DNA from: an uncultured Nitrososphaerota archaeon
Lineage (GTDB): Archaea; Korarchaeota; Korarchaeia; Korarchaeales; Korarchaeaceae
DNA: 32,000 nt
Direction of reading: 5' to 3'
Assembly: GCA_964480775.1 (NCBI GenBank)
Contig: CAYZRF010000006.1
Coordinates: 49,471 to 81,470 of the forward strand
Part shown: piece after piece, positions 1-32,000 of the stretch
Layout: each line of letters starts with the position of its first letter
Numbering within the stretch: position 1 is the stretch's first letter
Made by a program: the position numbers and the translations under genes
The notes under the pieces: generated by a model
What the model saw: the letters and a program-made list of their open reading frames with translations, nothing else
Databases searched by the model: none
Told to the model about the DNA's origin: nothing

Positions 1-1
1 A

Positions 2-532
2 GTGAACCTATCAATTAACAAATTAAAACCTAACAATTCACGGAGAATATCTAGATGGGAGATCTTTTCAAAGCTAAAGAGGAGGTGTAACCTTCTCTTG
101 AATTCCGAAAAGCTTCAGAAATTGCTTGACACGGAACTTGAAATATTAGCTGAAGACTTTCCTTTCGACAAAGAAAGAAAGGAGCTATTACCAATTGAGA
201 GAGAGATCTCAAAAATAGCTCGTTCTATCTGGGAAGAAACAAATAAAGAAGCCATAAATAAAGCTAGAACAAAGCTCCCTTTAAGGGATAAGAGGATATG
301 GGAAGAAATCAACGACAAGCTGTGTTCAGCAAGATGTATAGAACTCTTAAGCGACGAGCTTGAATTAACTGATGAGAGCAATTTTGAGCTATATTTACTT
401 TGGATGATAAACAGAAACGTCATAACAGACGGGTGGGAAGAAATTATTACTCACAGTACTTGGGCGGTAATGCCTCAAATGATTAAAGATTTCAAAAAAT
501 ACGAAAAAATAATAATATCCAGAAGAAGTTAA
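2..532 (+). CDS. hypothetical protein, probably 5'-truncated by the window edge
   Basis: Open frame from the first full codon to the stop at 530-532. Charged, helical-looking composition with no motif I recognise. The opposite-strand ORF 115..423 is a Ser/Leu-rich shadow. Confidence 0.4.
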   Translation: MNLSINKLKPNNSRRISRWEIFSKLKRRCNLLLNSEKLQKLLDTELEILAEDFPFDKERKELLPIEREISKIARSIWEETNKEAINKARTKLPLRDKRIWEEINDKLCSARCIELLSDELELTDESNFELYLLWMINRNVITDGWEEIITHSTWAVMPQMIKDFKKYEKIIISRRS

Positions 533-544
533 GCTTCTCTACCC

Positions 545-551
545 TTATATA
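545..551 (+). promoter_or_regulatory. TATA-box-like element (TTATATA) for cdc48, with the SD-like GGGAGG at 575-580
   Basis: TTATATA lies about 40 nt upstream of the ATG at 587. GGGAGG lies 6 nt upstream of that ATG. Confidence 0.4.
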
Positions 552-586
552 CCTGAGACAGTATTACCTTAAGTGGGAGGACTCTA

Positions 587-2794
587 ATGGTGGACATTGA
601 TAAAAAGAAGGATGCCACGCTAATAGTAGCTGATGTACTCAGCCAAACAGATTTCGGGAGAGGAATAGTCAAGATAGATCCAGAGGTAATGAAAGATCTT
701 GGAATAATGTCTGGAGATGTTATCAGGATCTTTGGATCTAGAGTTACTCATGCTAGAGTAATGCCTTCCTCTCCAACAGATGTTGGAAGCAAGAGAATCA
801 GGATGGACAAGATAATAAGAGGAAATTCCAAGGTTAGAACGGGAGAGAAAGTTAGAATTCGTCCCGTTGAGGCGATAAGAGCAAAAAGAGTCGTTCTAGC
901 CCCTCAAGATCAGAGAATAAGGGTTGGACCAGATTTTGGCGGTTGGGTCCATAGAAGGCTCCTCGATCAAATAGTTACTCAGGGTGATGTGGTCCTAATT
1001 CCTTTAGTTGGTAGATTTATTCCGCTAGTAGTTGTGCTTGTATCTCCAAGAAGTTATGGTAAGGTAACTGAGCTAACTAAAATTGAAGTTAGGGAAACTC
1101 CAGCCCCCCCAACCTTAGTTAGAGTTCCTAGCGTTACTTACGAGGATATAGGAGGGATAGAAGAGGAAATTCAGAGGATCAGAGAAATGGTAGAGCTTCC
1201 TCTTAAACATCCGGAGCTATTCAGACATCTCGGAATTGAACCTCCAAAAGGAGTACTCCTTTATGGGCCTCCTGGCTGTGGTAAAACTCTCCTAGCTAAA
1301 GCAGTGGCAAACGAGAGCGGAGCAAATTTCATTTCTATAAATGGACCTGAGATAATGAGTAAGTACTACGGCGAAAGTGAAAAAAGGCTGAGAATGATAT
1401 TCGAAAGGGCCCAAAGAGAGGCACCAACAATAATATTCATAGACGAAATCGACTCTATAGCTCCAAACAGAAATGAAGTTACGGGAGAGGTTGAGAGAAG
1501 AGTAGTTTCACAGTTGTTGTCACTTATGGATGGGCTGGAGGCTCGTGGTGACGTTATAGTTATAGGAGCTACAAACAGACCTGAAGCTTTAGATCCTGCT
1601 CTGAGAAGACCTGGAAGGTTTGATAGAGAGATAGAAATAGGTGTTCCTGATAAAAATGGCAGGAAAGAAATACTGATGATTCACACACGAAATGTTCCAC
1701 TAGCAGAAGATGTAGATCTTGAGGAGTTAGCAGAAATAACATATGGCTTTGTAGGGGCTGATTTGGCTGCCTTAGTACGAGAAGCCGCCATGGCTGCCTT
1801 AAGAAGGGTCCTCCCGCAGATAGACCTTGAGTCTGAGACAATACCACTAGAGATTTTGGAGCAGCTCATTGTTAAGAGGTCAGACTTTCAGGAAGCTCTT
1901 AAGCTGATACAACCTTCTGCCATGAGGGAGATTTACATAGAAATTCCAAATGTAAAGTGGGATGACATAGGAGACTTAGAACAGGTTAAGAGAGAATTAA
2001 TTGACCTGATAGAAATGCCCTTAAAACATCCTAAAACCTTTGAGAAAATTGGAATCGATCCACCAAAAGGTATACTCCTTTATGGGCCTCCTGGCTGTGG
2101 TAAAACTCTCCTAGCGAAAGCAATTGCCAATGAGAGCGAGGCAAACTTCATCTCGATAAAGGGACCTGAACTTTTAAGTAAATGGGTTGGAGAAAGTGAA
2201 AAAGCCGTTAGAAAGGTCTTTAGAAAAGCCAGACAAGTTGCTCCAGCAATAATATTCATAGACGAAATCGACTCCCTATTTCCACGTAGAGGGACCGGAT
2301 ATGCTGATTCAGGAGTTACAGAGAGAGTTGTAAGCCAAATGCTGACAGAAATGGACGGAATCCAAAGTTTAAAGGATGTAGTTGTTATAGGAGCTACAAA
2401 CAGACCCGATCTCATCGATCCTGCTCTGTTGAGGCCTGGAAGATTGGAACGTCTCGTTTATGTGCCGCCTCCTGATAAGTATGGAAGATTGAAGATTCTA
2501 AAAGTTCTAACTAAGAAAATGCCCATGGCTAAGGATGTAAATCTAGAGAGCATTGCCGAAAGGACAGAAAACTACAGTGGAGCAGACTTAGCAGCTATTG
2601 TAAGAGAAGCAGGCCTTAGTGCCATAAGAGAGGATAATAACGCCAAAATAGTTTATATGAGGCACTTCGAAGAGGCCCTATCAAAGATACAACCCAGTCT
2701 AACCGAGGAACTCATCAAGCATTATGAGAGCTTCACTTCTTGGGTAAGATCGCCAAGGAAAGTAGAGGTTACTAAAGAGGCATACGTTTTTTAA
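587..2794 (+). CDS. cdc48: Cdc48/VCP-like AAA+ ATPase (N-domain plus D1 and D2 AAA modules)
   Basis: Two Walker A motifs GPPGCGKT(L), two Walker B motifs IIFIDEID and two GATNRP second-region-of-homology motifs. There is a Cdc48-type N-domain, and the 735-aa length is typical. Confidence 0.97.
1254..1296 (+). repeat. 43-nt block identical to 2073-2115 (D1 versus D2 Walker A region of cdc48)
   Basis: tactcctttatgggcctcctggctgtggtaaaactctcctagc occurs at both positions, read directly from the sequence. Confidence 0.95.
2073..2115 (+). repeat. 43-nt block identical to 1254-1296 (D2 copy)
   Basis: Same 43-mer as at 1254-1296. Further identical blocks are 1428-1455 = 2247-2274 (28 nt) and 1559-1581 = 2384-2406 (23 nt). 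Confidence 0.95.
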
Positions 2795-2823
2795 GCTAAA
2801 GATATTACAACAATTTCTTGCTT

Positions 2824-2899
2824 GGCGGGGTAGCTCAGTAGGTAGAGCGTCCGGCTGTTAACCGGAAGGTCATGGGTTCGAATCCCATCCCCGCCGCCA
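2824..2899 (+). tRNA. tRNA-Asn (anticodon GTT), CCA encoded
   Basis: Hand-folded cloverleaf. Acceptor GGCGGGG/CCCCGCC, D-stem GCTC/GAGC, anticodon stem TCCGG/CCGGA with loop CTGTTAA, T-arm ATGGG-TTCGAAT-CCCAT, discriminator G, then CCA. A T-rich tract follows. Confidence 0.95.
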
Positions 2900-3038
2900 T
2901 ATTCTTTATTTTTCTCATTATTAAGCAATTGATTATTATATGTTTGGTCTGAGAACGACCGATTTTGGCGATAAAGACAATTGTGAGGTGATTTTCAACG
3001 AAATCTTAATTGCAACTCGCGAGTCTAAGAAAGCCCCA

Positions 3039-4871
3039 TTATATGGCTCCTACAAACCTAGGACGTTTACTTAGACGATATGGCTCATTTAGGGGTCTGT
3101 ATGGCATTCCTTCACATTCTTTTTTGATTTCATCCTTCAATGCATCAATTGTTGAGAAGTACTCAGCTCCATCACGCCTCCTCCTGATTGTTATACCCTC
3201 TTTTTCTAATTCTTTCTCTCCTACGAAAACCAAATACGGAATCCATCTCCTTTCTGCTTCTCTCACCTTTTTTGCCAAGCTTAGGTCTCTATCATCTAAA
3301 TCTGCTCTGATTTTATCTTTTATCAGATGTTGTATTATTTTTTCTGAATATACTAAAGTTCTTTCAGTTATTGGGAATACTCTCACCTGAACTGGAGCTA
3401 ACCACAGCGGAAGCATGGGTTTGGCACCCTTATCCTCTAATTTAGCCGCTTGTTCAAGTATTGCATAGATCATCCTTTCTATGCTTCCCATAGAAGTATG
3501 AATGATTATACCTGGTTTTTTCTCTCCCTTCTCGGCTACATAGTAAATGCCATATCTCGCTGAGTCCTCTACATCCAGCTGAACTGTGCTTATCTGTCCC
3601 GTTCCTTCTGACTTATCAATGAACTGAAATTCATGTTTCATTGCCCAGTAGTGTTTCATTTTGGGCAAAATTTCAATCAAAGCTGGCTTGTTTACATGTC
3701 TTAACATTTCCAAGATGTGGGGCTTAAATTGCTTGTAGTACTCTTTCACTACTCTAAAAGCTACGACATAATCAATCTTCAACTTCTTAAGAAGTTCGTC
3801 ATACTCTCTAAAATAGAGCTTGTATACATCGAGTGCTTGGTCTATGTCGGCTGCAAACGTATGAATGTCAGGCATAGTAAAGCCCCTGAGTCGCCTAAGT
3901 CCAACACACTCTCCCCTTTGTTCCAGTCTGAAAGAGGGCGAGATCTCATAGAAGCTTATGGGTAGATGTCTTTTTGAGATCGTCATGTTTTTCATCATCT
4001 GGAATAAGCCGAAGTCGCCTGCAAACCTTAAAGTAAAGGGTACCTTGTCGATTTCAAATCGATACCCTCTCTCTCTAAACTTTTCTGCCTGCTCTGCTAT
4101 AGCTGGAACTGTTAGCCTGTATATCAGTGGGGTTTCGATCTCCATAGCCCCTATCTTATTTGCTATCTGGAAGGCAAGCTCCTCTATTAGTCTTTTTATC
4201 AGGGTTCCTTCTGGATAGAACCTGAAATGTCCAACATCAGAGGCAGGTTCGTAATCAACTAACTCCAGTCTTTTCATCAACTCTATGTGCACAGGACTTT
4301 CTCCAGAAGGGGGTTTTCCAAAAACCTCGTTTCGAACGAAGATTCGGAGATCTTCGTCCTCAATCTGCTCCAAGCTGATTAACTTAGCTTCCATTCCAGA
4401 AGGGTACAGGATAATGAACTCGCTGGGTTCTCCTTTCTCTTCTTTTTCCTCAACCCGCTTCACTCCCTTTATTACTCTCAAAGACTCCGCCAATGGATGG
4501 CCCTTTACCTTAATTTCAAATGCCTTGTACCACCCTATTGGGACTTTGTGAACCTCAAATTCGGCCATTCGTAAAGTATCTACAAATAATTCATGTAATT
4601 CTCTTGCCTTTGAGAAAGGAGCTGGTTTCTCTGTTAGATGTACCCATGGATAGACCACTAATCTATTCACACCCAGCCTATCGGCTACTGTTCTCACTTC
4701 TTCCACAGCAGCCCCAATGCTCGAGGGATCATCATCCCTCTCATATGATGTAAACAGCACTAAGGCTTCCTCTATGGAAAAACTCTTTTGTTCGACGTCT
4801 TCTGCCTCTTTAACGGCTTTATCTTTGACTTCATAACTTAATCTATCGGAATGCAAGCAATAGATCCTCAA
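3039..4871 (-). CDS. thrS: threonyl-tRNA synthetase, full length with the archaeal N-terminal editing domain
   Basis: N-terminus MRIYCLHSDRLSYEVKDKA matches the archaeal ThrRS editing-domain start as I recall it. Class II catalytic core and C-terminal anticodon-binding domain are present. The TTG start overlaps the mvk stop (TTGA at 4868-4871). Confidence 0.95.
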   Translation of the reverse strand: MRIYCLHSDRLSYEVKDKAVKEAEDVEQKSFSIEEALVLFTSYERDDDPSSIGAAVEEVRTVADRLGVNRLVVYPWVHLTEKPAPFSKARELHELFVDTLRMAEFEVHKVPIGWYKAFEIKVKGHPLAESLRVIKGVKRVEEKEEKGEPSEFIILYPSGMEAKLISLEQIEDEDLRIFVRNEVFGKPPSGESPVHIELMKRLELVDYEPASDVGHFRFYPEGTLIKRLIEELAFQIANKIGAMEIETPLIYRLTVPAIAEQAEKFRERGYRFEIDKVPFTLRFAGDFGLFQMMKNMTISKRHLPISFYEISPSFRLEQRGECVGLRRLRGFTMPDIHTFAADIDQALDVYKLYFREYDELLKKLKIDYVVAFRVVKEYYKQFKPHILEMLRHVNKPALIEILPKMKHYWAMKHEFQFIDKSEGTGQISTVQLDVEDSARYGIYYVAEKGEKKPGIIIHTSMGSIERMIYAILEQAAKLEDKGAKPMLPLWLAPVQVRVFPITERTLVYSEKIIQHLIKDKIRADLDDRDLSLAKKVREAERRWIPYLVFVGEKELEKEGITIRRRRDGAEYFSTIDALKDEIKKECEGMPYRPLNEPYRLSKRPRFVGAI

Positions 4872-5860
4872 ATTGATCCCTCGACATGTTCTATCCTTGC
4901 CCCTTCCCTGGCAACAGGGATCTTAAAAGCCTCAAGTCCTTCGCTTTTAAGTTTAGACACTAAAGTATCGGGATTGGGTGCAATTGCAACTATGCATCCA
5001 CCACCTCCTCCGCCAGAAAGTTTCGCTCCAAAAGCTCCTTTAACTCTAGCTAGCCAAGCTATGCGATCCAATTCCGGAGTTGAAACGCCAAGCGCCGATA
5101 AAAGCCAATGATTGAAATCCATCAAAGCACCTAGACTCTCTAAGTCTCTCCTAAGGATCGCTTCCTTCCCATCGATTGTTATTGTAGCTATCATATCTAG
5201 AATCCCATCCACAATCCGACCGTACCTTAATCTAAGTTTTGAAACCTTTTCTATCATTTTCTTTGTTTTAGTTGATTCTTTACTGCATATCATGACAAGA
5301 GGGAGGCTTTCTCTGAATTCAGTCCGCGATGCCCTCATTTCACCATTAATCCACTCAACCCAAACAAGTCCTCCATATACTGCGCAAGCAGGCCCAGTTT
5401 TACTGGCTTTTCCGTGTATTATCCTTTCAAATTCATAGACTGCCTCAAGTAAAGCATCTCCCTGTAATTCACAGCCTAAGAGATGCGAAACCGCCTTTGA
5501 GATAGCTGCACCAACACTTGCTGAGCTAGCCATACCGCTTCCAATGGGAACAAGAGAATCTATTCGTATTTCCAAGCCCTTGCTTTTATCTAACAAATCA
5601 AAAAGTTTGGCGACTCCCAGAGCTATGGGTTTTAGATCAGGATTACCCTCTCCTCTGATAGCATCGCCAGAAATGATTCCTCTAAATGGCTTAGCGTAAG
5701 CCGATGATGTTATCAAAATCTCCTTTTCTTTACCCTCTTGGACGGTGGCCTTAGCTCTGCGATCCACGCCAGCCGCAAGAGCAGGTTTTCCGTATAGAAC
5801 AGCGTGTTCTCCAAATAAAAAGGCTTGGGAAGGGGCTGAGGCTTCTACCTTCGTTCTCAT
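4868..5860 (-). CDS. mvk: mevalonate kinase (GHMP kinase family)
   Basis: APSQAFLFGEHAVLYGKPA N-terminal motif, GHMP motif PIGSGMASSASV, and C-terminal KLSGGGGGGC. I prefer the ATG at 5860, preceded by AGGGTGG. The ORF track starts at the GTG at 5869. Confidence 0.9.
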   Translation of the reverse strand: MRTKVEASAPSQAFLFGEHAVLYGKPALAAGVDRRAKATVQEGKEKEILITSSAYAKPFRGIISGDAIRGEGNPDLKPIALGVAKLFDLLDKSKGLEIRIDSLVPIGSGMASSASVGAAISKAVSHLLGCELQGDALLEAVYEFERIIHGKASKTGPACAVYGGLVWVEWINGEMRASRTEFRESLPLVMICSKESTKTKKMIEKVSKLRLRYGRIVDGILDMIATITIDGKEAILRRDLESLGALMDFNHWLLSALGVSTPELDRIAWLARVKGAFGAKLSGGGGGGCIVAIAPNPDTLVSKLKSEGLEAFKIPVAREGARIEHVEGSI

Positions 5861-5872
5861 CGGATCCACCCT

Positions 5873-6778
5873 TTATTCCTCAAAAGTCCTAGGTCCATCC
5901 TTTCTGATAAAGTAAGAGATCATTTTAGCAACTTTCCTAATTTCTGCTTGGGCTGAAGGGTCAAGCCTCAAGTCAAGAAAATGATTCCAAGCCCTTTTTC
6001 TCCCGCTTACAAAGACTCGAGTGGATGTGGCTTGGGTCAACACATACCGCGCATCCTCCTTTTTCACACCCATTCCAACTAACTTTTCGTATAAGCCAAA
6101 AGAATCCTTAACACCCTTTATCATGAGATTAATCAAGCTATCGTTCAAGTTTTTGGGAAGATAAAAGTCGCCTGGCTTGACATGTCTCTGGCTCTGTTGA
6201 GTAAAGCTGAGGGTTCTGTGTCTGACAAACTGATGGCTACAAACCCTACTTATTCCTTCAACTACAAATGAAAAGAAGGCATGTTTTTCGTTTGGATAAT
6301 CCGACTGGATCACTGGATAGACACATATGCCATCTTGCTCAACCCCTTCACCCAGGCTAATCGTTAGATCTAGCTGCCTCTCTGGCTTTAACCTCAAAAT
6401 CGATGCAAGTACTGGAAAATTCGTTATGCTCCTTACGGCTAGATCTCTTAGGAACTTATTCTCTGATTGCATCATTTCTAAGGCTGTCCTTAGATTAAAG
6501 GAAGCAACAGCCTCATTTTCTCCGCTTAATTCTACGTATTTGAATTCAAAAAAGATTTTCTTCAACTCATTCAAATCTTCCTTCAGATACACCCTAACGA
6601 AAGAGTGTTCGAAGACAGAGAGATGCCCCAAGGTAAACAAGCTCTTTATCAGCCTTCTAACAAGAGCAAGATTTTCTAATTCTTCAACGAGTTCCTCCAA
6701 GCTCTTGGAACTTCTTGAGATTCGGGCAGCAATGTAAATTACAGCATCTGAACCAATTGCTTCTATTCTTTCATACAT
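5873..6778 (-). CDS. thyX: FAD-dependent thymidylate synthase ThyX, with an internal insertion
   Basis: ThyX signature RHRTLSFTQQSQR (nt 6185-6223). I prefer the ATG at 6778, with GAGGAGTGA upstream. The track start is the GTG at 6790. Either start overlaps the dcd stop. Confidence 0.85.
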   Translation of the reverse strand: MYERIEAIGSDAVIYIAARISRSSKSLEELVEELENLALVRRLIKSLFTLGHLSVFEHSFVRVYLKEDLNELKKIFFEFKYVELSGENEAVASFNLRTALEMMQSENKFLRDLAVRSITNFPVLASILRLKPERQLDLTISLGEGVEQDGICVYPVIQSDYPNEKHAFFSFVVEGISRVCSHQFVRHRTLSFTQQSQRHVKPGDFYLPKNLNDSLINLMIKGVKDSFGLYEKLVGMGVKKEDARYVLTQATSTRVFVSGRKRAWNHFLDLRLDPSAQAEIRKVAKMISYFIRKDGPRTFEE

Positions 6779-7316
6779 GTTTAAGCTCACTCCTCAAAGA
6801 CTTCGGTAATCTGATACCCTTCTGGCCTTGATAGGAGCCAGAATAAGGATGCAGAACGCCGCCAGGAATTTCAAAGAAAATGACATGTAAAAAGCGAATT
6901 CCTGGGTAGATCTTTACGGGATTTGCACCAGTCCAAAAAACCTCTATCGTAAGTTGCCCCTTAAACCCAGCATCAATAACGGTTGGTGGTGCTATAAAAC
7001 CAAATCTTGCCAGAGTACTTCTTAATTCACAAAGAGCAGCTATATTTGAGGGAAGAGATATATATTCCTCAGTATGAAGGAGAAAAGCTGTTCTAGACCC
7101 TATTATAGCACCTTCCTTATTTAACCCCTTTACAGTAAAGGATCTCTCAACATCTGGATCAGCCAAGTCCAAGATCCCGCCTTCATTCTTATGAAAGCCA
7201 ATTTCCCGCCCTATCCTCAAATCCACACCATTTTGTTGAACGGTATCTTCTCTAAGAGGATCTATAATTAGGTCTCCAGAAGCGATTAGCTCTCGTATCC
7301 TTTTATCGCTTAACAT
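6771..7316 (-). CDS. dcd: dCTP deaminase (possibly bifunctional dCTP deaminase/dUTPase)
   Basis: MLSDKRIRELIASGDLIIDP...NGVDLRIG is a typical Dcd N-terminus. Alternative starts are the ATG at 7322 and the GTG at 7325. Confidence 0.9.
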   Translation of the reverse strand: MLSDKRIRELIASGDLIIDPLREDTVQQNGVDLRIGREIGFHKNEGGILDLADPDVERSFTVKGLNKEGAIIGSRTAFLLHTEEYISLPSNIAALCELRSTLARFGFIAPPTVIDAGFKGQLTIEVFWTGANPVKIYPGIRFLHVIFFEIPGGVLHPYSGSYQGQKGIRLPKSLRSELKHV

Positions 7317-7461
7317 TGACATCACTCTCTATCAAAGGTACATTTTCATTCTTGCGATATAAGCGGGATACACTCAAGGTTATTAAGAAAATTCCTCCCA
7401 TCGCGTCACCTCTGTCTTAATTCAGAAAGATTTTAGGGAGCATAGCAATCCTATAATCAAG

Positions 7462-8292
7462 TTGAAAGTAAGGCCCGCAAGAAAAGGCGATTTCGAAACG
7501 ATTGTTGAAATGAGATTGGCTGGTCCTCCCTTCATCAAAGCTGGATCAAAGAGCTTTGAGAAATATCTACAAATTATAAGGAGCACAGGGGGAGAAATCC
7601 TGATTGCAGAAGAAGAAGGAGAAATTCTAGGTGAAGCAGAGTTAATTCCACAACCAGATCTCAGTGTAGCTGGTCCACATGTTTTCTTACAGAATCTATC
7701 ATCAGTGGACAATGATAGATCAATAAGGCGGGAACTTCTTCGCACATGTAAGAAGCTAACTAAGTCTTGGGGATTTTCTTTTTTGGATCACATCCCTTTT
7801 ACAGAAGAATTAGATGACCTAGAACGGCTTGGATTTACGACCACAAGGGCCAATCAAGTTCTCCTTAAAACAGAACCAAAAAGGATCTCTAACTTAGCTA
7901 AAATTATAGAAGAGGTTCCACAGACATATCCGAAGAGCCTAGCCTTGCTTTCGGGAGAAATAAGGCCAGGAAAACTAGCATGGGCCTTGACATTTCAAGA
8001 AGGACTATCAGTTAAAAATAGGGCGATAAAGATAAGGGTTGGCAGATTTGAGTTCATCTCACTACTTTTTGGATTGAAAAAAGTAATTCACCTTTTCTTT
8101 TACGGGGTACCAGCCTCTGGTCCAGGAGAAATATTTAATGCTCTTGGAGCAACGTTAACTATCGCAGATTATTTGGAAACAACTGAACTAAGAACTCTCT
8201 CGTGGGAAAGATATCTTTGCCCCTTTGAATCCGCTGAATTTGAGGTAATAAAGGAAATACCACTCCTTAGGTTGAGAGTTGATGAAATTTAG
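7462..8292 (+). CDS. hypothetical protein with an N-terminal GNAT-like acetyltransferase segment
   Basis: MKVRPARKGDFETIVEM...ILIAEEEGEILGEAEL resembles the start of a GNAT fold. The C-terminal ~150 aa are unassigned. TTG start. Confidence 0.45.
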   Translation: MKVRPARKGDFETIVEMRLAGPPFIKAGSKSFEKYLQIIRSTGGEILIAEEEGEILGEAELIPQPDLSVAGPHVFLQNLSSVDNDRSIRRELLRTCKKLTKSWGFSFLDHIPFTEELDDLERLGFTTTRANQVLLKTEPKRISNLAKIIEEVPQTYPKSLALLSGEIRPGKLAWALTFQEGLSVKNRAIKIRVGRFEFISLLFGLKKVIHLFFYGVPASGPGEIFNALGATLTIADYLETTELRTLSWERYLCPFESAEFEVIKEIPLLRLRVDEI

Positions 8293-8669
8293 GGGTTGTT
8301 TCTTGAACCATACTTTTTAAGGTACATCTCAACCGGATCATAATGTAATCTCTCTTTAAGCATTCTTCTTCCTTCCTCTGTTAGGTCTAGGGGTGTCCAA
8401 GGAAGATCAAGAACAAGCTCGACGCTTACCTCTTTAGCCTCTTTTATCTCCTGTTCAACGCTCTTCTTAGCCATTCCAAGGATGAAGAAAGCCATAGGAC
8501 ACCCAGGGGTAGTCATTGTCATTTTTATTTTGATGATAGGCCCATCTAAGACCTCTATCTCGCGCACCAAACCTAGATCAACGATATTTATTCCTATTTC
8601 AGGATCTAATACTTTTTTGAGAGCAGATCTAACTCTTACCTCAAGATCTTCCAAGCAAGCCACCACCAA
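8289..8669 (-). CDS. DUF59/SufT-like Fe-S cluster assembly protein
   Basis: ALKKVLDPEIGINIVDLGLV...MTMTTPGCPM is the characteristic DUF59 (MIP18/PaaD-like) motif with the conserved Cys. The start is ambiguous (TTG 8669, GTG 8666 or 8663). Confidence 0.8.
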   Translation of the reverse strand: MVVACLEDLEVRVRSALKKVLDPEIGINIVDLGLVREIEVLDGPIIKIKMTMTTPGCPMAFFILGMAKKSVEQEIKEAKEVSVELVLDLPWTPLDLTEEGRRMLKERLHYDPVEMYLKKYGSRNNP

Positions 8670-8688
8670 ATCTTTCTATCCATTATAT

Positions 8689-9828
8689 TCAAAATGTTTG
8701 TTCATCTCTTAATAGGAACTTGTCGAGCAAATCTCTTGCTCTTTCTCTCTTGTGTTGATGTTCCTCCAAGAACTCAACTATCCTTCCTATAAGTTCTTCC
8801 TTGCACTCACCACAAAGAAGGTCGCCAGATGAACATCTTGACCTTCGCTCCTCAAGGGCTTTGTCATCCTCTTCGAATATAAAAGCATAGTAGAAGAATA
8901 CTGGACAAATGTCTGGATTACCTCCTTTCTCCTTTTGTTCGGCCACCGTAGGCCTACCTCCTGTAAAAGCATTCCAGATCTTCCTTCTAACTACGTCTGG
9001 TGTATCAGTAGTGAATATCGCGCTCATTGCTTCACTTGAACTCATTTTTCCTGCCCCAGAGAGGCTGGGCAAGAACTTGCTATGAAATATTGCAGGTTTA
9101 TAGAACCCAAGTTTAGGGGCCACATCTCTTGCAACCCTGAAATGAGGATCTTGATCTACTGCTAATGGTATTAGACATGGAATGTTTTTTCCAGACAAGA
9201 AGGACTCTATAAATGCTGGAGCGGCTTGAATGCTGGTAAAGAATATCTGACCTATGTTTGAACTCTCTGTAAAGCCAAAGACAGATCTAACCGTTGAAAA
9301 AGTTATCTTCTTGGCACAACCAAGTGCTATCTTGTACAATATCCCAATGTAGTCAGTATCTAAGAATATTCTGGTTTTTTCTTGATCAAAACCCAATGCA
9401 ATTATGTCTAACGCATTGTCTAGCGCATATTTTCTAGTTTTTTCAAGGGTTAATTCTGGCTTAAAGAGGAATTTCTCATCATCGGTCATCTGAAAGTAAA
9501 GTTTTACGTCAAATCTTTCTTGCAACCACTTAGTTAGGAACCACGGAACCATATGGCCCAGGTGTGTTTGACCAGAAGGCCCTCTTCCAGTATAGAGATA
9601 GAATTTTTCTCCCTGTTCATATCTGTCTAGTATCCAATCCAGATCCCTGTGAGCGAAGAAGATCCCTCTTCGCAACAATTTATGTGAATCTCCAGCTAAT
9701 TTGGTTATTCTTTTGTATAGTTCTTCATTTAGGGGAGTTAGACCGAATTCTTCTACTAACCTCTCATAATTTACTTTTCCACGCACTTCCCAAGGAGTTA
9801 CTTTGAACTCATCGTTGGCTTTCCTCAA
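8689..9828 (-). CDS. trpS: tryptophanyl-tRNA synthetase (archaeal/eukaryotic type)
   Basis: Class I HIGH-type motif GQTHLGH and KMSKS-type motif KMSSS. The VTPWEV N-terminus is typical of archaeal TrpRS. The TTG start has AGGAGGG 7 nt upstream. Confidence 0.93.
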   Translation of the reverse strand: MRKANDEFKVTPWEVRGKVNYERLVEEFGLTPLNEELYKRITKLAGDSHKLLRRGIFFAHRDLDWILDRYEQGEKFYLYTGRGPSGQTHLGHMVPWFLTKWLQERFDVKLYFQMTDDEKFLFKPELTLEKTRKYALDNALDIIALGFDQEKTRIFLDTDYIGILYKIALGCAKKITFSTVRSVFGFTESSNIGQIFFTSIQAAPAFIESFLSGKNIPCLIPLAVDQDPHFRVARDVAPKLGFYKPAIFHSKFLPSLSGAGKMSSSEAMSAIFTTDTPDVVRRKIWNAFTGGRPTVAEQKEKGGNPDICPVFFYYAFIFEEDDKALEERRSRCSSGDLLCGECKEELIGRIVEFLEEHQHKRERARDLLDKFLLRDEQTF

Positions 9829-10034
9829 AGAATATCCCTCCTAAAAACAGCTGGTTAATTCTTTTGTGACTTATTCTATCTACCTCTAAGGTAGACAGAG
9901 CGAGACCAAAAACCAACACCAGATCTCATAATCAATTATTTCGTTTTTCATCATTAGATAAAAACATAATGTGATGAATCTTTCTAACATCATCATTACT
10001 TTATTAAGATTGAGGAGACATATAACAAGCGAAG

Positions 10035-10658
10035 ATGCCAACTTCAGAATCTGAAGAATCTGTTGTGAGGTGGACTGCTGAATCCCTTTCTATAACTGCA
10101 GTTGGTATTTGGACTGCTATTTTTCTACTTTGGGCTCTTTACAGTGGGAAACTTAGCCTAGAGCAGGGAATAGCATCTCTAGCTCAAATAGGTTTTATTC
10201 TACTAATTTGGGGAATAGGTGCGCTCATCGTTGCGGGTGGAAGCGGATTAATCTATGGAATGACTGCGAAGAAGGAAGAAGTTGTTAAGGTGGAGGAAAT
10301 AGCCCCACCAAATGCTTTCTTAGGGCCTCATCCACAAGCAGTAAAGGCTGGTCGCTTTATATTTGTGTCATATCAGCTTCCTTTGAATCCTGTAACTGGT
10401 CAGATAATAAAAGGAGATACACTATTACAGGCAAGAGCAGTCCTGGATTCGTTAAAGAATCTTTTACTCTCGAATGAGAAGGGCCTAGAGGATGTCATCA
10501 AACTAACCTTCTATGTAACAAGTCTAGAAAAACAACACGATGTTGAGAGAGCCTACTTAGAAACCTTTACTCATGGAAGGCCTGCTATGACTATAATTGA
10601 AGTTTCAGGACTTCCTTTTGGAGTTGATGTGGCCCTAGATGCTATAGTCAGGGCGTAA
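10035..10658 (+). CDS. Rid (YjgF/YER057c/UK114) family domain fused to an N-terminal two-helix membrane segment
   Basis: Two hydrophobic stretches are ITAVGIWTAIFLLWALY and IGFILLIWGIGALIVAGGSGLIYGM. A Rid-like domain follows: GPHPQAVKAGRFIFVS.QLPLNPVTGQII ... VIKLTFYV ... PAMTIIEVSGLPFGVDVALDAI. Confidence 0.7.
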   Translation: MPTSESEESVVRWTAESLSITAVGIWTAIFLLWALYSGKLSLEQGIASLAQIGFILLIWGIGALIVAGGSGLIYGMTAKKEEVVKVEEIAPPNAFLGPHPQAVKAGRFIFVSYQLPLNPVTGQIIKGDTLLQARAVLDSLKNLLLSNEKGLEDVIKLTFYVTSLEKQHDVERAYLETFTHGRPAMTIIEVSGLPFGVDVALDAIVRA

Positions 10659-12108
10659 TAAGCCCTGACTCCAAGAATTTCCTTCTTATGGTACCGTAGG
10701 CAGTCAAGGCAGCCATAGCAGTAGCAGCTCTTTCTGGTGTTGGATAGGCAGGAAAACCGAGTTCTTCAAATTTTTCTCTAAATGCAACTGCGTATTCGCC
10801 TTGACCTATATCACAAAAAACGATGGGTTTATCAACTCCTCTTGCAACCTCGGCTAATTTTTCAGGAAGAGCGCCAGTTAGCCCAGGCACATGGTGCAAG
10901 GCTAGAACAATTATTCCATCAACGGCCGGACTCTCTAAAAGGATCTCTAAAGATTTCACATAGGCTTCATCATTTGTAGATCCGGTTAGATCAATTGGAT
11001 TTTTAACAGAAGCTATTGGTGGAATTATTCCCCTGTGTTTAAGCTCTTCAAGCCTTTCTTCTGTCTCTCCAGATAGATCTGCAATAATCTGACCTCTGCT
11101 TTCCAGTTCGTCGACGGCCATAACGCCAGCACCCCCACCGTCAGTTAACACGGCAATGCGCTTTCCTTTAGCTGGTGGTTGCATGGAGAGAGCCTTTGCT
11201 ACATCGAAGAGTTCTTCAACATTATTTACTCTTATTATGCCCGCCTGTCTAAAGGCCGCATCATATACGTCATCTCTTCCTGCCATTGCGGCCGTATGAG
11301 AAATGGCTGCGCGGGTCCCAGCCTTGGTTCTAGCTGCCTTTAATACAACGATGGGCTTACTAAGAATCGCTCTTCTAGCTGCATCGATGAATTCCTTACC
11401 TCTTACAAGAGATTCTATGTAAACTAGGATGACACGGGTTTTATAGTCGTTTGCTAGATAATCTATGAGTTCTGCTTCATCCACATCAGCTCTGTTTCCA
11501 TAGCTAACGAACTTTGCTAAACCGAGTCTTTCACCAGCCATGTAGTCTAAACAAGCCACTCCAAAAGCCCCAGATTGAGTTATAAGCGAGATAGATCCAG
11601 ATTTCGGGCGCGGGAAAGATTCAAAGATCTTTCCTCCAATCTCTTTTTCGTAGGGAAGAAACATGGTATCTACTCCAGTTTCTGGACATAATATTCCTAT
11701 GCAGTTTGGCCCGACTACCCTGATACTGTGCTTCTTTGCGGTTTCAACTAATTGTTTCTGTAAATCAATCCCTTCCCCACCTATTTCAGCAAAACCTCCG
11801 CTAATTACGACAATATTCTTTGTACCAAGCTTTCCGAGTTCATCAACAGCTCTAGGAACTAGCTTGGCTGGAATTGCTATGACGGCCAGATCTGGTGGTG
11901 AAGGTAGCTGGGATATTGATGGATAAGTGGCAACGCCCAAGATCTCTCTAGCGTCGGGGTTAACAGCATATAATTCGCCTCTAAACACCCCTCTGTCTTT
12001 GTTCTCCTTTAGAATTCGCAAAATCTCGTGTCCAACTTTACCTGGCTTTCTGGAGGCACCTATAATCGCTATGGTATCTGGATAGAAGAACTTGTCGAGG
12101 AGTAACAT
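10648..12108 (-). CDS. acdA: acetyl-CoA synthetase (ADP-forming) alpha subunit / CoA-binding acyl-CoA synthetase
   Basis: N-terminal CoA-binding motif IAIIGASRKPGKVGHEI, and the phosphohistidine-loop-like AISHTAAMAG. Size and domain order are typical of the ACD alpha subunit. Confidence 0.9.
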   Translation of the reverse strand: MLLLDKFFYPDTIAIIGASRKPGKVGHEILRILKENKDRGVFRGELYAVNPDAREILGVATYPSISQLPSPPDLAVIAIPAKLVPRAVDELGKLGTKNIVVISGGFAEIGGEGIDLQKQLVETAKKHSIRVVGPNCIGILCPETGVDTMFLPYEKEIGGKIFESFPRPKSGSISLITQSGAFGVACLDYMAGERLGLAKFVSYGNRADVDEAELIDYLANDYKTRVILVYIESLVRGKEFIDAARRAILSKPIVVLKAARTKAGTRAAISHTAAMAGRDDVYDAAFRQAGIIRVNNVEELFDVAKALSMQPPAKGKRIAVLTDGGGAGVMAVDELESRGQIIADLSGETEERLEELKHRGIIPPIASVKNPIDLTGSTNDEAYVKSLEILLESPAVDGIIVLALHHVPGLTGALPEKLAEVARGVDKPIVFCDIGQGEYAVAFREKFEELGFPAYPTPERAATAMAALTAYGTIRRKFLESGLITP

Positions 12109-12176
12109 TGTATTTAATGGTGGGTGATCAAAAAATTAAACTACACTGCCAAGTTCTAGAAAGTATCGCTGTTGAC

Positions 12177-12181
12177 AAAAA
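12177..12181 (-). terminator. oligo-T tract (T5 on the minus strand) downstream of the tubulin-like gene
   Basis: A5 on the plus strand, 36 nt past the TAG stop at 12217-12219. A second T6 lies at 12130-12135. Archaeal terminators are oligo-T runs. Confidence 0.3.
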
Positions 12182-12216
12182 CCTCTCGAGGGCTTTAGCG
12201 TTCCATCGTAGGAAGG

Positions 12217-13404
12217 CTAAGTTGACTCTAGATCAAGAGCTTGTTTTAATTCTCTAGCTTTCTGCCTTTTTCTTGCTACTTCCTCAGAATGCTGGCTTAT
12301 TTTCTGAAGAAATTGTTCCAATTCACCTTGATCGGTTCCCTCCACAGAACTAAGCAATTCTTCATGGAGGTCGAAGTAAACTTTTGCAATGTCAACAAGC
12401 TTTGTTATTTTAGGTATTTCTGGCTCAACTAAGATCACTGCAACGTCAGATTCTTCTGAACCTTCTTCTAACCTTCGCAAGCCACTTGCAATATCAATTC
12501 CATTTATTTTGCGGAGGAAAAACTTCTTTACATCCAAAAATCCTTTAACACTGAAGTTTTCTTCCGGAATTCTGAGCACAAAAACCGCCCTAAAAGCAGT
12601 TTCTGGGTCACACTGTGCCATCTTACCTTCTTCAAGAGCGAGTTCAGCCAGTAGATCGAGTACATTACCAACAGTCTCTGACCTAACTCTGGCATAGCAG
12701 GGTACACAAAGTGTAGCCTCTTTCATTTTTAAGATGGATTTGAGACTTTGAGCCGATAAATCTCCTCCTATACCGGTTCCTAGGGAAGATGTCTCTTCAA
12801 ACATGGCTTCAAGGAAGGACGAGATCTTTTCATTGACCTCTATCAAACCCCCACCAACACCCTCTTTGCTTGGTGAAGGAACAAACAAGTCGTTATCTAT
12901 CAAAAGGATGGAATCAGCATGCTCTAAAAGATTAGAAATGGAGATTATGGAGTTATACGAGAACTTTATAGGTTCAATTGGATACATGAAAGGGAGAATT
13001 CCTAGAACGATAATTGGAGGAACAACGCTCTTGTCAGAGAAATATTCTCTCAGATATTTAACAAAAACAGGAGTAGCCCCAGCCCCCGTTCCTCCACCCA
13101 GCGCAGCAAACACCATTATTACTGGTGCTCGCTCGACTTTATTCTCACTAAGGTATTTCATTATCTTCTTTTTGCTGTCGTCCTCTAGCATTAGTTTCAT
13201 GGCTGACTTCCATTGACCACCAACACCCTCTCCAGACTCTCCTAATAAGATGAAGTTCTCCTCTAGCGAAGTCAATTCATCTGCTGTTCTTTGAGAAGTA
13301 TCCAATGCCAATGTTCCGAAAAATCGTTCCTGTCCCATCTTTGAATATACTTGATCTAAAACTCTAACTCCGCCAGATCCTATACCAATGCCAAGTAATT
13401 TCAA
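12217..13404 (-). CDS. divergent FtsZ/tubulin-superfamily GTPase
   Basis: Motifs in canonical order: GIGIGSGG (T1), GEGVGGQW (T3-like), GGGTGAG (signature, nt 13078-13098), ILPF, and DSILLIDND (FtsZ-like). A C-terminal beta domain and a charged helical tail follow. The TTG start has AGGAGG 8 nt upstream and overlaps the upstream stop. Confidence 0.8.
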   Translation of the reverse strand: MKLLGIGIGSGGVRVLDQVYSKMGQERFFGTLALDTSQRTADELTSLEENFILLGESGEGVGGQWKSAMKLMLEDDSKKKIMKYLSENKVERAPVIMVFAALGGGTGAGATPVFVKYLREYFSDKSVVPPIIVLGILPFMYPIEPIKFSYNSIISISNLLEHADSILLIDNDLFVPSPSKEGVGGGLIEVNEKISSFLEAMFEETSSLGTGIGGDLSAQSLKSILKMKEATLCVPCYARVRSETVGNVLDLLAELALEEGKMAQCDPETAFRAVFVLRIPEENFSVKGFLDVKKFFLRKINGIDIASGLRRLEEGSEESDVAVILVEPEIPKITKLVDIAKVYFDLHEELLSSVEGTDQGELEQFLQKISQHSEEVARKRQKARELKQALDLEST

Positions 13405-15182
13405 TCTAGAACTCCTCCTTTTATCTCGACGATAAAACCATCAAGTACGCCCCCTACTTTGTCAATTTCTTTTCTAAGCTTTTTATAATCAGTCTCATCC
13501 TCTATCAATTCAATCTTATCTTCTATGCTCTTTAACTTCATAATAATTCCTTCTAATACCCCCTTCTCTTTTTCCTTTAACGTTTGAACTTGAAGAATAT
13601 CTTCTATTTTCTTCCTTATCTGTAGGATTCTTGATCTAAGATCCTCCTTCATTTTATTTGCTCTTATTTCCGATTTACCTTTTGCAAGAAAGAGAGACTT
13701 CTCTTTTTCTACAATTTTCCCTTCTCTTATTAGTCTTTTTACGACCCAACCCCTCCACTCTTGAGGAACTGAGGATATCTGCTCTACCGCTACCCCCTCG
13801 TTCTTTGAAAGTTCCTTGATCAACCTGTTTCTCCAAATAGGATACATTTTCTCAGCGTCTTCTAGTTTTTGTTTCCAAGTTTCTAGTTTATCCGATGCCT
13901 CTCTTAAATAGGAAAGAAGAGATTCGACTCTTTGAATTGAAGCTTTGGGTGGCAAAATAAGCTTCATCTCTTCTTTCCATCCATTTATCCCAGCTAGAGA
14001 TCTTAGTTCACTATCGGCCCTAGAAATATCCTTGATGAGTTCACCAATAATAATGATCTTATCTATAAGATCTTCAATGACTTTAAGCTCGTGGTCTCTC
14101 TCTCTAAATTTATCCACCGATCTCAAAGTATTTTCTTGTTTTACTAAGTTTATCCTTTGAACTAGGCTGTAATAGACGCCTTCGAATGTTCCTCTGCCAA
14201 CAATAGAATCTATTATCAGACAGGTTCTGAGTGCCCTAGGTAATTTCTTCTCAGCCCTCCTCAAACGATTTGTAAATGCTTTAATTTCCTCTATAATTGC
14301 TAAAGATCCAAGAAGATCTTTTCTCATAATCTCTAATGCAGTCATTTTTTCTCCAATGTTGCTCCTATCTGTTTTGATTTCCTTCTCTTGCATTGATTGA
14401 AGTAAGTATGAGGTCCTGTCAACTAGTTCTTTAATGAAAGGAGCATCCACCCCCTTTTGGTTGATGAATTTCAAATTTTTCTCTAAGCGAGTTAACAACA
14501 ATTTATTATCTTCTAACAACTCTTCCATGTGTTTCTGAATCCTTAAAATCGATTCAAGCCTGATCTTTGCTTCTGAAAGACCCGTATCTATTCTATTGAT
14601 CTCTTCAATACTTTCCATGAGTTCTGATGCGTTTAAATGAATGGATTGTTCGATATCATCAAGAACATAGCCTGCTTTTTCTATCGGTGCAAACGATTCT
14701 TCTTCTACTTTTAACTCCGTAATAAGCCCCTCAACCTCTTCTAGCCTATTTCTAACTTTTTTAGCTCTTGATTTTAATGCTGAAAGGAGATCCTTTTCTA
14801 TTTCTATCAAAATATTCTCTATTAATTCAACAAGCGCCACAATTTTCTCTCTATACCTCCTAATGCTGCCACTTAGAAGAACTGATCTGTTCGCTAAGAT
14901 CTTCTTGTTGTAAAAGGGATCCCTAGTCATATTGTCCAATAACTGTAGCAACTTCTGCTGGATGGCCTCTCTGGACGCTTTGTACTTAGTTATTATTTCT
15001 GGTGCTATGCTATAGTATCTTTCGAATAATTGTTCAATTATCTCTATTTTGTTTAATATCATTATAACATCTTCCAACAGACCATCCTGTGAAAGGTTCT
15101 CAACTAAAAGTGCTGCTTGCTTCCTTCCGTGACGTTTTATTAATGTCTCTTCTAACAGCTTTCGCCCCTGAGAGAACTCCAT
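13401..15182 (-). CDS. 593-aa coiled-coil protein with a winged-helix-like segment (residues 446-502); partner of the tubulin-like GTPase
   Basis: Long uninterrupted ORF with an ATG start, rich in E/K/L/I heptad-like helices. No NTPase or TM motif. The stop overlaps the downstream TTG start (TTGA). Confidence 0.85.
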   Translation of the reverse strand: MEFSQGRKLLEETLIKRHGRKQAALLVENLSQDGLLEDVIMILNKIEIIEQLFERYYSIAPEIITKYKASREAIQQKLLQLLDNMTRDPFYNKKILANRSVLLSGSIRRYREKIVALVELIENILIEIEKDLLSALKSRAKKVRNRLEEVEGLITELKVEEESFAPIEKAGYVLDDIEQSIHLNASELMESIEEINRIDTGLSEAKIRLESILRIQKHMEELLEDNKLLLTRLEKNLKFINQKGVDAPFIKELVDRTSYLLQSMQEKEIKTDRSNIGEKMTALEIMRKDLLGSLAIIEEIKAFTNRLRRAEKKLPRALRTCLIIDSIVGRGTFEGVYYSLVQRINLVKQENTLRSVDKFRERDHELKVIEDLIDKIIIIGELIKDISRADSELRSLAGINGWKEEMKLILPPKASIQRVESLLSYLREASDKLETWKQKLEDAEKMYPIWRNRLIKELSKNEGVAVEQISSVPQEWRGWVVKRLIREGKIVEKEKSLFLAKGKSEIRANKMKEDLRSRILQIRKKIEDILQVQTLKEKEKGVLEGIIMKLKSIEDKIELIEDETDYKKLRKEIDKVGGVLDGFIVEIKGGVLD

Positions 15183-15194
15183 TGATGATATCTA

Positions 15195-15213
15195 GTTAGA
15201 ATATCGTTCTAAC
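15195..15213. promoter_or_regulatory. inverted repeat GTTAGAA-n5-TTCTAAC abutting the TATA-like element (15214-15222, minus strand TTTTATATT) of the coiled-coil/tubulin-like operon
   Basis: A perfect 7-bp inverted repeat lies between the putative TATA box and the ATG at 15182. Confidence 0.35.
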
Positions 15214-15309
15214 AATATAAAATAGTGAACTCTTAGTCAAGGGAAAGAGTAGCATTCTACAGACAAAATAATTCCTAAAGCCACCAACACGTTTTTCTTA
15301 AGCAAAAGT

Positions 15310-16593
15310 CTATTGTAGAGCTTTTGATAGTAGAAGGCCAAGCCTCTTTATTCCTTCTTTGATATCCTTTGGACTAAGGTACGAATAACCGAGCCTCATG
15401 CCATTAGTTTCTGGCTTTAAAACTTCTATTGATTCCCTATCAGGGAAATATGCATATCCAATTCTCGGATAAAATGCTGTTCCAGGCACGTATACAATAT
15501 CATTTTTAAGTGCAACCTCTTCTAAGAACTTCTTTGAATCGAATTTGGCGTTATAAGCACTCCACCAAATAAAGAAACCCCCTTTAGGATCTGTTCTCTT
15601 GCCATCAGGGAAATATTCATCAATTGTTTTCTTCATTACTTCACATCTTTTCTTGTATCCCTCTCTGATCTCTTCAATATGTTCTTTGAAATAGTTCTGG
15701 TAGTAGAGCTTTGCGAGCATTTGCGTTATGACTGGTGTGTTAAGGTCTATGTAGCCCTTAGACTTTATTACCTCCTTCTTGAGTTCTGAAGGAAGGACCG
15801 AATAACCTATTCTAAAGACTGCTGCCTCTTTGCTTGAAGATCGAAGATAAGCAACGGTCGAGTTATCAACATCAAAAGACTTTATGGGAGGTATTCTTTC
15901 CTCACAGAACTGAATTTCGCGGTATGCTGAGTCCTCCACTATCAATATTCCTTCATCATGTGCAACTTCGAATAACTCCTCTCTTCTTTTGAGAGGCATT
16001 GTAGTGCCCGAGGGGTTGTCAGAATCTGGTATAACGTAAACTAAGTCTGGTTTCTTTCCAAATTTTTCATTACTCAACTTAATTGCTCTTTTGACGTGTT
16101 CTGGATCAATTCCCTGCTCTGTCATCGGGATAGTAACTATTTTTGCCCTGAATTTCAATACTGTGTTTACAAAACCAAGGTAAGCTGGTCTTGGAACTAT
16201 AATCACATCTTCAGGGTTTAACAGTACGTCCAGAATTGTATAAATGGCTTGTTGAGAACCTGTTGTGATCAAGACATCCTCCCAATTAACATTTAAGCCA
16301 TCTCTTTCTCTCAACAAATTGGCGAGGGTTTCTCTAAGGTCTTTTAATCCCTCAGTTGGACAATAATTGAATATATCTATTACCTTGTGATTAAAACCCT
16401 CCTCTACAAGTTGTAAGCAATATTTACCAAGTTCAACAAGGATATTAGATAGGGCTCTTGTCGGAAGAACTCCTGGCTTTCCTCCTGCGAAATAATACCT
16501 TACTTTGAATCGTAGAAGCCTTCTAATCTCCGATTCCGGTACTAGCTGTGTCCAAGTAGCGAAATCGAAGGCTTTAGATAGAGGTTTTACCAA
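15310..16593 (-). CDS. class I/II PLP-dependent aminotransferase (ARO8/LysN-like, 2-aminoadipate or aromatic aminotransferase family)
   Basis: YFAGGKPGVLP resembles the LysN/ARO8 FAGGxP motif. SSSK is the candidate PLP-lysine region. The 427-aa length fits. TTG start with GGTG upstream. Confidence 0.85.
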   Translation of the reverse strand: MVKPLSKAFDFATWTQLVPESEIRRLLRFKVRYYFAGGKPGVLPTRALSNILVELGKYCLQLVEEGFNHKVIDIFNYCPTEGLKDLRETLANLLRERDGLNVNWEDVLITTGSQQAIYTILDVLLNPEDVIIVPRPAYLGFVNTVLKFRAKIVTIPMTEQGIDPEHVKRAIKLSNEKFGKKPDLVYVIPDSDNPSGTTMPLKRREELFEVAHDEGILIVEDSAYREIQFCEERIPPIKSFDVDNSTVAYLRSSSKEAAVFRIGYSVLPSELKKEVIKSKGYIDLNTPVITQMLAKLYYQNYFKEHIEEIREGYKKRCEVMKKTIDEYFPDGKRTDPKGGFFIWWSAYNAKFDSKKFLEEVALKNDIVYVPGTAFYPRIGYAYFPDRESIEVLKPETNGMRLGYSYLSPKDIKEGIKRLGLLLSKALQ

Positions 16594-16758
16594 GAGCTTA
16601 CACCAAGGTCTATATTTTCTAGTTAAAAATATAAACTATTCCAGCCAAAAACCTAGTGATAGCAGTTATTCTATGCCTCAGCAGCCTTCTGTGTATGTTA
16701 TGATCGTTCATCTAATTTACGATCTGCTTTTGTGCACGATTTTTCCTTCAAAAAAGAT

Positions 16759-17181
16759 CTAATACCTTCTTCTAGAATATGATCTTCCTCCTCTACGGAA
16801 ATCCCTTCCGCCCCTCCTAGGAGGCTCGTACCCTTCAGGTACCTGGGGGCTCTCCTCAGGTACCTCCTCCATTCCAGGGACTTCCGAATCCTCTATCTTC
16901 TCTATGGTTCCTCTGCTGCCTAAGTTAAGGCGGATCTCTCCACGAAACACCCTTGTGTATCCGTTTTTAATCTCCACAGCATCTCCCGTGGAGATTTTAC
17001 CTGCATGCTCTCCCCACAAGGTGAGAGTTACTCTTCCAGTTTCGTCCCCGACAACAGCTTCTGACAGAGTTCTAGGACCTCTAAAGGTCTGAATCTCTTT
17101 TAGTTCTCCTGCATCGAGAACCCGGACCTTTATATTCACTTCGTTCATATCCGGAACTAATTCACTCACTTTCACGGACAT
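16759..17181 (-). CDS. ssb: single OB-fold ssDNA-binding protein (Sulfolobus SSB type) with an RGG-rich C-terminal tail
   Basis: MSVKVSELVPDMNEVNIKVRVLD...EAVVGDETGRVTLTLWGEHAG aligns closely with crenarchaeal SSB as I recall it. The tail is RRGGRDFRRGGRSYSRRRY. The ATG at 17181 fits the homologue N-terminus; the track start is the GTG at 17202. A T6 run (16750-16755) follows the stop. Confidence 0.9.
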   Translation of the reverse strand: MSVKVSELVPDMNEVNIKVRVLDAGELKEIQTFRGPRTLSEAVVGDETGRVTLTLWGEHAGKISTGDAVEIKNGYTRVFRGEIRLNLGSRGTIEKIEDSEVPGMEEVPEESPQVPEGYEPPRRGGRDFRRGGRSYSRRRY

Positions 17182-17309
17182 TCTTCTCAGATCTCCACAC
17201 ACGTTATGTGTAATGTCGTCACACTTTTGGGCTATAAAAAAGTATGTATTTTTGAGAAAACAACAGAGGCATTATATGTAAAAAAACTATGGGTTGAACG
17301 TGATAGCAG

Positions 17310-18794
17310 ATGAAGATATCCTTTCTAGGGGGAATATCGGAAATAGGAGGCAACAAAATACTCCTAGATCATGATGGATTTCGCTTACTGCTCGACTTTG
17401 GAAAGAGTTTCAAGGGTGAATCAAAGTTCTTTGTAAGGCCGTATCTTGCCCCCTTTTCTATATCAGATTTGATAAAACTAGACCTAATTCCCAACTTCGC
17501 CGGAACATACAAATGGCAACCCGGGGAACCTGTGATTGATGGAGTTCTCATCAGTCACGCACATCTTGATCATTATGGTTGCGTTCCATTGTTAAAACCT
17601 GAGATACCGGTTTTCATGGGAGAAACCAGTAAAATAATAATACTAGCGAGGCAAGACGTCCAAACCTCTTCTTGGGAAAGAAAGATGGTAGAAGAATCCA
17701 TTAAGACTTTCAGAACAGGATACCAACTTGAAATCGGCCCATTTCAAGTATTTCCTGTCCATGTCGATCACTCAATTCCTGGAGCATATGCCTTCCTAAT
17801 TGAAGCTGGTGGGAAAAGAGTTGTTTACACTGGGGACTTCAGGTTTCACGGTCAGGTCTCTTACCTTTCAAAGGACTTTATGGAAAAGGCAAGGGATTTT
17901 CAACCCGACTTGTTGATAGTGGAAGGAACAAGGGTAGCTCCAGAATCAGATCCTGAAGAGGCCATGATAAGGTTACTAGAGCAACACAATATATACAGAT
18001 CTTCAACACCGCCCCCTCTCAGAGTCAGGAAGGAAACTGAAGACGAGAGAAAAGTACTAGAAGAAATGAAAGCAGTGTCTGAGACTGCTAAAAACTCATT
18101 AATATTGATTGAAGCCAACACGACCGATATAGACAGACTTAGAACAGTCTGGCTTTTATCAAAACACCTAGGAAGGCAATTAATCATAGGAGAGACGCAA
18201 GCTTTAATTCTTGAAAGACTTTCAAAGGAAGATCCGAATATAGAGAATCTCCCCCGCATAGGAGATTTCTTTCTTTATCTGAGTAGGAGGAGAAAAAAGG
18301 ACAGCTGGGAGGAAGTTAAGGAGGAAAGGAGGCGGCCCGCCATAAAGGAGCTCATATCACAGATAGAAGACCGCTGCGGTCCAGAAGCAATAGTTTGGGG
18401 AGAAAATAGAAAGAAGCTGGCAAGAGAACCAAATTCCTTCGTTCTACTCACTCCAAATAGCCCCAATACTTTGATGGGCATATTACCAGAGGACGGGAGG
18501 AAGTTCCCCTTAACCTTCATATTGAGCAGATCAGAACCATTTAATGAAGAGCTAGCCATGAGTTTTGATAGGCTGCTTAACTGGTTGGCATACTTTGGCT
18601 TAAAGAAGTATTACAGAATCCATGTTTCAGGTCACGCAAGGCCAGCGGATCTTAGAACCGTGATAGAAGAGATTAACCCGAAAACGATAGTACCAATCCA
18701 CACATCTTATCCAGAATTATTCGATGAGTATGTGCCGCCTTCGTTTAGGAAGAACCTCAGACTCATCTCCCTCAAAGAGACCCTTGAACTATGA
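17310..18794 (+). CDS. rnj: metallo-beta-lactamase/beta-CASP ribonuclease, RNase J-like
   Basis: N-terminus ISFLGGISEIGGNKILLDHDGFRLLLDFG, HxHxDH motif SHAHLDHYG, and C-terminal HVSGHA and PIHT motifs. Confidence 0.8.
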   Translation: MKISFLGGISEIGGNKILLDHDGFRLLLDFGKSFKGESKFFVRPYLAPFSISDLIKLDLIPNFAGTYKWQPGEPVIDGVLISHAHLDHYGCVPLLKPEIPVFMGETSKIIILARQDVQTSSWERKMVEESIKTFRTGYQLEIGPFQVFPVHVDHSIPGAYAFLIEAGGKRVVYTGDFRFHGQVSYLSKDFMEKARDFQPDLLIVEGTRVAPESDPEEAMIRLLEQHNIYRSSTPPPLRVRKETEDERKVLEEMKAVSETAKNSLILIEANTTDIDRLRTVWLLSKHLGRQLIIGETQALILERLSKEDPNIENLPRIGDFFLYLSRRRKKDSWEEVKEERRRPAIKELISQIEDRCGPEAIVWGENRKKLAREPNSFVLLTPNSPNTLMGILPEDGRKFPLTFILSRSEPFNEELAMSFDRLLNWLAYFGLKKYYRIHVSGHARPADLRTVIEEINPKTIVPIHTSYPELFDEYVPPSFRKNLRLISLKETLEL

Positions 18795-19901
18795 GAGCAG
18801 ATGAACGTTACCAATTCTCACATGCTTAAGTCCGGCCTCCTTCGCCGCATTTAAACAGCCGAGGGCCTGCCTTCTACTGGTTGTAGGAAGATCGGTAAGT
18901 TCAAAACAAGGGTAAAATGCCAACAACGAATAAGGTATTTCAGGATTTATCTCTGCGATAAACTCAGCTATTTTACCTACTTCCTCTTCATCTACATATC
19001 CTGGAATGAGGAGTGTGCTTGCGGTCAAGACGGGCGCATCAGGCCTCTTTTCGAAGTACTTTTCGCCTAGTCTCTTGAAGTTCTCCAGTGGTATTTTATT
19101 GGAAACTCCGCACATAGCAATGTTTAGTGTTTCATTCCAGAATTTCAGGTCGAACTTCATGACGCCACCGCTCTCAAAAACGAGCTTCATGGCAACTTCA
19201 GCAAATCCTGGAGACATGTTCCCATTTGTCTCAAAACATATTCTAAGTATGCGATTCTCTTCTTTTGCTCTCTCTAAAACTAGTTTGCTGGTGACTATTG
19301 CGTGTTCCATCTGTGATGAGGGATCTCCTCCAAAATAACAAATACAACTCACCTTATCATGTACCATTGAAGCAAGCTTCTCAGCACTTACAACAGGCAT
19401 TAATCTTTGAGTTAGTCTCTTAAACTGGTAATTCTGACAAAAAACACAGGAAAAAGTGCAAGATCCATAGAAGACAGCCAGATTGTAGTACCCGTATTCG
19501 GGGCCATCCTTATAGGCGTACTTAGGATATCCCGTTCCAATTGCGGGGCAAAACCATGCCGCAACACAGTTTGTGACGTGGGGGTCGTAATACCACTCTA
19601 ATATGCCCTTCTCCCTGGTCCCTCCCAATCTGACTAACTTTCCTCCCATGTTAGTTACTAAACCGCAGTAACCTTTCTCGCCCTCACCGATCCTACAGTT
19701 GTTCCCACACAGCCCACAGAGTACTCCACTAGGATCCTTTGGTGGGTGGGTTGGCATGCCGTACTTTATTCTTGATGCTTGAAGAAGCTGTTGCGCAATT
19801 TGTAAGGCTTCTTCAGGATTTTCTCTGAAGCAGTTGAGACAAACACCAATCTTATCGGAGATTAATGGGCTTTTCGCACCACATATTTTACATGAACCCA
19901 A
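18789..19901 (-). CDS. radical SAM enzyme (PflA-like activase fold) with N-terminal Cys-rich zinc-ribbon-like segments
   Basis: CxxxCxxC motif CTFSCVFCQN. Upstream cysteine clusters are CKICG...CLNC and CGLCGNNC...GYCG. TTG is the only start codon in the frame. Confidence 0.85.
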   Translation of the reverse strand: MGSCKICGAKSPLISDKIGVCLNCFRENPEEALQIAQQLLQASRIKYGMPTHPPKDPSGVLCGLCGNNCRIGEGEKGYCGLVTNMGGKLVRLGGTREKGILEWYYDPHVTNCVAAWFCPAIGTGYPKYAYKDGPEYGYYNLAVFYGSCTFSCVFCQNYQFKRLTQRLMPVVSAEKLASMVHDKVSCICYFGGDPSSQMEHAIVTSKLVLERAKEENRILRICFETNGNMSPGFAEVAMKLVFESGGVMKFDLKFWNETLNIAMCGVSNKIPLENFKRLGEKYFEKRPDAPVLTASTLLIPGYVDEEEVGKIAEFIAEINPEIPYSLLAFYPCFELTDLPTTSRRQALGCLNAAKEAGLKHVRIGNVHLLS

Positions 19902-19907
19902 TTCTCT

Positions 19908-19943
19908 ATGAAGTTCCTATTGTTAGCTATTTATGAACTTCAT
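19908..19943. promoter_or_regulatory. 9-bp perfect inverted repeat ATGAAGTTC-n18-GAACTTCAT between the GGR-like operon end and the radical SAM gene start
   Basis: Read directly from the sequence. It lies 7 nt upstream of the TTG at 19901 and 35 nt downstream of the stop at 19978. Confidence 0.4.
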
Positions 19944-19977
19944 TAAGAAAGTAATGCTTTAGCTAGGGGATGTAATC

Positions 19978-21120
19978 CTATAAATACATGAGATAATATG
20001 CCATAAGGGAAGATAAAAGCCTTGTAAAGAATTTTGGCATGGAAAGGACAATTCTCAATAGTTCTGGGAAGCTAATGTTCATAAGGGCGCTGCTGAGCTG
20101 ATGATCCAAGTCAAAAGAAGAAATTTTTCCTTCATAATCTTTCAATGCTGAAAAGAGAGAATCTAATTCTCTGGGATTCATGCGATCCAAGACTTTTCTG
20201 AAAGCGAGGCCAGCTTTTATTTCAAACCCAAATAACCTCCACCAATTCCTTTCATATGATCCTTCGATTACAGGAAGATCCCTTTCGTAAGAGTTAATTA
20301 TAGAATTTGCAAGGAGTTTTGCTCCTTTAACACCCAAGTACACGCCTCCTCTGCTAAGAGGTTTTACTTGTCCAGCAGCATCTCCCACTAGAGCTACATT
20401 GCTTCTATGGAAGCTCTTTAATGGCTCCGAAGGTATGGCGGCTGCACTCATTTCCCTAAAGTTAGGAGCAACCTCTTTAATCCATTTCATTAAAGGGTCT
20501 GTGCTCCTACCTAGGGCACCGACTCTACTTCTATTCCCCCACGGATATATCCAAAGAAACCTACTCCCTCTCCTCATCTTAACTATGAACTCGTCATCCA
20601 AAGCCATCTTTTCCTCGGAAAAGACCTGAATTCCTACGTACGGCTTCTCTGTTTTTAGACCCAACATATCCCTGACTTTAGAGTAGACACCATCTGCACC
20701 CACAAGGTACTTAAAAGGGATTTTCTCATACCCTTTATTACCTAAAATAATCGCTTTTCTATCTTCGATTCCAATAAATCTGTGTCCTTTAAGTATTTTT
20801 GCACCATTAGAGAGACATGCTTCAACTATCTCTCTGTCGAGAGATACTCTGTCAATGACTCTAGCGATATCACCTTCGAATCTTATCTTTACTCCTCTCG
20901 GCGACTCAAAGATCCCTGCATTAATCTCTGCGACAACGAACGGATCCGCACGCACGGGGAGTTCTCTTATGCATCTATGCCCTAGAATTCCGGAACAACT
21001 TTTTTTCCCAATTAACTTCTTAGAATCTACCATTAGCACGTTTAAGCCAGATTTAGCCAATAAAAGAGAGAGGGTCCCTCCTGCTGGGCCAGCGCCAACC
21101 ACAAGGACATCAACTCTCAA
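19978..21120 (-). CDS. FAD-dependent oxidoreductase, geranylgeranyl reductase (GGR) family
   Basis: Dinucleotide-binding motif VDVLVVGAGPAGG followed by KSCSGIL, which aligns with the GGR catalytic Cys region. The 380-aa length fits. The TTG start overlaps the upstream stop (TTGA). Confidence 0.8.
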   Translation of the reverse strand: MRVDVLVVGAGPAGGTLSLLLAKSGLNVLMVDSKKLIGKKSCSGILGHRCIRELPVRADPFVVAEINAGIFESPRGVKIRFEGDIARVIDRVSLDREIVEACLSNGAKILKGHRFIGIEDRKAIILGNKGYEKIPFKYLVGADGVYSKVRDMLGLKTEKPYVGIQVFSEEKMALDDEFIVKMRRGSRFLWIYPWGNRSRVGALGRSTDPLMKWIKEVAPNFREMSAAAIPSEPLKSFHRSNVALVGDAAGQVKPLSRGGVYLGVKGAKLLANSIINSYERDLPVIEGSYERNWWRLFGFEIKAGLAFRKVLDRMNPRELDSLFSALKDYEGKISSFDLDHQLSSALMNISFPELLRIVLSMPKFFTRLLSSLMAYYLMYL

Positions 21121-21374
21121 GATCCCTCTCCCTGCTTTTTCAGCATTTCTCTTAAGTGATCTTCTTCCAAAACGCCCTGATGGACGAGTCTTCCATCTAT
21201 TATATATGCCGGAAGTAGAGTAACCCGCAAACGAAGAGCCAACTTCTCTCCTCTCTCTTCTGTAACTGAAATCTCCTCAAACTCAACATTTAGGTCTTTA
21301 GCAACTCTCCTCGCGATGATAGCAGCCCTTAAAGCTGATTCACATAGTGGAGAGACTAGAAGAGAGAGTTTCAT
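21117..21374 (-). CDS. small thioredoxin-fold protein, monothiol (SPLC in place of CxxC)
   Basis: 85 aa with a beta-alpha-beta pattern. The LLVSPLCES active-site position has a single Cys, and TLLPAYIIDG is cis-Pro-loop-like. It overlaps both neighbours by 4 nt. Confidence 0.55.
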   Translation of the reverse strand: MKLSLLVSPLCESALRAAIIARRVAKDLNVEFEEISVTEERGEKLALRLRVTLLPAYIIDGRLVHQGVLEEDHLREMLKKQGEGS

Positions 21375-22099
21375 CCCTCCTCATCTGATACCCGCACAGT
21401 CCATGGAGCCGAGATGAATCTATATACATATGGCCTTGTCCTGAAGTCTTTTTCAACAAATCCCTCTCCCAATAGAAAATCCAAGTACTTTCTTGCCGTG
21501 CCTTCAACAACTCCTAACTTTGTAGCTAGCTCCGTAGCGCTGAGTTCTCCCTCCTGTTCAAGTATTGCAAGAGCCTTATACCTTCTATCCGCTTGAATAA
21601 TGGCATTCTTAAATCTTTCACTCATTCTCTTTCTTATTTCATGCTCTAAAATATCCAATTTAGCCATGGCTTCTGATGCTTCCTGTATTAGACCAAAAAT
21701 CCTCTCAGAGACTAAATTTGTGTCATTACTTTTGCTCCATCTAAAGTAGTCTTCAACGACATCAGCCATGGCTTGGATAGAGCTTGACATAATGTCGTTG
21801 AGAGCCTTTTCATAAATCGCAACAATTCTAGAGGTTAATTCATCTCCAAGTTCAAGGTTTAGGGAGAGGCCAACTAGCTTTAGGTCAGAGATAAAATCGT
21901 TTATTAGTTCATCTTTCTTGCCGCTCATTATTTCAATAAATCTTCTAGACATCATCTGGGTCATTTCTCCAGCACTTGCTTCTCTAAGCCCCTCCATACC
22001 CGAAAGATACTTTCTCACAAGCTCTTCAGAGTAATGTTTCTTCAGGATATCTAATTTTTGGCTCAGATCTTCAACTTTCAAGTCCTGTGATCCTTCCAT
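21371..22099 (-). CDS. helical protein with a C-terminal winged helix-turn-helix (putative transcription regulator)
   Basis: C-terminus ELSATELATKLGVVEGTARKYLDFLLGEGFVEKDFRTRPYVYRF is a typical archaeal wHTH. The N-terminal ~170 aa are all-helical and unassigned. Confidence 0.6.
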   Translation of the reverse strand: MEGSQDLKVEDLSQKLDILKKHYSEELVRKYLSGMEGLREASAGEMTQMMSRRFIEIMSGKKDELINDFISDLKLVGLSLNLELGDELTSRIVAIYEKALNDIMSSSIQAMADVVEDYFRWSKSNDTNLVSERIFGLIQEASEAMAKLDILEHEIRKRMSERFKNAIIQADRRYKALAILEQEGELSATELATKLGVVEGTARKYLDFLLGEGFVEKDFRTRPYVYRFISAPWTVRVSDEEG

Positions 22100-22159
22100 T
22101 TATCATCGCCCGGGAATAAGTTCGATCTAAAATGTTCCTGTCAATCTATAAAGCTTCGC

Positions 22160-22945
22160 TCATCCTATAGTGACTCGAAAGTCGACTCTGATCTTCCATT
22201 TTCTTGGAGAATAAGCTGAAACCTTTCTCCAAAATAGTGGTTCTGCCCTCAAATGAAATTTCCGAGCTTTTTGTACCACCATCTCAATTGCTTCTTTATG
22301 CGCCTCTTCACCTCCCCAGTAGTAAAAGTGAAGAATTCCTACCGGGACTTTCAAAGATCTAAGGCCTAGATCTAAGTATTCATAAGCCTCTTTTGGAAGA
22401 GGCATTAGAACTCTGTTAAATGTATGAAACATAGAAGGGCAAACATCTCTTACATCTCCAAAGATGGGTTTCACTTTATCTTCTACTTTGTTAATCCTAA
22501 CGTTTTCTAGGAAGTATTTGTAAGCTATCTCATTGATTTCTATGCCTATGACTTCTTTAACTTTCGGTTGAAACTTTGCAATTGCTATAGCAAAAGGTCC
22601 AACGCCCGCAAACATAACAAGCACTCTCTCATTAGGTTTAACTTGTTTTGCAATTAGTTCTCTTTCTGTAGACTCCCTTGAGGAAAAATACACCTTCATC
22701 GGATCCAATTTCAGCCTGTACCCATGTTCCTTATGCACGACCTCTGTATTCTCGTCGCCAACCAACAAAATAAGGGGTCTAAGTCTGTAAGTACCGCTAC
22801 GAGGCCCCATCCTTAGAAGAACAGATTTAACATGTTTATGTCTTCTTATAATCTCCTCTGCAGCCTTTTTTGGATCTTCATTGCTTTCAACATGAAGAAT
22901 AGCCACAGCACCAGATTCTCTGGATCCTATAAGGTCAAACCTCAT
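22160..22945 (-). CDS. Trm5/Taw2 (Tyw2) family SAM-dependent tRNA methyltransferase/aminocarboxypropyltransferase
   Basis: SAM motif VLVMFAGVGPFAIAIAK and the catalytic-loop-like RVLMPLPK. The 261-aa size is closer to Taw2/Trm5b. The start overlaps the PHP gene end by 11 nt. Confidence 0.75.
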   Translation of the reverse strand: MRFDLIGSRESGAVAILHVESNEDPKKAAEEIIRRHKHVKSVLLRMGPRSGTYRLRPLILLVGDENTEVVHKEHGYRLKLDPMKVYFSSRESTERELIAKQVKPNERVLVMFAGVGPFAIAIAKFQPKVKEVIGIEINEIAYKYFLENVRINKVEDKVKPIFGDVRDVCPSMFHTFNRVLMPLPKEAYEYLDLGLRSLKVPVGILHFYYWGGEEAHKEAIEMVVQKARKFHLRAEPLFWRKVSAYSPRKWKIRVDFRVTIG

Positions 22946-23969
22946 TTATGCCGCCCCTAAGTAATCGGATAAATTTTGGAAGAGGGATAATTGTATGATC
23001 CTTTAAGACAATGTGGGTAACCTCTGATCTGTTGTTTATGATCACGTCATCTACGAGTAGCCCAGAAGCCCGTTTTTCACCTCTAGGAAAGACCAACATT
23101 TTAGATCCATGTAACTCTAAGGAAAAACTTACTGTCTCTATGTCTCTGCTATATTCTTCATCTAATAGAAGGCTATTTCCCGCTATTTTCAATCTAAGAA
23201 CCTTGGAAGTCTCCTTAGGAGCACCTGACCACAACAAACCATCTTCGCTGACAAATAAGATGGCTCTAGGGCTCGATTTATTCAAGTTGATGAGATCTTT
23301 TAGTAAAATCCTTCTAGATTTGGTTAAATTAACCAATCCTGAGAGAAGAGCTGGAAAGATCCTAAATCTAAATTGCTTTTCTATAATCGGCCCGGGCTTA
23401 AGAAATCCTCTGGAGAGATCAACTGTGACAGAACCAATCTCAAAGTAAAAGTGTGCGTCGCTTCCCCCTACTCCTGGCTTTTTAGCTTCTTCTGCTAGCT
23501 TCATACTAAGTAAATTGTCAAATGAAAAGGATCTACCATTCACGACTTCAACAAGGTCTACCATTTTTGCAATACTAAGCATTTTTCCTCTACAAATTCT
23601 CCGCCTAAAAACGCTAATTGGGTGAGGTAACAGAACTATCCCGCCTTGTTCCCTTATCTGGTCAATAGTTTCTTTGAGATCTATTTTTGGTTTTATTCTT
23701 TCAGAGATGTTTAGCCCAATGACATCTCCTTGCTTAGTCTTTATCTCTTCCCCTATGATAACGTTGAACCCTTCCGGAGCGTGTTTTTTTGCGTCATATG
23801 CTCCCAGTATGTGGTTGTGGTCAGTGATCGCTATTCCAGCTAGTCCTTTTTTAATTGCTATTCTTACAACAAGCTTTGGGTCTGCTGGAGAGTCCTTTGA
23901 CCACTTTGTATGAATATGAAGGTCATAAAGTTTCCAATCATTCGAATTCTTGTTTCTAGTGGGCTCCAT
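22935..23969 (-). CDS. PHP-domain metal-dependent phosphoesterase with a ~130-aa beta-rich C-terminal extension
   Basis: YDLHIHTKWS and GIAITDHNH motifs, later GGSDAH. I prefer the ATG at 23969. The TTG at 24014 (track start) sits only 3 nt from the TATA-like element. Confidence 0.85.
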   Translation of the reverse strand: MEPTRNKNSNDWKLYDLHIHTKWSKDSPADPKLVVRIAIKKGLAGIAITDHNHILGAYDAKKHAPEGFNVIIGEEIKTKQGDVIGLNISERIKPKIDLKETIDQIREQGGIVLLPHPISVFRRRICRGKMLSIAKMVDLVEVVNGRSFSFDNLLSMKLAEEAKKPGVGGSDAHFYFEIGSVTVDLSRGFLKPGPIIEKQFRFRIFPALLSGLVNLTKSRRILLKDLINLNKSSPRAILFVSEDGLLWSGAPKETSKVLRLKIAGNSLLLDEEYSRDIETVSFSLELHGSKMLVFPRGEKRASGLLVDDVIINNRSEVTHIVLKDHTIIPLPKFIRLLRGGINEV

Positions 23970-24016
23970 ATACCATAACTTCCCAGCAGAGTCTACTTCA
24001 AGGGTTAAGGGCAAGG

Positions 24017-24026
24017 ATTATAAAAG
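24017..24026. promoter_or_regulatory. shared TATA-like element (ATTATAAAAG / CTTTTATAAT) between the divergent PHP gene and tRNA-Trp
   Basis: It lies about 37 nt upstream of the tRNA 5' end (24059) and about 52 nt upstream of the ATG at 23969 on the other strand. Confidence 0.45.
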
Positions 24027-24058
24027 CTAACTATGCATAGTAAGAACTGGCTAGGTGG

Positions 24059-24214
24059 GGGGCCGTGGCCTAGCCAGGGACTCCTCCAATGATATGAGGA
24101 TCCCCTAGAAAGGAAGGGCGGCGGGCTCCAGAGAATTCCTCTGGAGCATCGAGGAGGATGTCCAGAGCATTAAGAGAGACCCGTAGATCGAGGGTTCGAA
24201 TCCCTCCGGCCCCA
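24059..24214 (+). tRNA. tRNA-Trp (anticodon CCA) interrupted by two introns: D-loop intron ~24081-24114 and canonical 37/38 intron ~24132-24178
   Basis: Hand fold. Acceptor GGGGCCG/CGGCCCC, D-stem GCCT/GGGC, anticodon stem GCGGG/CCCGT, loop CTCCAGA after intron removal, T-arm GAGGG-TTCGAAT-CCCTC, discriminator A. The mature length is about 75 nt. T6 follows at 24217-24222. Confidence 0.85.
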
Positions 24215-24216
24215 CC

Positions 24217-24222
24217 TTTTTT
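24217..24222 (+). terminator. oligo-T (T6) terminator after tRNA-Trp
   Basis: TTTTTT begins 3 nt after the discriminator base. Confidence 0.6.
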
Positions 24223-24315
24223 ATGTGTGAGTCTTTTCCGCATTTATCAAAATAAAAAACTAAAAGACATGACTCTTTCTTTTAGCTTGTAAAAGTCTTT
24301 TGAAGGGTTTCTTGA

Positions 24316-24825
24316 ATGATTGATATTTACATACTAAGGTTTCCTCATGATGATCCAAAGAAGGCCACAGGTGCTAGGCTACTTAAAAGAAGGGTGGCTA
24401 AAGATGCCAAAAAGGTCCGACCAAGATCACCACTGGTTCTTAATCCAAAGGCTAGAACTTTGATCTCTCTAGAAGATAGGCCAATTGCCCAAAAAAGGGG
24501 ACTTTTAGCAGTTGATGCGTCGTGGAGAAGGATTGATGAGATTAAATGGCCAAAAGGTGTGCAAAGGGTTCTTCCCTTTCTCATAGCGGCAAACCCAATA
24601 AATTATGGTAAACCATTTAGATTATCAACAGCAGAAGCGATTGCCGCAGCATTGTACATTCTAGGATTCTTAGAGGAGGCTGAAAAAATCCTCAACGAGT
24701 TTAAATGGGGTTCAGAGTTTCTAAGGATAAATAAAAATAGGCTCGACGAATATGCTACAGCTAAGGATCCTAAGAAAATGAGAGAACTTGAAATCATAGC
24801 TATAAAAACGTTAATTGGTGAATAA
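24316..24825 (+). CDS. tsr3: Tsr3 (DUF367) 16S/18S rRNA aminocarboxypropyltransferase
   Basis: LRFPHDDPKKATGARL, LAVDASW and AANPINYGKPFRLSTAEAIAAALYILG are characteristic Tsr3 motifs. The 169-aa length fits. Confidence 0.85.
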   Translation: MIDIYILRFPHDDPKKATGARLLKRRVAKDAKKVRPRSPLVLNPKARTLISLEDRPIAQKRGLLAVDASWRRIDEIKWPKGVQRVLPFLIAANPINYGKPFRLSTAEAIAAALYILGFLEEAEKILNEFKWGSEFLRINKNRLDEYATAKDPKKMRELEIIAIKTLIGE

Positions 24826-24902
24826 AAGGAAAAAAATAAGGAGAACTCTTCTTTTCTGCCGCTCGAGAAGCTTTTTGGATATAGAGCTACCGTTCATACC
24901 TT

Positions 24903-26258
24903 TCAGTTAGATATTCCCTTCTCCTTCTCAATTTCTCCTATCTTCTCTTCCATAATATCTAATGCCTTCCAAATATATTCTTCGGGGATATTAAGTGGAG
25001 GAGCTATTCTAAGTGAGCTAACTCCTGCTGTAATCATAGCTACGCCACTCTTCCATGACCTGATCATGACCTCACTTGCTTCTTTCTTTGCTGGTTCGCC
25101 CGTTCTTCTATCTCTAACTAGTTCTACACCTATCATTAGACCCTTTCCTCTGAAATCACCTATTAACGGATGTTTCTCAGACATTTCTCCGAGTCTCCTC
25201 AAGATCTCATTGCCAAGTTTAGAAGCTCGCTCTAGCAATCCCTCCTCTTCTATAACGGAAATTGTTGCCAATGAAGCGGCGCAAGACACGGGATTTCCTC
25301 CAAAGGTCGAGGCATGGGATCCTCCAGGCCAAGACATAATTTCTTCAGTTGAGATCATGGCTCCAAGTGGAAATCCTCCTCCAAGAGCCTTAGCTGAAGC
25401 TATTATGTCTGGAACTATACCAAAGTGTTCTATGGCCCACCACTTGCCCGTTCTACCCATTCCTGCCTGCACTTCATCGGATATCAAAAGTATTCCGTGC
25501 TGATCAGCTAACTTCCTCAGCCCTGGAAAGAACGAATCTGGAGGAACTACATACCCTCCCTCTCCTTGAATGGGTTCAAACACAATAGCAGCAACCTCTT
25601 CTGGCGGAATAAATTTGTTGAAAATGTAATCTTCAATATAAGCTAGACAGCGCTGACTCACTTCTTCAGGATCCTTTGTTCCAAAGGGATTTCTATATGG
25701 ATTTGGATAAGGAACATGTATTATGCCAGGAAGCAAAGGAGAAAATCCTGCTCTTTGAACGGGTTTGCTAGACGTAAGACTTAATGATCCAAAGGTTCTA
25801 CCATGAAAGCCGCCTATAAATGCAATAATATATTGTCTCTTTGTGTACCATCTAGCAAGCTTAAGAGCAGCTTCAACTGCCTCGGTACCACTATTGCCAA
25901 AGTAAACCTTCTTTTTCTTTTCTCCAGGAACTATCTGGACGAGTTTTTCAGCCAACATGACAGAAGTATCATAATAAAAGTCCGTATTTGAGTAATGAAC
26001 GAACCTCTCCAATTGCTTTTTGACAGCTTCCATTACTTTCGGATGGTTGTGTCCTACATTCATAACTGCAAGCCCCGAATTTAAATCAATGTATCTGTTC
26101 CCATCAACATCTACAATCACAGAACCCTTAGCTCTATCTACGACCAGCGGATAAAATCTGACATATGACGACGATATTACGGATGAATCTCTCTCAAGCA
26201 ACATCCTAGCTTTTGGACCGGGTGGTTCTACAACAATCTTAGGGACTTCTTCCACCAT
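24903..26258 (-). CDS. class III PLP-dependent aminotransferase (GabT/ornithine aminotransferase-like)
   Basis: GNSGTEAVEAALKLAR, DEVQAGMGRTGKWWA and the N-terminal EPPGPKA motif. The ATG at 26258 is preceded by AGAGGTG. The track start at GTG 26264 lies inside that SD. Confidence 0.9.
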   Translation of the reverse strand: MVEEVPKIVVEPPGPKARMLLERDSSVISSSYVRFYPLVVDRAKGSVIVDVDGNRYIDLNSGLAVMNVGHNHPKVMEAVKKQLERFVHYSNTDFYYDTSVMLAEKLVQIVPGEKKKKVYFGNSGTEAVEAALKLARWYTKRQYIIAFIGGFHGRTFGSLSLTSSKPVQRAGFSPLLPGIIHVPYPNPYRNPFGTKDPEEVSQRCLAYIEDYIFNKFIPPEEVAAIVFEPIQGEGGYVVPPDSFFPGLRKLADQHGILLISDEVQAGMGRTGKWWAIEHFGIVPDIIASAKALGGGFPLGAMISTEEIMSWPGGSHASTFGGNPVSCAASLATISVIEEEGLLERASKLGNEILRRLGEMSEKHPLIGDFRGKGLMIGVELVRDRRTGEPAKKEASEVMIRSWKSGVAMITAGVSSLRIAPPLNIPEEYIWKALDIMEEKIGEIEKEKGISN

Positions 26259-26389
26259 AGGCACCTCTTTGTTTGATCATTGAAATGTTAAAGAGTTTAT
26301 CTCTTTGTCGATATGTCACCCAAAGTCTATTTAGTAATTCCTAAAAATATCGCGTGAAGAAGTGCAGCCAGTCCATTGAGGTGGTAGTA

Positions 26390-26620
26390 ATGAATTCAGA
26401 CATTGATCTAATAACTACAAGACTACTGAGGGAGGGATTTATCGTCCGAAAATCTCCTGAAAGAGTAGAAGCTAACAAAAAAGACATGAAACTTGTGCTA
26501 TACTTAAAGCTTGGAGGTTTCTTGCTTATAAGATACGATGGAAACCGGGTTTCTGGTAAAGCATATGGCTCATTCTCAGATCCCAATGATATTTTCAAGT
26601 TTATAGAGGAACCTCCCTAA
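26390..26620 (+). CDS. small hypothetical protein (76 aa)
   Basis: The ATG at 26390 is preceded by GAGGTGG 7 nt upstream. Composition is balanced. The opposing ORF 26341..26598 is Ser/Leu/Phe-rich. The track start is the GTG at 26354. Confidence 0.45.
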   Translation: MNSDIDLITTRLLREGFIVRKSPERVEANKKDMKLVLYLKLGGFLLIRYDGNRVSGKAYGSFSDPNDIFKFIEEPP

Positions 26621-26699
26621 CCCCACCCATCTTTTTATTTAAATCTCCAAAAATATTAGTGAAAATACAATCACAAAAATCTAAAGGGAGGGATTGCAA

Positions 26700-27782
26700 A
26701 TGCCCAAGGTTAAGGTTGCCCTGGCAGGTATAGGTAACGTCGCTTCGGCTGTAGTTCAGGGAGTTTTCTATTATGCGGATGCTCCTGATGATGAAGTCGT
26801 ACCAGGTTTAATGCATACAAGGATAGGTCCATATCACATTTCAGATATAGAATTTGTTGCAGCATTCGATGTTGACGCAAGAAAAGTTGGAAAGGACTTA
26901 AGTGAGGCGATATTCTCACCACCAAACGTGCTGGCGAAATTCGCAGAGGTACCTAGACTTGGAGTAGAAGTAAAGAAAGGTCCAGTTCTGGATGGAGTTG
27001 CCCCTCACATGAAGAACTTCCAATATGGAGGGGGCTTCAAGGTAGATGACAGCCAGAAAGAAGTTGATGTCGTTCAAGAACTAAAGGATTCGGGGGCTGA
27101 TATGCTCGTAAACATAATACCCGTTGGATCTTATGAGGCCAGCCGGGCATACGCAAAAGCCTGTCTAGAAGCAAACATAGCATTTGTCAATGGAATTCCA
27201 GAGTTTATTGTCAGCGATCCAGTCTGGGGAAAGAAATTTGAGGAAAAGGGCATCCCTGCAGCGGGAGATGACTTCAAGAGCCAATTAGGTGCCACCATCC
27301 TTCACAGAACTTTAGCTCAACTTTTCATGGACAGGGGAATTAGAGTAAAATCAACATATCAACTGAATATAGGGGGGAATACTGACTTTCTGAACATGAT
27401 AGAGGAATCTCGGCTCAAAACTAAGAGAAAAAGCAAGACAGAGGCCGTTACAACTATGTTCCCATACGAGGTAAAGGCAAGAATTGGTCCTAGCGACTAT
27501 GTTCCTCACCTCGGGGATGTGAAGATAGCATATATACACATCCAAGGAGAACAGTTTGGAGGCTTTCCGTTAACTATCGACGTTAAACTGAGCGTAATGG
27601 ATTCTCCAAACGCTGCTGGGGTGGCAATAGATGTTATAAGACTGGTAAAACTAGCTATAGACAGAAAACTTGCAGGACCCCTACTTCCAATAAGCGCGTA
27701 CTTCTTCAAACATCCGCCAAAACAATACCCAGATACCGTAGCTAAAGAGATGATAGAAGCATTTATCAAAGGTGAAACTTAA
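26700..27782 (+). CDS. ino1: myo-inositol-1-phosphate (inositol-3-phosphate) synthase, archaeal type
   Basis: KVALAGIGNVASAVVQG Rossmann start and later GDDFKSQLGAT and NIGGNTDF motifs. The ATG at 26700 has GGGAGGG 7 nt upstream. The track start is the TTG at 26694. Confidence 0.9.
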   Translation: MPKVKVALAGIGNVASAVVQGVFYYADAPDDEVVPGLMHTRIGPYHISDIEFVAAFDVDARKVGKDLSEAIFSPPNVLAKFAEVPRLGVEVKKGPVLDGVAPHMKNFQYGGGFKVDDSQKEVDVVQELKDSGADMLVNIIPVGSYEASRAYAKACLEANIAFVNGIPEFIVSDPVWGKKFEEKGIPAAGDDFKSQLGATILHRTLAQLFMDRGIRVKSTYQLNIGGNTDFLNMIEESRLKTKRKSKTEAVTTMFPYEVKARIGPSDYVPHLGDVKIAYIHIQGEQFGGFPLTIDVKLSVMDSPNAAGVAIDVIRLVKLAIDRKLAGPLLPISAYFFKHPPKQYPDTVAKEMIEAFIKGET

Positions 27783-27944
27783 TTTTTTCATTTTAACAGA
27801 TCTTTCTCATTTTCTAACAAAAAGTTGCTGGAGCAATTCCTAACATTACTCCTTGAATGTTGTTTGAATCATTTCGCAAAGTTTCAAAATGAATCAACCA
27901 ACTTACTTTTAGATCTGTTTCATCATATTATGTCTTGAGGAATC

Positions 27945-28175
27945 ATGAAAAGTTTAACACAAATAAAGAAAAAATCCAATCCAAAGGGCACAATGATTTT
28001 TGAGTATGAGATCGAAGCCCCTATAGAACAAATACTCGGCAAGAGTCCTCTCTCAGAATTGTTTGAGAGCCTGTCGCAAGAATTAGATTTAGATCTGATT
28101 GACGCCAAGATAAGAATTGAGAGGAAAGGTAATAAGATAACAGTGAAGTCTCTGACAGTAAAAGGGTTCGTTTAA
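27945..28175 (+). CDS. small hypothetical protein (76 aa)
   Basis: ATG with GAGG 5 nt upstream. Charged, balanced composition. Its stop overlaps the convergent M20 gene stop. Confidence 0.4.
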   Translation: MKSLTQIKKKSNPKGTMIFEYEIEAPIEQILGKSPLSELFESLSQELDLDLIDAKIRIERKGNKITVKSLTVKGFV

Positions 28176-29332
28176 ACTTCTCTCAAGAGACCCTTGATGA
28201 ATTCCTTAAGCATAACTACATCTTTTAGATATACAAATTCGTTTCGTCCATGTATGTTGTTTTCCTTTCTCATGGCTCCAAGTGTTATGGTGGGTCTTCC
28301 TCTTTTTGAGAAGATGTAGCCATCATTTCCACCAAGCTCTCCACAAACTCTCTTATAGCCGAACAATTTCTCATACACTTTCAGAGCTTCTTTGACAAAC
28401 GGATGGTGTAAATCAGTAATCCAACCTTCATTTATGGGCTCCAATATTTCTACTCTTGCATTTAAACCAAATCTCTCTCTAATTGCCTCAAATTCACTCT
28501 TTAGTTCCATAATGGCTTTCTTAGGATCCTCTCCAGGAACAATCCTCATATCAAAACCAGCCCTCGCTTCTTTTGGAATAACGTTATGCTTACCTCCAGC
28601 TTGCAATATAGTTAATGTGAACCTACCCCATACCTTCGGAATTGGAGAGTTTGGAGGCGAATCCAGCTCTGAAAAAATCAAAGCTCTTTTTTCTGAAAAA
28701 TTCATAAGGCTAGAGCAAATGGAAATCAAACCATTAACTGGATTCATTGCCCTGTGAGGGTATCCGGCGTGCCCCTCTTTTCCCTCAACAACTATCCAAC
28801 CATGCACGACTCCGCTAGCACCAACACCCACGTATTCTATGTCTGCATCGGCTACCAACACTAGGTCTCCCATAATTCCTGCGGAAATCACCTCCAGTAT
28901 TCCTGTTCCACCCACCTCTTCATCTCCAGTTATGATGAGCAGGGGATTGTACTTCATCCTCTCGCCATTTAATTCGGCTATTGCCCAAATGGAAGCTACT
29001 ATTGCTGACTTGTCGTCAGCAGCCCCCCTTCCATAAAGCTTTCCGTTAATCTCAACCGGTTGAAAGGGATCAATCTCTTTTCCTTCTACGATCCAAGGAC
29101 CTTCTGCAGGAACCACATCATAATGGCTAACTATCGCTAGATCCTCTTTTGCTCCAGCATCTAGTCTAGCTACAACATTTGGTACTTTTTCTCCAACGAT
29201 TCTTGTCTCAAGTCCCAAACTCTTTAACTCTTTGAAAATTAAAGATGAAATTTCTTCATAATTCAGCTTCTTTGTTGCGTCTGTATTTAACGACACCAAC
29301 CTCCTAAGCAGATCAAGATAATAGTCTTTCAT
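28172..29332 (-). CDS. M20-family metallohydrolase (ArgE/DapE/LysK-like deacylase)
   Basis: VSHYDVVP, GRGAADDKSAI and GDEEVGG metal-ligand motifs are typical of M20 peptidases. I prefer the ATG at 29332; the track start is the TTG at 29335. Confidence 0.85.
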   Translation of the reverse strand: MKDYYLDLLRRLVSLNTDATKKLNYEEISSLIFKELKSLGLETRIVGEKVPNVVARLDAGAKEDLAIVSHYDVVPAEGPWIVEGKEIDPFQPVEINGKLYGRGAADDKSAIVASIWAIAELNGERMKYNPLLIITGDEEVGGTGILEVISAGIMGDLVLVADADIEYVGVGASGVVHGWIVVEGKEGHAGYPHRAMNPVNGLISICSSLMNFSEKRALIFSELDSPPNSPIPKVWGRFTLTILQAGGKHNVIPKEARAGFDMRIVPGEDPKKAIMELKSEFEAIRERFGLNARVEILEPINEGWITDLHHPFVKEALKVYEKLFGYKRVCGELGGNDGYIFSKRGRPTITLGAMRKENNIHGRNEFVYLKDVVMLKEFIKGLLREV

Positions 29333-29463
29333 CAATACAACGAAAGGGCTATCACCTAAATTTCTTTCCGAAGCAAACAGTCAGATATATCACTATTTTG
29401 AAATGCCCTCATGTTTAAAGAAGAGTTATAAAGTTATTCAAAAAGGAAATTCCAACCCTTTAC

Positions 29464-29474
29464 TTTTTATATAA
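29464..29474 (+). promoter_or_regulatory. TATA-box-like element TTTTTATATAA upstream of the LysW-like gene
   Basis: It lies about 40 nt upstream of the ATG at 29509. The SD-like GAGGT lies 5 nt upstream of that ATG. Confidence 0.45.
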
Positions 29475-29482
29475 CTAGTACC

Positions 29483-29494
29483 AGCCAATTGGCT
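29483..29494. promoter_or_regulatory. perfect 12-bp palindrome AGCCAATTGGCT between the TATA-like element and the start codon
   Basis: Self-complementary as read. It is positioned over the expected transcription start. Confidence 0.4.
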
Positions 29495-29508
29495 CCTTAG
29501 AGGTAAAC

Positions 29509-29730
29509 ATGCCCACTGTCTCATGTCCGGTATGTGGAGCCGATTTCGAGATAAACGAGAAAGAGTTTGAGGACGAAGTAGTCTGCCCTGAGTGCGGAGC
29601 ACTTCTCTACGTCCTAATTGAAGGTGGAGAACTAAGGAGCGTCGCAGAGATAGGGGAAGAAACCGAAGAGGAGGAATGGGAGGAAGAAGAGGAAGAAGAA
29701 TGGGATGAGTGGGAAGAAGAGGAGTGGTAG
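29509..29730 (+). CDS. LysW-like zinc-ribbon protein with a long acidic (E)nW-repeat tail
   Basis: CPVCG...n18...CPECG zinc ribbon with LysW-like spacing and sequence. The C-terminus is EETEEEEWEEEEEEEWDEWEEEEW. The gene has its own TATA-like element and SD. Confidence 0.65.
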   Translation: MPTVSCPVCGADFEINEKEFEDEVVCPECGALLYVLIEGGELRSVAEIGEETEEEEWEEEEEEEWDEWEEEEW

Positions 29731-29908
29731 GGAATCTGACATTGGGTAGGCTTTACTAAATCCTTCCCCTTCTTTCTCTTTAGGGTAAGGAGTTACATAT
29801 CAAAACACAAGTCCCTTCTTAGTTGTAATTCTAGTTTTTTGACAAAGTCACTAAAAAATGCTCATACCTTAAGTTTTGGAATACCTAAGGTAAAGTAGAG
29901 AAAGGGGA

Positions 29909-30505
29909 TTGTTGTCGATAGGGTATCGTTTACTCTACTCCTATGTTGATTCATTCCGATTGACAAAAGTCGCTCATTATAGCAGGTTATTACGAGTTAT
30001 CAGGTATCTACCTCCTCTAAGAACGGTAGTGGACATAGGGGCAGGATATGGCATTATCTCTGACCTAATTCACTTGGCAGTAGGGATTTTGTACTTGGTT
30101 GAAAAGAACCCAGTTCTCTTAGAGAAAATAAGAGGTAAAACGAATGGGTTTGAGAATGTTGAGACTATTTTGGCCGATGCCCTTGACCTGCCATTCACCG
30201 ATAATTTTGCAGATCTAGTTTATTTTCACGACTCATTTGACGAGATTTCTGACAAGGTCTTAGCCCTCCAAGAAGCAGAGAGGATAATTAAGCGGGGAGG
30301 GTATTTAGCCGTGTTAGATTGGGATAGAGGAAGGTTAATGACAAGGATAAAAGAGATACTGCTCCGAAGGATGGGATTCCCTGTCAATTGTTGGAACCTG
30401 AAGGAAATAACATCTGTCATTAAGGAAACAGGGCTAAGGATAATGGTAGCAAGATCAAATATAGATGGTAGCATGACTATACTTGCTAAAAAAGAAAAAT
30501 CATAA
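29909..30505 (+). CDS. class I SAM-dependent methyltransferase
   Basis: Motif I VVDIGAGYGIIS, an acidic post-I residue, and LDLPFTDNFADLVYF (motif II/III-like). TTG start. Confidence 0.7.
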   Translation: MLSIGYRLLYSYVDSFRLTKVAHYSRLLRVIRYLPPLRTVVDIGAGYGIISDLIHLAVGILYLVEKNPVLLEKIRGKTNGFENVETILADALDLPFTDNFADLVYFHDSFDEISDKVLALQEAERIIKRGGYLAVLDWDRGRLMTRIKEILLRRMGFPVNCWNLKEITSVIKETGLRIMVARSNIDGSMTILAKKEKS

Positions 30506-30520
30506 CCAACGAATAACTAC

Positions 30521-31564
30521 ATGATTAGTTTGAGCGAAGCAGAAACGACAAGAAAAACCCCGTTATACGACTCCGTTGGCGAAGATGTAATTTGCAAAGT
30601 ATGTGAGAGAAGATGTCGCATTTCACCTGGCCAAAAGGGCTTTTGCGGGACTAAAATGAACATAAATGGGGAGCTTTACACAGTTGTTTATGGAGACTTA
30701 AGCGCCATGGAGAGCAGACCAATAGAGATCAAACCCTTCTACCATTATTGGCCCGGTTCCTCCGCAATGACCATATCGACTTGGAGCTGTAACTTCCGCT
30801 GCCCTTGGTGTCAAAACTGGCATCTCTCTAGAAGATTACCGGATCCCTCGACAGCAACGTTCACACCTCCAGAATTCGTGATCGAGAGGGCAAACAGGGC
30901 TAAGGACAAAGGAATTTGCGTGAGTTCCAATAAACCCACCCTGCTGTTCGAATACAGCTTGGAGTTATTCAAACTTGCCAGAAAAGAAGGTATGTACTGT
31001 TGTTTTGTTTCTAACGGCTACATGACCGAAGAAGCTCTTAAAATGCTACATTCTGCTGGTATGGACGGCTTAAAGATAGATGTGAAAGGTGGAAAAGAAG
31101 CATACAGGAAAATCATTGGAGGCGCCGACTGGAGGATACCTTGGAGGAACGCAAAGCTTGCTTTGATGCTCGGAATTCATGTTGAAATAGTCTATCTAGT
31201 GGTTCCTGGTGTAAATGACTCGAAGGAAGATATAGCTTTGGCTGTGGATATACATCTGAGAGAACTTGGATCTGAAGTCCCGATACACTTTACACGTTAC
31301 TTTCCAGCTCACCTTTACACAAAACCGCCCACTCCCATAAAGAAATTAGAATATGCTAGGAATACGGCAATTGAGGCTGGAATTAACTTTGTCTACATAG
31401 GAAACGTGCCAGGACATGAGGGTGAGAACACATATTGTCCAGACTGTGGCAAGCTCTTGATAAGAAGATTTGGGCCTAGAGTTGTAAGATCTAATTTGAC
31501 AAACGAAATGACGTGCCCCGGATGTGGGAGGGAAATTCCCATTACGGGAGATCTAATGGCATGA
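30521..31564 (+). CDS. amrS: AmmeMemoRadiSam-system-type radical SAM enzyme (AmrS-like)
   Basis: N-terminal CKVCERRCRISPGQKGFCGTKMNINGELYTVVYG, the radical SAM motif CNFRCPWCQNW, and a C-terminal CPDCG...CPGCG zinc ribbon. Confidence 0.8.
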   Translation: MISLSEAETTRKTPLYDSVGEDVICKVCERRCRISPGQKGFCGTKMNINGELYTVVYGDLSAMESRPIEIKPFYHYWPGSSAMTISTWSCNFRCPWCQNWHLSRRLPDPSTATFTPPEFVIERANRAKDKGICVSSNKPTLLFEYSLELFKLARKEGMYCCFVSNGYMTEEALKMLHSAGMDGLKIDVKGGKEAYRKIIGGADWRIPWRNAKLALMLGIHVEIVYLVVPGVNDSKEDIALAVDIHLRELGSEVPIHFTRYFPAHLYTKPPTPIKKLEYARNTAIEAGINFVYIGNVPGHEGENTYCPDCGKLLIRRFGPRVVRSNLTNEMTCPGCGREIPITGDLMA

Positions 31565-31639
31565 GTGCATGGAAGAAAACTTTCATCAAATTCTTCTGTA
31601 AATCGTTAAATAGACCTAAAAGGAACGAATAATCAGATA

Positions 31640-32000
31640 ATGAGGAAGAAATTCACCAAGAAAGTAAAGGCAAGGCTTCCTTGGCTGGAACATGTCTCAG
31701 AATCACCAGCAATAGGGGAAATAATTCCAATATCTCACGAAAATCTAAAGTTAAGGGCTGGAAAGAACCTCTGTCTTCTCTGTAGGGGCTCAAAACTCCT
31801 TTGTGGGAAACCCACATGCCCAATCCTTACGAAAGCCAAGGTGTTCTCGAAGAAACTCAACCTGCTAGAATCCGAGCATATTGAGGGAAGTTCCCCTCCA
31901 GCAGTTTTCGTAGGAAGGGTAGGTTATCCATATGTGAGAGCAGGTCCACTAATCCCTCAGGAGCTTGGTGATACATCCTTGTACGACAGACCAGAGGCTT
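31640..32000 (+). CDS. nreA: NreA-like (archaeal Nre family, DUF650/651) protein, 3'-truncated by the window edge
   Basis: Not in the ORF track because it has no stop in the window. My translation from the ATG at 31640 has no stops through 32000. It gives CLLCRGSKLLCGKPTCPIL and SSPPAVFVGRVGYPYVRAGPL, which match the Nre N-terminal motifs as I recall them. Confidence 0.6.
   Translation, partial: MRKKFTKKVKARLPWLEHVSESPAIGEIIPISHENLKLRAGKNLCLLCRGSKLLCGKPTCPILTKAKVFSKKLNLLESEHIEGSSPPAVFVGRVGYPYVRAGPLIPQELGDTSLYDRPEA

Follow-up and report, generated by a model that had tools for sequence, protein, structure and literature searches.

A Non-canonical, CetZ-proximal Tubulin-superfamily Gene Overlaps the Gene for an Undescribed All-helical Protein in Korarchaeota

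Two overlapping genes were analyzed within the window, a 32,000-nucleotide stretch of archaeal DNA (feature coordinates in the form x..y refer to the minus strand, on which both genes lie). The upstream gene (13401..15182, ATG start) encodes a 593-residue, all-helical partner protein of an undescribed family, and the downstream gene (12217..13404, TTG start) encodes a 395-residue tubulin-superfamily protein, a non-canonical member close to CetZ. The host is an uncultivated hot-vent archaeon labelled Korarchaeota; close relatives of the 395-residue protein carry the labels Korarchaeota or Thermoproteota in metagenome-assembled genomes from Guaymas Basin. The TTG start of the downstream gene and the TGA stop of the partner gene share the sequence TTGA (13401..13404) within a junction that reads aaAGGAGGagttctagaTTGA, and a Shine-Dalgarno-like AGGAGG (13414..13419) lies within the partner reading frame, with a 9-nt spacer to the TTG. 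The reading frames, the overlap, and the internal AGGAGG are found where the initial annotation had placed them, except that its 8-nt spacer applies only with the core taken as GGAGGA. A 4-nt overlap of the called genes is also seen in L001, L003, and L005. Each of the five clade members examined has the AAGGAGG sequence, unchanged even at the wobble positions of its two glycine codons, together with the same spacer length, a TTG start, and the 4-nt overlap. Because this site also encodes the terminal K-G-G of the partner, its conservation is confounded.

A BRE/TATA-like element, CACTATTTTATATTGT (15212..15227), precedes the partner ATG by approximately 36 nt. Its core, CAC(C/T)ATTTT(A)TATT, is kept in four clade genomes, and the intergenic DNA around it is not conserved; the element is a putative promoter of the pair, as had been proposed. 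At the other end, a T5 run follows the stop codon of the tubulin-superfamily gene (12177-12181), and a conserved GTAGTTTAATTTTT box (12131..12144), the promoter of the downstream CoA-ligase gene, marks the boundary. The box is the sole conserved block between these two genes, an arrangement that favors reading the pair as a bicistronic unit of its own. The flanking genes are unrelated housekeeping genes, in agreement with the earlier reading, and are syntenic in relatives.

The 395-residue protein matches the Pfam Tubulin profile PF00091 over residues 5-172 (E=7.8e-20, 72 bits, cut-off 33). With a score above the cut-off, its nucleotide-binding motifs are not chance occurrences, and by profile evidence the protein is a real member of the tubulin/FtsZ superfamily. 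A script recovered the annotated motifs at their exact positions (GIGIGSGG, 5-12; GEGVGGQW, 58-65; GGGTGAG, 103-109, nt 13078-13098; ILPF, 136-139; DSILLIDND, 164-172; charged tail, 361-395). The nucleotide-binding domain (residues 1-200, 12805..13404) comprises T1 GIGSGG, T3 GEGVGG, T4 GGGTGAG, and DNDLF; in a 15-sequence bridging alignment, its nucleotide-binding glycines, D170, N171, and N191 are invariant, and the AlphaFold2 (AF2) model has a pLDDT of 65-86 over this domain. Since pLDDT is below 50 at residues 171-355, the beta-rich C-terminal domain described in the initial annotation remains putative. The charged C-terminal tail (residues 355-395, 12220..12342) is modeled as a helix at 359-391 with low confidence and is strongly conserved within the window clade. 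A similar extra helix is found in P0016-P0019 and P0024 and is absent from canonical CetZ, and the tail may serve as a partner-binding element.

Assignment as FtsZ was rejected, as the initial annotation had anticipated for the canonical division protein: the TIGR00065 score is far under its cut-off (36 versus 295 bits), and Pfam detects no FtsZ_C domain. Assignment as TubZ was likewise rejected (Pfam Tubulin_2, 23 bits, cut-off 27). Among PDB sequences, Haloferax CetZ1 and CetZ2 (4b46/4b45) match at ~1e-15 versus ~1e-5 for FtsZ and tubulins. The best sequence match (1.6e-15) and the best fold match (4.7e-10, 28% identity) are both to H. volcanii CetZ, which shares the nucleotide-binding motifs and the N-terminal start MKLxxIGxGxxGG. 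CetZ, a family of tubulin-like archaeal proteins that act in cell shape, is thus the closest family, and CetZ1/CetZ2 are the closest solved relatives. The 395-residue protein is nevertheless only ~26% identical to CetZ, and the window-clade proteins have no Pfam match to CetZ_C, which places the 395-residue protein outside the CetZ definition. A faint CetZ_C-like C-terminal signal and graded intermediates lead up to canonical CetZ, with the CetZ_C score declining stepwise from 231 bits in canonical CetZ to 54 in P0018, 17 in the sister protein P0016, and none in the window clade; in a rough neighbor-joining tree, the protein falls outside the CetZ_C-positive cluster. An HMMER scan of 1.84 billion (1.84e9) representatives returned only three clusters at E<=1e-30, indicating a narrow lineage, and the best named match in this exhaustive search was Halogeometricum CetZ. 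The tubulin-superfamily proteins are 73-92% identical between genomes whose partners (P0009-P0015) share only 41-64%, reflecting strong purifying selection on the former.

The acidic residues of the T7 (synergy) loop activate GTP hydrolysis in the neighboring protofilament subunit. In the 395-residue protein, the corresponding region GG(D/E)LSAQSLKSIL (residues 213-225, 12730..12768, MAFFT alignment) carries substitutions at both catalytic acidic positions, so that the D-x-x-E of CetZ is replaced by S-x-x-S. The HMMER alignment of the bridging profile A10 with CetZ1 (4b46) places S217 opposite D215 and S220 opposite E218. Residue 217 is serine in 9 of 9 window-clade proteins and residue 220 is serine, threonine, or glycine; the loss is confined to this clade, with D-x-x-[DE] kept in every other lineage examined. 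In the CetZ1 E218A mutant, GTPase activity is blocked and the polymers are hyperstable (bioRxiv 10.1101/2024.04.08.588506). With both residues replaced, stable filaments with slow or no GTP hydrolysis are expected, although catalysis might be restored in part by the acidic D/E at position 215. The earlier label of the protein as a GTPase is therefore doubtful as a statement of activity.

The 593-residue partner has no match in Pfam, NCBIfam, PDB sequences, PHROGs, or PADLOC, and a Foldseek search of its model against the PDB returned nothing at E<0.1, which leaves it outside characterized families, as initially suspected. The AF2 prediction (pLDDT 85.4) is an all-helical rod that includes a single winged-helix-like domain. 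The motif script and hydropathy agree with the reported lack of Walker and transmembrane motifs in the partner; neither protein of the pair contains a Walker A motif or a transmembrane segment (maximum Kyte-Doolittle(19) values of 1.6 and 1.2). The long helices that had been noted are borne out by the model (45-58 residues), and they fit a description as helices better than the label of coiled coil.

The most conserved part of the partner, where invariant columns cluster, is its N-terminal four-helix region (residues 1-95, 14898..15182; helices 2-18, 20-32, 36-56, and 61-87), which is recognizable in the homologue of the L011 lineage from profile position 22 on. It is followed by a linker motif, DPFYNxKIL..SVLLSGSIRRYRE (residues 88-112, 14847..14921), that is near-invariant in the clade, yet the pLDDT falls to 57 at residues 90-100. 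The pattern DP...K...G..RRY is retained in the L011, L096, and L097 homologues, and the linker may be a binding site. In the rod proper (residues 100-445, 13848..14885), long helices of 58, 58, 56, 33, and 45 residues alternate with short ones at a periodicity of ~86 residues; hhalign found no internal repeats at the sequence level, and matches to spectrin-repeat or EzrA-type proteins are weak and non-significant. In place of the C-terminal helices (residues 504-593, 13404..13673; ending in K-G-G-V-x-D), the L011 lineage has a Pro/Ala-rich linker and a short conserved helix.

Between the rod and the C-terminal helices lies the winged-helix-like domain (residues 446-503, 13674..13847), defined by the motif P-x-W-(21 aa)-[IV]P-x-x-[WY]-[RK]-x-[WF]-V. 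The initial annotation had proposed a winged helix-turn-helix at residues 446-502 (nt 13677-13847), and the AF2 secondary structure supports it: the end of helix 416-460 (446-460), a helix at 474-486, and strands at 490-493 and 496-499, in a model with a pLDDT of 85. The motif and its spacing are common to the L011, L096, L097, and L012 homologues; database matches are weak and of the SelB, CRP, or Lrp type at best. Although the domain is basic in the window protein (pI ~10, net charge +5 to +6), net charge varies across homologues (+5 to -5) and the invariant positions hold tryptophan, proline, and valine, which makes the suggested DNA binding doubtful.

Partner homologues adjoin or stand near the tubulin-superfamily gene in three lineages, more distant relatives included. 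Within the window clade, synteny extends beyond 15 kb in all close relatives, and adjacency there is hardly informative. In the L011/L096/L097 lineage, the homologue is adjacent (HMM E=2.3e-30). In L012, which shares nothing else of the window neighborhood, a moderately significant match with the same motif spacing probably represents the partner ~3 kb from the tubulin-superfamily homologue (hhalign probability 73%, E=3e-5). The CetZ_C-positive, canonical-type relatives P0023 and P0021, used as negative controls, have no partner-like neighbor. A parallel module is seen in P0018, P0019, and P0024, divergent CetZ-like genes that form a sister group and likewise adjoin a gene for a helical protein of 400-495 residues.

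These observations bear on whether the adjacency is coincidental or merely inherited, with the partner an unrelated structural or regulatory protein. The extensive synteny among close relatives would be compatible with such an origin, and the CoA-ligase gene, common to the window clade and the L011 lineage, is conserved beside the tubulin-superfamily gene equally well in both Korarchaeota lineages, so the adjacency may be inherited synteny. The 4-nt overlap with its internal ribosome-binding site in 5 of 5 clade members and the L012 arrangement make this explanation very unlikely; moreover, no partner homologue was seen apart from a tubulin-superfamily homologue, in searches of limited depth whose word-indexed component missed the L011 homologue. 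Still less credible, and already largely refuted, is the analogy with TubZRC-like type III partition of a plasmid, virus, or integrated element that had been drawn for the pair. The order of adaptor and filament genes and the winged helix do resemble tubR-tubZ(-tubY), and Tubulin_2 gives a weak match. That match is under the cut-off, however; there are no iterons, centromere-like, or tubC-type repeats near the pair, composition at the locus is unremarkable, the flanks are conserved chromosomal housekeeping genes, and no meaningful PHROGs or PADLOC match was obtained. Plasmid matches are limited to haloarchaeal CetZ-like genes, with none for the partner, which at 593 residues is six times larger than the ~100-residue TubR, is unrelated to it by sequence, and has a winged helix of unconserved charge.

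Two further explanations assign the pair to known cellular machineries. ScpB and kleisins use winged-helix domains to engage their binding partners. In one reading, filament and scaffold would work with SMC-ScpAB condensin in chromosome organization or segregation: the winged helix of the scaffold would contact DNA or a partner of the kleisin/ScpB type, and the nucleoid would thereby be moved or anchored. In three sister-lineage Korarchaeota genomes, SMC, a kleisin-like gene, ScpB, the partner, and the tubulin-superfamily gene follow one another in the same orientation, separated by 1-66 nt; the kleisin-like gene, whose product has 192-196 residues, gives a faint match of the Rad21/Rec8 C-terminal type, and the basic winged helix of the window protein would suit this role. 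The three genomes are close relatives, however, and amount to a single observation. In them, the CoA-ligase gene follows the pair with equally tight spacing, and the TATA-like GATAAAAATAG, fully conserved ~25 nt ahead of the start of the partner gene, suggests a separate transcript; the window clade has an aminotransferase upstream of the pair and no SMC within the 32-kb region. Together with the variable charge of the winged helix, this leaves the explanation unlikely. A cell-division ring, in which a divergent FtsZ-like protein and an EzrA-like or ZapA-like regulator replace FtsZ1/FtsZ2 or Cdv, is quite improbable. Kohtz et al. propose that a divergent FtsZ-like clade (arCOG02202) might carry out division in TACK lineages lacking CdvA and CdvB (PMC9723716), and EzrA, the spectrin-like FtsZ regulator of Firmicutes, is like the partner a large all-helical protein (~560 residues) acting on a tubulin-family filament. 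EzrA ranks second among the fold matches of the partner, and other weak matches are also spectrin-repeat proteins; the EzrA match itself is non-significant (E=0.82, probability 0.38, TM ~0.24), and there is no sequence similarity. The partner lacks the N-terminal membrane anchor of EzrA, which in turn lacks a winged helix. Furthermore, the FtsZ profile results argue against a ring, the neighborhood of the pair contains no division genes, and the T7 loss is hard to square with GTPase-dependent treadmilling.

An architectural parallel is provided by the OdinTubulin locus of Odinarchaeota LCB_4, where an upstream 'Prc1-Snf8-like' orphan protein combines a helical or coiled-coil N-terminal part with a winged-helix-type (Snf8/ESCRT-II-like) C-terminal part, and another coiled-coil gene flanks the tubulin-superfamily gene (PMC9871819). 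This architecture matches the window pair, with the adaptors compared by published description alone; OdinTubulin is close to eukaryotic tubulin, unlike the window protein, and the partner has no Pfam match to MAP65/PRC1 or EAP30. Surveys of CetZ neighborhoods report no partner gene (PMC9856176). Uncharacterized FtsZ-like sequences from Korarchaeia, Bathyarchaeia, and Culexarchaeia branch between FtsZ2 and CetZ (PMC9723716). Such non-canonical TACK proteins (Kohtz et al. 2022; Brown & Duggin 2023) belong to the same broad category as the window protein, and in the sections consulted they are given tree positions only, with no partner gene and no T7 analysis. With such proteins already in the literature, novelty appears confined to the partner and its linkage; no description of the gene pair was found in the literature searched.

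Of the initial interpretation, a non-FtsZ protein with a new, linked partner under its own promoter is upheld; the TubZRC analogy fails, and DNA binding and GTPase activity are doubtful. On balance, we consider it somewhat probable that the two genes constitute a bicistronic, chromosomally encoded cytoskeletal module of filament and adaptor. The downstream gene would supply a deeply divergent CetZ-side protein with a complete nucleotide-binding apparatus, which would bind GTP and form long-lived filaments with slow or no hydrolysis, much like CetZ1 E218A. The upstream gene would supply an elongated all-helical scaffold with one winged helix, and translational coupling through the TTGA overlap and the internal AGGAGG would set a fixed proportion of scaffold to filament. 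The scaffold is predicted to bind the filament, the likeliest contact being the extra C-terminal helix of the tubulin-superfamily protein, the conserved N-terminal region of the partner, or its DPFYN..SIRRY linker. By bundling, anchoring, or remodeling the polymer, the scaffold would stand in for nucleotide hydrolysis, and its winged helix would link the polymer to another cellular component; the module may contribute to cell shape, division, or chromosome handling.

The 395-aa ORF (12217–13404, minus strand, TTG start) belongs to the tubulin superfamily. PF00091 was matched over residues 5–172 at 72.4 bits (cut-off, 33; E = 7.8e-20), a score at which its GTPase motifs, including the GGGTGAG signature at residues 103–109, are not a chance resemblance, and Foldseek returned more than 1000 matches among FtsZ, CetZ, and tubulin structures. 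The suggestion that the protein is not the canonical FtsZ held up: it scores 36.3 bits against the FtsZ equivalog model TIGR00065, far under the trusted cut-off of 295.2, and no FtsZ_C domain was matched in Pfam at E ≤ 1. By sequence and by fold, its closest solved relatives are the two CetZ proteins of Haloferax volcanii. CetZ1 (4b46, 1.6e-15) and CetZ2 (4b45, 6.7e-15) were the best phmmer matches in the PDB, FtsZ and tubulins reaching about 1e-5 to 1e-6 at best (8.6e-06 for the best FtsZ structure), and Foldseek placed CetZ1 first and CetZ2 third. The AF2 model of the GTPase, built from a nine-sequence alignment, was poor (pLDDT 52), and the C-terminal domain was not judged from it.

The CetZ_C domain (PF21011; Pfam gathering cut-off, 21.6 bits) was not matched in the window protein, in its close relatives (the window clade), in P0007, or in P0017, a more distant GTPase. 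The score for this domain drops stepwise from canonical CetZ through intermediates to the window clade: 231 bits in the canonical CetZ P0022, 184 in P0025, 113 in P0023, and 76 in P0021, followed by 54, 43, and 18.5 in the divergent CetZ-like proteins P0018, P0024, and P0019 and 17.2 in P0016, the GTPase of a sister Korarchaeota lineage. A home-made CetZ_C HMM gave only 16 bits. When 1.84 billion representatives were scanned with a clade profile in HMMER, 280 proteins were found at E ≤ 1e-3 and only three at E ≤ 1e-30, namely the cluster to which the clade belongs, P0016 (1e-74), and P0017 (8e-33); P0018, P0019, P0021, and P0024 ranked next, and then a named Halogeometricum CetZ. A profile search of genome contigs with clade-specific GTPase patterns recovered just four close relatives. 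In a rough neighbor-joining tree, which carries neither support values nor labelled Thermococcales, FtsZ1, or FtsZ2 sequences, the window clade groups with P0016 and P0017; the sister group of these proteins consists of P0018, P0019, and P0024, and the large CetZ_C-positive cluster does not include the window group. Brown & Duggin (2023; PMC9856176) bound the CetZ clade by the Thermococcales CetZ; in their terms the window GTPase, judged from its sequence, falls on the CetZ side of the superfamily and would be called a "non-canonical tubulin-superfamily protein." Passages of Kohtz et al. (PMC9723716) already note such sequences in Korarchaeia, Bathyarchaeia, and Culexarchaeia.

The T1, T3, and T4 glycines, P112, P138, D170, N171, and N191 are invariant in a 15-sequence bridging alignment. 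The T7 (synergy) loop, whose acidic residue activates GTP hydrolysis in the adjacent subunit, reads VVDSSEIINTL in CetZ1, FDSQDLKSIL in P0016, FDPQDLKAIL in P0017, and (D/E)LSAQ(S/T/G)LKSIL in the window clade, with no indel between the clade and P0016; the E. coli FtsZ region, which we take to be NVDFADVRTVM (D209, D212), served as a positional guide only. When the bridging profile was aligned with 4b46 by HMMER, CetZ1 D215 and E218 fell opposite S217 and S220 of the window protein. S217 is invariant (nine of nine clade sequences), position 220 holds S, T, or G, and D-x-x-[DE] is retained in every other aligned lineage, leaving the window clade alone without it. The acidic residue at position 215 might partially compensate for this loss. 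Because beta-tubulin and some other bona fide members also lack the T7 acidic residue, the substitutions qualify activity rather than superfamily membership. The mutant of CetZ1 normally used to block its GTPase, E218A, assembles into hyperstable polymers (bioRxiv 10.1101/2024.04.08.588506). The clade GTPases are 73–92% identical between genomes whose partner proteins share just 41–64%. Taken together, the T7 substitutions, the effect of E218A, and this strong conservation lead us to infer that the window-clade protein would be a selected nucleotide-binding polymer with poor hydrolysis.

The partner ORF (13401–15182, minus strand, 593 aa, ATG start) lies upstream of the GTPase ORF and overlaps it. 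On checking, the coordinates of both ORFs and of every motif in the initial annotation were exact. AGGAGG lies inside the partner coding sequence upstream of the TTG, at a spacing of 9 nt, or of 8 nt with GGAGGA taken as the core (AAGGAGGagttctagaTTGA). The AAGGAGG-N9-TTGA junction, TTG start included, is common to five clade genomes. At 13404–13421, and in the clade loci L001, L003, L005, and L008, AAGGAGG or GAAGGAGG coincides with both the GTPase ribosome-binding site and the codons of the partner's C-terminal K/E-G-G. Since the same bases encode the terminal K-G-G of the partner, conservation of AAGGAGG is partly confounded, and protein-level and RNA-level constraint appear inseparable here. 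The only conserved block of the intergenic region before the partner gene is a BRE/TATA-like element, CAC(C/T)ATTTT(A)TATT, about 36 nt 5' of the ATG; the CoA-ligase gene downstream of the GTPase has its own conserved box, GTAGTTTAATTTTT. Separate promoter-like boxes for the pair and for the CoA-ligase gene support a predicted bicistronic unit of partner and GTPase. The stretch from the TATA-like element to the ATG of the partner contains a palindrome, GTTAGAA-N6-TTCTAAC (15189–15219), with the look of an operator; this assignment was rejected, as the palindrome is not conserved in three relatives.

The partner has no match in Pfam, NCBIfam, or the PDB sequences. It contains neither a Walker motif nor a transmembrane segment (script check; maximum KD(19), 1.21), as had been proposed. 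An AF2 model from an eight-sequence alignment (mean pLDDT 85.4, pTM 0.52) consists of an N-terminal four-helix region (residues 1–87), a strongly conserved linker predicted with low confidence (88–112, DPFYN..SVLLSGSIRRY), a rod in which long helices of 58, 58, 56, 33, and 45 residues alternate with short ones at a periodicity of approximately 86 residues, a helix-helix-helix-strand-strand segment (446–503), and three C-terminal helices. No sequence-level internal repeats were found in the rod by hhalign (best probability, 6.7%), and whole-chain Foldseek against the PDB gave nothing significant (best E = 0.47). The weak Foldseek and profile matches comprise EzrA in second place (E = 0.82), spectrin-repeat proteins, and the winged helices of SelB and CRP.

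The winged helix-turn-helix suspected in this protein fits the predicted secondary structure of residues 446–503, whereas a conserved basic DNA-binding surface is not borne out. Homologues differ in the net charge of this domain, from +5 to −5, and the residues invariant over distant homologues are W450, P473, and V480, which indicates that DNA binding is not conserved across the family; the winged helix of the window partner itself is basic. A profile of the segment searched against the PDB and Pfam yielded no assignable family, matches such as the Lrp type being weak. Searching a word-indexed database with the partner alignment added nothing and missed the homologue in the sister Korarchaeota lineage, and is a weak guide to family distribution. 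A degenerate DNA pattern for the winged helix found 79 loci in metagenome contigs, none encoding partner or GTPase, and is uninformative, as known JGI metagenome relatives were likewise unrecovered.

A check on whether the pair persists in related genomes, called for in the initial annotation, found the partner beside the GTPase in the five clade genomes and in three loci of the sister lineage (L011, L096, and L097). The linkage evidence describes the loci examined, the family search being non-exhaustive. In the sister lineage, whose GTPase is about 35% identical, the gene immediately upstream of the GTPase encodes a 619–657-aa protein, which aligns to positions 22–496 of the partner profile (E = 2.3e-30) and carries P-x-W-(21)-IP-x-x-W-R-x-W-V, as the partner does. 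At L012, the locus of P0017 (27% identical), a 577-aa helical protein with the partner's motif and spacing is encoded on the opposite strand at a distance of approximately 3 kb; hhalign aligned it to the partner profile with a probability of 73% (E = 3e-5). The CetZ_C-positive controls P0023 and P0021 have no partner-like neighbor.

The 577-aa homologue (L012:12327–14060) sits within a string of eukaryote-type ubiquitin-system genes (11306–16678, minus strand): a YukD/ubiquitin-like protein (94 aa), an E2 (UQ_con, 174 aa), a JAB deubiquitinase-like protein (217 aa), an E1 (ThiF, 387 aa), the homologue, a 142-aa protein of unknown type, and a coiled-coil protein of 199 aa that contains a Prok-RING_1 finger (E = 5.5e-7). 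This context suggests a possible link of the partner family to protein modification. P0018, P0019, and P0024 are encoded in a recurring three-gene module (L013:7339–10733, L014:873–4034, L015:4175–7320), in which a small upstream protein is followed by the GTPase and by a 400–495-aa helical protein ending in IPxxW...MFERYD(I/L)RR. In L013 and L014 the small protein is a polytopic membrane protein of approximately 200 aa (36.8% identical between the two), and in L015 it is an unrelated protein of 164 aa. The helical neighbors were rejected as partner homologues (hhalign probability, 0.6%) and are kept as an analogy only. P0028 (699 aa; Logan contig, 6848 nt) joins a CetZ-like domain (20–372) to a K/E-rich, apparently helical C-terminal extension of approximately 320 aa and may represent filament and helical partner in fused form; as partner fusions, it and other fusions of distant GTPases were rejected, none matching the partner HMMs.

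That the pair is flanked by housekeeping genes was confirmed. These encode a CDC48 ATPase, ThrRS, a class I tRNA synthetase, ThyX, dCTP deaminase, an ADP-forming CoA ligase, an aminotransferase, an OB-fold protein, and a beta-lactamase-fold nuclease; their synteny in several relatives' genomes exceeds 15 kb, and base composition is flat along the window. A 735-aa ORF (587–2794) considered as an SMC proved to be the CDC48 AAA ATPase. A 207-aa RidA/L-PSP-family protein (10035–10658, plus strand; Pfam assignment borrowed from the syntenic L001 gene) has a hydrophobic N-terminal extension of approximately 80 residues resembling two or three membrane helices, and its gene shares 11 nt at the 3' end with the convergent CoA-ligase gene. 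The OB-fold protein (16759–17202, minus strand, 147 aa) is SSB-like, and its arginine/glycine-rich C-terminal tail, PPRRGGRDFRRGGRSYSRRRY, resembles nucleic-acid-binding tails of the RGG type. Annotated members of the same 90% clusters come from MAGs of the Guaymas Basin, with the labels "Thermoproteota archaeon" or "Candidatus Korarchaeota archaeon." The source organisms are uncultivated, and functional statements are drawn from sequence and models.

The best-supported reading, which we hold with slightly better than even confidence, is that the pair is a chromosomal cytoskeletal module in which a stable CetZ-like filament and a helical adaptor would be co-produced stoichiometrically, the adaptor bundling, anchoring, or remodelling the filament. 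The likeness to TubZRC-type segregation drawn in the initial annotation did not survive: Tubulin_2 (PF13809) is matched at 23 bits (cut-off, 27) over residues 81–138 only, no iterons or tubC were found among the short two-copy chance repeats of 12000–15500, and the chromosomal housekeeping synteny and flat composition are not those of a mobile element. No relevant phage or plasmid match was obtained, and nothing meaningful in PHROGs or PADLOC; on plasmids the GTPase matched haloarchaeal CetZ-like genes only, and the partner none. A partition system of this type is very improbable. The pairing across both Korarchaeota lineages is in part inherited synteny, since the downstream CoA-ligase gene is shared too; we regard it as quite improbable that the adjacency of partner and GTPase is functionally meaningless, and as improbable that the pair forms the division ring of these organisms.

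A condensin-linked role in chromosome handling draws on the sister lineage, where the pair directly follows genes for an SMC (739–758 aa), a 192–196-aa protein, and ScpB on one strand with gaps of 1–66 nt (L011:2700–5983, L096:3598–6803, L097:3484–6746). The SMC is unusually short, with SMC_N and hinge domains; the 192–196-aa gene overlaps it and gives a faint kleisin-type Rad21/Rec8 C-terminal signal (E = 0.08); and ScpB is short (147–160 aa). Together these look like a compact condensin operon. However, all three loci have a fully conserved TATA-like element, GATAAAAATAG, approximately 25 nt ahead of the partner start, the three genomes are close relatives of one another, and no SMC is encoded within the 32-kb window. 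This role is unlikely. It is similarly doubtful, if anything more so, that the filament and a winged-helix/rod adaptor are physically coupled to SMC-ScpAB, in a filament-based archaeal chromosome-segregation apparatus with related modules of CetZ-like protein and helical partner in other TACK lineages; if true, this would be the prokaryotic counterpart of a linker between spindle and chromatin.

Tubulin-family filaments with dedicated adaptors encoded nearby are known, as in TubZ with TubR, BtubAB with BtubC, and FtsZ with EzrA, SepF, or ZapA. EzrA combines an N-terminal transmembrane anchor with spectrin-like triple-helix repeats, whereas the partner has no such anchor, and neither the fold match to EzrA (4uxv; TM 0.23–0.25), which is not significant, nor Pfam relates the two. 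In architecture, the published locus that comes closest is that of OdinTubulin, with its upstream orphan "Prc1-Snf8-like" protein of coiled-coil/winged-helix type (PMC9871819), the adaptors being compared by description only. Neither MAP65_ASE1 nor EAP30 was matched in the partner in Pfam at E ≤ 1 or among the top 50 Foldseek matches. As far as the searches reach, the partner family, its linkage to this GTPase lineage, and the clade-specific loss of T7 catalytic residues appear to be new.

To our knowledge, how archaea beyond the model haloarchaea and Sulfolobales control shape, division, and the segregation of their contents is largely unknown, and we know of no dedicated binding partner described for a CetZ-type filament. 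The partner provides a new, structurally well-predicted candidate adaptor family, with concrete constructs for interaction and polymerization assays, and the sister lineage offers a genomic hint that a tubulin-like filament may be tied to condensin. The clade GTPase is a natural variant without the equivalent of CetZ1 E218, yet under strong purifying selection; arguably, then, selection can favor a stable, non-hydrolyzing tubulin-family polymer as an end state, and such a polymer need not be solely a laboratory mutant. More generally, a design of filament gene plus orphan helical protein recurs in divergent archaeal tubulin-family loci, the OdinTubulin neighborhood included, and bears on the origin of microtubule-associated proteins.
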